Positions 1 through 64,000 of a stretch of 64,000 nt of DNA are shown piece by piece; the first letter of the stretch is position 1; each line of letters starts with the position of its first letter. Made by a program: the position numbers and the translations under genes. The DNA is taken from assembly GCA_963727445.1 (NCBI GenBank), contig CAVSGI010000004.1:220873-284872 (forward strand). Reading direction: 5' to 3'. Source of the DNA: an uncultured delta proteobacterium (GTDB lineage Bacteria; Myxococcota_A; Polyangia; Polyangiales; B10-G4). Under the pieces are notes generated by a model. The model searched no databases. It saw only the letters and a list, made by a program, of their open reading frames with translations, and was not told the DNA's origin.

Positions 1-236
1 AGCTGATGATCCACACCCGCGAGCAGTTCGGCGTGACGGGCATCGTGATCACCCACGACATGGCGTCGGTCTTCAAGATCGCCGACCGCATCAATTACCT
101 CTATCAGGGACGCATCACCGCTTCCGGTACTCCCGAAGAATTCCTGGCTTCCAGTGACCCCGCGACGCGCGACTTCCTCGAGGCCTCCGGGGTGGGAACT
201 TCGGCGGTCTTCGAGCAGCGCCTCTCGGGCGCCTGA
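1..236 (+). CDS. ABC transporter ATP-binding protein, C-terminal part (MlaF/Mkl-like); 5' partial
   Basis: H-loop VITHDM followed by IADRINYLYQGRITASGTPEEF, typical of the end of MlaF-type ABC ATPases; the frame is open to the window edge. Confidence 0.8.
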   Translation, partial: LMIHTREQFGVTGIVITHDMASVFKIADRINYLYQGRITASGTPEEFLASSDPATRDFLEASGVGTSAVFEQRLSGA

Positions 237-301
237 GCCGCGACCTCGACGGTGTGATGGGCGCCACTTGTGGTGTTAGCGTCCGTCCCTAGGAGGAGCG
301 C

Positions 302-1003
302 ATGCGCGTCATCAGCCCGATCGCCTCGATTCTGATTCTGCTTTCCTTCGCCTGCGGCGGCGGTGGCTCGGCCCAGACGGAAGAGACCACCACCACCAAC
401 TCCATGGACGACCCAATCGTCGACTCCGAGACTTCCGGCACCGTTGGTGACGAGGCCGTGGGGGAGGAGCCGGAGGAGGAAAGCACGGACGCGCCCGAGG
501 TGCCGGTGCCCAGCGGGCCGGTGGAGGTGACGGTCCACCTGAAGGTCGGCGGCGAGCAGGTTCCGGGGACGGTGGTCGTGGCGAACGAGGACGGTGAGAC
601 GGTGGCCGAAGGCGCGTCCGGCGATACCTTCACCGTGGACTCCGGCTTCTATCAGATCACCGGGTCCATCACCGACGCGTCGATCCTCGTCGACACGCCG
701 AGCGTGAGCACGGAGCAGGAGATCCCGGCGGGGGAGCCGCGCAACGTCGACGTGGTATTTCCGCGGGCACTCGTCCGCCTGAACGTGACCCGGGGCGGCC
801 GCGCGATACGCCACCCCGAGGTCACCCTCTTCCGCCAGGGAAGTGAGGAGCCGTCGGCCAGCTTCCGCGTGACCGACGAGCACGTGCCCATCTCACCCGG
901 CCGTTACGAGGCTGACGTCAAGCTGCGCGGCCACGAGATCCGCGTCCGCGGCCTCACCTTCATGGACGGCGCGACGCAGAACATCCCGGTGAACATCGAG
1001 TAG
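302..1003 (+). CDS. Hypothetical lipoprotein with acidic linker and beta-sandwich-like C-terminus
   Basis: RBS AGGAGG upstream; signal with lipobox-like SFAC; Glu/Thr-rich linker. Confidence 0.7.
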   Translation: MRVISPIASILILLSFACGGGGSAQTEETTTTNSMDDPIVDSETSGTVGDEAVGEEPEEESTDAPEVPVPSGPVEVTVHLKVGGEQVPGTVVVANEDGETVAEGASGDTFTVDSGFYQITGSITDASILVDTPSVSTEQEIPAGEPRNVDVVFPRALVRLNVTRGGRAIRHPEVTLFRQGSEEPSASFRVTDEHVPISPGRYEADVKLRGHEIRVRGLTFMDGATQNIPVNIE

Positions 1004-1102
1004 CGGCGACGACGTCAGCTCGACTCGACGCAGAGAGTACGTTCCGGCGCCGACGCGTCGTCCGAGGCAAAGGCGTCCCCGCCGTCGCCCAATGGCGTCG
1101 GT

Positions 1103-1984
1103 TTACTGGCGGGGGTAGTTGCGGACGACGACTTCGCTGACCTTGCCGCGCCGAGAGGCGTTGCAGTTGACGGCGCGCGGCGCGGCGACGGTGTCGATCT
1201 CGAAACCGCGATAGAGGTCGCGGATGAAGGGTACGTCGCTGTTCGAGAGCATGAGCTTGCAGCCGCGGCGGTCGAGGACGCGGTAGACGTCGCGCAGCTT
1301 CACCTGCATGTCGGGGCCGAAGCCGTCCTGGGCGTAGCTGGTGAAGTTCGCGGTGTCGCTGACGGGGGCGTAGGGTGGGTCGAAGTAGACGAAGTCGCCG
1401 GGGCGCGCGTTCTCGAGGAGCGCCTCGAAGCTCGCGTTCTGGATCTCCACGCCGTCGAGCGCCGCGCTCGCGGCCCGCAGCGCCTCGGCGTCGAGGATCT
1501 TCGGGTTCTTGTAGCGCCCGATGGGCACGTTGAACTCGCCGCGACGATTGACGCGGTGCAGACCGTTGAAGCAGGTCTTGTTGAGGTAGATGAAGGTCGC
1601 CGCGCGCTCGTCTTCGTCGAGCTTCGATGCGTTGTAGCGGCGGCGAACCGCGTAATAGGTGTCCTTCTCGTGGCCCTTTGCGGCGAGGCGCTGCAGGTGG
1701 CCGATGACCGAGCCGACCTCGTCGCGGACCATTTGATAGACGTTGATCAGCGCGGGGTTCACGTCGCTCACCAGGGCGCGCCTGGGCTGGCGGCGGAAGA
1801 ACAGAGCGCCGCCCCCGAAGAAGGGCTCGACGTGGCGCATCATCTCCACCCCCGCGGGCAGGAGAGGCTCGAGCTGGCTCAGGATCCGGCCCTTGCCGCC
1901 AACCCACTTCAGGATGGGTGCAGGCGCCCTTTGGGGCGCCTTTTGCAGAGGAATTCGGGCGAGAACAGCAGCGGATGTGGCCAT
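1103..1984 (-). CDS. dam: DNA adenine methyltransferase, D12/Dam family (orphan)
   Basis: Motifs LKWVGGKG, EPFFGGGA, YLNKTCFNGL.RVN..G.FNVP.G, catalytic DPPY and MLSNSD; start uncertain (1984 ATG or 2005). Confidence 0.9.
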   Translation of the reverse strand: MATSAAVLARIPLQKAPQRAPAPILKWVGGKGRILSQLEPLLPAGVEMMRHVEPFFGGGALFFRRQPRRALVSDVNPALINVYQMVRDEVGSVIGHLQRLAAKGHEKDTYYAVRRRYNASKLDEDERAATFIYLNKTCFNGLHRVNRRGEFNVPIGRYKNPKILDAEALRAASAALDGVEIQNASFEALLENARPGDFVYFDPPYAPVSDTANFTSYAQDGFGPDMQVKLRDVYRVLDRRGCKLMLSNSDVPFIRDLYRGFEIDTVAAPRAVNCNASRRGKVSEVVVRNYPRQ

Positions 1985-2055
1985 ATGTCGGACACTATCC
2001 GACACTGTCCTACATCCGAAAAAAGCGACAGATCGGGGGTATTCTGGGGGACGTC

Positions 2056-2613
2056 ATGATCCCAGCGCCCACCGGTCCCTGTCCCCGTTGTCACGTCGCC
2101 CTGCGTCCAGCCGAGGTTCACGGCATCGGCCTGCACGGATGCATGCAATGCGGGGGGTTGTGGCTCGACTTCGCGGCGACCGGGAAGGTCCTGTCGTCGA
2201 TGGACGGCGGTGCGCTCGAGCTGGCCGACCAGGCTGCGCGCGCTGCCCAGACAGCGGTCGACACCTCCCAAACGGGGCTCGCCTGTCCGGTCTGCTTTCA
2301 GCCCTTGTCGCGCCTGCACGTCGGCGGGACGACGGTCGAGGTCGATCGCTGCAACGAGCACGGCACCTGGTTCGATCGCAACGAGCTGCGCCAGGCGGCC
2401 GAACAGGTCGCGAGCCGGCGCGGCGCGGCGGCGCCTCGGGGCGCGGTGGCCGCCGCCGCCAACGGCGAGTACTCGCTCAGCAACGATCCGCGCTTCGCCG
2501 ATTGCTTCGACGACGACGACGGAGATTACGATGACGATTCGGTCGGCGAGAGCGTGGCCCTCGCCGGCGCCTTCGTTCTCTTCGACGTGCTGCTCAGCTT
2601 CCTCGACAGTTGA
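2056..2613 (+). CDS. zf-TFIIB-type double zinc-ribbon protein
   Basis: CPRC...CMQCGGLWLD and CPVC...DRCNEHGTWFDRNEL; acidic tail and hydrophobic C-terminus. Confidence 0.8.
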   Translation: MIPAPTGPCPRCHVALRPAEVHGIGLHGCMQCGGLWLDFAATGKVLSSMDGGALELADQAARAAQTAVDTSQTGLACPVCFQPLSRLHVGGTTVEVDRCNEHGTWFDRNELRQAAEQVASRRGAAAPRGAVAAAANGEYSLSNDPRFADCFDDDDGDYDDDSVGESVALAGAFVLFDVLLSFLDS

Positions 2614-2628
2614 GGCGCCGAGCGCCTG

Positions 2629-3906
<1,278 letters not shown>

Positions 3907-4047
3907 GAGGGGGCGGACTGTAGCAGACGGAGCCTCCTCTCAATATCGTTCAGATATTCCTCGTCGTTCTTCCCCGCGATCGCACCCGCCGCGCTCACCG
4001 ATCCATCACGTGCCATTTGTGAGATGTGTTCTAGGCTTCACGCCGTG

Positions 4048-4938
4048 ATGAAGCGGCTCATTCTCGTCCTCCTCTTGGCTGGGTGTGCGGACAGCGGGCG
4101 CGCCACCGTGGACTCCGGCAGCCGGGACAGTGGTGCCTACGACACGGGCACGGCCGACGACGGCGGATCCGACGGAGCGCCGGCGGATACCGGCGTCACG
4201 GATACGGGGAGCGCGGACACCGGGGGCGCGGACACGAGCGCCGCGGACAGCGGCACCGCCGACACCGGGTCATCGGATTCCGCGACGGCCGACACCGGGA
4301 CGAGCGATGGTGGCGGCAGCGCCATCGTGGTCGACGGCAACATCGGCGCGACCGAATGGGCCGGCGCCGTGGAGGCGACCAACGGTGAGACCTCCATCTG
4401 GGGCACGAACGCCTTCACCCGCATGCTGGCCACCATCCGAGGCGACACCTTCTACCTGGCGATCGAAGGACAGCTCGAGTCGGGAGCCGAGAACGCGCTC
4501 GTCGTCTACGTAGACAATCAGCGTGGCTCGGCGGTGGGCGTGGTCGATCCGATCAATCTCACCGATGGGACGGGGGCCCTCGACAACGCGGTGAGCGCCG
4601 GCATCACCACCCCCACCGACGTGCGGGTGGACTTCGCCTGGGGCACGCGCGACTTCGGCCGCGCAGAGAGCGGCTTCGACGACCGCATGGGATGGCGAGA
4701 CGTCGCGACCAATCCGAGCAACTTCAGTTGGCTGGATGCGACCGATGGACCGACGGTGTGCAGCGCGACGGCCTGTGAGACCTCCATCGCGCTCTCGCGC
4801 CTCGGCGGCTCTGGCGACATCGCGCTCTTCGGCCGCCTGGTGAACACCGACGGCACGATGATCTCGAATCAATGCGTGCCCGAGGACAATCCGGACATGC
4901 CGAACGTCGTGATGACGGTCCTCACGGTCGCCCGCTGA
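4048..4938 (+). CDS. Lipoprotein with DTG/DSG-repeat linker and a DOMON/CBM9-like domain
   Basis: Lipobox LAGC; low-complexity DTG repeats; IVVDGNIGATEW...FYLAIEG resembles CBM9/DOMON-like domain starts. Confidence 0.65.
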   Translation: MKRLILVLLLAGCADSGRATVDSGSRDSGAYDTGTADDGGSDGAPADTGVTDTGSADTGGADTSAADSGTADTGSSDSATADTGTSDGGGSAIVVDGNIGATEWAGAVEATNGETSIWGTNAFTRMLATIRGDTFYLAIEGQLESGAENALVVYVDNQRGSAVGVVDPINLTDGTGALDNAVSAGITTPTDVRVDFAWGTRDFGRAESGFDDRMGWRDVATNPSNFSWLDATDGPTVCSATACETSIALSRLGGSGDIALFGRLVNTDGTMISNQCVPEDNPDMPNVVMTVLTVAR

Positions 4939-5684
4939 TGCGGGACGTCATCGCGATCCGAAACCTGGCGCTCGACTGCATCGTCGGCGTCTACCCGCAC
5001 GAGCGCGACACGCCGCAGCGCCTGGTGCTGGACGTGGAGCTCGAGCTCGACATCGAGGAGGCGGCGCGGACCGAGTTGATCGGCCGCACCATCAACTACG
5101 ACCTCACCTCGGCGCAGCTGGTCTTCCTGCTCCAGAGCTGCCGCTTTCGGCTCATCGAGACCGCGGCGCATGCGCTCTGCCGCTATCTGCTGGCGCCCCC
5201 CGCCCCGGGCGTTCGGCGCGCGCAGGTCGCGCGGGTTCGCCTCGAGATGACCAAGCCCGAAGCGCTCGGCGGGGCGGCGGTTCCGTCGCTGAGGGTGGAG
5301 CGCGACGCGGCGTGGGCCGGCGTCTACGCGCAAGAGCGAAAGCCCTTCGGCCTGGTGGACATCATTCACGAGACGAGCGAGGCCGGCATCTACCGGCTCA
5401 ACCTCGAGCCGGGCGGCGTGATCCCCATGCACGTCCACCGCCGCATGCAGGAGAGCGAGATGGTGCTGGGCGACGGAATCGAGTGCCAGAACGAGCCCGC
5501 GCCCTTGGGCACCGTTCGGCGCTGGCCCTTCGGAGCGCCCCACACCTACCGGAACACCAGCGAGTCCTTTCAGTCGATTCTATGCGTCGATTGCCCGCCA
5601 TTCGACCCGAGTGACGAGGTCGAGGTGGAAGAAGAAGCGGCTGACGTGCCCATCGAGCCGGGGTGGCGCGAGGGCGCGGCGTGA
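4938..5684 (+). CDS. folB: Dihydroneopterin aldolase fused to a C-terminal cupin domain
   Basis: N-terminal IVGVYPHER..PQRL.LD...TINYD...FRLIE..A...KPEA (FolB); C-terminal IPMHVHRRMQESE...PHTYRN (cupin); TGATG coupling to the upstream gene. Confidence 0.85.
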   Translation: MRDVIAIRNLALDCIVGVYPHERDTPQRLVLDVELELDIEEAARTELIGRTINYDLTSAQLVFLLQSCRFRLIETAAHALCRYLLAPPAPGVRRAQVARVRLEMTKPEALGGAAVPSLRVERDAAWAGVYAQERKPFGLVDIIHETSEAGIYRLNLEPGGVIPMHVHRRMQESEMVLGDGIECQNEPAPLGTVRRWPFGAPHTYRNTSESFQSILCVDCPPFDPSDEVEVEEEAADVPIEPGWREGAA

Positions 5685-6464
5685 AGATCAGCGAGGGGCG
5701 GGTGCTGGTCACCGGGGCGAGCCGCGGCATCGGTCGGGCCATCGCCGAGGACCTGGTCGCGGCGGGCGCGCGCGTCTTCGCCACCGGGCGCGACGCCGAT
5801 GCGCTGCGCAGCCTCCGTCAGACCGCGCCCGAATCGCATCGCGACCTTCGAGGCAGAGCTGACCGACGCCAAGAGTCGGGGGCGCCTCCTCGATTTCGCG
5901 ACCCGTCTCTGGGAAGGGCTCGACGGTCTGGTCTCGGCGGCCGGGGTCGTCCGCTACGAAGAAGCGCTCGCGATGGACGAAGCATCGCTCCGCGCGCAGC
6001 TCGAGGTGAACCTGGTCGCGCCCGCGCTTTTGGTGCGCGACTTCGCGAAGCACTTACGTAAGAGTGAGGCGCCGGGAGCGGTGGTGCTGGTCGGCTCGAC
6101 GCTCGCGACCCATCCGGCCCCGATGACCGCGGCCTATGCAGCGAGCAAAGCAGGGCTCGCGGCGCTCGCGCGCACCTTCGCCCTGGAGCTCGGGCCCCAT
6201 GGGATCCGGGTCAACGCGGTGGCGCCAGGGTTGGTCGACACCGAGATGATCCGTGTGCCTCGCCTTCGCGAGGGGGAGCCGGAGCCGTCGGGCGAAGAGC
6301 GTGAGGCGCGGATCGTGGCGCAGCTCGCGGAGCTGGGCGGGCTCAGCCTGCTCGGGCGCTTGGGCAAGCCGGCGGAGATCGCGGAGGCGGTTCGCTATCT
6401 CCTCGATGCGCCCTTCGTGACCGGGCACGTCTACGTCGCCGATGGCGGTCTCACGGTCGCCTGA
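5681..6464 (+). CDS. SDR family oxidoreductase (possibly pteridine reductase/FolM-like); apparent frameshift near 5825-5835
   Basis: TGASRGIG in one frame; YAASK, RVNAVAPG and DGG in the next frame; GTGA overlap with folB. Confidence 0.8.
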
Positions 6465-6479
6465 CGCGGCGCTAAGCAG

Positions 6480-7118
6480 CTATTGCTCGCGGCGGAACGA
6501 CTCGACGAGCTCGGTGAAGGGCGCTTCCGCGCGCGCCATCAGCGAGGTGTCGCCGACCATCTTGAAGAACACCGGCCCCTCGGGGCCTTCGACGATCGCG
6601 CCGAGCATGCGCTGATCACCGGAGGGCGCACCGGTGCGGCCGCCCATGTCTCCGCCGGTGAAGGTGCCGGTGACGTCGATGACGGTGACGTTCATGTCGT
6701 TCACCGTGCGCTGACTGATGTTCGGCTGGGTGCCCTCGGGCAGTTGGAACTGACCGACCCAGCGGGCGATGTTCGCTTGGACGCTGCCGCCCTGCCCGGC
6801 GCCGAAGTAGAAGACGGTCATCGTCGCGGCTTGCTCGCCTTCCTGTTCGGGGAAGAGGTACTCGGCCGCGCGCATCGACGAGGAGGGGGCCTGTGCTCGA
6901 AAGGGGGAGGGGACCTCCCACGCGACGCCGCCGACGGGGGGACCACCCGTGCGGGTCGGTGCCTGTGCCTGCTCGATGTCGAGGCCAGCGTGAGGATCGG
7001 CGGGGGCCGACGGATTGCCTTCGGAGGCCGCGGTGGTGGTCGTGGCGGGTGCGGGCTCGGGCTCGTCCTCGCAGGCGACGCAGAAAAGGAGCAGTGAAAT
7101 CGTGGCGAGGGTGCGCAT
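6480..7118 (-). CDS. Conserved hypothetical lipoprotein
   Basis: Signal MRTLATISLLLFCVAC; conserved-looking core SSMRAAEY...GGSVQANIARWVGQF...GPVFFKMVG. Confidence 0.7.
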   Translation of the reverse strand: MRTLATISLLLFCVACEDEPEPAPATTTTAASEGNPSAPADPHAGLDIEQAQAPTRTGGPPVGGVAWEVPSPFRAQAPSSSMRAAEYLFPEQEGEQAATMTVFYFGAGQGGSVQANIARWVGQFQLPEGTQPNISQRTVNDMNVTVIDVTGTFTGGDMGGRTGAPSGDQRMLGAIVEGPEGPVFFKMVGDTSLMARAEAPFTELVESFRREQ

Positions 7119-7203
7119 GGCTCTGGGGTACACGTCCCCGCCGCGCCTCACAAGGATGCGCGATAGTTGACCTTCGAACTTGGACATCCGTACAGTCCTG
7201 CGC

Positions 7204-9672
7204 ATGAGCGCAGGTACCTTCGACTCCGACCCACAGGCCTTTCTCCAGCGGCAGAAGAAGCCCTGGGCAGCCGCCCGAGGGCTCTCGGCGGTGTTGCGCA
7301 AGTGGCATCGAGACGGGGGCTATCAACGCGCGTTCGTCCTCGACCGTGAGCTTCCCGGTCGCGAGGGCCGCAGCGTCCCGATCCCCGAGGATCTCGCCGA
7401 GGGAGTCGCGGCCGCGCTCTCGAAGCGAGGCGTCGAAGCGCTCTACGATCATCAAGCGCGTGCCTACGCGCTCGCCAAGGGTGGGCGCGACGTGGTGATC
7501 GCGACGCCCACCGCGTCGGGCAAGAGCCTCTGTTACAACCTGCCCGTTCTCGACGCGCTGAGCGCGCGATCCCGAAGCGCGCGCGCTCTATCTCTTCCCG
7601 ACCAAGGCGCTGTCGCGCGATCAAGAGGACGCGCTGCGCGCGCTCATGCGCGACGCCGGGCTCGCGCACGGCGCGATCACCTACGACGGAGACACGCCGG
7701 GCGACGCGCGGCGCGCGGCGCGGGAGCGGAGCGGCGTGCTGCTCACGAACCCCGACATGCTCCACGCGGGGATCCTTCCGCATCACGCGAGCTGGGCGCG
7801 CCTCTTCGCGAACCTGCGCTACGTCGTCATCGACGAGCTCCACAGCTACCGCGGCGTCTTCGGCAGTCACCTGGCGAACGTGATCCGGCGCCTGTCGCGC
7901 ATCGCCGAGTTTCACGGTTCGAAGCCCGTCTTCCTCTTCGCGTCGGCGACCATCGGCAATCCAGGCGATCACGCGTCGCGGATGATCGGGCGCGACGTGA
8001 CGGTCATCGACGAGAGCGGTGCTCCTGCGGGGCCGCGGCGGGTGATGGTCTACAATCCGCCGGTCATCAATCCGGAGCTCGGGATCCGGCGGAGCTATCT
8101 GAAGTGCGCGGTGCAGGTCGCGGCGGATCTGGTGCGCGCCGACGTCTCGACCCTTGTCTTCGGTCAGTCGCGCAACGGGGTCGAGGTGATGCTGAAGTAC
8201 CTCCGCGACCGCCTCGCGGCCGACAAGATCCCGGCTGACGTGATCCACGCCTATCGCGGCGGCTACCTGCCGGACACGAGGCGGCGCATCGAGGCGGACC
8301 TGCGCGCCGGCAAGATCAAGTGCGTCGTCGCCACCAACGCCCTCGAGCTGGGGATCGACATCGGCAGCCTCGACGCCGTGGTCTGCGCCGGCTACCCGGG
8401 CAACGTCGCCGCGCTCTGGCAGCGTTTCGGCCGCGGCGGCCGGCGGGCGACGGAGAGCCTCGCGGTGCTGGTCGCGTCGAGCGATGCCCCTCGACCAGTA
8501 CCTGGCGAGCGACCCGGAGCAGATCGTCGGCGCGCCGGTGGAGCACGCGCGCATCGATCCGGACAACGTCGAGATCCTCGTGCAGCACCTGAAGTGCGCC
8601 GCCTTCGAGCTGCCCTTCGAGGAGGGTGACGCGTTCGGCGACGTGCCCGCAGAAGCGGTGAGCGACGCTCTGGGCTTCTTGGCGAAGCACGCGGTGCTTC
8701 ATCCGGCGCCCGGTGCCTCGGGCAAGACCGTCTACCACTGGGCGACCGACGCCTACCCCGCCAACGCACGTGTCGCCTGCGCATCGTCGGCTGGGACAAC
8801 TTCGTGATCATCGACCTCGAGACGCGACGAGACCATCGCCGAGATGGACTGGCGCGAGCACCCACACCATGCTGCACGAGCAGGCCATCTATCAGCACGC
8901 GGCGGAGCAGTACCAGGTCGAGCGCCTCGACTTCGAGAACCACAAGGCCTTCGTGCGCAAGGTCAAGCCCGACTACTACACGACGGCGATGACCCACACC
9001 AACGTGAGCGTCTACGAAGAGGAGGACGGCGCCTTCGTGAAGCTGGGCGGAAGCGTTCGGACTCGGCGGCCGGTGCCGGCGAGGTGAGCGTCGTCGAGAA
9101 GGTCGTCGGCTACAAGAAGATCAAGTTCCACACCCACGAGAACGTCGGCTACGGCGACGTGCACCTGCCGGAGATGCAGATGCACACGACGAGCTTCTGG
9201 CTGACCTTCCCCGAGGAGCTGGTGCGCTCGCTTCGGCGTGCCGCGGGCCGCGGTGGTGCGACGCGCTGCGCGGTCTCGCGAACGCGATGCACACGGTGGC
9301 GTCCGTCGGGCTGATGATCGACCCGCGCGACCTCGGTGCACAGCCTCGGCGATCGCAAGCGACGAGGGCGGCACGCCCGACAAGGCGCCCGGCGAGGGGC
9401 CCGGCTTCGACCCGACGATCTTCCTCTACGACCACATCCCCGGCGGCGTCGGCCTCGCGCCGCGGCTCTTCGGGTCGAGCGGGAGACGCTGCTGCGCCGC
9501 ACGCGGCGCCTCGTCGAGAGCTGCGCGTGCGAAGCGGGCTGCCCCGCATGCATCGGGCCCGAAGCCGGCATCGGCACCATCCAAGAAGGACCTGCGCAGA
9601 AGAAACCGGTCGCGCGAAAAGCCCTCGCCCTCGACGTCCTCGACGCCATCGGCGTGACGGCGATCGCACTGA
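7204..9672 (+). CDS. DEAD/DEAH-box helicase with C-terminal DUF1998 Zn domain (MrfA/YprA/SftH family); multiple apparent frameshifts
   Basis: Pieced across frames: TPTASGKS, DELH, SAT, HAYRGGY, ATNALELGIDIG, QRFGRGGR, FLYDHIPGGVG, CACEAGCPAC. Confidence 0.85.
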
Positions 9673-11074
9673 TGAAGCTCTCCGACAAGCTCGCCCGCCT
9701 CGAGAAGGCTGGGGCGTTCGGAGCCGCAGGGCCCGTGGAGACTCGCTTCGCGAGTCGGAACGCGACCGGAGCGCAGGACGCCCCTGCCGGGAGTGCATCC
9801 TTTGGTGACACGCGCCTCCTCTCGCCCATGCCCGAGAGCGACGTGCGCACCGCGCGAGCGGCGCGCGCGCATCGCGCGTCTCAAGGAGATGATGGATGGC
9901 GTCGCCGCGCGGCAGCAGAGCCGCCTCCTCGAGCTCGCCCACCGCGAGCCGGCGCCGCTCTACGAGCTGCCCGGTGAGACGCACGAGACCGCGCACGGTG
10001 CGCTCCACGTCGTCGAGCAGCACCTCGAGCCATCCCATCATCACGGCCGCGTCCCGGTGCGGAGCGCCCTCGCGGTCGACCCCGCGCTCGTCGCGCGCCT
10101 CGCCCTCGACCCGAGCCTCGCGGACGTCGATCCGAAGAAGCTCCTCTTCATCGACACCGAGACCACGGGCCTGAGCGGCGGCACCGGCACGCTGCCGTTC
10201 CTCCTCGGCATGGCCTTCTTCGAGGACGAGTCTCTCTGCGTGCGCCAGCTCTTCCTTCCGCGCCCCGGCGCCGAGGCGCCGATGCTTCGCGACCTCGCCC
10301 GGCGCTGCGAGGAGGCGTCGGCGATCGTCAGCTACAACGGCAAGGCCTTCGACTGGCCGCTCCTGCGCACGCGCTTCGTGATGAACCGCGTGCCCGTGCC
10401 CCGGGTGCCGCCTCATCTCGACCTGCTCCACGCGGTCGCGGCGCGTCTACAAGAGGCGCCTCGAGCGCGTGCGGCTCCTTCACGTCGAGGTGGACGTCCT
10501 CGGCATGACCCGCGAGCACGACATCGACGGCGCGGAGATCCCGGGCATCTATACCCAGTACCTGCGCGGCGATCTCGATCCGCGGATGCCGGTGGTGATC
10601 GAGCACAACGCCAACGACCTGATCGCCCTCGCCGCGATCCTGGGTCGCATCGCGGGCGACTTCGTCGCGGTGCGCGAGGCCGACGATCCGCGCGACCACC
10701 TGGGTTTCGCGGAGGTGGCCGAACGCGCCAAGGACGGCGAGCGCGCACGGCGCTTCGCCGAGGCGGCCCTCTACGGAGGGGGAGGCCGCGAGGTCACGGT
10801 GCCGGCAGGGCTCCTCGCCGCGCGCGTGGCGCGGCGCGCGGGCGACGTCGAAGGGGAGGGCAAAGCGCTCTCCTACGCGCTTTCGATGCTCGAAACGGAT
10901 GGCGACCTCCTGGCCGCGGAGGTCCATCTCGCCCTCGCCAAGCACCACGAGCATCGCACCAAGGACCTCGGCGCCGCCCTCGAGCACGCCCGTCACACCG
11001 TCCCTGCCGAGACCGCGACGCTTTCGGCCAAGCGCGTGAGCCGTCTCGAAGCGCGCCGCCAGCGTAATCGGTGA
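9672..11074 (+). CDS. RNase_H_2/DEDD exonuclease with TPR-like C-terminus (MrfB/YprB family); apparent frameshifts near 9860 and 10435
   Basis: MKLSDKLARL start; LFIDTETTGL, SYNGKAFDWP, HLDLLH, HNANDL; lies directly downstream of the DUF1998 helicase. Confidence 0.8.
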
Positions 11075-11135
11075 GCCGCGGGCGGCGACTCCCGCTCCGC
11101 GGCCGGCTGACGACGGTTGTCGCTTCGTCAGGCCT

Positions 11136-12260
11136 TTGTCCCGTATGCTCCGGGCCGTGCGCCGAAAGGCAAAGGCCACCCTCATGGCAGCCCTCTTGCT
11201 GCTGACCTGCACGACGGCGCAGGCGGACGACGTCCTGGCCGGGATCTTCGTCCGCGGCGACACCGATACCACCACCGTCATCAGCCCCAAGGCGGAGCTC
11301 ACCGCGGGCATCGTCGACGACTCGACCACGGTGACCGCCGGCTACGCCGCCGACATCTGGACCAGCGCGTCCATCGACATCCGCACCATGGCGACCCAGG
11401 CCGTCTCGGAGCAGCGCGACGAGCTGACCGCGGGCGTCGCCAGAGAGATGACCGACGTCACCCTTCGCGGCGGCTACCGTTTCTCGCACGAGCCGGACTA
11501 CGTCTCTCACGGCGGCACGCTCTCGGTGGTTCAGCGCCTGGCCGAAGGCGCCGCCACCATCGAGACCGGGCTCACCGCCGCCTTCGATACGGTCGGCCGC
11601 TCGGGGGACGAGTCCTTCTCTCGCGGGCTCTCCACCGTCGGCTTTCGGCTGGCGTATACCCAGGTCCTCGATCCATCGACGGTGCTACAGGGCGCTTACG
11701 AGCTGATGCGGCGCGACGGCTATCAGGCGAGCCCCTACCATTTCGTCGGGCTCGGCGGCGACGGCCTCTGCAACGGCACCGCCCAGCTCTGCGTGGCCGA
11801 GAGCCATCCATCGATCCGCTGGCGCAACGCCTGGGTCGTGCGTCTGAGACGCGCTCTCGGCGATCAGTGGTCGACCGGCCTCGATTACCGCTTCTATGTG
11901 GACGATTGGGGGATCGCGTCGCACACCGCGAGCGCCCAGGTGATCTGGCTCCCCGACGAAGATTCGCAGGTCATCGCGCGCTACCGCTTCTACTGGCAGG
12001 GCGCCGCGGACTTCTACCAATCCGTGTACGCGATGACGGCCGAGCGGCAAAGGTACGTGACCCGCGATCGCGAGCTGTCGCCCATGAGCACCCAGCGCCT
12101 GGTGCTGGCCTACCAGCGCACCTTCGAGCTCACCGAGGCCGGACCCGCCACCACCATGACCCTGTCGGTCGGCGGCACCATCCTCGACTACCGCGACTTC
12201 AACGGTCTGGACACGGTGGCCGCGCTCGACGCCTCCCTTTCGCTTTCGGTGGAGCTGTGA
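11136..12260 (+). CDS. DUF3570 family outer-membrane beta-barrel protein
   Basis: Signal peptide; DTTTVISP, DIWTSASIDI, SHEPDYVS, YRFYVDDWGIASHT, RYRFYWQGAADFY, TRDRELS. Confidence 0.8.
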   Translation: MSRMLRAVRRKAKATLMAALLLLTCTTAQADDVLAGIFVRGDTDTTTVISPKAELTAGIVDDSTTVTAGYAADIWTSASIDIRTMATQAVSEQRDELTAGVAREMTDVTLRGGYRFSHEPDYVSHGGTLSVVQRLAEGAATIETGLTAAFDTVGRSGDESFSRGLSTVGFRLAYTQVLDPSTVLQGAYELMRRDGYQASPYHFVGLGGDGLCNGTAQLCVAESHPSIRWRNAWVVRLRRALGDQWSTGLDYRFYVDDWGIASHTASAQVIWLPDEDSQVIARYRFYWQGAADFYQSVYAMTAERQRYVTRDRELSPMSTQRLVLAYQRTFELTEAGPATTMTLSVGGTILDYRDFNGLDTVAALDASLSLSVEL

Positions 12261-13651
12261 CGCGGGCGCTCCTACTCTCGTTGGTCCTGCTCTCGGTCAC
12301 GTCCTCGGCCTTCGCCCAGGAGCTTCCGCCACCGGAGTTCGAGGGGGCCGACGAGGGCGACGATCTACCGCCGCCGGAATACGGAGACGAAGGCGATGAG
12401 GGCGGGCTGCCGCCGCCCGAGTACGGCGACGAAGGAGACGGTGGCGCGGGCGCAGAAGGTGACGGGGATGCGATGGAGGGGAGCCCCGAGCAGGAGATGG
12501 AGGAGTTTCAGGCGCCGAAGGTCATGGTGGTGGCGGCGCCGCGCACCCCCCGCGAGCTGTCGCGCGAGGTGAACGACATCCTCTCCGCCGTCGGTCAGCT
12601 CGAGAGCCCCGACGCGTTCGTTCGCGAGGCGCGGGCGCGCGGCTATCCCCCCGACCGCGGCGAGGCCTTCGAGGTCCTCTTGCCCGAGATGGACATCGCC
12701 CTGGTGCTCGTCATCTCGGTGGTGCGCGAAGAGGGCGAGCGCCGGCTCCGGGTGGAGTATCGCGACGGGCGAATCGGTTTCGCGCTCCTCGAGGAGTCTC
12801 ATCCTCTCGCCGGCGATCGCCTGCGCGCCGAGTCGCGCGAGCGCATCGTCTCCGAAGCGCGTCTGGCGCTGGCCGCCATCACGCGCCCCCCCGGGGCTCC
12901 CGCACCCGAAGGGTTGCCCGAAGCAGCCGCCGACTCCCGCGAGGGCCCGCCGGCCGAGCCGGGCGCGGCGGTACACGTCTTTCTCGGCGCGGGCTTCGGC
13001 TTCGGGATGCGCTCCTTCCGGTTGCCGACCTCGGTGGGCATCGTACGCCTCACCACCGATCCCTTCCCGGCCGTCTCCCTTCGCTTGGGGCTCGACTACG
13101 AGCCCACGGCTCAGGGGCGGGTCAACCTGCGCGGCGAGCTCTCCTACGTCACCTCGGTCGGCCTCGAGGTCACCGACATGCGCACCGACATGACGACCCT
13201 CAAGACGCCGTCGCGCAGCCAGCGCTTCGACGTGCGTCTCGGTGCGACCTACCGACTGGCGGACGGTCCCGATGGTGTCTCCCTCGGTGGCGCGTTGGGC
13301 TTCGGCGTGCGCGCTTTCGATTCAGAAGCGGCGGTCACGCTCCCCGACTACGCACTGAGCGGCTTCTCGCTCAGGCTCAGCTTGATCGTTCCGCTCCTCG
13401 AGGGGCGCGTGATCATCGCGCTCCATCCCGAGCTCGACTGGGTGGCCTTCGTCGACGACGGGCTCACCCAGGAAGGCGTCGCCGGCAGCGCGGTGGCGGT
13501 CGGCGCCGAGGCGAGGCTCCTCGTCGGCATCGCCGGTCCCTTCTACGCCGAGCTCTACTATCGCGAGAGCCACGCCTTCTTGAGCTCGGACCTGGGCGAA
13601 AGCGGAGACGTCGAGCGCTACGCGACCGTCGGTCTCCTCTACCGCCCGTGA
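12257..13651 (+). CDS. Secreted protein with acidic LPPPEYG repeats and a probable C-terminal beta-barrel
   Basis: GTG start overlaps the DUF3570 stop; signal ending SSAFA; three LPPPE(F/Y) repeats; amphipathic strands ending GLLYRP. Confidence 0.65.
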   Translation: MTRALLLSLVLLSVTSSAFAQELPPPEFEGADEGDDLPPPEYGDEGDEGGLPPPEYGDEGDGGAGAEGDGDAMEGSPEQEMEEFQAPKVMVVAAPRTPRELSREVNDILSAVGQLESPDAFVREARARGYPPDRGEAFEVLLPEMDIALVLVISVVREEGERRLRVEYRDGRIGFALLEESHPLAGDRLRAESRERIVSEARLALAAITRPPGAPAPEGLPEAAADSREGPPAEPGAAVHVFLGAGFGFGMRSFRLPTSVGIVRLTTDPFPAVSLRLGLDYEPTAQGRVNLRGELSYVTSVGLEVTDMRTDMTTLKTPSRSQRFDVRLGATYRLADGPDGVSLGGALGFGVRAFDSEAAVTLPDYALSGFSLRLSLIVPLLEGRVIIALHPELDWVAFVDDGLTQEGVAGSAVAVGAEARLLVGIAGPFYAELYYRESHAFLSSDLGESGDVERYATVGLLYRP

Positions 13652-13658
13652 CCCGTGC

Positions 13659-14396
13659 TCAGAAGGAGGCGCCTGCGCTGATGTAGAACCAGGGGATGAT
13701 CCCCCAGCTGTTGGGATCGGGGTTCGAGAGCGACAGCCCCGGCCCATAGAGCGCCGCGGCGCCGACACGGAAGTTGAAGCCGCCGTTCATCGGGTGGATC
13801 CGGTAGCCGATGTGGGCGTTGCCGATCGCGCTGGCGCCAGAGCCGGTCGCGGTCAGACCGCCGGCGCTCGCCGAGCCGTCCGTGAATATCATCGTCGCAC
13901 CGGCGCCGATCTCGAGCACGTGAGAGCCGGCCCTCAGGCCCAGGTACTCCGCCGTCAGTGGCACGGTGACGTACGACACGTTCGAGCTACTCGTACCCAC
14001 GTTCGAGCCGTAGGACATGTAGCTGAAGCCGATGCGAACGCCGAGCTGGTCGAAGAGCAGGCGCTCGTAGTTCACCGAGTAGAAGAGGCCTGCGCCCAGG
14101 CCCTCGACGAAGATCGTGTTCGGCGCGGGGTGCTCTTCTTCGACGTCGGTCGGCACGACGACCGTTCCGGGTGTCGCCGCCGGTGTCGCGGCAGGGGTGG
14201 TGGTCGCGGTGGTCGGCCCGGTGGTGGTCGTCTGCGATCCCATGGGCTGCATCACTGGAGCCGAGCTCTGTCCCGTCGTCCCCGTTCCCGCTTCCGAACC
14301 TTCTTCGTCGGTGGCGTCGGGATCGGCGGCGTAGGCGGTCGCGGTCTGTGCGAGTAAGAGACCGGCGGCGATCATCGGTAGTGACTTCGTGAGCAT
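13659..14396 (-). CDS. Small outer-membrane beta-barrel protein
   Basis: RBS GGAGG; signal ending TAYA; VEGLGAGLFYSVNYER; C-terminal ISAGASF (terminal Phe). Confidence 0.75.
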   Translation of the reverse strand: MLTKSLPMIAAGLLLAQTATAYAADPDATDEEGSEAGTGTTGQSSAPVMQPMGSQTTTTGPTTATTTPAATPAATPGTVVVPTDVEEEHPAPNTIFVEGLGAGLFYSVNYERLLFDQLGVRIGFSYMSYGSNVGTSSSNVSYVTVPLTAEYLGLRAGSHVLEIGAGATMIFTDGSASAGGLTATGSGASAIGNAHIGYRIHPMNGGFNFRVGAAALYGPGLSLSNPDPNSWGIIPWFYISAGASF

Positions 14397-14425
14397 GTTC
14401 CCTCCAAGCGTTCCGCGGCGGAGGG

Positions 14426-14441
14426 AGCACCGTTCGTGCCA
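14426..14441 (-). promoter_or_regulatory. sigma54 (-24/-12) promoter
   Basis: Minus strand TGGCACGAACGGTGCT, with GG-N10-GC spacing, 30 nt upstream of the ATG at 14396. Confidence 0.7.
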
Positions 14442-14561
14442 TCACGCTCTTGCCGAGATCCTCACGGGTTCGCGCGTGTCGGTTCGAAACCTACAGAATC
14501 GAAACATCACACACGTAACCACGAGTTCACGCCAAAGAGGCGTGGAGGTGAACACGAAGGT

Positions 14562-16940
14562 TCAGCGACGCGATCGACGTCGAAAGAAAAGCGAAGAGGT
14601 GATGAATACGGCAAACGCCAGCGCGTCGAAGCGCGTCTCATCGCGACCGACGATGATGCAACCGCAACCGCCATCGCCCATCGGCGGTGCAACGGTGCCG
14701 GTGTCTGCATCGGGCGCGCCACCGTCGGCGCGGGGCACCCTCGCATCGGATGTGCCTGCGTCCTCGGAGACGCAGGTCGTGGCGCCCGCACCTCCGCTCA
14801 GCGTGATCGCGAGCCAGCCTTTCGGGCGATTGAACCCGCGATCCGACAGATCGTCCCGCTTCTGTGCGACGGCGAGGAGCGTCGTCGTCTCGCCATCGGC
14901 GACGTCGAGGCAGAGCGTCAGGTCCGTTCCGTCGGACTCGGAGACGAGCGCACCGTCCCGATAGAGGCGCAGCACGTCGACGCCGATGGCTTCGGGATCC
15001 ATCGCGTGGATGGTCAACGCTCGGGCGTCCGCGATCGTGTCTCCATCCGCGGCGCCGTCGATGCTCACCACCGGGCGCGTGGCGTAAGGCGCCAGCATCG
15101 GATCGCCGAGCACCAGGTTCTGCCAGTACACGTTGGGCAGGTTGCGGTGATAGGCCTCGGCGAGGGTGGCGCCGTCGACGTATTGAGTGATCAGCGATCG
15201 CGCGGGGAACACCGAGTTGAGTGGCTCGTCGGTGGTGCCGTGAACGCCGCCCACACCGCGCGCGACCCAGCGCGCGATCGAGACCTGTCTCTCCATGGAG
15301 GGGTCGTCGAAGTTCTCGGGCACCGCGCCGAAGCTCGTCAGGTTGTCGACGAGCGCGCCCGGGGCGAAGTCGTTGCCCTCGATGGTGTCGCCGATGGTCG
15401 CCGTGCCGGTGAAGAAGGCCGCGAGGGTGTGACCGGTGAGGTCGGCGTCGAAAGGCACTTGGCGCGCATCGGTGTAGCCGCGATCCATCAGGTCGCTGAT
15501 CACGCGCGGGTACTGGCCGTCGAGGGCCCCGCGCGCGGGGTCTCTTCCTTCCATGAAGAGGAACTCTCCTGCGGCGCCGCCCATCGCCTCCGCTTCGAGT
15601 GCGCTGTCGAGGAGCATCTCCGCCTCGCTGAAGGAGCGCCCGTGGAGCATCGTCACCAGCACCGGGCGGAAGTCGACGCCGCCAACGCTCTCTGCCCAGC
15701 CCGGCTCGAAGAGCCCACTGTGGAAGGGGTTGGCGAAGCGGGCGGCGTAGCAGGGCGTCCCGGTGCAATCCGCCGTGACGCCAGGCGCCTGACCGAGGAG
15801 GGCGGCTCCGTCCATGGTCGTGTCCCAGAGCCCGAGCGCGGCCGCGAGCGACACCCGTCGCGTGGTCGCCCCGTCCGGGATGCGCACCCTGAGGGGCACG
15901 CCGCGGATGACGAGCACGGCCTCGATGCGGTCGCGGACGCCTGCGGCCTCGAGGCACGCGCCCAGGGGCGTCAGGATCTGGTCGCGAAAGTCCGCGAGGT
16001 CGATGTCGATCACTGTGTCGATCGACAGAGCGCAGACCTGCCCCATGGGCACGTCGCGTTCGCGCGCGTAGCGCTCCGCGAGCGCGACCGACTCGGGGAC
16101 GTCGGCGTTCGCCAACACCGCGGTCGTCGCGGGGCCGGGGACGGCGTAGGCCGCCGACGCGTGGGTGAGGGTGATGGCCGACAGGGCGAGGGCACCCGCG
16201 AGCGCCCGCCGGCGCCGCAACAGGAAGAGGAGCACCAGCATCGCGAGCGCCCAACCGCCCTCTGGCGGCAGAGCCGTCGTCGCACAACCGCCCGCGACGA
16301 TCGTCTCCGGCGGGGGCGCGCCTTCGACGCGGAGCGATTGGGAGATCACGCCGACGCGATCGCCCACGCTGGTGCCGTTGCCGTTGCCGCGGACCTCGGC
16401 TGCGTGGATCCACGCCGTACCCGCGCTCGGATCGGAAGGCGCGGTCCAGGTGAGGCGGCTGGTCCGCGCGCCACAGGCCCGCGCGATGGCGAGGGGCCGA
16501 CCATCCGCCGTGGTCTGGAGCTCCGTCGCGCCCTCGGGGAGCATCCCCCCCTCGGCCCGGCAGCGCTCCTCGTCGGCGATCTCGCTGTCGGGCAGGAGCG
16601 AGAGCGTCCCGATGGCCCCGCCGTCTCGGTCCGTGACCTCGAGCACCATGCCTCGATCGCCATCGCTGAGGCCCATGTCGAAGGAGAGCTCGTAGCTCGC
16701 GCCCGGCCGGTAGCCTGCCTCGGGCAGCCCGCGCACCTCGAAGGGGATGTCGGGCTCGCCGTGACAGACGGCGCAGGTGAACCCGTCGTTCGGCGATCCG
16801 GTGAACCACCGTCCACCGCCCCCGCCCGCATCGGCGGCGAGGTCGAAGCGCCCCGGATCGGAAAAAGCGTGCGCCCGCGCCGGCCCGAGCGCGACCGTGA
16901 GCGCCGCGATCGCGACGAGAGGCAGCGCTCTCATGGGCAC
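14562..16940 (-). CDS. Reeler-like/CxxCH domain, internal MYXO-CTERM-like segment, TIGR03790-like domain and C-terminal MYXO-CTERM
   Basis: Signal ending AHA; FTCAVCH; TWTAP...GNGNG (reeler-like); VLANADVPESVALAERYARER, GALVDNLTSFGA, GTTDEP, LGDPMLAPY (TIGR03790-like); terminal GGCGC-hydrophobic-RRRSRR. Confidence 0.75.
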   Translation of the reverse strand: MPMRALPLVAIAALTVALGPARAHAFSDPGRFDLAADAGGGGGRWFTGSPNDGFTCAVCHGEPDIPFEVRGLPEAGYRPGASYELSFDMGLSDGDRGMVLEVTDRDGGAIGTLSLLPDSEIADEERCRAEGGMLPEGATELQTTADGRPLAIARACGARTSRLTWTAPSDPSAGTAWIHAAEVRGNGNGTSVGDRVGVISQSLRVEGAPPPETIVAGGCATTALPPEGGWALAMLVLLFLLRRRRALAGALALSAITLTHASAAYAVPGPATTAVLANADVPESVALAERYARERDVPMGQVCALSIDTVIDIDLADFRDQILTPLGACLEAAGVRDRIEAVLVIRGVPLRVRIPDGATTRRVSLAAALGLWDTTMDGAALLGQAPGVTADCTGTPCYAARFANPFHSGLFEPGWAESVGGVDFRPVLVTMLHGRSFSEAEMLLDSALEAEAMGGAAGEFLFMEGRDPARGALDGQYPRVISDLMDRGYTDARQVPFDADLTGHTLAAFFTGTATIGDTIEGNDFAPGALVDNLTSFGAVPENFDDPSMERQVSIARWVARGVGGVHGTTDEPLNSVFPARSLITQYVDGATLAEAYHRNLPNVYWQNLVLGDPMLAPYATRPVVSIDGAADGDTIADARALTIHAMDPEAIGVDVLRLYRDGALVSESDGTDLTLCLDVADGETTTLLAVAQKRDDLSDRGFNRPKGWLAITLSGGAGATTCVSEDAGTSDARVPRADGGAPDADTGTVAPPMGDGGCGCIIVGRDETRFDALAFAVFITSSLFFRRRSRR

Positions 16941-17401
16941 GTCACCATCCGCCCGTGCGCCCAGTCGCGGATCGTGACGAAGTCGGGATCCTCTTTGCTT
17001 CGATAGACGTCCCGGCCGAGCTCGTCGCGACCCATGTGCCCGGCGCCGCCCGCTTCGATCGCCAGCGGCTTGCGCAGCAGCGGCGCGTCATCGACCGATT
17101 GCGCCCCGCCGAGCATCGAGCGCGCGCGATCGTAGGTGAGAGCGATCTCGTCGTCGGTGGGGCCGTCGAGCTGCGGGGTCATCGGATCGAGGCGGGTGCG
17201 CCCCGGCGCGAAGACCTGAAAGGCCCGATGCATGGTGCCGTGGCACGCAGGGAAGCCGCAGTCCCGCGCCAAGACCGGATAGACCTCGAGCTCGAAGGCG
17301 CACTGGTCCACGGGTGGGGGATGGGGCTCCGGGGCCGCGCCGACACAGGCGGTCGCCAGGGAGCTGAGGGCCAACAGAAGGAGGACGACCGAGCGCGACA
17401 T
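16931..17401 (-). CDS. Lipoprotein with atypical CxxxxCH motif (PSCyt-like cytochrome c domain)
   Basis: Lipobox ATAC; FELEVYPVLARDCGFPACHG; LLRKPL...GHMG...IRDW. Confidence 0.65.
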   Translation of the reverse strand: MSRSVVLLLLALSSLATACVGAAPEPHPPPVDQCAFELEVYPVLARDCGFPACHGTMHRAFQVFAPGRTRLDPMTPQLDGPTDDEIALTYDRARSMLGGAQSVDDAPLLRKPLAIEAGGAGHMGRDELGRDVYRSKEDPDFVTIRDWAHGRMVTCP

Positions 17402-17467
17402 CGCCGCCGATATGAAACGACGCCCCTCGGCTTTGTGCAAACGGGGGTGTGGAGTAGAGTAGGGCGC

Positions 17468-17683
17468 GTGAAGGCCTTCGCCCTGCTCCTGCTCGCGGCT
17501 CTCGCCGTCGCCGCCACCGGCTGCGTCACCGTCAGCCCGTGGGAGCGCGAGGTCCTCGCTCGCCCCGACATGAGCTTCGAGGGCAACCGAACGGTCAGCA
17601 CCGCCGAGGGCCACTCCTCCGAGACCCGGGAGGGCTCGGCCGGGGGGCTCGGATCCGGCGGCGGCGGCTGCGGCTGCAACTAG
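17468..17683 (+). CDS. DUF4266 domain lipoprotein
   Basis: GCVTVSPWEREVLARPDM...REGSAGG.G.GGGGCGCN, the family signature. Confidence 0.9.
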   Translation: MKAFALLLLAALAVAATGCVTVSPWEREVLARPDMSFEGNRTVSTAEGHSSETREGSAGGLGSGGGGCGCN

Positions 17684-17835
17684 ACACGCTCCCCCGAGGT
17701 CCCAGCGGGGACTGATGACTCCAATCCCCATCCGGGTCTGGGGATCCCCCAACGGCTGGTGACCCCGTGCCCCAAAAGGGCCCCCGAGTGCGGACGCGAG
17801 GCCGCAATCTGGCGTGTTAAGGAGCCTGTGAGCTT

Positions 17836-17851
17836 CGGCACGATGGCTGCA
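17836..17851 (+). promoter_or_regulatory. sigma54 (-24/-12) promoter
   Basis: CGGCACGATGGCTGCA, with GG-N10-GC spacing, upstream of the 17871-22433 operon. Confidence 0.6.
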
Positions 17852-17870
17852 CTTACAGCCACCAGAGCCG

Positions 17871-19046
17871 ATGATTGGACCCCGCACACTCACTGCCGTC
17901 CTCGCCTTGGCCCTGGGCTGTAACGCCGGAACCATCGCGATGGAGCGGCTTCCTTATGACGGTGGAGCCGACTCCGGTTCCACCATGGACGAGGACGCCA
18001 TGGTCATCGAGGAGATGGCCGCGCGCGACCTCTTCGATAGCACTGTGCTCCCACTCCTCGAGTCGAACTGCGTCTCGTGTCACGGCGAGAGCGGCTCGGT
18101 GGTGGGATACCGCTTCCTCACGCCGGATCCCGACATCTATACGTCGGTCACCAGCTGGCCGGCGCTCGTCAGCCGCGCCAATCCGACCTCTAGCCGCATC
18201 CTGACGCTGGACAGCACGCACCCGGGCCCCGAGTGGAGCACCACCCAGGCCGACACCGTGCAGCGCTGGCTCGAGCGCGAGGGCGAGGAGTATGCCGGCA
18301 GCGGTGAGGAGCCCGACCTCATCACCGACGCGAAGGTGCTCGAGGCAGGTCTCAACCTCTTCCCCCTCGACGTCCTCGGCCTGCCCGGGAGCCAGCTCAG
18401 CCTCACCGCCGAGCCCACCCCCGCGGGTTGGTACCTGTCCAACATCGAGGTGAACGCCGGCGCCGACGGCGTCCGCATGTCGCATCCGGTCATCATCCAA
18501 TGGGTCGACGGAGACGCGACGGTCGATCCGAGCGATCGCTTCGCGGGCATGGACGTGGTCGCCCCCGCCTACACCCGGGTCGCCGTGGGCGGCGGCACCG
18601 CGAGCCTCTCGGGTCTGCCCGACGGCGCGAGCATCAGCTGGCACTTCGACGCCGCGGGCCCCGAGTCGGGTGGCACCGGCGGTGGCGACGGCGGCGTGGG
18701 CGGCGGTGACGCCGGCATGGGCACGACCACCGGTGGCTGTACGGCGCTTCCCTCCTTCACGGCGAACGTGCGCCCGCAGCTGATGATGTACTGCACGAGC
18801 TGCCACGACGGCAGCAACCCCGACGCGATGTCGGCCGTCGACATGTCGAACGTCGCCGATAGCAGCGACTCGGCGCAGGCGCTGGCCTGCGGCCAGATCC
18901 TCTCGCGCTCCCGCGGCGCGACCCCGTCCATTCTCCTCGCGCCCGATTCCACTGGGGGTCTGGCGCACCCGTTCCGGCTGAGCTCGTTCCAGCTGGCGAC
19001 GTTCAGCGCGGCGATCACCGATTGGGTCGCCATGGAGGCTCCCTGA
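17871..19046 (+). CDS. Di-heme c-type cytochrome lipoprotein (PSCyt1-like domains)
   Basis: Lipobox ALGC; FDSTVLPLLESNCVSCHG and FTANVRPQLMMYCTSCHDG. Confidence 0.75.
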   Translation: MIGPRTLTAVLALALGCNAGTIAMERLPYDGGADSGSTMDEDAMVIEEMAARDLFDSTVLPLLESNCVSCHGESGSVVGYRFLTPDPDIYTSVTSWPALVSRANPTSSRILTLDSTHPGPEWSTTQADTVQRWLEREGEEYAGSGEEPDLITDAKVLEAGLNLFPLDVLGLPGSQLSLTAEPTPAGWYLSNIEVNAGADGVRMSHPVIIQWVDGDATVDPSDRFAGMDVVAPAYTRVAVGGGTASLSGLPDGASISWHFDAAGPESGGTGGGDGGVGGGDAGMGTTTGGCTALPSFTANVRPQLMMYCTSCHDGSNPDAMSAVDMSNVADSSDSAQALACGQILSRSRGATPSILLAPDSTGGLAHPFRLSSFQLATFSAAITDWVAMEAP

Positions 19047-20290
19047 TGAAGCGACTTCTCGAGGCCCTCGCGCTCACCGGTGTCATCGCCGGGCTCGGCT
19101 GCCAGGGTGGCGTGTCGGGCTCTGCGCGCGACGCGGTGCCGGATGCGACCCCCGACCCCGCGAGCGATCCCGGGACGTCCGACACCCCCGCCGACGGCGT
19201 GGTCGCCGACGACACCACCGGGACCGACGACACCACGCCCGACTGGGCGGCCGGTGAGCTCTCGCCCGAGTGGCAGGGGCGCCTCGACGACCGGGACCTC
19301 GACTACGGCGCCGCGCTGCGGACCGCGTCCCTTCGTCTGCGCGGCGACCTGCCGACGCTCCTCGAGATCCGCATGCTCGACGAAGCCACCGACCAGGCGT
19401 CGGTCTACCGCTCCTTTCTCGAGTCCTTCATCACCGACGATCGCTTCATCCCGCAGATCCGGAACTACTTCCGCGACACCTTCAAGATGGGCCGCGGCGA
19501 CCTCGACACCGCCCCGCTCTTCGCCGCCGAGCTCGCGGTGGAGGGACGGAGCATGACCGAGCTCTTCACCGCGACGAACGGCACCTGCCCCACGATGCAG
19601 GACGAAGCCATCGTCCCCGCCGATTGCGACAACGGCGTCCCCACCCACGCCGGCATCCTCACCAACCCGGCGGTGATGCGGCACTTCAACAGCAACCTGG
19701 CGTTCCGCCGGGTGCGCTGGGTGCAGGAGACCTTCGCCTGCAACGCCTTCCCCGCCGAGCTCGGCGACCCCATCGACATCGGAGGCGCGGCTCCCTACAC
19801 CGCGCCGTGGCCCTTCGAGAGCATCGCGGGCGCCGACACGGGCGGGCGCATCGACTTCCACGACATCGAGAGCGTCACCTGCGCGAACTGCCACGCGACG
19901 ATGAACCACCAGGCCCCGCTCTTCGGACACTTCGACGCCGACGGCCGCTGGAGCGACTCCATCGCCGTCACCCTGCCGAGCGATGGATCGCCCCTGGTCG
20001 CCATGTCGGACTGGCTCCCGGACGGCGAGACCACCGCGTGGCGCTTCGGTGTGCCGGCGGCCGACCTGCCTGCCTTCGGCGCAGCGATGGCCGCGGACCG
20101 CGACGTGCACCGCTGCACCGTCTCCCGCGCCTGGAACTGGGCGATGGGGAAGGGAGACATCGTGCTGACCCGCGCGGCGGTTCCGGACGAGGTCATCGAC
20201 ACCATGGTCGACGACTACATCGCATCGGGGCACCGCATGGACCAGCTGCTCCTCGCCATCTTCACCTCCGACGACTTCGTCAACTTCTGA
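19046..20290 (+). CDS. Lipoprotein with DUF1549/PSD-like domains and a CxxCH motif
   Basis: Lipobox GLGC; LRTASLRLRGDLPT, AGILTNP, FRRVRW, CANCHATMN, RCTVSRAWNWAMG; TGATG coupling. Confidence 0.65.
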   Translation: MKRLLEALALTGVIAGLGCQGGVSGSARDAVPDATPDPASDPGTSDTPADGVVADDTTGTDDTTPDWAAGELSPEWQGRLDDRDLDYGAALRTASLRLRGDLPTLLEIRMLDEATDQASVYRSFLESFITDDRFIPQIRNYFRDTFKMGRGDLDTAPLFAAELAVEGRSMTELFTATNGTCPTMQDEAIVPADCDNGVPTHAGILTNPAVMRHFNSNLAFRRVRWVQETFACNAFPAELGDPIDIGGAAPYTAPWPFESIAGADTGGRIDFHDIESVTCANCHATMNHQAPLFGHFDADGRWSDSIAVTLPSDGSPLVAMSDWLPDGETTAWRFGVPAADLPAFGAAMAADRDVHRCTVSRAWNWAMGKGDIVLTRAAVPDEVIDTMVDDYIASGHRMDQLLLAIFTSDDFVNF

Positions 20291-21030
20291 TGCTGGCCAT
20301 GATGATGAAGAACACCCGATACCTCGTCCTCGCCGCGCTCCTGGTCGCCTGTGGTCAGGGCAGCGAAAGTGGTCGCGACGACTATCTGTCGCCGACCGAT
20401 CCCGAAGCCGCCGCCGCCACCGGCACGGCGCCGGGGAGCGAAGAAGGCGGCGCCGCCAGCGGAACCGAGAGCACCTTCGACCACCCCGCGGCCCTCGGCG
20501 GCTCGGCGGTGACCGCGCGCGAGGCCCTCGAGCGCATGGCCGAAGAGGGACCCCCCGGCTACACCGCGCGCATCCACGGCTGCCGGAAGATGCCGTACCG
20601 CACCCTCGGCCGCGTGCTCGCCGGTCTCGGCGTGAACCTCGACGCAATGGGTGAGACCGACGCTGGCAACATGTGGCGCCGGTCGGACCAGGCGCTCGGC
20701 GCCGCCAACTACGGCGCTCGCATCGGCGAGAGCACCGAGGTCACGGTCTCCGTCGCCTCGCGCACCTTCGACATCCTCGTCCAGGCCGCCCCGGAGGTCA
20801 TCGCCAACCTTCCGAGCGTCGAGCGCTGCATGATCGGTGGCGTCGGCGTGAGCGTCTTCGACGGTGCGGGTCACTGCACCCGTGATGGCCTCAGCTGCCT
20901 CCTCGGCGAGCCCGCGAGCGATGTCGTCGTCGCCCAGTGTGACGACGTGGTGCGACGCGCCGCCGACCCCGCCCAGGGGCAGGCAATCGCGGTCGCCTCT
21001 CTTCTCTCTGCTGCCCACACCTGCGAATGA
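20290..21030 (+). CDS. Cys-containing hypothetical lipoprotein
   Basis: Lipobox LVAC; several Cys, ending AAHTCE; TGATG coupling (start could be a later Met). Confidence 0.65.
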   Translation: MLAMMMKNTRYLVLAALLVACGQGSESGRDDYLSPTDPEAAAATGTAPGSEEGGAASGTESTFDHPAALGGSAVTAREALERMAEEGPPGYTARIHGCRKMPYRTLGRVLAGLGVNLDAMGETDAGNMWRRSDQALGAANYGARIGESTEVTVSVASRTFDILVQAAPEVIANLPSVERCMIGGVGVSVFDGAGHCTRDGLSCLLGEPASDVVVAQCDDVVRRAADPAQGQAIAVASLLSAAHTCE

Positions 21031-21041
21031 GGACGAAAGAC

Positions 21042-22433
21042 ATGAGCACCAAGAAAGAAAGAGAGAGAAAGCGTCGCGTCGGGCGCCGTGCGCTCATGAA
21101 GTGGAGCCTGGCTGCGGGTGCGGCCTTCGGTCTGCCCCAGTGGAAGGTCTTCGAGGTCCTGGAGATGACCGGCGGCAAGGCCCTCGCCGACGACGCCTCC
21201 TGCGCGACCACAAACCGCTCGGTGCACATCGTCGCCGGCCGCGGCGGCTTCGCCTGGTTCACGCTTCTGTGGCCGCACAACGACATCGCCGCCGCCCGCA
21301 ACTCGAGCTTCGCCTGGCACGCCATCGGCGAAGAGATGATGGCGGAGGACACCCACAAGCCCCTCACCCTCGGGCCCCACACGCCGTGGCAGTCCCTGCC
21401 CGGCGGCCGTCAGGTCACCTGCCTCATGGGCGGCACCAACGAGACGCATACCAACACCCCCGCGACGACCGAGCGCGTCTCCATGAACAACGGGCTCTTC
21501 GCCACCTGCGCGGCCATCCAGACCGCCAGCCCCACCGTGGTGCCGGTCATCGCCGTGGACGACGCGCCCTACCGCGGCGCCGAGGGCTCGCCCCGCGTGG
21601 CGCGCGTCGGGAGCGCGAACGACATCGTCTCCCTCTTCAACGCCGCGGCCTCGCGCGCGGGCGGCCTGCTCAGCAATCCTCAGAACGCCGAGCTCTACTC
21701 GAACGCCTACAGCGCGTTCCTCAGCCTTCGCGCCGCCGCCGGTCGCGAGACCATGCGCGCCGGACACGCGGCGGCCACGCGCTCGGCGCAGCTCCTCGGC
21801 CAGAACCTCGCCGACCGGCTCCGCCCGACCGACGAGGACTTCGCCCGCTACGGCATCGACGCCGGGAGCCGCACCGAGAACCGCAACCTGGCGCGCGGTC
21901 TCATCGTCACCGCCAAGGCCTTCTCCCTCGGTCTCACCTCCTCGGTGATCCTCCCGGCGTTCCGCGACGACCCCCACGGCGCCTTCGCCGACATGGGGAA
22001 CCTCACCAACACCGTGAGCACGTTGCAGCGCACCCTCGACGCCTTCATGGGCGACCTCGACGCGGTCGACGACCCGACCTGCTCGGGCACCTCCATCGGT
22101 GACAACACCGTGATCTCCATCCACGGCGACACCCCGAAGAACCCGCTCCAGCGCGCCAACTGGCCCGACGGAACCCCGGGCAACGCCAACTGGACCTACG
22201 TCCTCGGCGCTGGCTATCTGAAGACCGGCTGGTTCGGCGGCATCAATCGCGGCGGCAACGTCACGACCTACAATCCCACCACCGGCGAAGACAGCGGCTC
22301 GAACACCGGCAACACCGCCGAGTCCTCGGCCGCCGCTGTCACCTACTGCGTGGCCCGAGGCGACATGCGCCGGGTGAACGACTTCTACAGCGGTGCGGAC
22401 ATCAACGGGCTGGTCTCGGACGCGACGGTCTGA
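21042..22433 (+). CDS. Tat-exported DUF1501/DUF1552-like protein
   Basis: Twin-arginine VGRRALMKW; DPHGAF; IGDNTVISIHGDTPKNP; WPDG; located after PSD/cytochrome genes as in DUF1501 clusters. Confidence 0.6.
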   Translation: MSTKKERERKRRVGRRALMKWSLAAGAAFGLPQWKVFEVLEMTGGKALADDASCATTNRSVHIVAGRGGFAWFTLLWPHNDIAAARNSSFAWHAIGEEMMAEDTHKPLTLGPHTPWQSLPGGRQVTCLMGGTNETHTNTPATTERVSMNNGLFATCAAIQTASPTVVPVIAVDDAPYRGAEGSPRVARVGSANDIVSLFNAAASRAGGLLSNPQNAELYSNAYSAFLSLRAAAGRETMRAGHAAATRSAQLLGQNLADRLRPTDEDFARYGIDAGSRTENRNLARGLIVTAKAFSLGLTSSVILPAFRDDPHGAFADMGNLTNTVSTLQRTLDAFMGDLDAVDDPTCSGTSIGDNTVISIHGDTPKNPLQRANWPDGTPGNANWTYVLGAGYLKTGWFGGINRGGNVTTYNPTTGEDSGSNTGNTAESSAAAVTYCVARGDMRRVNDFYSGADINGLVSDATV

Positions 22434-22456
22434 GTTTCGCGGTGTAACCTGCGCGG

Positions 22457-23732
22457 ATGCGCGCTCGGGTGCTCGCGACGGCGCTCGCTCTGATGGCTCT
22501 CGCCGCTTGTGACGAGCCGGACCGGGGAGCGCCTGCCGCCCCGGTCGCCTCCGCGCACGAGGCGGCACCTCTGCGTCCGCCGCCTCCGGTCGTGCTCTGG
22601 GTCGGGGGCGACGTGCTTCCTTCGGGCCCCTTTCGCCGTGTTCTCGAGGCAGAGGGTCATCCGGCGGAGGCGCTCGCGGAGGTGATCGCGCCGACGATGA
22701 AGGTGATCGGGGACGACTTCGTGCTGGTGAACATGGAGGCGCCTGTCGCCGAGGAGGTGCGCGTAGACAACGACGCGTTCCTCGCGACCAAGCAGGGGCC
22801 CCGGCGCGTGCGCACCCCCTTGAACGCGCCTGCCTATTTCCTCGAGGGCCTCGCCCGCGCCGGAGTCGACGCGGTGATGCTCGCCAACAATCACACCCTC
22901 GACCAGACACGCGAAGGTCTCGGCGAGACCATCGAATCAGGCGGAGCGACGCGGGCTGATCGTGACCGGCGCCGGACGCGCCCCCGATCTCGTGTGGCCC
23001 ATCGTGTTGGGAGACGACGCGAGCTCGATGGCGGTGCTCGCCTATTTCGAGCGCGATCTTCCGGAGCCGAACCTCGAGGCGGGGGAGCCGGGCGTGAGCG
23101 TCCTCGGCCCGCAGGCGGTAGAGGACGTGCGGAGGGAGCGCGCCGCCCACCAAGCGGTGGTGGTGGTCGTGCACGTGGTCTACGAGCTCCGCACGCGCAT
23201 CAAGCCCGAGTGGCGGCGTTGGGCGCGAGCGCTGGTGGACGCCGGAGCCGACGCGATCATCGTCCACGGACAGCACGTGCCCACCGCGGTCGAGCACATC
23301 GACGCGGCCGATGGGCGGCGCGCGGTGGTGGCCTGGGGCATCGGCAACTTCGTCTCGGACATGGGCAGCCGCGCCCGTCCCGGGCGCGACCTTCCCGAGG
23401 ACGCACAGAAGTGGGATCTGCCCCATACCCGCGAGGGCCTGGTCGCGCGCGTCGAGCTCATGGACGGCGCGGTGCGCACGAGCCTATTGCCGATCTTCGT
23501 GACCTCCACCGCGTATCTCGTCTACAACCGCGTGCTCGACGCTCCGCCTCGATATTCGCTCGTCCCCCTGTCGGGGTGCGGGCCGGCCACGGCGCTCCCC
23601 GAGCAGTGGCCCGAGCCGTTTCGCAGCGACATTCGCGAGTGGCACGACGAGCGGCGCGATCATCTGCTGAGGGCCACGCGCCTCGCGGAGGCTCCCTGCG
23701 AGCCCGGAGAGCCGCGGCCGCTGCGTCCCTGA
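22457..23732 (+). CDS. CapA/PGA_cap family metallophosphatase lipoprotein; apparent frameshift near 22940
   Basis: GGDV, VNMEAP, LANNHTLD in the first frame; VVH..YE, DAGADAII.HGQHV, WGIGNFV in the second frame. Confidence 0.8.
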
Positions 23733-23757
23733 CCCGCGTGTGGCAACATAGGGGCAC

Positions 23758-24612
23758 ATGTGCAGGCTCTTCGGCTTTCGTAGCGTGATTCAGAGCCAGG
23801 TGCACCGTTCGCTGGTGAAGGCGGACAATGCACTCGGTCAGCTGAGCACCGATCATCCCGACGGTTGGGGAGTCGCCTATTATGTCGACGGCGCGCCCCA
23901 CGTGACGCGCAGCCCCACCGCCGCGATCGACGACCACATCTTCCATCGCGTGAGCGGCATCGTCGCCTCGGAGACGGTGATCGCGCACGTGCGCAAGGCC
24001 ACCGTTGGTGGGCTCAACGTCCTGAACTGCCATCCCTTCCAATACGGGCGCTGGGTCTTCGCCCACAACGGAGAGATCAAGAAGTTCGACCAGAGCCGCA
24101 AGAAGCTCCGCGAAGAAGTGGCTCCCAAGCTTCGGCGCTTCATCCTCGGCGACACCGACTCCGAGGTGATCTTCTTCCTCTTCTTGAGCGAGCTCTCGAA
24201 GTACGGACCGCTCTCGAACAAGTTCTCCATCGACGAGGTGGTCGAGGCGCTTCGAGAGACGGTCGCCAAGGTGAGGCAGGTCTGCGACGGCGAGGCGAAG
24301 GAAGACAAGGCGCTCCTCACCCTGATGGTCACCGACGGGGCGACCATGGCCGCGACCCAGGGCGGCAAGGAGCTCTTCTGGTCGACCTACAAGACGCGGT
24401 GCGGCGACCGCGACAGCTGCCCCAGCCTCTCCCCCGAGTGCGAGGCGCCCACCGAGAGCGGCTTCGTGAACCACCTGATCTTCTCCAGCGAGCCGATCGA
24501 GGGCGAGAACATCTGGAACGAGATGGAGCACGGCGAGGTCGTCGGCGTCGACTGGCGGATGCGCCTCGCACGCTTCCATCTCGAAAAGAAGAAGCTCGAA
24601 GTCGTGGCGTGA
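23758..24612 (+). CDS. Class II glutamine amidotransferase (YafJ/EgtC-like Ntn hydrolase)
   Basis: MCRLFG N-terminal nucleophile; HPDGWG; AHVRKAT; NCHPF; FAHNG; GDTDSE. Confidence 0.9.
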   Translation: MCRLFGFRSVIQSQVHRSLVKADNALGQLSTDHPDGWGVAYYVDGAPHVTRSPTAAIDDHIFHRVSGIVASETVIAHVRKATVGGLNVLNCHPFQYGRWVFAHNGEIKKFDQSRKKLREEVAPKLRRFILGDTDSEVIFFLFLSELSKYGPLSNKFSIDEVVEALRETVAKVRQVCDGEAKEDKALLTLMVTDGATMAATQGGKELFWSTYKTRCGDRDSCPSLSPECEAPTESGFVNHLIFSSEPIEGENIWNEMEHGEVVGVDWRMRLARFHLEKKKLEVVA

Positions 24613-24628
24613 CGCCGCCGGCGCGGCC

Positions 24629-25528
24629 TCAGCGGAGGAGGTAGACGACGGGGACGCGGATCTCGTCGGTGCTCGCGAGCGCGGCGAGCGCAGGCGGCGC
24701 GGGGACCCTTCGAAGCGCTCGCGCAGCGTCCAGGGCCGAGTCGTCGAGGAGCGAGGCGCCCGAGCTGCGCGCGACGCGTACGCCGAGCACGTGGCCGCCA
24801 TCGCCGATCCTGAGCGCCAGGACCACACGACCCTGAAGAGCGTCGCGCATGGCGGCGCGGGGATAACGGACGTGTGACCGGAGGAGGCCTTCGAGGGAGT
24901 GCACGTAGCTGCGAAGCGCGCGCCGGCGGTCGTGGACGCTCGGCCCGCGAGGCGCGGGAGGCGAGCGTCGGGCCGTGCTGCCGGTGCCCGTTCCGCTGCC
25001 GCCGCGGCCTGCCGTCGTGGCGACCGCCATCCCGCCGGAGCCTTCGGCGAGCGGCGTCACGTCGGGCGTCGTGCTCGCGGGCGCCGGGGCTGCGGGCTCG
25101 ATCGCCGGCTCCGGTTCGGGCGGTGTTTCGGCAACGGGCTCGGGCTCCGGCTCGACGATCGGTTCGGGCTCGACGATTGGTTCGGGCTCGACGACCGGCT
25201 CGGGCTCGGCGCGCTCCGGTTCCGCGATGCGTGGCGCCGGGATCGCGGCTGGCTCGGGCTCGATGACGGGCTCGGGCTCGCTTTCGACCGGGACCTCGGC
25301 GACGTCGAGGGGCGCCTCGAAGGGCACGAGCTCGACGACCATGCTCGATGGCAGATCGAGGGCGAGGCCATCCGTCGGCAGATGCGCGAGGCCGACGCCA
25401 AGGGCGCCATGCGCCGCGAAGGACACCGCGAGCATGTAGGAGAGCGACATGCGCGAGCGCGGGGCGCACGCGGGCGCAGCCCCTTCGGGGGGAGACCAGC
25501 GCGCTCGCTCCAACGTGGCCCGTTCCAT
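24629..25528 (-). CDS. tonB: TonB family energy transducer
   Basis: TM with SxxxH; EP-rich linker; YPRAAMRDALQGRV...SSG..LLD.SAL. Confidence 0.85.
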   Translation of the reverse strand: MERATLERARWSPPEGAAPACAPRSRMSLSYMLAVSFAAHGALGVGLAHLPTDGLALDLPSSMVVELVPFEAPLDVAEVPVESEPEPVIEPEPAAIPAPRIAEPERAEPEPVVEPEPIVEPEPIVEPEPEPVAETPPEPEPAIEPAAPAPASTTPDVTPLAEGSGGMAVATTAGRGGSGTGTGSTARRSPPAPRGPSVHDRRRALRSYVHSLEGLLRSHVRYPRAAMRDALQGRVVLALRIGDGGHVLGVRVARSSGASLLDDSALDAARALRRVPAPPALAALASTDEIRVPVVYLLR

Positions 25529-25539
25529 CTTCACGAGGT

Positions 25540-25558
25540 GATACTGAAAATGAGTATC
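25540..25558. promoter_or_regulatory. Fur box
   Basis: GATACTGAAAATGAGTATC matches 15/19 of GATAATGATAATCATTATC, has palindromic arms and lies in an AT-rich spot just upstream of tonB. Confidence 0.75.
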
Positions 25559-25601
25559 AAGAGCAGAATACAACGCGGCGGGGGAAGATTCGAGCCGAAA
25601 T

Positions 25602-26942
25602 TTATGAATCATCCCGGGAATTCACGCGGACCCACGGATAGCCGAAAAGCGTGTCCTTTTCGGCCGCGAGGTCGGTGGAAGGGTCGATCAGGCGGCGGCT
25701 CCGGTGGCCGTTCGTCGAGACGAAGACGTCGGCGTAGACTTGGACGCGCTCGCCCCGCGCCGCGTGCTCGTCGCGGAGGTGATGGGCGTACTGGAGGATC
25801 AGATCGGGCTGGGTCGCCATCTGATGCACCTGAGGCGCGGTGAGCTCGCGCGCGGGTGAGATCTCCTCGACGCGGCCGTCTTCGTGGACGACGCGAAAGC
25901 TCGCGAGGCCGCTTCGCTCGACGATCATGACGTACCAGGACCAGCGAAAGCCCTGCTCGGTCTCGAGCACGTTGCCCGGATAGAGGTGGTGGCGGAGCGG
26001 GAGCGCGATCTGGATGGCGAGCCAGAGCGCGAGCGCATACGTCGCCGGGCGGGCGAGCGCGTGTGGCGTCGTCGACGGTGCGGGCGCTTCGAGTCGGCCG
26101 CGCGAGAGCGCGATGGGCCAGTCCGGATCGAAGAAGATCGGCGTCAGCGCGATCATGATCCACGGGAACATGCCGATGGGGAACAGGATGCGCGTGACGA
26201 CGTGGAAGACGATGACGACGACGTACGCCGCGGTGCGGGTGCGCCGGAGAGAGAGCCAGAGCGGGATCGTGAGATCGAAGGCCGCGCCCCCCCAGCTCAT
26301 CGCGTACGCGACCCACCCTTGCGCGACGAGTGGTCCGAGGATCGGCACGTCGCTGCGCGCCGCGAGCCAGATCCCGAGCGGCTCCGCGTGGAAGAGCCAG
26401 TCGGGCTCGAGCTTCGCCACGCCCGCGAAGAAGTAGATGATGCCGAGCTGGGCGCGCAGCGCGAAGACCGCCGCGAAAGGCACCGTGGGGTCGAGGGGTC
26501 GGCCGCGCCGGCGCGCGCGCGAGGCGTCGAGGGAGAGCACGTTCGCGGCGGGCATGACGGCGAGCAGGGCCGCGATGAGGGTGATGGCGTAGTAGTGGTT
26601 GAGGTAGGTCGTGACGTCGATCAGCTCGACCCAGGCGAAGAGGACGAGGAACGACACGATGGCGACGCGGTAGAAGAGCCCGAGGGCCACCAGGAGCGCG
26701 GCCGCGCCCAGGAGCGCGAAGTGCAGGTACATGAGCGGCGCGGGCCATGCGCGGACGAAGCCGAAGCCGTAGTACGTGAAGTGAAAGCGCGGCTCCACGT
26801 AGAGCGAGTCGATCCAACCGTTGGCCGCGAAGCGGATCGTCGCCCAGAGCATGACGGCCCCGAAGAGGATCCGGAGCGCCGCGAGGGAATGCCCGGGGAC
26901 GCGTCGACCCAGGAGCTCCCTCAACCTGTCGATGGGCGCCAC
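25602..26942 (-). CDS. HTTM domain protein, vitamin K-dependent gamma-carboxylase-like
   Basis: LAALRILFG, FHFTYYGF, YLNHYY, YFFAGVAKLEPDWL, FPIGMFPW, GFRWSWYVM, QPDLILQYAHHL, SxNG...LIDP. Confidence 0.9.
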   Translation of the reverse strand: MAPIDRLRELLGRRVPGHSLAALRILFGAVMLWATIRFAANGWIDSLYVEPRFHFTYYGFGFVRAWPAPLMYLHFALLGAAALLVALGLFYRVAIVSFLVLFAWVELIDVTTYLNHYYAITLIAALLAVMPAANVLSLDASRARRRGRPLDPTVPFAAVFALRAQLGIIYFFAGVAKLEPDWLFHAEPLGIWLAARSDVPILGPLVAQGWVAYAMSWGGAAFDLTIPLWLSLRRTRTAAYVVVIVFHVVTRILFPIGMFPWIMIALTPIFFDPDWPIALSRGRLEAPAPSTTPHALARPATYALALWLAIQIALPLRHHLYPGNVLETEQGFRWSWYVMIVERSGLASFRVVHEDGRVEEISPARELTAPQVHQMATQPDLILQYAHHLRDEHAARGERVQVYADVFVSTNGHRSRRLIDPSTDLAAEKDTLFGYPWVRVNSRDDS

Positions 26943-26956
26943 GTCGGAGGCCCGCT

Positions 26957-29387
26957 TCAGTACGACAGGCGCAGCCCGACGAATGCCTGGCGCGTCATCC
27001 CGGGTTGGATGCCGGCGGGAGCGCGGCTCGCGATGTAGCGTGCATCGAAGAGGTTTCGGACCTCGCCGAAGACGGTCACGTGCCACGGCGCGTAGGCGTA
27101 GGCGACGCGCATGTTCACGACGGTGCGCGCGCCGATGAGCCCCGCGGTGCCGTCCAGCGTGGGCTCGAGCGAGTTGTAGGGGTCCGCGTACTGCGTGCTC
27201 GTGTGGTTCACCGACACCTGCGCCTCGATTCCCAGCGGGTGTGCGAAGTCGAGGCGGGCCGACAGCGTGTGCTCGGGCACGTAGGGCACCGTGTTTCCGC
27301 TGATGCCCTCGATCCATCCGGAGCCGAAGTGGGCGCGGGCGAAGGTGTAGGCGACCGTGAGAGGGAGCTCGAAACCGAGCGATGCCGCGGTCGCGAGGTC
27401 GCAGCGCGTGCTCGCCTCGAACCCGTAGGTCGCGGAGCGACCCGCGAGCTGCGCTCCGCCCTCGGCGGTGGTCGTCGCCGCGCTGGGCGGAAGGACCTGC
27501 GTCTCGTAGTCCACGAAGAAGGCGGTCCCTTCGTAGTTCAGCCAGCGCGCCGGCTGGCCCCTGAGGCCCCACTCGAAGTTCCACGCCCACTCGGCCTGCA
27601 GGGCGACGTCGCGCCCATAGCCGAGGATCGCGTCGCGCACGCCCGGTGGAACGAAACCGCGGTGCACGCCGCCGTAGGCTGCCAGCCCTTCGTCGACCCT
27701 CAAGGTCGCGCTGACGCCGGGGATCACGGCGACCGTCGGTCGGCTGGGCGCTCTGGGGAGGGTCGAAGGTCGTCACCGCCGGAAGCTCGTAGGTGCCATC
27801 GATGACGCCGCCGGGATCGGAGACGGCGCGGCTCACCTGGATCGAGGAGAACATGCTCTCGATGCGCACGCCGGGTGCGATCTCGAAGTGCCGGTCGAAG
27901 AACTCGAAGGTCGGGCGCAGATAGGCGGCGAGGGCGAGGACGCTGCGGGTCTGTTGTCCCTGGATGTCGCCGGTGCGTGCGTTGGGTGAGACGCCAGCGA
28001 CGTCCAGGTCGTCCCCCTGTTCGTAGTGAAGGCGCACGCCACCGATGATCTCGCCAGCGACCGCGCCCAGGTCGTAGCTCGCGGTCACCCGCGGTTCGAC
28101 GCCGGCGACCGTGTAGCGGCGGAGACGCCCGACGTTCGAACGCAGGAAGTAGACGGAGGAGCCGTCATTCGAGCCCGTGCCCGTCGCGGGGAGGACGTTT
28201 CCGAAAGGGTCGATGATGCGGTCGACGTCGGCGCCGGTCGCGCTGGTGCGGAGAAAGTCCTGGCGCCACCAATCGCGTGTCGTGAGGTTGAAGTAGCCGG
28301 TGGTCGCGAGGGTGACGTCGCGCGTCAGCTCGACCTGATGGGAGAGCTGGGCGGCGTAGCGGCGGATGGGGAAGCGGTCGTTCTGAGCGAAGTTTTGGAG
28401 GGCGCCGTTGTCGAACTGGAGCGTGGTGAGCCCGAGGTTCGTCGAGGTGCTGTCCTCGTCGTAGAACTGGAGCTTCACGCGGAGCTCGCCGGCGTCGTGG
28501 AGGTCGAGCGCGAGCCGACCCATGACGTCGGTCTGTCCCAGCCCCAGATGACGCGGGCCCTGGAAGCGCTGGTGCATCGCGGTGATCAGGTAGCCGACGT
28601 CGCCCACGGTGTCACCGGCCGAGGCGAAGCCGAAGTAGTAGCCGTCGGTGCCGAAGCGCGCCTCGCCGCGGAGGCTGAGCTCTGCGGGCGGGGCGAGGGT
28701 GACGAAGTTCACGACGCCGCCGATGGTGCGCGGCCCGTAGAGGATCGACGCCGCGCCACGCACGACCTCCACGCTCCGCATACGCTCGATGCGCGGCGCC
28801 ACGTAGAGCTCCGGGTAGTCGTAGGGCATCATCTGGATCGGGACGCCGTCCTCGAGGACGAGCACGTTGCGACTGCGATCGGACGAGAGGCCGCGGAAGC
28901 CGATGTTGGGGCGCAGCCCCATCCCCTCCTCGTCCCGCACCTGAACGCCGGGCACGCGGCGCAGGACATCCGACACGCTGACGGGCTGCTGGCGCTCGAG
29001 CTCGGTCTCGGAGACCGAGAACGCGGGCACCGGCGCTTCGTCCGGATCGATGAGCCTGCCGCCGACGACCACGATGTCGCTCGTCTCGTAGTCGGCCTCG
29101 TCGAATTCGAAGTCGTCCTCGGCGTAGTCGTCCTCGGCGTAGTCGTCCTCGTAGAGGTCGTCTTCGTCCGTCTCCGAGTCCGTCTCCGAGTCCGAGTCCG
29201 TCTCCGAGTCCGAGTCCGTCTCCGAGTCGGTCTCCGTCTCCGAGTTCGTCTCGGAGTTCGTCTCCGAGTCGGTCTCCGTCTCCGAGCTCGCGCCCGCGCC
29301 CCCCTCCTGCGCCGAGGCGGGGGACGTACAGGCGAGCGATGCGATGACGAAGAGGACGGGCGCCGCGAGGCGTGGGCGGCGCGTCAC
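26957..29387 (-). CDS. TonB-dependent receptor (FecA-like) with acidic N-terminal tract; apparent frameshift near 27740
   Basis: Plug LRRVPGV..EEGMGLRPNIGFRG, VLEDGVP, EVVRGAASILYGP; the C-terminal barrel continues in another frame (NLFDARYI...PG..RQAFVGLRLSY). Confidence 0.85.
29085..29287 (-). repeat. Coding low-complexity tandem repeat (SETD/SETN, then EDDYA)
   Basis: Repeated GAGTCCGTCTCC-type units and GTAGTCGTCCTCGGC units on the + strand. Confidence 0.85.
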
Positions 29388-29401
29388 TTCCGAAGACAAG
29401 G

Positions 29402-30505
29402 TCAGTCTCCGTCGCTCGGGTTGAAGCCGAGGCTCACCGCCAGCGTGGCGCCGACCTCGGTCGCCAGCGTGACCTCGAGATCCCCGAGGGCGTCGTAGGC
29501 TGCGTCGCCTGCCGCGTGATCGGCACCCGCCGCGTACTCGGCGAAGGGCTCGGGGAGCGCAGCGACCGCCGCATCGGCCGCGTCGAGCTCTCCGCGGACC
29601 CGCTCGGCCAGCGCCGGGTCGCGGGTCGCGAGGTAGTCGTCGAAATCGTGCGTCGTCCCCATCCAGACGTCGCGGACGCCGGCGAGGTTCGCCGCCATCG
29701 CCTCCACCGAGGCGTTGGCGTACGGCGACTCCACGTCGTCCGGCAGGGGCGCCGCCATGTAGCCGATCGGCTCGCCGATCTTGTCGACCTTCACGTGGTC
29801 GACCAGGGCGGGTAGGGCGGTCAGGAGCTCGGAGATCGCCGAGAGCTCGGCCGGGTACACGACGTTGCCGGATTGTCCAGCCGTCGCGAGGGTGGACGCG
29901 AAGTCGCCCCCGTCGGGGCTCCACGCGTCGGCGAGGCGGGTGCTCGTGCGCGCGACGTGGTCGGTCAGCGCCGCGAGGTAGGCGCACCGCCGCATGTCCG
30001 CCAGGGCCGTCATGGTCGTGGATTCGTCGTCAGCGAAGAGCAGGTACTCGAGCGCGAACAGGCCCTTGCTCCCTCCACCGAGCGCATCGACGTAGGCGGC
30101 GTCGATCGCGTCCGTGCCCGCGATGTTCGCTTCGATGGCGGTGGGATCGGTCGGGGCGAAGGACATCTCTGGCCCGAGGTTCATTTCGTCCGCCGGCCCG
30201 AAGCCGTAGGCGAGGGTGCGCTGCCATGACAGGAACGCGTCGCGCCACGCGCCGCGCAAGGTGGCGAGAGAGGCCGCGTCCGGCGCTCCGCAGAACGCGG
30301 TCGCAGCGTCGTCGAGGGCGGACGCTTGCATCTGCACCGACGCGTAGCCCGGCACGATCACCTCCGTGCTCACCTCGGAGAGCAGCGCCGCGCGGTCGTA
30401 GGGCGGCACGCTCGGCTCGCTACACCCGGCGGCCGAAAGGGAGATGACGAGGGTGAGCATCGGAAAGGAAGAAGAATGGGGCATCGTGATGTCGGGCTTT
30501 CTCAT
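29402..30505 (-). CDS. Imelysin family lipoprotein
   Basis: Lipobox AAGC; VIVPGY; AWRDAFLSW; KGLFALEYLLF; ESPYA; C-terminal GFNPSDGD. Confidence 0.85.
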   Translation of the reverse strand: MRKPDITMPHSSSFPMLTLVISLSAAGCSEPSVPPYDRAALLSEVSTEVIVPGYASVQMQASALDDAATAFCGAPDAASLATLRGAWRDAFLSWQRTLAYGFGPADEMNLGPEMSFAPTDPTAIEANIAGTDAIDAAYVDALGGGSKGLFALEYLLFADDESTTMTALADMRRCAYLAALTDHVARTSTRLADAWSPDGGDFASTLATAGQSGNVVYPAELSAISELLTALPALVDHVKVDKIGEPIGYMAAPLPDDVESPYANASVEAMAANLAGVRDVWMGTTHDFDDYLATRDPALAERVRGELDAADAAVAALPEPFAEYAAGADHAAGDAAYDALGDLEVTLATEVGATLAVSLGFNPSDGD

Positions 30506-31905
30506 AGGGATTCGAGGAAACGGATGAGGGAATCGCGCTCATCTCTGCTCATCGTCCGAAACGCTTCGCGCGCGGCTTCCGCCTCGCCGCCGTGCCAGAG
30601 GATGGCCTCGGCGAAGCCGCGCGCGCGTCCGTCGTGGAGCAGGAACTGATGATGGACGACGGTGTCGAGGAGGCCGATCCCCCAGAGCGGGGGGGTGCGC
30701 CACTCGGTGCCCGTGGCTTCGTAGTCCGGGCGGCCGTCCGCGAGCTCCTCGCCCATGTCGTGCAGGAGCACGTCCGTGTACGGCCAGATGCGCTGGTTCG
30801 AGAGCGCCGCCACTTCGTGGTCGCCCGTCGTGAACGACGGGACGTGACAGTCCGCGCACCCCGCGCTGCGGAAGAGGGCGCGGCCTTCGAGCACCACGGG
30901 CTCTTTCGGGTCGCGGCGCCCCGGCACCGCGAGCGTTCGGCCGTAGAAGACCATCGCGTCGAGAACTTCGTCGCTGGCTTCCGTCGGCCCGCCGTCGGGC
31001 GCCGCAGCGCATTCTGCTTGTGCAGACGTGCACTCCTGCTCCGGAAAGAGCGAAGTCGTGATGCCGATGTCGCCGTGAAGCGCACCCGCGGTCTGCGCGA
31101 GGATGCTGGGCACGTTCGCCTTCCATCCGAAGCGGCCGAGCGCGGTTGCGCCCAGGCTCGGGTCCCAGACGTGGTTGGGTCGGCCCGAGATCCCGTCCCC
31201 GTCGGCGTCGTCGGGATCGGCGTTCGCGACGATGTCGGCCTCGGCGATCGCCTCGAGGAGCCCGAGCCCGTACTGCGGCGCAGCGACGCGCGCCGACTGC
31301 ATCGCGCCGTCGCCCATGGGCCCGAAGGCCAGCGAGGAGATCTCGATGTGGGGGCGCCTCAGGGAGTAGCCGGTTCCGTCGCCATAGGTGCCGGGCACCT
31401 CCTCCCAGGTGACGCGCGTCGCACCTTCTGCCGGGATGCCCATGATGCTGCGGGGCTGCAGCTGGCCGCCGTAGGTCGGGTCGGGGAGCGGGCCGCCATG
31501 CGCGTCCTCGCCGGGGACGCTCAGACGGATGAGCATCGAGAGCATCTCTTCGTCCGGACCGGGGGGCTGGCCGCGTCCATCGCGCTGGTGGCAGGCGGAG
31601 CAGCTGGTGGCGTTGTACACGGGGCCGAGCCCATCCCGGGTCATGGTGCTCGACGGTGCGACGACCCAGTTGTCGCCGTTGAAGTTGTTGCCGACCTCGA
31701 AGGTGCCGACCTCGTCGAAGCTGAGGTTGGCCGCGGGCCGCGTGTAAGCGTCCTCGGACGTGTCGAAGACGGTGGTCTCTCCGCCCGAAAGCTCCTCGCC
31801 TCGTTCGTATCCGGAAGCGCTGCTGCAGGCAGCCGACCAGAGCGCCGCGAGTGTCGCGATACGCGCGAAGGTGCGCGCGGTGTTCGATGGACGTTCCACG
31901 TTCAT
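30502..31905 (-). CDS. Di-heme oxidoreductase family protein (DHOR/DUF1111)
   Basis: SGGETT, DGLGPVYNATSCSACH, GRFGWKA, GCADCH, YTDVLLHDMG, WRTPPLWGIG, LHDGRAR..EAILWHGGE. Confidence 0.92.
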   Translation of the reverse strand: MNVERPSNTARTFARIATLAALWSAACSSASGYERGEELSGGETTVFDTSEDAYTRPAANLSFDEVGTFEVGNNFNGDNWVVAPSSTMTRDGLGPVYNATSCSACHQRDGRGQPPGPDEEMLSMLIRLSVPGEDAHGGPLPDPTYGGQLQPRSIMGIPAEGATRVTWEEVPGTYGDGTGYSLRRPHIEISSLAFGPMGDGAMQSARVAAPQYGLGLLEAIAEADIVANADPDDADGDGISGRPNHVWDPSLGATALGRFGWKANVPSILAQTAGALHGDIGITTSLFPEQECTSAQAECAAAPDGGPTEASDEVLDAMVFYGRTLAVPGRRDPKEPVVLEGRALFRSAGCADCHVPSFTTGDHEVAALSNQRIWPYTDVLLHDMGEELADGRPDYEATGTEWRTPPLWGIGLLDTVVHHQFLLHDGRARGFAEAILWHGGEAEAAREAFRTMSRDERDSLIRFLESL

Positions 31906-33155
31906 TCCCCGGAGTCGTCGATGCGAAGGTCGATGCCGAAGAGCGCGGCGATGTCCTGTACCGACGTCGTCACGGCCCCGAGGTCCAGGTAGACGGCGTC
32001 GAGGGCCTGGCGCCCTGGCGCATCGTCGGTGCCGAGGATCAGCGCGTCGAAGGGGCAGCTGCCCTCGAGGGTCGCGCTCGGGCATCCCGCGACCTCGGGC
32101 CAGGCGCGCACGTCGTCGAGGGCTTTTTGGATCTCCGCGCTCACGCGCGCGTCGAGCTCCGGATCGCGCGCGCGGACCAGGTCCGAGAGGCTCGGGCCAT
32201 CGACCTCGGTCCCGTCCGTGCGTGTGTAGTGACCGTGGTAGAGGTTCGAAATGCCGAGGACGTCGTTCTCCAGATCGGCGTTCGTCGTGTCGCTGAAGCA
32301 CGAGTGCTCGTCGTTCTGATCCTTCGTCGTGTAAGCCACGCGGATCCGCTGTCCGGCGAGCTCGGGCCCGGCGAGGGTTCCCATCCCGACCAGCACCCGC
32401 CTGAGGGCCTCGCGCGGATCCGACGCGAGGAAGCGCGCGCGGTAGTTCGTGTCGTCGCCCGGGGCCCAGGCGTCGCGGATCTGTGTCAGGTCGTCGACGA
32501 GGAGCTGACTCGCCACGTCGAGATACGCGCCGCGCCGATCGGCGTTCGCCGCTATCCCGTCGACGTAGTCCGTGTACGGCCGGTCCCCCGGACCGTCGGC
32601 GTCGAAGTCCTGGCCCCAGAGCAGGAACTCGATCGCGTGATAGCCGGTGGTGACGTTCTCCTCGCCAGGCATCATGTTTCGCTGGGCGAGGAGCTCGGCC
32701 GTGATGTCCGGGACGTCCTCCGGGCTGTTGATGATGCCCCCGTCGATGGGCATGCCGTCGGCGCCCCGGACGTAGTCGATCGTCGCCTCGTCGAGGGGCC
32801 ATGCGTTGATCAGCGCCTCGAGGTTTCCACGCTCCGGATCGTCGATGGGGCCGTCGTAGAAGCGGGCGATCTCGGTCTGCTGGTAGGGCACCCGCGCAAG
32901 GACCCAGCGCGTGCGCGCCATCGCGAGCGCCGCGTCGGTGGCCGCGCCGGACGACAGCGGCATCAGCGCGTCGCGGAGCGCGCTCGCGCTCAGGGCGGAG
33001 TCGTCGTAGCCCGCATGCAGCACGTCCGCGTAGGTCGCGAGCGCCGCGGGTGCGTCCTCGAGGGCGTCTTCAGACGAGCCACAGGCGACGAGGGCCAAGG
33101 CCGCCAACACGCCCGGGGAGGCGTTATTGACTTTGACTTTCATCATCATGTTCAT
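31902..33155 (-). CDS. Imelysin/IrpA-like iron-regulated lipoprotein
   Basis: Lipobox LVAC; ARVPYQQTEIARFY.GPID; INAWPLDE; TGYHAIEFLLWGQD; EHSCFSD; start is one of the Met codons at 33143-33155. Confidence 0.9.
   Translation of the reverse strand: MNMMMKVKVNNASPGVLAALALVACGSSEDALEDAPAALATYADVLHAGYDDSALSASALRDALMPLSSGAATDAALAMARTRWVLARVPYQQTEIARFYDGPIDDPERGNLEALINAWPLDEATIDYVRGADGMPIDGGIINSPEDVPDITAELLAQRNMMPGEENVTTGYHAIEFLLWGQDFDADGPGDRPYTDYVDGIAANADRRGAYLDVASQLLVDDLTQIRDAWAPGDDTNYRARFLASDPREALRRVLVGMGTLAGPELAGQRIRVAYTTKDQNDEHSCFSDTTNADLENDVLGISNLYHGHYTRTDGTEVDGPSLSDLVRARDPELDARVSAEIQKALDDVRAWPEVAGCPSATLEGSCPFDALILGTDDAPGRQALDAVYLDLGAVTTSVQDIAALFGIDLRIDDSGE
33126..33148. promoter_or_regulatory. 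Possible degenerate Fur box overlapping the imelysin start
   Basis: Minus strand TGATGATGAAAGTCAAAGTCAAT, about 13/19 to consensus, AT-rich, at the head of the iron operon. Confidence 0.4.
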
Positions 33156-33281
33156 ATTCGGAAAACGAGCCGAAGGCAAGCGCTCCTCCGTATCGCCATT
33201 TCCCCTGTGTTCACGGGATGATCGAAGGGCTCCCCCCGAGCGCGATGGCAGCGCTGTCCCCAGCCCTGTACAACCACCCCG

Positions 33282-34025
33282 ATGACCGGGCGCAGCCACC
33301 TCGTCCTCGATATCGAGACCGTCCCCGATCCCGAGATGCCCTGGGATGGCGCGAAGCAGGGCTTTCCTCCCGCGCCCTTCCACAAGTGCGTCGCGCTCGG
33401 CGTGCTCTGGCTCGATCACGACCACCACCTGCTCAAGATGGGGGTCTTCGGAGAGAAGACGGAGGGCGGCGAGTCAGGGGCGCCGGTGGACGAGGAGAAG
33501 ACGCTCTTTGAGTTCGCCAAGTTCGTTGGCAACAAGAAGCCGCATCTCATCACCTACAACGGGCGACGCTTCGATCTGCCGGTGCTCGCGAACCGCATGC
33601 TTCGTTACGGCATCCCCTTCACCGCGTACTACTCCGATCGCGACTACCGCTATCGCTACAGCGACCTCGGCCACCTCGACCTCGCCGACATCCTCACCGA
33701 CCACGGCGCCGCGCAGATGGCGAAGCTCGACCACGTCGCGCGCCTGGTGGGGATGCCGGGCAAGATGGATGTGGACGGCTCGATGGTGGATCAGCTCTAC
33801 AAGGAAGGGCGCATCGAGGACATTCGGGAGTACTGCCTCCACGACGTGGTGCAGACGGCTTTCGTCTTTCTCCGCGTGGAGCTCCTGCGCGGCCGGCTGG
33901 CGCGCGAAGCCTATCGCGAGCGCGCCGAGGCTCTGTGGAACGCGCTCGCGGAGGACGAGCGCGCCCGGCCCGTGCTCGAAGCGGCCGACAAGGCCAAGGT
34001 GCTGCTCAGCGAGGAGGCGCCATGA
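33282..34025 (+). CDS. Stand-alone 3'-5' exonuclease (DNA_pol_B_exo2 family)
   Basis: VLDIETVPD; TYNGRRFDLPVL; YRYRY...HLDL.D; G.PGK..DGS.V; YCLHDV. Confidence 0.88.
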   Translation: MTGRSHLVLDIETVPDPEMPWDGAKQGFPPAPFHKCVALGVLWLDHDHHLLKMGVFGEKTEGGESGAPVDEEKTLFEFAKFVGNKKPHLITYNGRRFDLPVLANRMLRYGIPFTAYYSDRDYRYRYSDLGHLDLADILTDHGAAQMAKLDHVARLVGMPGKMDVDGSMVDQLYKEGRIEDIREYCLHDVVQTAFVFLRVELLRGRLAREAYRERAEALWNALAEDERARPVLEAADKAKVLLSEEAP

Positions 34026-34789
34026 AGATGCCGGTGGTGATCTGGGGCATGGGGCAGATGGGTGGCGTCTTCGCCCACGCGCTGCTCCGTGCGGGCCATC
34101 CCGTGTACCCGGTGACCCGCACCACCGATCCCGAAGAGGTCGCGCGCGTCGTCGAGAGCCCGCTGCTCTGCCTTCTGGGCGTCGGGGAAAAGGACCTCGC
34201 GGAGGTGGTGCCGAAGGTGCCAGCGCCCTGGCGGCATCACCTGGCTCTGGTGCAGAACGAGCTCCTGCCGCACGTCTGGGAAGCGCTCGGCGTCGTCGAT
34301 CCGACGGTGGCCGTGGTCTGGTTCGAAAAGAAGAAGAGCGTCCCGATCACGCCCGTGCAGTCGACGCCGATCGGCGGACCGCGGGCAGCGCTTCTGGTCT
34401 CGGCCCTCGAAGGCCTCGGCGTGCCCGCGCACGAGATCGAGACCAGCGCGCTGCGCGACGAGCTGGTGAAGAAGAACCTCTACATCTTGACCGCGAACGC
34501 GAGCGCGCTCTCGAAGGAGGTGAGCGAGAGCGTCACCACCGGTGAGCTCCTGGATGCGCACCGCCCACTGATCGACGGCGTCGCGCGCGATGCCCTCGCC
34601 ATCCAGTCGCACCTCACGAACGCGGAGCTCTCGCCGTCGCTCCTGGGTGGGCTCTGGGATTCCTTCGCAGCCGACCCTCATCATCGGGCCCGGGGCCGCT
34701 CTGCGCGGGCGCGTCTGACGCGCGCGCTCGCGATCGCCGACGAAGCCGGCCTCGAGGTGCCCGCGCTCCGCGCCCTCGCGAACGGTTAG
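34022..34789 (+). CDS. Rossmann-fold protein, ketopantoate reductase-like
   Basis: GMGQMGG; LVQNELLP; ELVKKNLYIL. Confidence 0.6.
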   Translation: MKMPVVIWGMGQMGGVFAHALLRAGHPVYPVTRTTDPEEVARVVESPLLCLLGVGEKDLAEVVPKVPAPWRHHLALVQNELLPHVWEALGVVDPTVAVVWFEKKKSVPITPVQSTPIGGPRAALLVSALEGLGVPAHEIETSALRDELVKKNLYILTANASALSKEVSESVTTGELLDAHRPLIDGVARDALAIQSHLTNAELSPSLLGGLWDSFAADPHHRARGRSARARLTRALAIADEAGLEVPALRALANG

Positions 34790-35166
34790 TCCGAGTACAT
34801 CACGTCGACGTACTCGCGTCTGCTCGGGTTCGGGTGACGGCGGATCACCTCGCGAGGTCGCGCATCGATCACCGGCCGCGTACCCGAGACGGGGCGGATC
34901 TGGGGATGCCGATCGCGCCTGCGTCCGAAGAGGGCCCCCAGCAGCGCCCCGAGGAAGGCCCCGAAGGCGGCGCCGCTCGGTCCGCGGAAGGAGCCGAGGA
35001 TGCCGCCGAGCAGTCCCCCCGCACCGGCGTACGCCGTCTGCTGCCCGTGGCCTCGCCGGGTCGCCTCCTCGCGCGCTTCGCTCACCGTCTGCTTCACGTC
35101 CCCCCGCTTCGCCCAGTCCAGCATCTGCTCCATGTCCGGCATCGTCGGTCCTCCCTCGGCCGCCAT
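34786..35166 (-). CDS. Small glycine-zipper membrane protein
   Basis: AGAGGLLGGILG..GP.GAAFGAFLGALLGALFG followed by RRR; start could be 35142. Confidence 0.65.
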   Translation of the reverse strand: MAAEGGPTMPDMEQMLDWAKRGDVKQTVSEAREEATRRGHGQQTAYAGAGGLLGGILGSFRGPSGAAFGAFLGALLGALFGRRRDRHPQIRPVSGTRPVIDARPREVIRRHPNPSRREYVDVMYSD

Positions 35167-35181
35167 CCGGCCTAGCTATGA

Positions 35182-35196
35182 ATGCATAATATGCAT
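35182..35196. promoter_or_regulatory. Palindromic operator (7-1-7) between divergent genes
   Basis: ATGCATA-A-TATGCAT in an AT-rich intergenic patch. Confidence 0.65.
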
Positions 35197-35252
35197 ATGC
35201 GAATCTGATCCGCAACCTGAGTTTCACCAGGCCCGTGCTATCGTGCAGCATC

Positions 35253-35675
35253 ATGGAGCCCGACAACGAGGCCTACGTGTACGGCCTGGTCCTTGGTCGG
35301 GTCATTGCAAGTCTGCGAGAACGCAGGGGAATGAGCCAGGGCGAGCTGGCGGGCGCCGCTGGCATCACCCAGTCCACGCTCTCCCGCATGGAGCGGGGTC
35401 AGGCCCAGCCCGACGCCTTCACCCTGAAGAAGCTCAGCGAGGCGCTGGGGGTGAGCGTGGCGGAGCTGACCGCCTGGGTGGACAAGGCCCTCGAGCGGAG
35501 CCGCCAGGCCACCATCGGCGCCATCGGCGACACGTCCCGGCCCGCCGAGAAGAGCTGGTGGCAGGCGGCGCTGAAGATCGCGGGCGCGGCGGGGCTCGCG
35601 GGCCTCGTGGCCTTCGCGGTCTCCGCGGCCCTCGACAATCCGCCGAAGCGTACGCGACCCCGGAAGAAGCCCTGA
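35253..35675 (+). CDS. XRE family HTH regulator with C-terminal hydrophobic helix
   Basis: LRERRGMSQGELAGAAGITQSTLSRMERG..QP...L.KL..ALGVSV.EL; C-terminal WWQAALKIAGAAGLAGLVAFAVSAAL. Confidence 0.85.
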   Translation: MEPDNEAYVYGLVLGRVIASLRERRGMSQGELAGAAGITQSTLSRMERGQAQPDAFTLKKLSEALGVSVAELTAWVDKALERSRQATIGAIGDTSRPAEKSWWQAALKIAGAAGLAGLVAFAVSAALDNPPKRTRPRKKP

Positions 35676-35699
35676 GCGATGTGGTAGCGTCCGCGCCCG

Positions 35700-37064
<1,365 letters not shown>

Positions 37065-37067
37065 GCG

Positions 37068-38797
<1,730 letters not shown>

Positions 38798-38798
<1 letters not shown>

Positions 38799-39391
38799 TG
38801 AGCGGGCGCGCCCACGAAAAGCGGATGGTCGCCGTCCTCGCCGCGGCGGAGGGCGACGCGCCGGCGCGCCTCTGCTCGCCGGGGGTCGGGCTCTTTCGCA
38901 CCACCTCCTCGGGTAAGCTCGTTCGACCGGGCGCGGTGGTGGGCGAGCTCGAGGTGCTCTCGGAGCTCTTCCTCGTCGTGGCGCCCCAGGGCGCAGGCGG
39001 GCTCTGCCGTGACCCCGAAGAGGAACAAATCGCCCGGCGCCCCGTGGCGTATGGCGACGTTCTCTTCACCCTGGATACCGACCTCGTGGCCGAGGAGGCA
39101 GCGGCCGCCGTCGCCGAGAGCGGGGCCACCTCCGGCACCGTCTTTGCCTCCCCCACCTCCGGGCGCTACTACGCGAAGCCCTCGCCGGACGCGCCTCCCT
39201 TCGTGAAGGTCGGCGACGTGATCGCCGCGGGCCAGACGGTGGCGCTCCTCGAGGTGATGAAGACCTTCAATCGCGTTCAGTACGGAGGGGGCGCGCTTCC
39301 GGAGCGCGCGAAGGTCCTCCGGATCGTGCCGAAGGACGAGGAAGACCTCTCCGCCGGCGATCCGATCCTGGAGCTCGAGTCCGCCGACTGA
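38798..39391 (+). CDS. accB: Biotin carboxyl carrier protein with tandem biotinyl-like domains
   Basis: C-terminal SPTSGRYY..PSPDAPPFV..GD...LLEVMKTFN; N-terminal degenerate copy SPGVG.F...GELEVLSELF...VAYGDVLF. Confidence 0.8.
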
Positions 39392-39405
39392 GCGCGGGTG
39401 GTATC

Positions 39406-40762
39406 ATGACGGGGATGGACCGCTTCGCGGCCGCGCTCGTCCTCACCATCGCCTCGGGATGTGGTCTCGTCCTCGATGCGGAATCCCACCCCGATGGACG
39501 GAGGGCTCGACGCCAGCGCGGACTCCGCAGGCCGTCGGGACGGCATGGTGAGCGATGCAGATCCGGGGGACGGCGCTCCGGTCGACGTCTCCACACCCGA
39601 CGCGGTCATCCCACCCCGTTCCGACTGCGGCGGACCGACCGCCCTGGTCGACGACTTCGAAGATGGCATGATCTCCGATCGCTGGCGCGCCTCGGGACCT
39701 ACGGCCGAGACGGGGGGAGCGCTCGAGCTCACGGCGTCGGGGAGCGACCCCACCTTCTACTACTCGGCGTTCACCTACGATCTCAGCGACGACTTCATCG
39801 CGGTGAGGGTCGACGAGACACCCTCGGCCGGGTCGTTCTACTTCGGACTCGCCGTCGATGACGGGGTCGGCGAGACGATCAGCATCGATGCGGCGTCCGA
39901 GCTGGCGATGGACGCCTCCGACGGAAGCACCAATCGCATTCCCTACGACCGGAGCGTGCACCAATGGCTGGCGGTCGGCGTCGATGGCACGTCGATCGTC
40001 TTCATGAGCTCGCCCGATGGCGTGGCCTGGACCACGCATCATCGCTCGGCGGCGCCGAGCCCGCTGATCCCCTTCCGGGCCGAGATGGGTGTGGTGAGCT
40101 ACGGCTCGACCGCGACGGCACGCGTCGATGACTACAATCTCGACCCGACGCGCGCCTCCGAGCCGCATTGCCGGGCGGACGTCGTCGACATGCGCCAGCG
40201 GCCGCGCTTCTGGGCCGGCGACGCCTACTCCAACACGGCCACTCCCGGGTGCGTGAGCCTGATGTCGGACGGTTCGATGGAGCTCGCGCTCGAGGTTCCC
40301 TCGGCGGCGTGGACGACGATGAAGAAGACGTGCGAATACATCACCACGGAGGCCTTCGATCTCCGCGAAGAGTGGCTCGAGGTCCATTTCGTGAACCGCA
40401 CGCTCGGGCCCAACATCAGCACCTATCTGGCGCTGATCGACACGCGGTGGGGCAAGCTGCTCGCCTACCTGGGTAACGACTGGGGCTGGATCGGCTCGGA
40501 CGGCACGACGCCCATGTCCTCCTTCGACATCACGATGGGCGGGGAGCTCGCCTCCTACATGCGCCTCGGAAACTTCGCCGGGGACATGGTGCTCGAGGTC
40601 TCCCTCGATGGGGCCTCCTGGCACGAGGCTGCCCGCTTCCCCGTCGATCCCGGCGCCTTCGATCCGAGCGCGGTCAATCTGGGGGTCGGGGTGGATTCGG
40701 ACGCCAGCGCCCTGTCGAGAAACGTGGCTGTGATCGAGGCTTTTGCGGGGTCGCGCCCCTGA
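39406..40762 (+). CDS. Hypothetical lipoprotein with internally duplicated beta-rich domain; apparent frameshift near 39485
   Basis: Signal with lipobox ASGC in the 39406 frame; the long frame follows with YDL/FDL...S.DG..W repeated twice. Confidence 0.55.
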
Positions 40763-40874
40763 GCGAGAGCGGAGCCGACTCGACAGGGGTGGCACAAACG
40801 CGACAGAGGCCTAGAAATCTAGTAACTCGGGGCCCGCTGGACCGTACGGCGTGGACCAAGGAGGATCAGGAGCG

Positions 40875-41372
40875 ATGCGAGCACTCACGACACTCACCGC
40901 GATTCTAGCGCTCGTCTGTGGCTGCGAGGACGGCGGCGGAGACACAGGGGACCCGCAGCCTCAGCCCGCGGCGACCGAGCAGGTGGCGGAGACGACGCAG
41001 GCCGAGACCGCCGCCGAACAGGAGGCGCCGATCCCCGAGCTGCCCGTCGCGGAGGTCGCGTCGCTTCTGGAGAGCGGAGATGGCGTCGCGGTGGACGCGA
41101 ACAACGCCACCACCCGCGAGCGCTTCGGGACCATTCCCGGCGCGACCCTGCTCACCTCTTCCGGGCGCTACGATCCTTCGGCGGAGCTCCCCGCCGATCA
41201 CGCGACGAAGCTGATCTTCTATTGCGGCAACGACAACTGCCGCGCATCGGATGGCGCGGCAGGTCGGGCACGCGAGGCCGGCTACACCGACGTGAACGTG
41301 ATGCGCGCGGGCATCGCCGGGTGGGTCGACGCTGGCAAGGAGACCGCTCGGGCTGCTCAGAACGCCGGCTGA
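40875..41372 (+). CDS. Rhodanese-like lipoprotein
   Basis: GTIPGA; LIFYCGNDNCRAS..AA.RA..AGY.DV.VM..GI.GW. Confidence 0.85.
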   Translation: MRALTTLTAILALVCGCEDGGGDTGDPQPQPAATEQVAETTQAETAAEQEAPIPELPVAEVASLLESGDGVAVDANNATTRERFGTIPGATLLTSSGRYDPSAELPADHATKLIFYCGNDNCRASDGAAGRAREAGYTDVNVMRAGIAGWVDAGKETARAAQNAG

Positions 41373-41392
41373 CGCGCGTCGCGGTTTCGAGG

Positions 41393-42829
41393 TCAGAGGA
41401 TCGGTGAGAGGAGCCGGGCCGAGGCGGCGAAGAACCGCCTGGGAAAGGATTTGTCGGCGAGGATCTGCGCCGTGACCTCGCGCGCCTTCGCGAGGTCCTT
41501 CTCGAAGGCCTCGGCGAGCACGTCGCAGGCGACGGCGTCGTAGCTCGCCACCACGACCTCGAAGTTCAGACGGAAGCTGCGGTTGTCGGCGTTGGCGGTG
41601 CCCACGACCGCCAGGTCGTCGTCGACGACCAGGGTCTTCGAGTGGAGCACCGGCGGGCCATATTCGAAGACGCGCACACCGCTCTCGAGCAGCTCCGGGT
41701 AATAGGTGCTCGCGGCCGCGGCGACGAGAGGAACGTCACCGCCCGAGGGGACCAGGATCCGCACCTCGGCGCCGCGCAAGGCGGCCGCGTCGAGGGCGCT
41801 GAGGAGCGCCTCGTCGGGGACGAAGTAGGGGGTGGTCAACAGCACCCGCTCGTGCGCCCCGGCGATCGCCGAGAAGAAGAGCTTGTGGATCGCGTCGAGG
41901 TTTTCGTCGGGGCCCGACGCGACGACCTGTAGGAGCCGGTTGCCGGAAGCGAGCTCGTGGGTGCCTCGCAGGTATTCGGGATCCTCGGGGATCGACTCGG
42001 CGGCGTAATGCCAGTCCTCGAAGAAGACGAGCTGCAGCCCCTTCACCGCCGGGCCGCGCACCAGCAGGTGGGTGTCGCGCCAGGCCGCTTCGGCGCTGAA
42101 CTCGTCGGTGTGGACGTCGCTGACGTTCATGCCGCCCACGAAGCCCACCTCTCCGTCGATGACAGCGATCTTTCGGTGCGTCCGGAAGTTCGCCATCCGC
42201 GGGCGCCAGCGCGTGAGCGACAGGGCGTTGAAACGACGCACGTCTCCGCCACGATCGCGAAGCGGCGCCCAGAACCGATCGTGAGCCTTGGACGAGCCGA
42301 AGCCGTCGACGAGGATCCGCACCCTGACGCCGCGTCGCGCCGCTTCGCACAGCGCGTCGCGCAGCCGCGTGCCGATCCTGTCGGGCTCCCAGATGTAGTA
42401 CTCGCAGTGGATGTGGTGCTTCGCCTTCGAGATGGCCTTCTCGAGGGCGGCGTATTTCGAGCGCCCGTCGAAGAACACCTCGACGTTCGCGGTGCGTGGG
42501 CGCGCCGCGGGTCCTCCGGCGTTGGCGCAGAGCTCCATCAGGTTCACTGCCTCTTGTGAGCGCGTCTCCGCGGGCTCGGCCTCCTCGACCTCGAGATTTC
42601 GGATGCGCGCGTGCGCCCGCGCGCGTCGCTTGCGCCGTCGCTCGAAGCGGCGCGGACCGAAGAAGAAGTAGACGGCGAAGCCGAGCAACGGCAGGAACGC
42701 CAGGACGAAGATCCAGGCGAGCGTCGCCTGCGCGCTCCGCCGCTGCATGATCACGAAGACCGCTGCCACGGCCATCCACAGGGTCTGTGCGACCGGCAGG
42801 ACCGTCCACATCATCTCCCCGACGTCCAC
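41393..42829 (-). CDS. cls: Cardiolipin synthase
   Basis: Two N-terminal TMs (PLD_N); HRKIAVIDG and LHSKTLVVD HKD motifs; TPYFVPD; N.D.RSF.LNFE. Confidence 0.92.
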   Translation of the reverse strand: MDVGEMMWTVLPVAQTLWMAVAAVFVIMQRRSAQATLAWIFVLAFLPLLGFAVYFFFGPRRFERRRKRRARAHARIRNLEVEEAEPAETRSQEAVNLMELCANAGGPAARPRTANVEVFFDGRSKYAALEKAISKAKHHIHCEYYIWEPDRIGTRLRDALCEAARRGVRVRILVDGFGSSKAHDRFWAPLRDRGGDVRRFNALSLTRWRPRMANFRTHRKIAVIDGEVGFVGGMNVSDVHTDEFSAEAAWRDTHLLVRGPAVKGLQLVFFEDWHYAAESIPEDPEYLRGTHELASGNRLLQVVASGPDENLDAIHKLFFSAIAGAHERVLLTTPYFVPDEALLSALDAAALRGAEVRILVPSGGDVPLVAAAASTYYPELLESGVRVFEYGPPVLHSKTLVVDDDLAVVGTANADNRSFRLNFEVVVASYDAVACDVLAEAFEKDLAKAREVTAQILADKSFPRRFFAASARLLSPIL

Positions 42830-42862
42830 GCGGGGAGAATGAGGGATCGATCAGCCTGACGG

Positions 42863-42898
42863 AATAAAGAAAGGCCGGACCTTTCGGTCCGGCCTTTC
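42863..42898 (-). terminator. Rho-independent terminator
   Basis: 13-bp stem GAAAGGCCGGACC/GGTCCGGCCTTTC with a 4-nt loop, followed by TTTATT on the minus strand downstream of 42952..44592. Confidence 0.85.
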
Positions 42899-42951
42899 GG
42901 GGGGTTGCGTCCAGGCGGGATTTTGGACGCGGGGTCAGTGTGTGGTGTGGC

Positions 42952-44592
42952 CTACCTGAGGCCGTTGATGCGCTCGCGCACCGGGTTGGTGCGGCCGGGC
43001 ATGTCGTCGAGACGCGCCCCGGCGAGGGTGCCGGTGAACATCATGTCGCCGGAGTCGCCGGACCAGGTCGCGTCGGCGCGGCCGTCCTCGAGGTGGTCGC
43101 GGTCGTAGTCGGTGTCGGTGTCGACGAGGTCCGCAGTGCCCGAGAGGGTGAGGCTGTCGTACTGCCACATCTCGGTGACGTAGTTCTCGATGACGCCGCT
43201 CAGGACGGTGAGGCCGACATCGCACACGCCGTTGGCGATGCTCTCGACGGTGGCGTCCTCACCCGCGAGGGAGCTGGCGATGGAGCTGCAGTCCAGGAGC
43301 TGGGTGAGCAGCTCGTGGGTGCTGGAGGGCGAGCCGGGCAGGGCGGGAAGAAGGACCTCGTTGAGGACCATCTCGACCACCTGGCCGAAGGGAATCGCGA
43401 GCGTGTGCTCGTGCATGGTGATGGTCGGGCCGACCTCGACCGTGAGGTTCGCCAGCGCGCGGATGCTGCGGTTGGCCTCGCCACCGCCGACGAGCGGGAA
43501 GTGGATGCCCGTCACGAGGTGGGTGCCGTCGTAGGTGCCGAACTCGGTGCCTTCGCCGAAGGTCAGCTCGCCGTCGAGGGTGAGCTGGGTGAAGGCGGTG
43601 TCGATGCCGTGGCCCAGGTCGAAGAGGTCGCTCACGTAGCCGGGGACGTGGATGTCGTCGATGGCGTTGCGGAGCGCGTTGGCGACCAGGTCGCGGGTCA
43701 CGCGGCTGGAGAGCGCGCTGCGGAGCCAGCTGGGCACCGAGTCGCTGCCCGCGACGTAGTCGACGAGCCAGCGCGCCGGGTCGGTGGCGAGACCGGTGAG
43801 CAGGTCGAGGGTGAAGTCGAGCGCGGGGCTGAAGCCGGCGGTGACGTCGAAGGTCTCCTCGACCGAGTAGGTGCCGCCGAAGAGCTCGCCGACGTCGGCG
43901 AGGTTGATCTCGACGTTGCCGGTGGGACCGCTGAGGGTCACGTCCGCGCACGCCTCGGCCGCGACGTTGTCGTTACGGTCGATGCCGAGGGCGTACACGG
44001 CCATCGGCACGCCGACCTCGACGTTGTCGAAGGTCTCACGGGCGCGAAGGAACGCGTAGCCGACCTGCGCGGGGCTGGGAACCGAGCGGTCCAGGTCGCT
44101 GCAGGTGATGTTCGAGAAGAGCGCGACCTCGGCGCTGTCGACGACGCGAAGACCGGTGTAGGTCACGACGTAGTCGAGGCTGCCGAAGCTGAGCGGCTGA
44201 ACCTGAATGCCCACACGGGCGGGGTCCTGCGCGAGCTCGGCCGTCGCCACGACATCGAAGTTCGCCTGGGTCCCGGTGCGGAGCGTGATGCTCGCCACGC
44301 CGTCCGCGTCGGTACGCGCGGAGTGACCCGAGAGCGTGCCGCCGGCGGGGTCACCCTCGACGAAGAACTCGACGGTGCCGCTGATCGGATTTCCCTCGGC
44401 GCTGAGGTAGCGGACCTCGATGGCCTCCTCGGCGTACTCGTCGAGGATGCGGCTCGCCGAGCCGACCACCTCGAGGCGCGCGCCGTCGACGACGCCAGGG
44501 CCACCGCCGCCCGGACCGGTGTCGCCGGCGCAACCGACGAACCACGGGGGAAGAAGAAGAAAAAGAGCTAGAAATACGGTTCGAATAGACAT
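42952..44592 (-). CDS. Lipoprotein with N-terminal Ig-like (Big_1) domain
   Basis: Lipobox FVGC; G.LS..SARTDADGVASITLRTG; strongly biased codon use; own promoter and terminator. Confidence 0.7.
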   Translation of the reverse strand: MSIRTVFLALFLLLPPWFVGCAGDTGPGGGGPGVVDGARLEVVGSASRILDEYAEEAIEVRYLSAEGNPISGTVEFFVEGDPAGGTLSGHSARTDADGVASITLRTGTQANFDVVATAELAQDPARVGIQVQPLSFGSLDYVVTYTGLRVVDSAEVALFSNITCSDLDRSVPSPAQVGYAFLRARETFDNVEVGVPMAVYALGIDRNDNVAAEACADVTLSGPTGNVEINLADVGELFGGTYSVEETFDVTAGFSPALDFTLDLLTGLATDPARWLVDYVAGSDSVPSWLRSALSSRVTRDLVANALRNAIDDIHVPGYVSDLFDLGHGIDTAFTQLTLDGELTFGEGTEFGTYDGTHLVTGIHFPLVGGGEANRSIRALANLTVEVGPTITMHEHTLAIPFGQVVEMVLNEVLLPALPGSPSSTHELLTQLLDCSSIASSLAGEDATVESIANGVCDVGLTVLSGVIENYVTEMWQYDSLTLSGTADLVDTDTDYDRDHLEDGRADATWSGDSGDMMFTGTLAGARLDDMPGRTNPVRERINGLR

Positions 44593-44628
44593 GATGGTTT
44601 AGGCCTCCCGCCTGACGAGGGGGCTGTT

Positions 44629-44644
44629 TGCAGCGGTCGTGCCA
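44629..44644 (-). promoter_or_regulatory. sigma54 (-24/-12) promoter
   Basis: Minus strand TGGCACGACCGCTGCA, with GG-N10-GC spacing, 37 nt upstream of the ATG at 44592. Confidence 0.75.
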
Positions 44645-44828
44645 TAAGTTCGGGTCAATGATCTGGGGGCTTAAGGCGACGAGTCGGCCAGGTGGCTAGC
44701 CGACAAGCCGGATCGAAGTCGCTACCTGGCAACTTCGCCTGCCGGAAAATTGAGATGCCTCACAAGGTCGAGGGAAGGTGGGGAAAGTGGCCCTGTCGAA
44801 GGCGCTCTGGGGGCGGTATGTGGGCTCG

Positions 44829-45986
44829 GTGACCGCCGATTTGGAACCGCTGGCGCTCCGCCCTCACTACGCCGCCTTCCTTCGACCTGGGCGCGTCCTG
44901 CTCACCGGTCACTCGCATCAGGCCTGGCCGGACGTGAGCAGGGAAGGGGTGATCGAGGCCTGGGACGACGCGGCGCTGCACGTCGACGACAAGTGGGGCC
45001 TCGCCTGGGACAAGGCGAACGCGGTCCGCGCCGGGGTGGCGGCGCGCATCGGCGGGCGCGCCGAGGACATCGCGCTCGGGCAGAACACCCACGAGTTGGT
45101 CAGCCGGTTTCTGTCCGCGGTCGATCTGCGCAAGCGCCCGCGCATCGTGACCACCAGCGGCGAGTTCCACAGCATGGACCGCCAGCTCCGCCGCCTTGCC
45201 GAGGAGGGCGTGGAGGTGGTCTTCGTGGAGGCGAGCCCAGTGCAGAGCCTGGCGGAGCGGCTGGCGTCGGCCGTGGACGAGCGGACCGCGGCGGTGATGG
45301 CGTCGACCGTGCTCTTCGGGACGTCGAGCCGCGTGCCTGGTCTCGCCGCCGTGACCGAAGCGGCCCACCGCGCGGGAGCCGCCGTCCTCTATGACGGCTA
45401 CCACGCCTTCGGCGTCGTCCCCGAGACCCTCGCCGACCTCGGCCCCGATCCGATCTTCTACGTCGCCGGCGGATACAAGTACGCCCAGTGGGGGGAGGGC
45501 GCCTGCTTCCTGCGCGTCCCCGAAGAGAGCGAGGCGCGGCCCATCTACACGGGCTGGTTCAGCGACTTCGAAAACCTCGACCGACCGCGCGGCTCGGAGA
45601 TCGGCTACGGCGCGACCGGCGCCGACCGCTTCGCCGGCAGCACCTACGACCCCACGAGCCACTACCGCGCCGCCCGGGTGATCCGCTTCTTCGAGGAGCA
45701 GGCGTTGACCGTGCCCGCCCTGCGCGCGCTCTCCCTGCGCCAGACCCAGCGGATCCTCGACGGCCTCGACGGCTACGAGGTCCTCACGCCACGCGCGCCC
45801 GACGCGCGGGGCGGCTTCGTGGCGCTGCGCATCGCCGACGCCTCCCGCGTGGTGAAGGCCCTGCGCGCCGAAGACATCTTCGCCGACTCGCGCGCCGACG
45901 TCCTGCGACTCGGGCCCGCCCCTTACGTGACCGACGACGAGATCGACAGCGCTCTGGAAGCCCTGAGACGCGTGAGCACGTCATAG
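44829..45986 (+). CDS. Kynureninase-like PLP enzyme (aminotransferase class V)
   Basis: LTGHSHQAWPD; GEFHS; DGYHAFG; GGYKYAQWGEG; GWFS; FAGSTYDP; D.R...LRLGPAPY. Confidence 0.8.
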   Translation: MTADLEPLALRPHYAAFLRPGRVLLTGHSHQAWPDVSREGVIEAWDDAALHVDDKWGLAWDKANAVRAGVAARIGGRAEDIALGQNTHELVSRFLSAVDLRKRPRIVTTSGEFHSMDRQLRRLAEEGVEVVFVEASPVQSLAERLASAVDERTAAVMASTVLFGTSSRVPGLAAVTEAAHRAGAAVLYDGYHAFGVVPETLADLGPDPIFYVAGGYKYAQWGEGACFLRVPEESEARPIYTGWFSDFENLDRPRGSEIGYGATGADRFAGSTYDPTSHYRAARVIRFFEEQALTVPALRALSLRQTQRILDGLDGYEVLTPRAPDARGGFVALRIADASRVVKALRAEDIFADSRADVLRLGPAPYVTDDEIDSALEALRRVSTS

Positions 45987-46124
45987 AGTTTAAGGTGCCC
46001 ACGACGTCGCGCGGGGTGTCACCCCAACGGGGTGACGCGTGCTCGTGGACGAGCGGACAGCGCCTTGCGCCCGTTGACGACACACGGAGCCACGTGCATG
46101 GTTGCCATGCAAAGGGGGATCAAC

Positions 46125-46913
46125 ATGTTCTCGTCTCGTCTCGTCTCGTCGTCGTCTCGTCTCGTCTCGTCTCGTCTCGTTGAAGCCGTTTTGATTGCAG
46201 CGGTGGCTGCGTGCGCGTTGAGCTCACCTACATCCGCCCGCGCCGCCATATGCGGCACCGTGTACGGCGACACCGGCGACAACAAGATCGTGCTGGGGGA
46301 GCAGGCAAGCTACTTCTGGTACAACGGGCAGCAGTGGTTTTACGGGCTGGGGAAGCTGATGTCGTGCGTGAAGGACTCGACCGGCTCCTGGAGCTCGACG
46401 GTTCTCACGGGATGCACGAGCACGACGTCATCGACCGATCGCGTGTTCGTGACCGCGTATGCGGGTGACGACCAACTCGCCCCGAACACGGAGGTCCAAG
46501 ACTGCCCCGCCGCTTCCGGCGACTTCATGATCGCATGGAACCCCGCCGTCCTGTCGTTCGGCATCGAGGCGGACATGGGCACGGGCAGCGACACGGCGGA
46601 TGGCTCGGGCAACGACGATACGCTCTACTCGAACTACCCCGGCACCGTGCTCCCGTTCAACCCGACACCCGCGGACTCGGCGAACGATCTCTTGTGCGGG
46701 CGGGACGGCGACGACGAATTGATCGGCGACAAGGACGACTCGGCCTCCCATCAGGAGTTCCTCGGAGGCGGCGACGGCGACGACGACTTCTGCAACGGGG
46801 GCAACGATGGGACCTCCTTCGACGAGTGGTTCGACTGTGGGTCACACTCCTCGGCCAGCATGGCCGGCGACGATCCTTGTCCGGTTTCGGTCCCCGACCT
46901 GATCCCGTGGTGA
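46125..46913 (+). CDS. Secreted Cys/Asp-rich protein with RTX-like Ca-binding repeats
   Basis: RBS AAGGGGG; signal ending ARA; GTGSD..DGSGNDD, GRDGDDELIGD, GGGDGDDDFC. Confidence 0.65.
   Translation: MFSSRLVSSSSRLVSSRLVEAVLIAAVAACALSSPTSARAAICGTVYGDTGDNKIVLGEQASYFWYNGQQWFYGLGKLMSCVKDSTGSWSSTVLTGCTSTTSSTDRVFVTAYAGDDQLAPNTEVQDCPAASGDFMIAWNPAVLSFGIEADMGTGSDTADGSGNDDTLYSNYPGTVLPFNPTPADSANDLLCGRDGDDELIGDKDDSASHQEFLGGGDGDDDFCNGGNDGTSFDEWFDCGSHSSASMAGDDPCPVSVPDLIPW
46131..46180 (+). repeat. Pentanucleotide SSR (TCGTC)4-G-(TCGTC)5-TCGT
   Basis: Read directly; begins at codon 3 of the ORF starting at 46125. Confidence 0.92.
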
Positions 46914-48196
46914 TCCTCCGGGCGGTGGTGGCCTTCGGGGGGCACGTGTGGCCTCTGTCGCTCGTGTGCGTCCTCGCGTGTGCGGCGAGCCACCATGACG
47001 GCGACGAGGACGCGGGTGCCGATTCCGGCGGTCCGGTCGACGCGGCGTCCGACGTCGCGGACGTGGGGCCCGACTCGCTCTGCGCACCGGGTGAGGACTG
47101 CCGTGTCGTGCAGATCGTGACGTCGTCGGCGGGCAACACGTGCGCGCTCCTCGGCTCGGGCGCCGTCGCGTGCTGGGGCAACAACGAGCGGGGACAGCTG
47201 GGCACGGCGGAGCCCGCGTGGTCGGCTCGGCCCGTCCGCGTGGCCCTGCCGCGCGCGTCGCGACTCCTGCCGCCCACCAGCTACTCGTGTGCGATCACGG
47301 AGGCCGGGATCCTGTGCTGGGGGGGAGCGCTCGACGAGCCCCAACTCGTCGACACGGTTCAGATCGAGCCCAGCGCACAGCTATTCGGGCGCTTCGACGA
47401 GCCGGTAGACGGCGCGGTCGGCAGCCGCCACGTCTGCGCGCTGGCGTCTAGCGGCGCCGTTCAATGCTTCGGGCAGAATGGCCGGGGCGAGCTTGGCATC
47501 GGCACGCGTGATGAATTCGCGACGCGGCTTGGGCCCTTCGAGGTCGAAGGGCTCCCGCCCGTGGCAGTCCTCGACGCGAGCTCGCATCACACGTGTGCGC
47601 TGGGTCGAGACGCCGCGCTGTACTGCTGGGGTGCGAACGACCTCGGGCAGGTCGGAGACGGCCGGGGCGAGGGCTTTGGACACATCGAGGCCGATGCGCT
47701 CTCGCCCGTCCGCATCCTCGAGGGGATCGCGCAGGTCTCGGTGGGCTATCAGCTCAGTTGCGTAGTGGACATGGAGGGGGTCGTGTGGTGCTGGGGATCG
47801 AACAACAACGGCCAAGTGGGATATCCAACGGGCGAAGACCTCTTCTCTCCATCGCCTGGGCGCGTGTCGCTGCCCTTCGATGAGCGGGCCGTGGACATCT
47901 CTGCCGGGAATTCGAACACGTGTGCCGTCGCCGAGAGCGGCCACGTGTACTGCTGGGGTGGCAACGCGGAGGGCGGCTCGCTCGGCGTGGGCGATCCGAG
48001 CTCGTTCATATCCAACCGGCCGCTCGAGGTGCTGGACATCCGCACGGCGACGGCCGTGTCGAACGGCGGCAGACATGCGTGCGCGATCGTGGACGACGGA
48101 GATCTCGTCTGCTGGGGTCGAAACCAATACGGAAGCGTCGGCGACGGAACGACGATCGACCGCCCCGCACCCACCCCGGTCATCGGAATTCGATGA
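46910..48196 (+). CDS. RCC1/BLIP-II repeat beta-propeller exported protein
   Basis: About seven repeats of (H)TCA...G.V.CWG.N..GQ.G. Confidence 0.85.
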   Translation: MILRAVVAFGGHVWPLSLVCVLACAASHHDGDEDAGADSGGPVDAASDVADVGPDSLCAPGEDCRVVQIVTSSAGNTCALLGSGAVACWGNNERGQLGTAEPAWSARPVRVALPRASRLLPPTSYSCAITEAGILCWGGALDEPQLVDTVQIEPSAQLFGRFDEPVDGAVGSRHVCALASSGAVQCFGQNGRGELGIGTRDEFATRLGPFEVEGLPPVAVLDASSHHTCALGRDAALYCWGANDLGQVGDGRGEGFGHIEADALSPVRILEGIAQVSVGYQLSCVVDMEGVVWCWGSNNNGQVGYPTGEDLFSPSPGRVSLPFDERAVDISAGNSNTCAVAESGHVYCWGGNAEGGSLGVGDPSSFISNRPLEVLDIRTATAVSNGGRHACAIVDDGDLVCWGRNQYGSVGDGTTIDRPAPTPVIGIR

Positions 48197-48895
48197 TGGC
48201 AGGCTCCCGGCGACGGCGCAGCAAGCCCGCGCTCCTCGTCTTCGACGAGACGGCGGGCGCGAATCGATTCGCCGTGGCGGTCCGCGGTGATGCGCTCGCA
48301 GTCGCTTCGGGCACCATGGGCTCGCCGCTGACGCGGCTCACGTTCTACGATCGCTCGCTGATGGGTGGCGCGACGTCGACGTGCTTGGTCACCAGCGGCA
48401 CCCAGCCGCTCGCCCTCGCCGCCACGCCCTCGGGCTTTCTGTTCGCCATCGCCGGGCTCGATGGTGGGACGGAGCTCCATTCGCTCGACGCGAACCTGGC
48501 CCCGGCCGGTAGAATCACCGTGGTCTCCGACCTGACCTCGCACGCCGGTCTGGCGGACCGAGGTGTTCGACTTCGTCATCGAGCCCGGGCTCGGGTCGAG
48601 CGCGCATCTCGGTGATCGCTTCCTCGTCGCGATGCGGCGAGAAGCCGGGATCGGCGTCGCGACCATCGAGCTCGATGGAGCCGTGAGCTGTGTGCAAAAC
48701 CCGACTCCGGACGCGACCGAGTACCCACGGATCGCGTCGGACGGCGAGGGCGTCTCGATGACCTGGGGCGATTTCGGCAGCCCGATTGCCGCTCACACGA
48801 GGTGGGCGCGCCTCGATGACACCGGTGCCCGCGTCGCCATCGGAGCGAGCGACGCCCCGCTGGGCGTCGCGCGGCTCTCGATCACTGCGCCCTGA
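48193..48895 (+). CDS. Hypothetical protein or gene remnant, apparently frameshifted near 48560
   Basis: Coding-like text in two consecutive frames (PALLVFDE...; FDFVIEPG...RWARLDDTG); no recognised family. Confidence 0.35.
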
Positions 48896-49498
48896 GCTTC
48901 GCGGAGTGCGGGGTGGAGATCGTGACCGGGGCGGAGACGTCAACCGACGCGTCTGCAGAATCTCGTCCCACTTCGTGATCCGCTCGTCCTCCTCCAGCAT
49001 GTCGACGAGAGCGTTGCGCACGAAAGCGCGATCGAAGCGCTCTCCCTGAACTTCCAACATGCGCTCGATGTCGATGAGGTCTTTCGGTCGAAAGAAGAGC
49101 ATCTTGAAGACCGCGAGCACTTCCGCGGAGTGAACCCAGGTGGAGCGACCCACGATGGTGGTACGCACCCGACGCTTCTCGGCTTGGTCGTAGAAGGGAA
49201 TGCTGGGTATGAATACGTCGACTCGAATCGTCCCCGCCCGACCCACGAACATTCCCCTCTTGTCGGCGTCCACCCGCGCGGCTTCTCGCGGCACTTCGAC
49301 ACGAGCCGATTCGACGAGGTCGATGGCGCGGTCGATCTCCTCGGCGCCGACCCAGACCACGATGTCCACGTCAGCCGTCGCGCGGGGCTCTGACCAGGCG
49401 GCCAGGGCGATCGCGCCGCCCAACGCATAGGTCACGTCGCTCGCCTCCAGGACGTCGATGAGGCGGCCTACGACACCGGAGATCGTGTCATCGGGCAT
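48515..49498 (-). CDS. Nucleotidyltransferase toxin, MenT1/AbiEii-like (DUF1814/DUF6036); conserved part ends near 48945
   Basis: YALGGAIALAAWSEPRATADVDIVV, VDVF, FKM...RPKD..D; the tail beyond about 48945 overlaps an antisense ORF and may reflect a lost stop. Confidence 0.75.
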   Translation of the reverse strand: MPDDTISGVVGRLIDVLEASDVTYALGGAIALAAWSEPRATADVDIVVWVGAEEIDRAIDLVESARVEVPREAARVDADKRGMFVGRAGTIRVDVFIPSIPFYDQAEKRRVRTTIVGRSTWVHSAEVLAVFKMLFFRPKDLIDIERMLEVQGERFDRAFVRNALVDMLEEDERITKWDEILQTRRLTSPPRSRSPPRTPRSSGRSDREPRDAQRGVARSDGDAGTGVIEARPPRVSGNRAAEIAPGHRDALAVRRDPWVLGRVRSRVLHTAHGSIELDGRDADPGFSPHRDEEAITEMRARPEPGLDDEVEHLGPPDRRARSGRRPR

Positions 49499-49709
49499 CG
49501 CCGCGCTTCATCAGACGCTGCCAGAGCGCCTCCGATGCCGCGGATCGGGGCGTCGGTGCGCGGAGCGCGGCCGGGTCCGGACGCCCCTCGACGATCGAGT
49601 CCACCAGATCGCAGACCTCGATGAAGAGCGCGAGCCGCTGTTCCGGCGTCATCTCTGCGAATCTCTCCGTGTCACGCTCTTCGCTCTCGACGAACGCGGG
49701 CAAACCCAT
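49488..49709 (-). CDS. Small putative antitoxin (MenA1-like)
   Basis: 73 aa; MTPEQRLALFIEVCDL helix; overlaps the NTase start. Confidence 0.6.
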   Translation of the reverse strand: MGLPAFVESEERDTERFAEMTPEQRLALFIEVCDLVDSIVEGRPDPAALRAPTPRSAASEALWQRLMKRGDAR

Positions 49710-49795
49710 CCATCAAGGGTAGCACGCGCACCCGTCTGCGCGCGTGAACACGCGCAGATGGAATCGCCGTCGGCTCACTCGTCTCGGCGTCAGTC

Positions 49796-50728
49796 CTAAG
49801 CCATGACGCGGACGACGGCGCGGCCGATGGCGCGGCCGAGGCGGTCGACGGGGACCTCGCCGCGAATGCGTTTCTCCGCTTCGACGTAGGCGGGGACCTG
49901 GCGAAGGCGCTCGGGGGCGAGGCGGCGCGCGGCGCGCAGGGCGCGGAGGGTCGCGCGGTAGAGGGCGCGCTCGCGGAGGCCGAAGCGCAGGCCGAAGGGG
50001 TGGCGCAGGTGCGCCGGCATCAGGCCGGCGGTGAGCACCTCGTACCAGCGCGAGATGGGCACGTGGAGCCGCGTGGGCGGCGTCAACAAGAAGCGGCCGA
50101 GGGAGGCGCCCGCGCGCGTCACGACGATGGCGTCGGAGCGAAGGGTCTCGTCGAAGTAGGCGCGGAAGGCGCGGTAGTCGCCGGGGACCATGGACCCGGG
50201 GATCCCGAAGAGGCGCGCGAAGCGGGCGGACTCGCGGATGTAGCGATCGCGCTCGGCCCGCGTCAGCTCGCGGACCACGAGCTCGAAGGAGAGCATCGCG
50301 CTGTCGACGAGGGTGGCGTGGACCCAGAGCAGGGCGTCGGGGTCGAGCGCGCGGTAGGGGTCGCCCGCGCGGTAGCGCCCGAGGGTCTCCAAGAGCGTGC
50401 CCTCGATGTGCTGGTGGATCCGGTGAACGCGGCGCGCCGAGGCGAAGGCGTCGTCGAGGGAGCCGAAGCAGATGGCGTAGACGTGCTCGAAGGTGCGGCG
50501 GAAGCGGCCCGCCACGTCCTGTCGGGTGCGCGAGTGCACGTCGACGGCGGTCGCCACGAAAGGGTGGGCGAGCTGAAGGAGCGCGGCGCGGCCGCCGGCG
50601 AGGAAGAGCGCGCCCTCGCGGTCGACCTCCCAGCTGACGCTGAAGGGGCCGTGGATCCCCGCGCGCGGGTCCGTGGAGCCGTGCTCGATCTCACGGATGG
50701 CGTCCTCGATCACTTCCCGCGCGTCCAC
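49796..50728 (-). CDS. Oxygenase MpaB/DUF2236 family protein
   Basis: GP.S.SW; GRAALLQLAHP.VA..V..HS; V.RIH..I.G; Y.A.DP..LLWVHATL. Confidence 0.88.
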   Translation of the reverse strand: MDAREVIEDAIREIEHGSTDPRAGIHGPFSVSWEVDREGALFLAGGRAALLQLAHPFVATAVDVHSRTRQDVAGRFRRTFEHVYAICFGSLDDAFASARRVHRIHQHIEGTLLETLGRYRAGDPYRALDPDALLWVHATLVDSAMLSFELVVRELTRAERDRYIRESARFARLFGIPGSMVPGDYRAFRAYFDETLRSDAIVVTRAGASLGRFLLTPPTRLHVPISRWYEVLTAGLMPAHLRHPFGLRFGLRERALYRATLRALRAARRLAPERLRQVPAYVEAEKRIRGEVPVDRLGRAIGRAVVRVMA

Positions 50729-50798
50729 CCTTCGAGTTTACCCTCTCGGTCGGGAAGGTCGGATAGACCCCCCTTCGTATTCAGACGTCGGAGACAGC

Positions 50799-51716
50799 AT
50801 GAGACGAACGAGGCTCGCGAGCCTTCTGGCCATTTTTGCCCTCGGTTGTGGGTCCAGTAGCTACAGCTACGAATCGGCGCCACCCTCTGGCAGCACGATC
50901 ACGACCGCGGGGGGGACGATGGCGCCCGCGGCCCCCGCCGAGCCCGAGGCCGAGTACGCCCTCGCGGCGGACGAAGCGGGCTATGGCGGCATGGCGGGCG
51001 GCGACGACTGGGGCGACGCCGACTTCGAGGAGGAGGCCATGCCCCCCGCCCAGTCGGTGAGCGACGTCCTTCAGGAGGCGCGACCGCGCGTGGCGCAGAA
51101 CGCGCCCACGCCGTCGCCACAGGCCCAGCAGGCGCAGGGAGGCGAGGGCGGCGAAGCCAGCGACGGCGTCGACCTGAGCGGTCCGCTTCTGATCTACACC
51201 GCCCTGTTCCACCTCGGCGTCTACGAGGTGACCCAGACCCAGGACGCCATCCTCGAGCAGCTGGCCGAGCTCGACGTGATCCTCGCGCGGCGCAGCGACA
51301 CCGAGCTCGTGCTCCGCGTCCCCGCCGCCAACTTTCAGCGCGCCGTCGACAGCGTCGAGGGCGCTGGCGACGTGCTCCACCGCGAGGTGAACGTGCAGGA
51401 CGTCGGCGAGGAGTTCCGCGACATCTCCATTCGCCTTCGAAACGCCGAGGTCATGCGCACCCGCCTCGAGGCGCTCCTCACCCGCGCCGACGACGTGGAG
51501 GACGCCCTCGCCATCGAGCGCGAGCTCCAGCGCCTGACCGAGATCATCGAGCGCTTCAAGGGACGGCAGCGCTACCTCGCCGATCAAATCCGCTTCTCGA
51601 CCATCACCATCATCTTCCAGCCGCTCTCCACCGAGCCCACCGGACCCGACGGCTTCACGCTCCCCTTCGATTGGCTCGAGCAGCTCGGGCTCTCCAACCT
51701 GATGAGGCTCCGATGA
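50799..51716 (+). CDS. DUF4349 domain lipoprotein
   Basis: Lipobox ALGC; LIYTA; LRVPA..F; QDV.EEF.D...RL; IERELQR...IE..KG...YL..Q..FSTITI. Confidence 0.85.
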   Translation: MRRTRLASLLAIFALGCGSSSYSYESAPPSGSTITTAGGTMAPAAPAEPEAEYALAADEAGYGGMAGGDDWGDADFEEEAMPPAQSVSDVLQEARPRVAQNAPTPSPQAQQAQGGEGGEASDGVDLSGPLLIYTALFHLGVYEVTQTQDAILEQLAELDVILARRSDTELVLRVPAANFQRAVDSVEGAGDVLHREVNVQDVGEEFRDISIRLRNAEVMRTRLEALLTRADDVEDALAIERELQRLTEIIERFKGRQRYLADQIRFSTITIIFQPLSTEPTGPDGFTLPFDWLEQLGLSNLMRLR

Positions 51717-52174
51717 AGCGCGCGACGAGCATCGCCCTGTTGCTCCTCGTCACCTCCGGGTGCGGGGCCAACTTCGCCATGACCGCCCCCGACGGATTCG
51801 TGGAGCTCGAGGAGGACTACTCCCTTTACGACGCGCGCTTCACCAGCGCCGACGGCGTCGTCATCTCGGTGCGCGAGCTCGAGCACGAGCCCCACGGCGA
51901 CATGGACTTCTGGGTCGAAGCCATCCAGAACCGCATGCGGATGAACGGCGGCTACGCTCTGCTCGACACCAAGGACGTGCACGCCGCGACGGGGCAGAGC
52001 GGCAAGCAGCTCCGCTTCGGTCGCGACCAGAACGGCACGCCCTTCAAGTACTGGATCACCATCTTCGTCACGGACGACCACATCCACATCGTCGAGGCGG
52101 GCGGGCGCACGGAGCAGTTCGACGCCGCCGAGGCGCGGGTGGAGCGCGCAATCGCGGGCTTCGAGATCCACTGA
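51713..52174 (+). CDS. Small lipoprotein (PsbP/DcrB-like fold possible)
   Basis: Lipobox TSGC; APDGFVEL; ATGA coupling to the DUF4349 gene. Confidence 0.65.
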   Translation: MKRATSIALLLLVTSGCGANFAMTAPDGFVELEEDYSLYDARFTSADGVVISVRELEHEPHGDMDFWVEAIQNRMRMNGGYALLDTKDVHAATGQSGKQLRFGRDQNGTPFKYWITIFVTDDHIHIVEAGGRTEQFDAAEARVERAIAGFEIH

Positions 52175-52177
52175 TCG

Positions 52178-53330
52178 ATGCACCGGCTGCCCCAGGTGCT
52201 CGCCGCGGCAGTGTCGCTGGCCGCGGCGATGCCAGGGGCGGCGCGCGCGCAGTGCGACCAGGACTTCGGAGACTCGGCCTTCTCGGGCGACCCGGCGCCG
52301 CCGTGCATGGCACCGCCGCCCTCGCTGCCGCCGATCCGCTTCGGCCTCGAGCTCCAGCTCGGCTGGGCCGATCACGACGCGCCCCTGAGCCACGCGACGA
52401 GCGGGGTCGGGCTCTACGCGGACGTGGCGCTCCTGTCCTTCCTCGGCGTGGGCGTGCGCGCATCACACCGCGGCATGGCGAGCGACGGAACGAGCCAGGA
52501 CGGGCTCGAGGCCTTCGTCGTGACGGGCGGCCCCCGCTTCACCTTCTTCACCGAGCCCGCGCGTCACGAAGCCTTTCGCCTCGGTCTCGACGCGGGCGTG
52601 CTCGCCGTGGTCGACGGCGTCGGCAGCTCCGGGCCCATCCTCGAGGTCTCCCTCGAACGCCAGGCTGGAAACCTGCTGCGCGGCCACGGCTATCCGCGGC
52701 CCGCGCACGGCACCGCCCTCGAGCTGGGCGTGGCCTTCCGCTATCAGCAGGGCCTCGGTGACGCCTCGGCCTACCGCGCCTTTCTCGTCACCACCTACGC
52801 CGGCACCGAGCTCCTGTCTCGCCTGCCCGAAGGCGCCCCGCCCCGCCGCACGAGACCCAGCCTCGCATACACCTTCTCGGGGGCGGTCGCCGGCGGCATC
52901 TCCGTCGGCGACCTCGCGGGCGCCGGCGGCCTGGCGAAGCTCGGCGTGGGCTTTCCCTTCGGCAAGTGGCTCGCCCTCGAGATCGCCTCGGACGCGATGA
53001 TCATCGGCCAGCCAGAGACCAATCCCGCCACCGTGTACTCCATCCTCGGGGGGCTCAGAACCCCGCGGTGGTTTCTCCTCTTCGTCGAGGTCCTCGCCGG
53101 CTACTCCTTCGTCCTCGGCCCCGAGACACGCAGCCTCGACTCGGGCCCGAATCCTCGACATCGTCGCGGGCGCGCAGCTCCCCAACGTCTTCGGTTGCGG
53201 TTTCGGCGTGACCTTCGGGCCGGCGACCCGCATCGGTCTCGGGGACGGCACCGCGGGCTGGGCCATGATCGGCGCCCAGCTCGGCATGCGCTACGACAGC
53301 CTCATCCGCGCCGCGGAGTGCGGCTACTAA
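52178..53330 (+). CDS. Outer-membrane beta-barrel-like protein; apparent frameshift near 53150
   Basis: Signal ending ARA; amphipathic Gly/aromatic strands; continues in a shifted frame as ILDIVAGAQL...LGMRYD...ECGY stop at 53330. Confidence 0.6.
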
Positions 53331-55078
53331 CGGGTCTCGCGCTCGCCCGCGTCGCAGTCGAGGTCGTCGCCGTCGATGAGGCCGTCGCCGTCGTTGTCGA
53401 AGAGGTCGGTGCAGCGGCACTCGTCCGGGGTGCGCTCGGTGACGCCGAGCACCTCGAGGAGCTCAATCTCGTCGTCGATGTGCGTCGCGTAGGTCTGAGC
53501 GGTGGCGGCGTCGCGGATCACGAGGCTGTTCTCGTCGTTCTCGGCGGCGCCCGACGCGGAGAGATTCATGGAGCCGGTGAAGACCGCGTCGTCGACCACG
53601 ACCACCTTGTTGTGGTTGCGAACCTGCGCGCTTCCGTTGCCCCAGTTCGTGATCCAGGTCTCGACGCCCTCGGCGCAGAGGTAGTCGTCGCGGGAGTACT
53701 TGCTCCCCGACTTCACGAAGTCCCACACGGTGCGGACCGAGACGCCGCGCTCTGCGGCGCGCACCATGGCGAGCGACAGGCAGGCGTCGGTGGCGGAGTA
53801 CATCGTCATCCAGATGCGCTCCTCGGCTTCGCCGAGGAGCCCGAAGCCGTCCTCGCCCTGGGCGCAGTAGTCGCAGCTGAAGCGGCTTCCGCTGGGGCGG
53901 CAAACGCAATTCGCGCCGGGGGCGCTGCACGCCGGATCCAGGTCGTCGCGCCGGACGGTGCTCGCGTCGCCGCGCAGGGCGCGCATCGCGTCGTCGGAGG
54001 GCGAGAAGAGGGCCTGCACCGAGCCGCCGCCCGGCAGCGCCACCGGACCATCGTCGCTCCGGTTCTCGGTGCACGCGGGGCTGCACTCCGTGCAGGAGCT
54101 CCGCTCGTCGAGTCGCTCGGTGGCGCAGTGACGATAGAACTGGCCGAGCTCGCCGGTGTAGCGCGCCACCAGGTCCGGCACGCCTCGGATGATGACCGTG
54201 TTGTTGTGGTTCTCCTCGAGGCCCGACAGGGTGAAGTTCGTCGAGCCCGTCATCAGGACGGGTGAGGGACCGTCGCGATCCACGACCACGAACTTGTCGT
54301 GCATCAGGCCGTAGCTGCGGACGAAATCCACGTGAACGCCACAGCCCGCGAGGCCGGCGCCCCCATAGAAGGAGTCGTAGTAGCTGCGCGCCCCCGGGAA
54401 CTCAGAGGTCTCGTCGCTGAGGACCTTCACGTCGACGCCGTCCTCCGCCGCGTTGCAGAGCGCATCGATGATGGCGGGCTCATCGAGCCCGTAGACCGCG
54501 ACCTCGATGCTCTGCTCGGCGCCCTGAATCACGCCCAGGATTGCGTCGCGGAGCGGGCCCGCCGGGTCGTTGCAGTCCTGGCAGTCGGGGGTGTTGAAGA
54601 CGACCTCGACGCCGGCGTCGGGCGCCGGCTCGGTGGCCACGTTCAGATCGCCGTAGGCCGGCGCGCTCCCCCAGTTGAGCACCGTGAGCGAATACTCCAC
54701 GCCCCCTTGGCCGCGACTGGCCGACACCGTCACGTAGGGGCTGCGCCCGCGCCAGCTCCGGCGGCGGTAGTCCTCGTGCTCGACCACCAGCTGGAGACGC
54801 TCCCAGCTGCGCGCGCGATCCTGGTCGGTCGTGACCCGGAGCTGGCCCCAGGTTCGGAAGGTCATCTGCGTGGCGCCGGGGATCCCGTCCACTGCGGGCT
54901 CGACCTCGAAGGGGACCGCCACCTCGACCACCTCGTCGGCCTTGCCCGCGAGGGGGAAATCACCGAGGTCGAGAGGCTGCTCCGACGCGTCCGCGGCACA
55001 GGCCGAAGCCAATGCGAGAACGAGGGCTCCGAAGAGCCGCGCGGGGGATGAGCGGTCCACGAAGTACGATCTGAGCAA
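53327..55078 (-). CDS. Phospholipase D superfamily lipoprotein (Nuc/PLD6-like, two HKD motifs)
   Basis: Lipobox ASAC with GKAD motif; MHDKFVVVD...TGSTNFT...N.N and NHNKVVVVD...TGSMNLS...NDEN; C-terminal DNDGDGLID repeat. Confidence 0.85.
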   Translation of the reverse strand: MLRSYFVDRSSPARLFGALVLALASACAADASEQPLDLGDFPLAGKADEVVEVAVPFEVEPAVDGIPGATQMTFRTWGQLRVTTDQDRARSWERLQLVVEHEDYRRRSWRGRSPYVTVSASRGQGGVEYSLTVLNWGSAPAYGDLNVATEPAPDAGVEVVFNTPDCQDCNDPAGPLRDAILGVIQGAEQSIEVAVYGLDEPAIIDALCNAAEDGVDVKVLSDETSEFPGARSYYDSFYGGAGLAGCGVHVDFVRSYGLMHDKFVVVDRDGPSPVLMTGSTNFTLSGLEENHNNTVIIRGVPDLVARYTGELGQFYRHCATERLDERSSCTECSPACTENRSDDGPVALPGGGSVQALFSPSDDAMRALRGDASTVRRDDLDPACSAPGANCVCRPSGSRFSCDYCAQGEDGFGLLGEAEERIWMTMYSATDACLSLAMVRAAERGVSVRTVWDFVKSGSKYSRDDYLCAEGVETWITNWGNGSAQVRNHNKVVVVDDAVFTGSMNLSASGAAENDENSLVIRDAATAQTYATHIDDEIELLEVLGVTERTPDECRCTDLFDNDGDGLIDGDDLDCDAGERETR

Positions 55079-55251
55079 CCTTCGTGCCTCCGGCGGTCAC
55101 CTGAATGTCACGTGATATCGCGCCCGATCCCTGGCTACTCGCCTAGCCAGCCCGGCGGCTGAGGGCGCGAGCGCATCGAAGCACCGGCCTTCCAGCCCCG
55201 AGCTCGACAAGGTCGGTCCGTCACACCTGGCGTTGCTCTACCCTGCCGCGC

Positions 55252-56964
55252 GTGACGGCTCTTGTCACCGTCCTGGTCCTCGCGGCCTTTGGGCTCGGCT
55301 ACCGCTTCTACGCCCGCTGGGTGGGGCGCCGCATCTACCACGACGAGGAGGCGATCGAGGTCCCGGCGCAAGCCCTGAGGGACGACCGCGACTTCGTGCC
55401 CACCGACAAGCACGTCCTGTTCGGCCATCACTTCACCTCCATCGCCGGCGCGGCCCCCATCATCGGCCCCTGCGTCGCGGCCTATTGGGGCTGGTTGCCG
55501 GCGCTCCTCTGGGTCGTCCTCGGCGCGATCTTCATGGGGGCGGTGCACGACTTCGGCGCGTTGGTGGTGAGCGTCCGGGAGCGGGGGCGCTCCATCGCCG
55601 ACATCACGGGCTCGGTGATCGGACCCCGCGCGCGGCTCATGTTCCTGAGCTTCGTCGTGGTCCTGGTGTGGCTGGTGCTGGCGGTCTTCGCGATGGCCAT
55701 CGCCGGTCTCTTCGTCTCGCAGCCGACCTCGGTCGTGCCCATCAACATCGAGATCGTGATCGCGGTCGTCGTGGGCTACCTGCTCTACCGCCGCGGCGTC
55801 GGCCCGCTGGTTCCTTCCCTGGTCGCCCTCGCGCTCCTCTACCTCTTCGTGTGGGTGGGCACCTGGGCGCCGGTCGACCTGACGCAGATGGGGCTCAGCA
55901 CGAAGGAAGCGAACCAGGCGTGGATCGTCTTTCTCCTCGTCTATGCCTCCGTCGCCAGCCTGCTGCCCGTCTGGCTCCTGCTTCAGCCGCGAGACTTCAT
56001 CAACAGCCATCAGCTCGTCGTCGGCCTCGGCCTCCTCTTCGCCGGGCTCCTCGTCGCCCATCCCGAGTTCGACGCGCCGGCGATCCGCGTCACCGGTGAA
56101 GATGCGCCCGCGATCTTTCCACTGCTCTTCGTGACCATCGCCTGCGGCGCCATCAGCGGCTTCCACGGCCTCGTCAGCTCGGGGACGACCTCGAAGCAGC
56201 TGAGCCACCTCTCCGATGCGCGCATGATCGGCTACGGCGCGATGCTCGGCGAAGGCGCGCTGGCGCTCGCCTCGACCATGGCGGCGGTCGCTGGGGTCGG
56301 CCTCGTCGCAGCGTGCAGCCTCCCGGGGCAGGGCGCGGTCGAGGACCTCTCGTGGTCGCTCTACTACGACACCTGGGCTCACGCGGGCGCGAACAAGGCC
56401 ACCGCGTTCGTCCTCGGCGGCGGCGCGTTCCTCGAGTCGCTGGGCTTTTCCGCCGAGCTCTCGCGCACGCTCATGGCCGTTCTGGTGATCTCCTTCGCCG
56501 CCACCACCCTCGACACGGCGACGCGCATTCAGCGCTTCATCCTCGCGGAGATGGGGGAGGCGATCTCCTTCGCGCCGCTGAGGAATCCGTATGTCGGAAC
56601 GCTTCTCGCCGTGGCGCCGGCGGCGCTCCTCGCCTTCTGGGAGGTGCCCGATCCAGGCAGCGGTCTGGTGCGGCAGGCGGGCTGGGTGCTCTGGCCGATC
56701 TTCGGCGCGAGCAATCAGATGCTGGCCGCGCTCACCTTGATGGTCCTCGCCCTCTATTTTCACGCGCGGAAGCGGCCGGTGCTCCCACTGCTGCTGCCGA
56801 TGATCTTCACCACCCTGGTGACCTTCCTCGCCATGCTCGGCAAGCTCGCGGAGTTCTGGGATCGTGACAACTACCCGATGGCCGGCCTCGCGTTACTTCT
56901 GTCGACGATGACGGTGTGGATGCTGGTCGAAGGTGCTGCCGCCCTTCGAAAAACGACGCGCTGA
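55252..56964 (+). CDS. cstA: Carbon starvation protein A (peptide/pyruvate transporter)
   Basis: FGHHFTSIAGAAPIIGP; LLQPRDFIN; TIACGAISGFH; IGYGAMLGEG; TTLDTATR; LWPIFGASNQMLA. Confidence 0.93.
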   Translation: MTALVTVLVLAAFGLGYRFYARWVGRRIYHDEEAIEVPAQALRDDRDFVPTDKHVLFGHHFTSIAGAAPIIGPCVAAYWGWLPALLWVVLGAIFMGAVHDFGALVVSVRERGRSIADITGSVIGPRARLMFLSFVVVLVWLVLAVFAMAIAGLFVSQPTSVVPINIEIVIAVVVGYLLYRRGVGPLVPSLVALALLYLFVWVGTWAPVDLTQMGLSTKEANQAWIVFLLVYASVASLLPVWLLLQPRDFINSHQLVVGLGLLFAGLLVAHPEFDAPAIRVTGEDAPAIFPLLFVTIACGAISGFHGLVSSGTTSKQLSHLSDARMIGYGAMLGEGALALASTMAAVAGVGLVAACSLPGQGAVEDLSWSLYYDTWAHAGANKATAFVLGGGAFLESLGFSAELSRTLMAVLVISFAATTLDTATRIQRFILAEMGEAISFAPLRNPYVGTLLAVAPAALLAFWEVPDPGSGLVRQAGWVLWPIFGASNQMLAALTLMVLALYFHARKRPVLPLLLPMIFTTLVTFLAMLGKLAEFWDRDNYPMAGLALLLSTMTVWMLVEGAAALRKTTR

Positions 56965-57034
56965 AGCGGCGCCATCGTTGCGCCCGGACCGGTCAGCCGG
57001 CATGCTCTCGACCGCGTCCTCGCATGTAGAAGGC

Positions 57035-57880
57035 ATGGAGCTCGACTGCATCATCCTCGATTTCGACGGCACCTTCACCGACGTGGAGAAGGAAGCCGTC
57101 CCCTTCCTCGAGGCCTATCGCGACGATCTGGCGGCGCACCTCGGAGCGGAGGCGGTCTCCGGTTGGGACGAAGCGGCGGCGTCGATCGGCGCCGACCCCG
57201 ACAGCTACGGTTGGGAGTTCGACGGGCGCATCGTGGCCCCCTCGCACGCCGATCCCTACATCATGGCGACCTCCACCGCCCAGAAGCTCTTGGACGAGCA
57301 CGGGCTGATGAAGGACGCCGAAGAGCGACGCTCCTTTCTCGAGGACGTCTTCCGGCGCAACTACCCGAAGGCGGCCAACGTCTTTCGACCGGACGCGCGC
57401 GAAGTGGTGGAAGAGCTCCTGGCGACGGGCCGCCCGGTCTACGTCGTGACCAACAGCCTCACCGATGCCGTCGAGGCCAAGCTCGACGACCTGGCGCCGC
57501 GTGGCCGCGACAAGCTCCGCGTCTATGGCAACGCGAAGAAGTACGTGATCGCCGAGCCGACGGGCACCGTGGATGGTTTCGCCAGCCTCCCGGAGACCCT
57601 GGCGCTGCCCGGTCTCGACCGGCCGATCTTCCTTCGCCGGGGCCTCTACTGGGACGCGCTCTCGTCGGTGCTCGCGGACGCGGGCGCGGCTCCCTCGCGG
57701 ACGTTGGTCGCGGGCGACATCTTCGAGCTCGATCTCGCGCTGCCCGCCGCCCTCGGCTTCGCCATCCATCTGGTGGCCCGTCCCAAGACGCCCAGCTACG
57801 AACGGGACGCCGTCCGGACCCACGCGCGCGGGGCCGTGAGCGAGGACCTGGCCTCCGTCGCCGCCCGGGTGCGGAACTGA
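57035..57880 (+). CDS. HAD superfamily hydrolase
   Basis: LDFDGT; VVTNS; GNAKK; VAGDIFELDL..P. Confidence 0.85.
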   Translation: MELDCIILDFDGTFTDVEKEAVPFLEAYRDDLAAHLGAEAVSGWDEAAASIGADPDSYGWEFDGRIVAPSHADPYIMATSTAQKLLDEHGLMKDAEERRSFLEDVFRRNYPKAANVFRPDAREVVEELLATGRPVYVVTNSLTDAVEAKLDDLAPRGRDKLRVYGNAKKYVIAEPTGTVDGFASLPETLALPGLDRPIFLRRGLYWDALSSVLADAGAAPSRTLVAGDIFELDLALPAALGFAIHLVARPKTPSYERDAVRTHARGAVSEDLASVAARVRN

Positions 57881-57924
57881 GCGGAACATTGTCCCGCGCT
57901 TGGGCGTAGGCTTTGGGGGAACCC

Positions 57925-59175
57925 ATGGCCCGCTCCGGGAACGACAAGACGCTGCTCTTCGCGGGTTTGGGTCTCTTTGCCCTGCTCGCGTCCTGTCTGG
58001 GTTGCGCCGGGCTCTTCTCGCTGGGCGTCGTCTTGTCGCGACAAGACGTCGTCGCCGAAGGTCCCGTCGATCCCTTCGATCCCATCGCGCCTCCGGACGA
58101 TCCCGACCCGGATGGGCAGCCCGGCCAGGCGACGCAGGTCCGCGAGATGCGCACGCGCTATCGGCCCGGACCCCACGTCGAGGTCGAGGGGATGCTCCCC
58201 TCCGGGCGCCTCTCGGTGCAGCGCATCGAACACGGCTCCCGCGACGGGCGAACCATCGATACCCCGTGGATCGTGGGTGGCGCCGAGCTCCACCCGACCG
58301 CGGCGCCCGATGCCTCGCCCGCGACCGCCGCGCGACCCGCGATCACCCACGGCGACGCGGGCGGTGAGCTCGTGATCCTGGCGGGCGTGCCGGCGCGCTT
58401 GCCCATCCGCCTCGAGGCCGGGACCGGAACCGACACCGAAGTGCGCGGTCTCTACATCGCCTTCCACGACTACCCGGGGCACTTCTTCCTGCCCGCGACC
58501 GTCGACACCGAGCTGGGGCAGATTCAGATCGCGGGAGCGGAGGCGGCCGAAGTGATCTTCGGCCTCGATGCGGCGGTGGGCCCGCATGGTGAGCCGATCA
58601 CGGGCGTGCCCCTCGAGGTGACGATGTATGTCGCCGCGGTGGACGTCGAAGGCCGCGTGTCGCCGTACCTGCAGCGCCAGCTGCGCGTGATGCCGGTGGG
58701 GACGGGCGACGTGGAGGTGACGGTGACGATGAGCCAGAGCACCGACCTGGACCTCTACGTCGTCGATCCGACGGGCAACACCGTTTACTACGGCAACACC
58801 AACTCGGAAAACGGCGGTCAGCTCGACCTCGACGCCAACGCGGCCTGTAGCTCCAACATGGGCGTCGACAACGAGCACGTCTTCTGGCCGAGCGGCAGGG
58901 CGCCCGCGGGGACCTACACGGTGCGGGTCGCGCACTTCGAGAGCTGCATCGGCGAGGCGCCCTTCGACTATCGTGTCACCGTCGAGAACTGCGGCGAGAC
59001 GGTGGTGCTCGCAGGTCACTTCGCAGCAGGGCCGGGCAACACCGATACCTGCACGTCCATGGACCACGACGACCCGAGCTGGTGCCAGCAGGTGGTGGAG
59101 TTCGAGGTCGCGCCCTGCGAGGGCGGGTCCGCGCCTGCGGCCGGGCAGATCGGGACGCCGGGGCAGGTCCTATAG
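57925..59175 (+). CDS. YfaP/DUF2135-like exported protein
   Basis: N-terminal membrane anchor; GTGDVEVTVT...DLDLYVVDPTG..VYYG....GGQLDLDAN...NEH.FW...P.GTY.V.V. Confidence 0.75.
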   Translation: MARSGNDKTLLFAGLGLFALLASCLGCAGLFSLGVVLSRQDVVAEGPVDPFDPIAPPDDPDPDGQPGQATQVREMRTRYRPGPHVEVEGMLPSGRLSVQRIEHGSRDGRTIDTPWIVGGAELHPTAAPDASPATAARPAITHGDAGGELVILAGVPARLPIRLEAGTGTDTEVRGLYIAFHDYPGHFFLPATVDTELGQIQIAGAEAAEVIFGLDAAVGPHGEPITGVPLEVTMYVAAVDVEGRVSPYLQRQLRVMPVGTGDVEVTVTMSQSTDLDLYVVDPTGNTVYYGNTNSENGGQLDLDANAACSSNMGVDNEHVFWPSGRAPAGTYTVRVAHFESCIGEAPFDYRVTVENCGETVVLAGHFAAGPGNTDTCTSMDHDDPSWCQQVVEFEVAPCEGGSAPAAGQIGTPGQVL

Positions 59176-60366
59176 CGCGGCCAGCGCCGCGTCGATGGTC
59201 TCGAGGACCTTCTTCACCTCGTCATGGGCGTTGGGCCAGTGGGGTGAGAAGCGCAGGCGCCCGTCGGGGATGCTCGCGCTCACCCCGCGCGCGGCGAGGG
59301 CGCGGTTCAGCGCGACCACGTCCACCCCTTCGGGCGGCAGGACGGAGAGGATCGCGGAGCGCGAGTCGGCGATGGGCGAGCGCAGGGAGCGAAAGCCGCG
59401 CTCGTCGAGGGACTCCTCGAGCACATCCAGATAGGCGGAGACGTGCTCGAAGATCGCGGAGACGCCGAGCTGCGTGATGAGCTCGACCGACGCTTCGAGG
59501 GCCGCCGAGCCCACCGCGCTGAGAGAGCCGAGCTCGACAAAGTCGATCCCCTCGCGAAAGGGCTTGTCGTAGTCGAGCTTGCCGATGCCTTCGCTCAGAA
59601 AGGCCACGGGGTCGCGGTAGCTGAGCCACCCGGCGACGTTGCGCCGGAGCTTCGCCGCGCGCGCGGCAGGCGCGTAGAGGTACCCGAGGCCCTCGATGCC
59701 CATGAGCCATTTGTGAGCGCCGCCCGCGAGGTAGTCGATCCCCGTCTGCTTCACGTCGAGGGGCACGGCGCCCACCGCCTGGATCCCGTCGACGAAGACC
59801 TCGGCGCCCCGTTCGTGGGCGGCGGCGGCGATGCGCTGGAGCGGCATCCTCAGGCCGCTCTGGAACTCGACCGCGCTCACCGCGACCAGGCGTGCGCCGC
59901 GGGAGAGGGCGCTCTCGAGGGACTCGATGCCCTCATCGGGGTGGCGCGCGAAGGGAACGAGGGGCAGGCGCTCGACCTCGAGCTCGAAGAGCTCGGCGGC
60001 GCGGAGCCAGGGGGTGACGTTGGCTGGAAACTCTCCTTCGAAGACCACCACGCGGTCGCCGCGTTCCCAGGGGAAGGACAGGGCGATGGCGGCCGCCCCC
60101 CAGGAGGTGCCCGGCGTGAGTGCCAGCTCGCTCGCGTCGGCCCCGATGAGCCCTCCGAGCTTCTTCTTCAGCGTGAGGCGCTGTGGGATCCAGCGCCCGA
60201 TCGCTTCGAGCCCGCGCGCCGCGTAGTCGCCCAGAACCTCTTCGGCCGCCTTTTCGACGGGCACCGAGACCGCGCTCACCGCGGCGTGGTTCAGATAGGC
60301 GTGAGGCGTCAGCTTCGGAAAGAGGCTCCGATCTCCGAGGCGCGCCAGGTACCGGGTACCCGACAT
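59170..60366 (-). CDS. Aminotransferase class V / cysteine desulfurase-like PLP enzyme
   Basis: YLNHAA; EFPANV.PW; VDGIQAVGA; GAHKWLMG; LRFSPH..N. Confidence 0.88.
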   Translation of the reverse strand: MSGTRYLARLGDRSLFPKLTPHAYLNHAAVSAVSVPVEKAAEEVLGDYAARGLEAIGRWIPQRLTLKKKLGGLIGADASELALTPGTSWGAAAIALSFPWERGDRVVVFEGEFPANVTPWLRAAELFELEVERLPLVPFARHPDEGIESLESALSRGARLVAVSAVEFQSGLRMPLQRIAAAAHERGAEVFVDGIQAVGAVPLDVKQTGIDYLAGGAHKWLMGIEGLGYLYAPAARAAKLRRNVAGWLSYRDPVAFLSEGIGKLDYDKPFREGIDFVELGSLSAVGSAALEASVELITQLGVSAIFEHVSAYLDVLEESLDERGFRSLRSPIADSRSAILSVLPPEGVDVVALNRALAARGVSASIPDGRLRFSPHWPNAHDEVKKVLETIDAALAAL

Positions 60367-60409
60367 GAGCCGAGCGTATCCCGGACGACCTGGCCCGAAA
60401 AGCCTTTCG

Positions 60410-62374
60410 TCAGCAGACCGGGTCGGTCGAACAGTCCGGATCCACGCAGTCGATCAGACCGTCGCAGTCGTCGTCGCGCATGTTCGAGCAGTCCTCGGGC
60501 AGGGGCATGCAGCAGGCGAGGGAGCCCGCGCAATTCGGGTCGGCGCAGTCGATCAGCCCGTCGCAGTCCTGGTCCACCCCGTCGTCGCAGATCTCGGGCA
60601 TGGGCACGCAACACTCCGGGCGTCCGGCGCACTCCGAGTCCGCACAGTCCGTGTTCCCGTCGGAGTCGTTGTCGATCATGTCGCCGCAGAACGGCGCTTC
60701 GAAGGCCCGGATGTTGAGCTGGAAGTCGCCGGCGGTGAAGCCGTTGCCGTCGACCACGATCACCAGGCGCGTGCCCGCGACCACGCTGCGCGTGATCCGC
60801 GAAGCGGGGGCGATCGCGTCGTTGTCGCAGGCGATCTCCGGACCCATGCACGAGCCGTCGCGGAGGCTGAGCACGGTGTCGAAGCTGGAGCCACGGGTGT
60901 CGAAGCGATAGCGCGCGGTCCGCGGCGCGGTCCAGGCGATCCCCACGTCGGGCGAGGCGCTCATCGCGCAGCTCGGGGTGAGGTCGTCGCCCTGACCTCT
61001 GGTGGACCCTCGCGCGACGCCGAACCCGATGGCGCGGCCGATGTCCATCTCGGGGCAGGTGCGCATGCACGCGGGGTCGGAGCCGCAGTCGGGATCGCGG
61101 CAGTCGGTGAGGCCGTCGCGATCGTTGTCGATCCCATCGGTGCAGTTGCCGACCTCGGTTGCAGCGGGGTTGATGTTGAGGACGTAGTTGCCGACGGATC
61201 CCATGCCGAAGCCGTCGACGACGATCACCACCTCCTGGCCGCCGCGCAGCGAGAGCAGCACCCGTGATTGAACGCCCGGGCCGGAGTCGTCATCGCAGGC
61301 GATCTCGGGGCCGAAGCACCCGCTGGTGTGCACGTGGAGCGCGGTGTCGTAGTCGGAGCCGATGGTGTCGATCGAGAAGCGGCCGGTGAAGGGCGCCCGC
61401 CATGAATAGGCGAACTCGGGAGAGGCCGCGCTGCCGGCGCATGACGCCGTCAGACGGCTGAGCCGGCCCACGGTCGAGCCGGTGGCGACGCGTGGCCCGA
61501 CGCGTGAGCCCAGATCCCCGTCGGGGCAGGTGGCGGTGCAATCCGGCGTGGATCGACAGTCGAAGTCCGCGCAGTCGACGCGCCCATCGCAGTCGTCGTC
61601 CACCATGTTCGAGCAGTCTTCGGGCGCGGGCATGCAGCACGCCGGATCGGAGAAACAGATCGGGTCCATGCAGTCGATGAGCCCGTTGCAGTCGTCGTCG
61701 ATGCCGTTGGCGCAGAACTCGGGTGCAGGCATGCAGCCGCACCCCGGAAAGCCGCGGCAGATCGGGTCCATGCAGTCGACGAGCCCGTTGCAGTCGTCGT
61801 CGATGCCGTTGTCGCAGCGCTCGGGCTCTGGCCGGCACATGCAGACGGGCGAGAAGCGACACGCGTCGTCGCCACAGTCGACGGCGAAGTTGCAGTCGTT
61901 GTCGACGCCGTCGTCGCAGAGCTCACGCATCGCGGGATTGACGTCGGGGCGCGTGTCGTCGCAGTCGTCGCCGCCGCACATGGCGGCGGGGAAGCCGTCT
62001 CCATCGGCGTCGACGCGGTCCGGCTCGAAGACGCAGCTCCGAGAGCGCTCGTCGCAGAAGTCGCTGGTGCAGGGGTCTCCGTCGTCGCAGAAAACGTCCA
62101 TCGAGCGGGCGCACCGGCCGCCCACGCACTGCTCGACCCCGTTGCAGAAGAAGCCGTCGTCGCAGTCCAGGTTCGTGCGGCAACTCGGGGGCAGGGTGTC
62201 GACGGAGGTGTCCCGGGAGGAGTCGACGCTGCTGTCGAAGCCCGTGTCACGCGCGGTGTCGGTCCCGCCGTCGCTGGGCAGGTCGTCGAGTGGGAGGGTG
62301 CGGCCGCAGCCAGCGATCAGGAGCAAGGCGGCGACGGTCGTGGACAGTGGGCGGTGGGAGGTCTCGTTCGGCAT
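60410..62374 (-). CDS. Cys-rich lipoprotein with MopE-like metal-binding repeats and two PPC-like domains
   Basis: Lipobox IAGC; repeated PE.C.NG.DDDC.G.IDC.DP.C; duplicated TCP..D.G...VA.GST.G....T.SCA...SP....W.AP.T.R...DT.GS..DT.L...EIACD.D. Confidence 0.85.
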
Positions 62375-62512
62375 CGGGCTCTTCGTCAATTATGGCATTT
62401 CCCGGCGAATCGGCCGAAGAAGGGGGCGTCGCGTACCCATCTGTCGTCCGCCGAAGCCCATATTTTCAAAGCCTTTCAATTGTGGCCCCCCGCGGGCAGG
62501 ATGCGCCGGCCG

Positions 62513-63605
62513 ATGCTCTACCGTCTGGTGCTACGGCCCTTTCTGTGGCTGCTCGCGGCCGAGACCGCGCACCGCTTCGCTTTCGCCTGCCTGCGCCTGG
62601 GCGCCGCAGTGCCCGGCGGAAAGGCGCTCCTCTCCCTCCTCTACGGCTACCGAGCCGAGGCCGCCGAGACCGAGGCGTTCGGCATCACCTTCCCCACGCC
62701 GGTGGGCCTCGCCGCCGGCTTCGACAAGGACGCCGAGGGCTACGACGCCCTGGGCGCGCTGGGGTTCGGCTTCGTGGAGGTGGGCACCATCACCGGCCAG
62801 CCGCAGCCTGGCAATCCACCTCCGCGGCTCTTCCGGCTGCCGGCCGATCGCGCCCTCGTCAATCGGATGGGCTTCAACAATCACGGCTCCGAGGCTGCGG
62901 CGTCGCGCCTGTCCCGGGGGCGCCGTGGGGTGATCGGCATCAACATCGGCAAGACGAAGGTCGTGCCCGAAGAGGAGGCGACCACGGACTACGTGCTCAG
63001 CACGGAGCGCCTCGCCGCCCACGCCGATTACTTCGTGGTCAACGTCAGCTCACCCAACACGCCGGGGCTCCGCAACCTTCAGGCCGTGGACAAGCTGCGC
63101 CCGCTTCTGGTTGCGGTGCGCGAACGCTCGATGCGACGTCGCCAAAGAGGCGCGTCCCACTTCTGGTGAAGATCGCGCCCGACCTCGCCGACGACGACGT
63201 GGACGCCGTGGCCGATTCTCGCGCTCGAGCTGGGCCTCGACGGGATCATCGCCACCAACACCACCATCTCCCGTGAAGGGCTCGAGACGAGCGCACGAGA
63301 GGTGGAGCGCATCGGGGCCGGTGGGCTGTCGGGGGCGCCGCTTCGGGAATCGCGCGCTCGAAGTCTTGAGGCGGCTCCGCCGACGCGTGGGGGATGGCAT
63401 CGTGCTCGTGGCGGTTGGCGGGATCGCCACCGTCGACGACGCGTGGCAGCGCATCGTCGCCGGCGCGACCCTCGTCCAGATCTACACCGCGTTCATCTAC
63501 GAGGGCCCTGGGCTGCCCGGGCGACTCGCGCGCGGTCTGGTCGCGCGTGCGCGCGCCGAAGGCTTCGAACGCGTAGCGGATGCCGTCGGCTCGAAGGCCG
63601 AGTGA
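62513..63605 (+). CDS. pyrD: Quinone-dependent dihydroorotate dehydrogenase; several apparent frameshifts between about 63125 and 63355
   Basis: [63 protein letters not shown]-like; [13 protein letters not shown]. Confidence 0.9.
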
Positions 63606-63608
63606 GCG

Positions 63609-64000
63609 TCAGAGCCAGCCGCGCTTGCGAAAGAACCAGACGAAGGCGCCGGCGGTGAAGATCATCAGCGCCCAGGAGAAGATGTAGCCGTACTCCCAGT
63701 GGAGCTCCGGCATGTGATCGAAGTTCATGCCGTAGAGCCCCGTGATGAAGGTCAGCGGCAGCATGATGGTGCTGATGAGGGTGAGCACCTTCATGACCTC
63801 GTTCATCCGATTGGACTGCACACTCAGGAACGCGTCGAGAGAGGACGACACCAGGTCGCGATACGAATCGGTCAGATCGCTCACGCGGAGGAAGTGGTCG
63901 TAGATGTCGCGATAGAAGGGCAGGGCGTCCTCGGGGATCCCCGGCGTGGTGCCGTTGGAGAGGCGCAGGAGCACGTCGGTCTGGTGGATGGCGACGCGCC
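63609..64000 (-). CDS. corA: Magnesium/cobalt transporter CorA, C-terminal part; 5' partial
   Basis: [33 protein letters not shown]. Confidence 0.93.

Follow-up and report, generated by a model that had tools for sequence, protein, structure and literature searches.

A conserved myxococcal fusion protein in which an internal sorting tag shares its arginine run with a predicted second signal peptide

One open reading frame in the window (the 64,000-nucleotide stretch of DNA analyzed here) encodes what, judged by sequence comparison, is a real and conserved fusion, joined by a tag-signal hinge that recurs elsewhere. We think it likely that its product is a single Sec-exported precursor that myxosortase and signal peptidase would cut into two anchored proteins. 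In order, the frame encodes a signal peptide, a reeler/cytochrome f-like domain with a CxxCH motif, an internal MYXO-CTERM, a second Sec signal (AxA followed by VPGP), a TIGR03790-family domain, an Ig domain, and a terminal Cys tag (Table 1).

The frame at 14562..16940 was present as the first-pass annotation had described it, and its strand, which that annotation left out, is minus. The junction (16292..16143) agrees exactly with the earlier quotation and forms a single, stop-free frame. Residue numbers count from the ATG at 16934; a start at the GTG that lies two codons upstream in the same frame (16940) would lengthen the protein to 792 amino acids. GC3 along the gene is 0.78 to 0.95, with a value of 0.90 over residues 206 to 264. 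A promoter and terminator scan gave no signal above shuffled sequences. At the first signal, A-x-A followed by Phe or Tyr was seen in 39 of 40 family members.

Table 1. Features of the fused gene, in window coordinates
Feature	Position	Strand	Remark
Whole ORF	14562..16934	minus	790 aa from ATG at 16934
First signal peptide, residues 1-23	16866..16934	minus	Predicted cut between AHA and F (sequence)
Product 1 domain, residues 24-205	16320..16865	minus	Choice-of-anchor-V-like beta-sandwich (reeler / cytochrome f-like)
CxxCH motif, residues 54-58	16761..16775	minus	Putative heme c site
Internal MYXO-CTERM, residues 215-243	16206..16292	minus	GGC (Cys217), helix Trp228-Leu239, RRRR 240-243 (16217..16206)
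Second Sec/SPI signal, residues 240-264	16143..16217	minus	Shared Arg run as n-region, h-region, predicted cut between AYA and VPGP
Putative internal starts for second half, in frame	16218..16241	minus	ATG (16241), GTG (16235), TTG (16220)
Product 2 main domain, residues 265-604	15123..16142	minus	TIGR03790 family
Ig-like domain, residues 621-715	14790..15074	minus	Pfam Big_7 and VIA matches
Terminal Cys tag	14565..14672	minus	GGCGC, hydrophobic stretch, Arg-rich end (sequence)

We found 258 homologues and examined the best 120 of them. At least eight besides the query are full length (coverage, 96 to 99%; identity, 50 to 75%) and fused in the same register rather than encoded as two ORFs, which bears out the fusion proposed from the window alone. 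These full-length homologues come from JGI, NCBI, ENA, and Logan sources, and two fused relatives were checked as DNA: L002/L023 (one sequence) and L101. P0126, which lacks the tag, was dropped as a probable chimera.

Could an indel in an error-prone assembly have joined two neighboring genes? Apparent frameshifts do occur elsewhere in the window (helicase region, 7180 to 9657), another hinge gene, that of contig C2, is likewise interrupted upstream, and no bridging read was present among the pieces listed from two DNA runs, which matched 5 to 7% of words. This read result carries no weight by itself, and the same search listed no RNA run. Against this stand the eight independent full-length homologues that share the fusion register (two at the DNA level) and 155 loci in which the halves are never adjacent yet split. 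The longest homopolymer within the junction is 3 bases. Because the eight full-length homologues keep the Cys, the Arg, and the A-x-A invariant, we do not take the junction for an assembly artifact; the comparisons leave that reading close to refuted, and we give it almost no credence.

Conservation at the hinge, as read from the alignment, exceeds chance for the sorting Cys, one Arg, and the -3/-1 alanines. Cys217, Arg240, Ala262, and Ala264 are invariant in all nine fused proteins, whereas the intervening residues vary and the distance from the Cys to the predicted cut ranges from 46 to 52 residues. In the same nine proteins, the helix of the internal tag has a 12-residue hydropathy of 1.8 to 3.3, and the net loop charge is +3 to +5. 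The MYXO-CTERM profiles agreed with the earlier reading in part: the internal tag passes TIGR03382 (22.3 bits; cutoff, 15.85) but falls under the cutoff of TIGR03901 (17 versus 20 bits), and the terminal GGCGC tag matched neither. At an E value of 0.5, TIGR03382 matches only one of the nine fused proteins; TIGR03901, at E values up to 0.5, matches seven of them. In all 12 aligned proteins, the terminal tag nonetheless has an invariant G-C-x-C (G756, C757, and C759), a hydrophobic stretch, and an Arg end. The internal tag is followed by 547 residues, unlike the C-terminal position typical of MYXO-CTERM.

The second signal has the features of a Sec/signal peptidase I substrate, namely, a basic n-region, an h-region, and small residues at -3 and -1. 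Its h-region hydropathy averages 2.52 in the fused proteins (range, 2.19 to 2.94), and the median in 92 free-standing homologues is 2.54. A Tat signal was considered for RRRR and rejected, as the basic run lacks RR in P0006, P0012, and P0014 and there is no conserved twin-Arg. In free-standing second halves, an ordinary signal peptide runs up to the homologous xPGP. Of 111 nonfused second-half proteins, 100 have at least 12 residues ahead of this motif; among these, position -1 is Ala in 98 and position -3 is Ala in 92, the same place as the predicted cut in the fused proteins.

We propose the following course of events. Signal peptide 1 would be removed and the CxxCH domain would enter the periplasm, as is established for the family. 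The helix of the internal tag would then halt transfer with RRRR on the cytoplasmic side, and export would resume at the following hydrophobic stretch, giving a helical hairpin. Signal peptidase I would cut between AYA and VPGP, yielding product 2 with the N terminus of its free-standing relatives. Cys217 would be modified and the chain cut after it by myxosortase, as shown for TraA and MXAN_4924, which would leave product 1 lipid anchored and a hairpin of about 47 residues to be discarded. Product 2 would be anchored via its own terminal Cys tag, and both products may reach the surface by type II secretion. Since each half retains its own signal, fusion should alter the mature products little, and the hinge would amount to a tolerated, reversible gene joint.

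The genome encodes a match to the myxosortase core model NF040914 on contig C14 (119.3; cutoff, 100), which stays under the cutoff of the Myxococcus xanthus-type model NF040593 (88.5 versus 180), and three signal peptidase I genes above cutoff. Comparison supports well the hairpin topology and two-protease reading put forward by the first-pass annotation: the fusion is conserved, free-standing relatives have a homologous signal, the hinge recurs with many partners, and both proteases are encoded. The label "self-splitting" was a misnomer, however, because host proteases would do the cutting. Passages of PMC11980579 report that cleavage of TraA by MrtX is Cys dependent and also works in Escherichia coli, that a C-terminally FLAG-extended TraA is still cut, and that loss of MrtX blocks TraA surface display only in part. 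Because this loss does not fully abolish display, an uncut tag can still work partly.

Not every site at the hinge need be used. Signal peptidase I might free product 2 while myxosortase refuses a tag followed by a second helix, so that the hairpin would keep product 1 in the inner membrane, or the roles could be reversed. Demonstrated MrtX cleavage is confined to tags at or near the C terminus, and the subthreshold TIGR03901 score of the internal tag points the same way. However, Cys217 is invariant in all nine fused proteins among varying neighbors, the analogous archaeal enzyme does cut a central tag, and a peptide from the N-part of MXAN_5598 (residues 741 to 755 of 2699) in three of three vesicle preparations fits release from the inner membrane, although it is no proof of it. 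We consider a single cut unlikely. Were the hinge left uncut altogether, the product would be a three-helix inner membrane protein that keeps two periplasmic domains together. A tight hairpin could indeed shield the cleavage sites, but an uncut one would not need the invariant -3/-1 alanines, and OmpA-domain partners, DUF3570 partners, and lipobox-like Cys sites also follow this kind of hinge. Barrels of the OmpA/TraB type have to exit the inner membrane; we infer that DUF3570 is a barrel. An uncut hinge appears to us very improbable.

The first-pass annotation had also reported no Met at the junction. This was wrong: Met232 (ATG, 16241..16239) sits within the first helix, and it is joined by an in-frame GTG (16235..16233) and a TTG (16220..16218) immediately before RRRR. 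Product 2 could then come chiefly from an internal start, with the TTG opening a perfect Met-Arg-Arg-Arg-Arg signal peptide and the long chain mostly delivering product 1. This TTG is one of only three among the 76 Leu codons of the gene; the corresponding codon of L101 is ATG, and in L002 a GTG lies four codons earlier. All three distinct TIGR03790 fusions with DNA have a start-type codon within six codons of the Arg run, and in two of the three it lies directly before the run, compared with 7 of 80 terminal tags, a pattern that counts against the two-cut reading. Over all hinges, however, ATG, GTG, or TTG occurs in the last six codons before the basic run in 13 of 34 cases, against 27 of 80 terminal tags. 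Reinitiation cannot be a general rule, because in 12 of the 34 hinges such a codon is absent both from these positions and from the linker. Several fused proteins have Thr, Gly, Trp, or Ser just ahead of the basic run, and the TTG lacks a Shine-Dalgarno-like word at a suitable spacing, the sole such word at the junction being about 18 bases before the ATG. Even with an internal start, the cell would have to make the long chain, because the coding sequence of product 1 does not end in a stop. We regard an internal start as the chief source of product 2 as quite unlikely, and continue with the two-cut precursor.

Across 155 loci, we counted 124 matches to the second-half ORF and 35 to the first half, and both halves share a locus solely as the fused ORF (four loci, three sequences). 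The first half lies in a DUF3570 cluster in 23 of its 35 loci, and the window is arranged likewise, with DUF3570 at 11136 and DUF4266 ending at 17683. The 119 second-half-only loci contain neither the first half nor any of the other window genes tested. On this count, stop loss between habitual neighbors was rejected as the origin of the fusion between the first half and TIGR03790; because the second-half-only loci carry none of the tested window genes, the TIGR03790 gene must have been brought into the DUF3570 cluster and is no habitual neighbor.

Quick trees only were built for the two halves. In the first-half tree (41 rows; duplicates L001, L002, L023, L101, and L078 excluded), the nine fused proteins fall into one group with a support of 90, which also contains the free-standing L082. 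In the second-half tree (28 rows picked from 60), the second halves of the fused proteins do not form a single clade (AU P = 2e-61), and the free-standing P0009, P0010, and P0013 nest inside. P0009 is free-standing at the DNA level (L022). P0010 and P0013 come from short contigs, and their free-standing status was read from the protein only. The trees favor, as the simplest reading, one fusion followed by splits; two separate fusions are a possible alternative history. The 1:1 product ratio suggested earlier does follow from a single chain, but there is no sign that it has been selected, with the halves unlinked in most genomes and apparently split again.

Product 1 scores 36.8 to 40.4 bits with NF041895 (choice-of-anchor V), under the cutoff of 42, which its homologue P0125 passes at 48.7. 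On sequence, it is choice-of-anchor-V-like and not a member. CxxCH is present in 40 of 40 homologues and also in all 150 of the best 150 (of 369) family representatives, in most of them 30 residues after a Phe/Tyr N terminus. Foldseek matched product 1 to reeler (E value, 5e-6) and to cytochrome f (3.5e-5), and VIA gave a Z score of 8.8 for both alike, from a model with a mean pLDDT of 49.9 in which residues 61 to 205 are mostly at 60 to 89; the cytochrome f match (Z score, 8.8) has a root mean square deviation of 3.5 over 142 aligned residues. Atlas Reeler clusters for product 1 came at 0.95 to 0.96. Taken with the predicted fold, product 1 is probably a surface heme c protein.

For the second half, TIGR03790 scores 103.8 (cutoff, 67), and all nine fused proteins match it. 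The Ig-like domain matches Pfam Big_7 at an E value of 0.02, under cutoff, and VIA relates it to Ig/FN3-like domains with Z scores of 8 to 9.4. A sequence search returned no PDB relative of product 2 (best E value, 0.11), its Atlas clusters were unnamed or TIGR03790 only, and a literature search found no paper naming the TIGR03790 family. The predicted models are weak here: the full-length model has a mean pLDDT of 49.9 and is of low quality across the TIGR03790 domain, and the single-sequence model of the second half reached 42.9.

The hinge is not confined to this pair of halves. Clustering of first-half proteins at 50% gave 369 representatives, and we read the best 150 of them and classified them by eye. 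Eighteen continue through tag, basic run, and signal-like stretch into a partner, with at least five kinds of partner represented: TIGR03790 in 1, DUF3570 in 4, DUF4266 in 4 (2 by Pfam and 2 by visible ends), a DUF2271-type lipoprotein in 8 (7 by Pfam), and another partner in 1. The type of signal suits the partner, with A-x-A for DUF3570 and TIGR03790 and a lipobox-like Cys for the DUF4266 and DUF2271 proteins. A Cys-hydrophobic-basic tag ends 126 of 134 proteins, a set separated before the last two DUF4266 cases were recognized.

Other genes of the host genome point the same way. Using a self-built model from 80 of its terminal tags, we counted 101 ORFs with a terminal tag and four nonterminal matches. 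The three best of these, on contigs C8, C4 (the studied gene), and C2, all precede a signal-like stretch; the fourth (14.8 bits) appears polytopic and was set aside. The C2 family matches 80 of 121 phylum genomes, many weakly. In its best 30 loci, 25 have tag and lipoprotein signal in one frame, 4 were unscored, and 1 (G033) consists of two separate genes, the stop of the first overlapping the start of the second, which has a Met-initiated signal. This overlap illustrates a route by which coupled genes can become fused in this way, and traA and traB likewise overlap, according to a passage of PMC3325183.

A hinge profile of 29 rows matches 132 of 151 genomes, yet terminal tags match it too, so the count gives no rate. 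From matches spanning most of the model without a stop, 40 regions were picked, and 16 returned loci were added; 54 rows extend at least 50 residues past the hinge. Pfam matches were found in 22 of 46 scanned extensions, with OmpA in 7 and also thrombospondin-3, FG-GAP, MopE, amylase, DUF3575, and DUF4266. L086 was left out of the hinge tally, since its second part has a Met of its own and lacks a clear helix.

On balance, we lean somewhat toward a broader reading, in which Myxococcota use a general, reusable polyprotein hinge that two ordinary host proteases resolve in full; in this hinge, the Arg run of a sorting tag would also serve as n-region for the Sec or lipoprotein signal that follows. 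Fusion would then be nearly free, so that operon neighbors and even unrelated genes could fuse and split again. The hinge studied here would release a cytochrome f-like surface heme protein and a TIGR03790 protein, both lipid anchored, and, with the same slight preference, many long ORFs that are annotated in myxobacteria as one protein each would be two or more.

If the hinge is cut, a whole phylum would routinely make two envelope proteins per ORF, and myxosortase would need no C-terminal tag position. Annotation, localization prediction, and proteomics would change, with DUF3570, OmpA-type, and lipoprotein partners hidden in longer ORFs. The hinge also offers an explanation for how second halves like that of MXAN_5598 exit the cytoplasm again, and it could serve as a small tool to codisplay two proteins. 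Secreted polyproteins resolved by signal peptidase are textbook knowledge for viruses and, to our knowledge, rare in bacteria.

The first-pass annotation knew of no described example, a statement that proved too strong. Passages of two papers describe the internal MYXO-CTERM of MXAN_5598 (PMC11980579) and a cut central archaeal tag (10.1101/863746); these elements are already known, and our literature search turned up no paper that describes a second signal fused to the tag. For MXAN_5598 of M. xanthus, the relevant passages of Guo, Haft and Wall (mBio 2025; PMC11980579) suggest a gene fusion, propose that the N-part is processed and anchored, and term internal MYXO-CTERM tags rare. As described there, MXAN_5598 resembles the studied protein in that a single ORF encodes a secreted N-part, then an internal MYXO-CTERM, and then another exported unit. 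It differs in combining an adhesin with barrel/OmpA domains, and a Cys tag on both halves is noted only for the studied protein. A second signal peptide or signal peptidase cut for MXAN_5598 is absent from the main text of PMC11980579, but Table S1 may show one. The single N-part peptide that an entry in PMC4158809 records in vesicles does not discriminate between models.

HVO_0405 of Haloferax volcanii is a natural fusion whose central PGF-CTERM is cut in vivo by ArtA, as stated in passages of 10.1101/863746. It shares with the studied protein a midprotein sorting tag derived from gene fusion; unlike it, HVO_0405 depends on an archaeosortase and is a strain-specific fusion, and the passages on it mention no second export signal. 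A literature search returned no description of the tag-plus-signal hinge. A term search of preprint 10.1101/2023.06.07.544157 found no mention of internal or fused tags or of polyproteins, and the portions of PMC6372800 and 10.64898/2026.02.05.703148 add nothing on the hinge.

Sorting by MrtX, as for TraA and MXAN_4924, is alike in its Cys motif, helix, Arg run, and N-terminal signal, and about 100 tagged ORFs and a myxosortase are present here; it is unlike in that the tag here lies 547 residues from the end, with the Arg run followed by a second signal. The cytochrome b-c1 precursor FbcH of Bradyrhizobium japonicum reportedly has an internal signal after a membrane anchor and is released by signal peptidase, and viral envelope polyproteins are single chains with an internal signal after an anchor, cut by signal peptidase. 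Unlike the hinge, both have neither a sortase-type tag nor a lipid anchor, and FbcH is an isolated example rather than a joint that recurs. For product 1, the closest parallels are NF041895 proteins and cytochrome f, with its N-terminal ligation. Product 1 differs from these in that it scores under the NF041895 cutoff, reeler scores equally, and heme binding is putative; it is like them in its reeler-like beta-sandwich and in a CxxCH motif 30 residues from a Phe/Tyr N terminus.

In product 1, the first half of the hinge gene, a CxxCH motif 30 residues past the Phe/Tyr mature N-terminus is invariant across the family. On the predicted structure, cytochrome f and reeler match the fold equally well. 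The family may thus be one of surface heme c proteins. A free-standing paralogue of this half on another contig of the source genome has an ordinary tag at its end.

The hinge gene is located in an envelope cluster, the gene order of which is largely preserved at three other loci (L023, L089, and L091). Beside it, genes of the DEAD/DEAH helicase and RNase H-like exonuclease types are split across several frames, breaks that are probably indel errors of the assembly.

Coordinates of the features, on the window or on the named locus or contig
Feature	Position	Strand
Helicase and exonuclease genes	window 7180-11074	
Envelope cluster, including two additional genes	window 11136-22433	
DUF3570 gene (cluster)	window 11136	
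Product 1, mature N-terminus to CxxCH	window 16761-16865	-
DUF4266 gene (cluster)	ends window 17683	
Cytochrome-like lipoprotein, two CxxCH (cluster)	window 17871	
DUF1588/DUF1585 protein (cluster)	window 19022	
Product 1 paralogue	C13:455906-456934	
Second hinge (contig C2)	L021:6587-8827	
Third hinge (contig C8), frame of 1,697 codons	L252:1507-6597	
Three hinges	L245:2-2814	
Long-loop hinge	L093:1653-4196	
TIGR03790-like homologue, 1,285 codons	L065:4498-8352	

The source genome holds two further hinges, i.e., internal tags that run into a following signal. In the second, the tag precedes a lipoprotein signal; the protein family is phylum-wide (∼1,200 to 1,600 amino acids), and, as assembled here, the gene is interrupted upstream by what looks like a frameshift. 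In another genome (G033, locus L255), the same family is encoded by two genes, the stop codon of the first overlapping the start codon of the second, whose lipoprotein signal begins at its own Met. Behind the tag of the third hinge come a signal resembling that of a lipoprotein and repeats of the MopE type.

Elsewhere, L245 carries its hinges within 2.8 kb, two of them sharing one frame, and a fused DUF4266 unit forms the end of the open reading frame that follows. Because the cytoplasmic loop at L093 is enlarged to ∼60 residues by Ser/Pro/Thr/Arg repeats, loop length seems to be free of constraint. The TIGR03790-like homologue ends in a tail of the IPTL type in place of the Cys tag.
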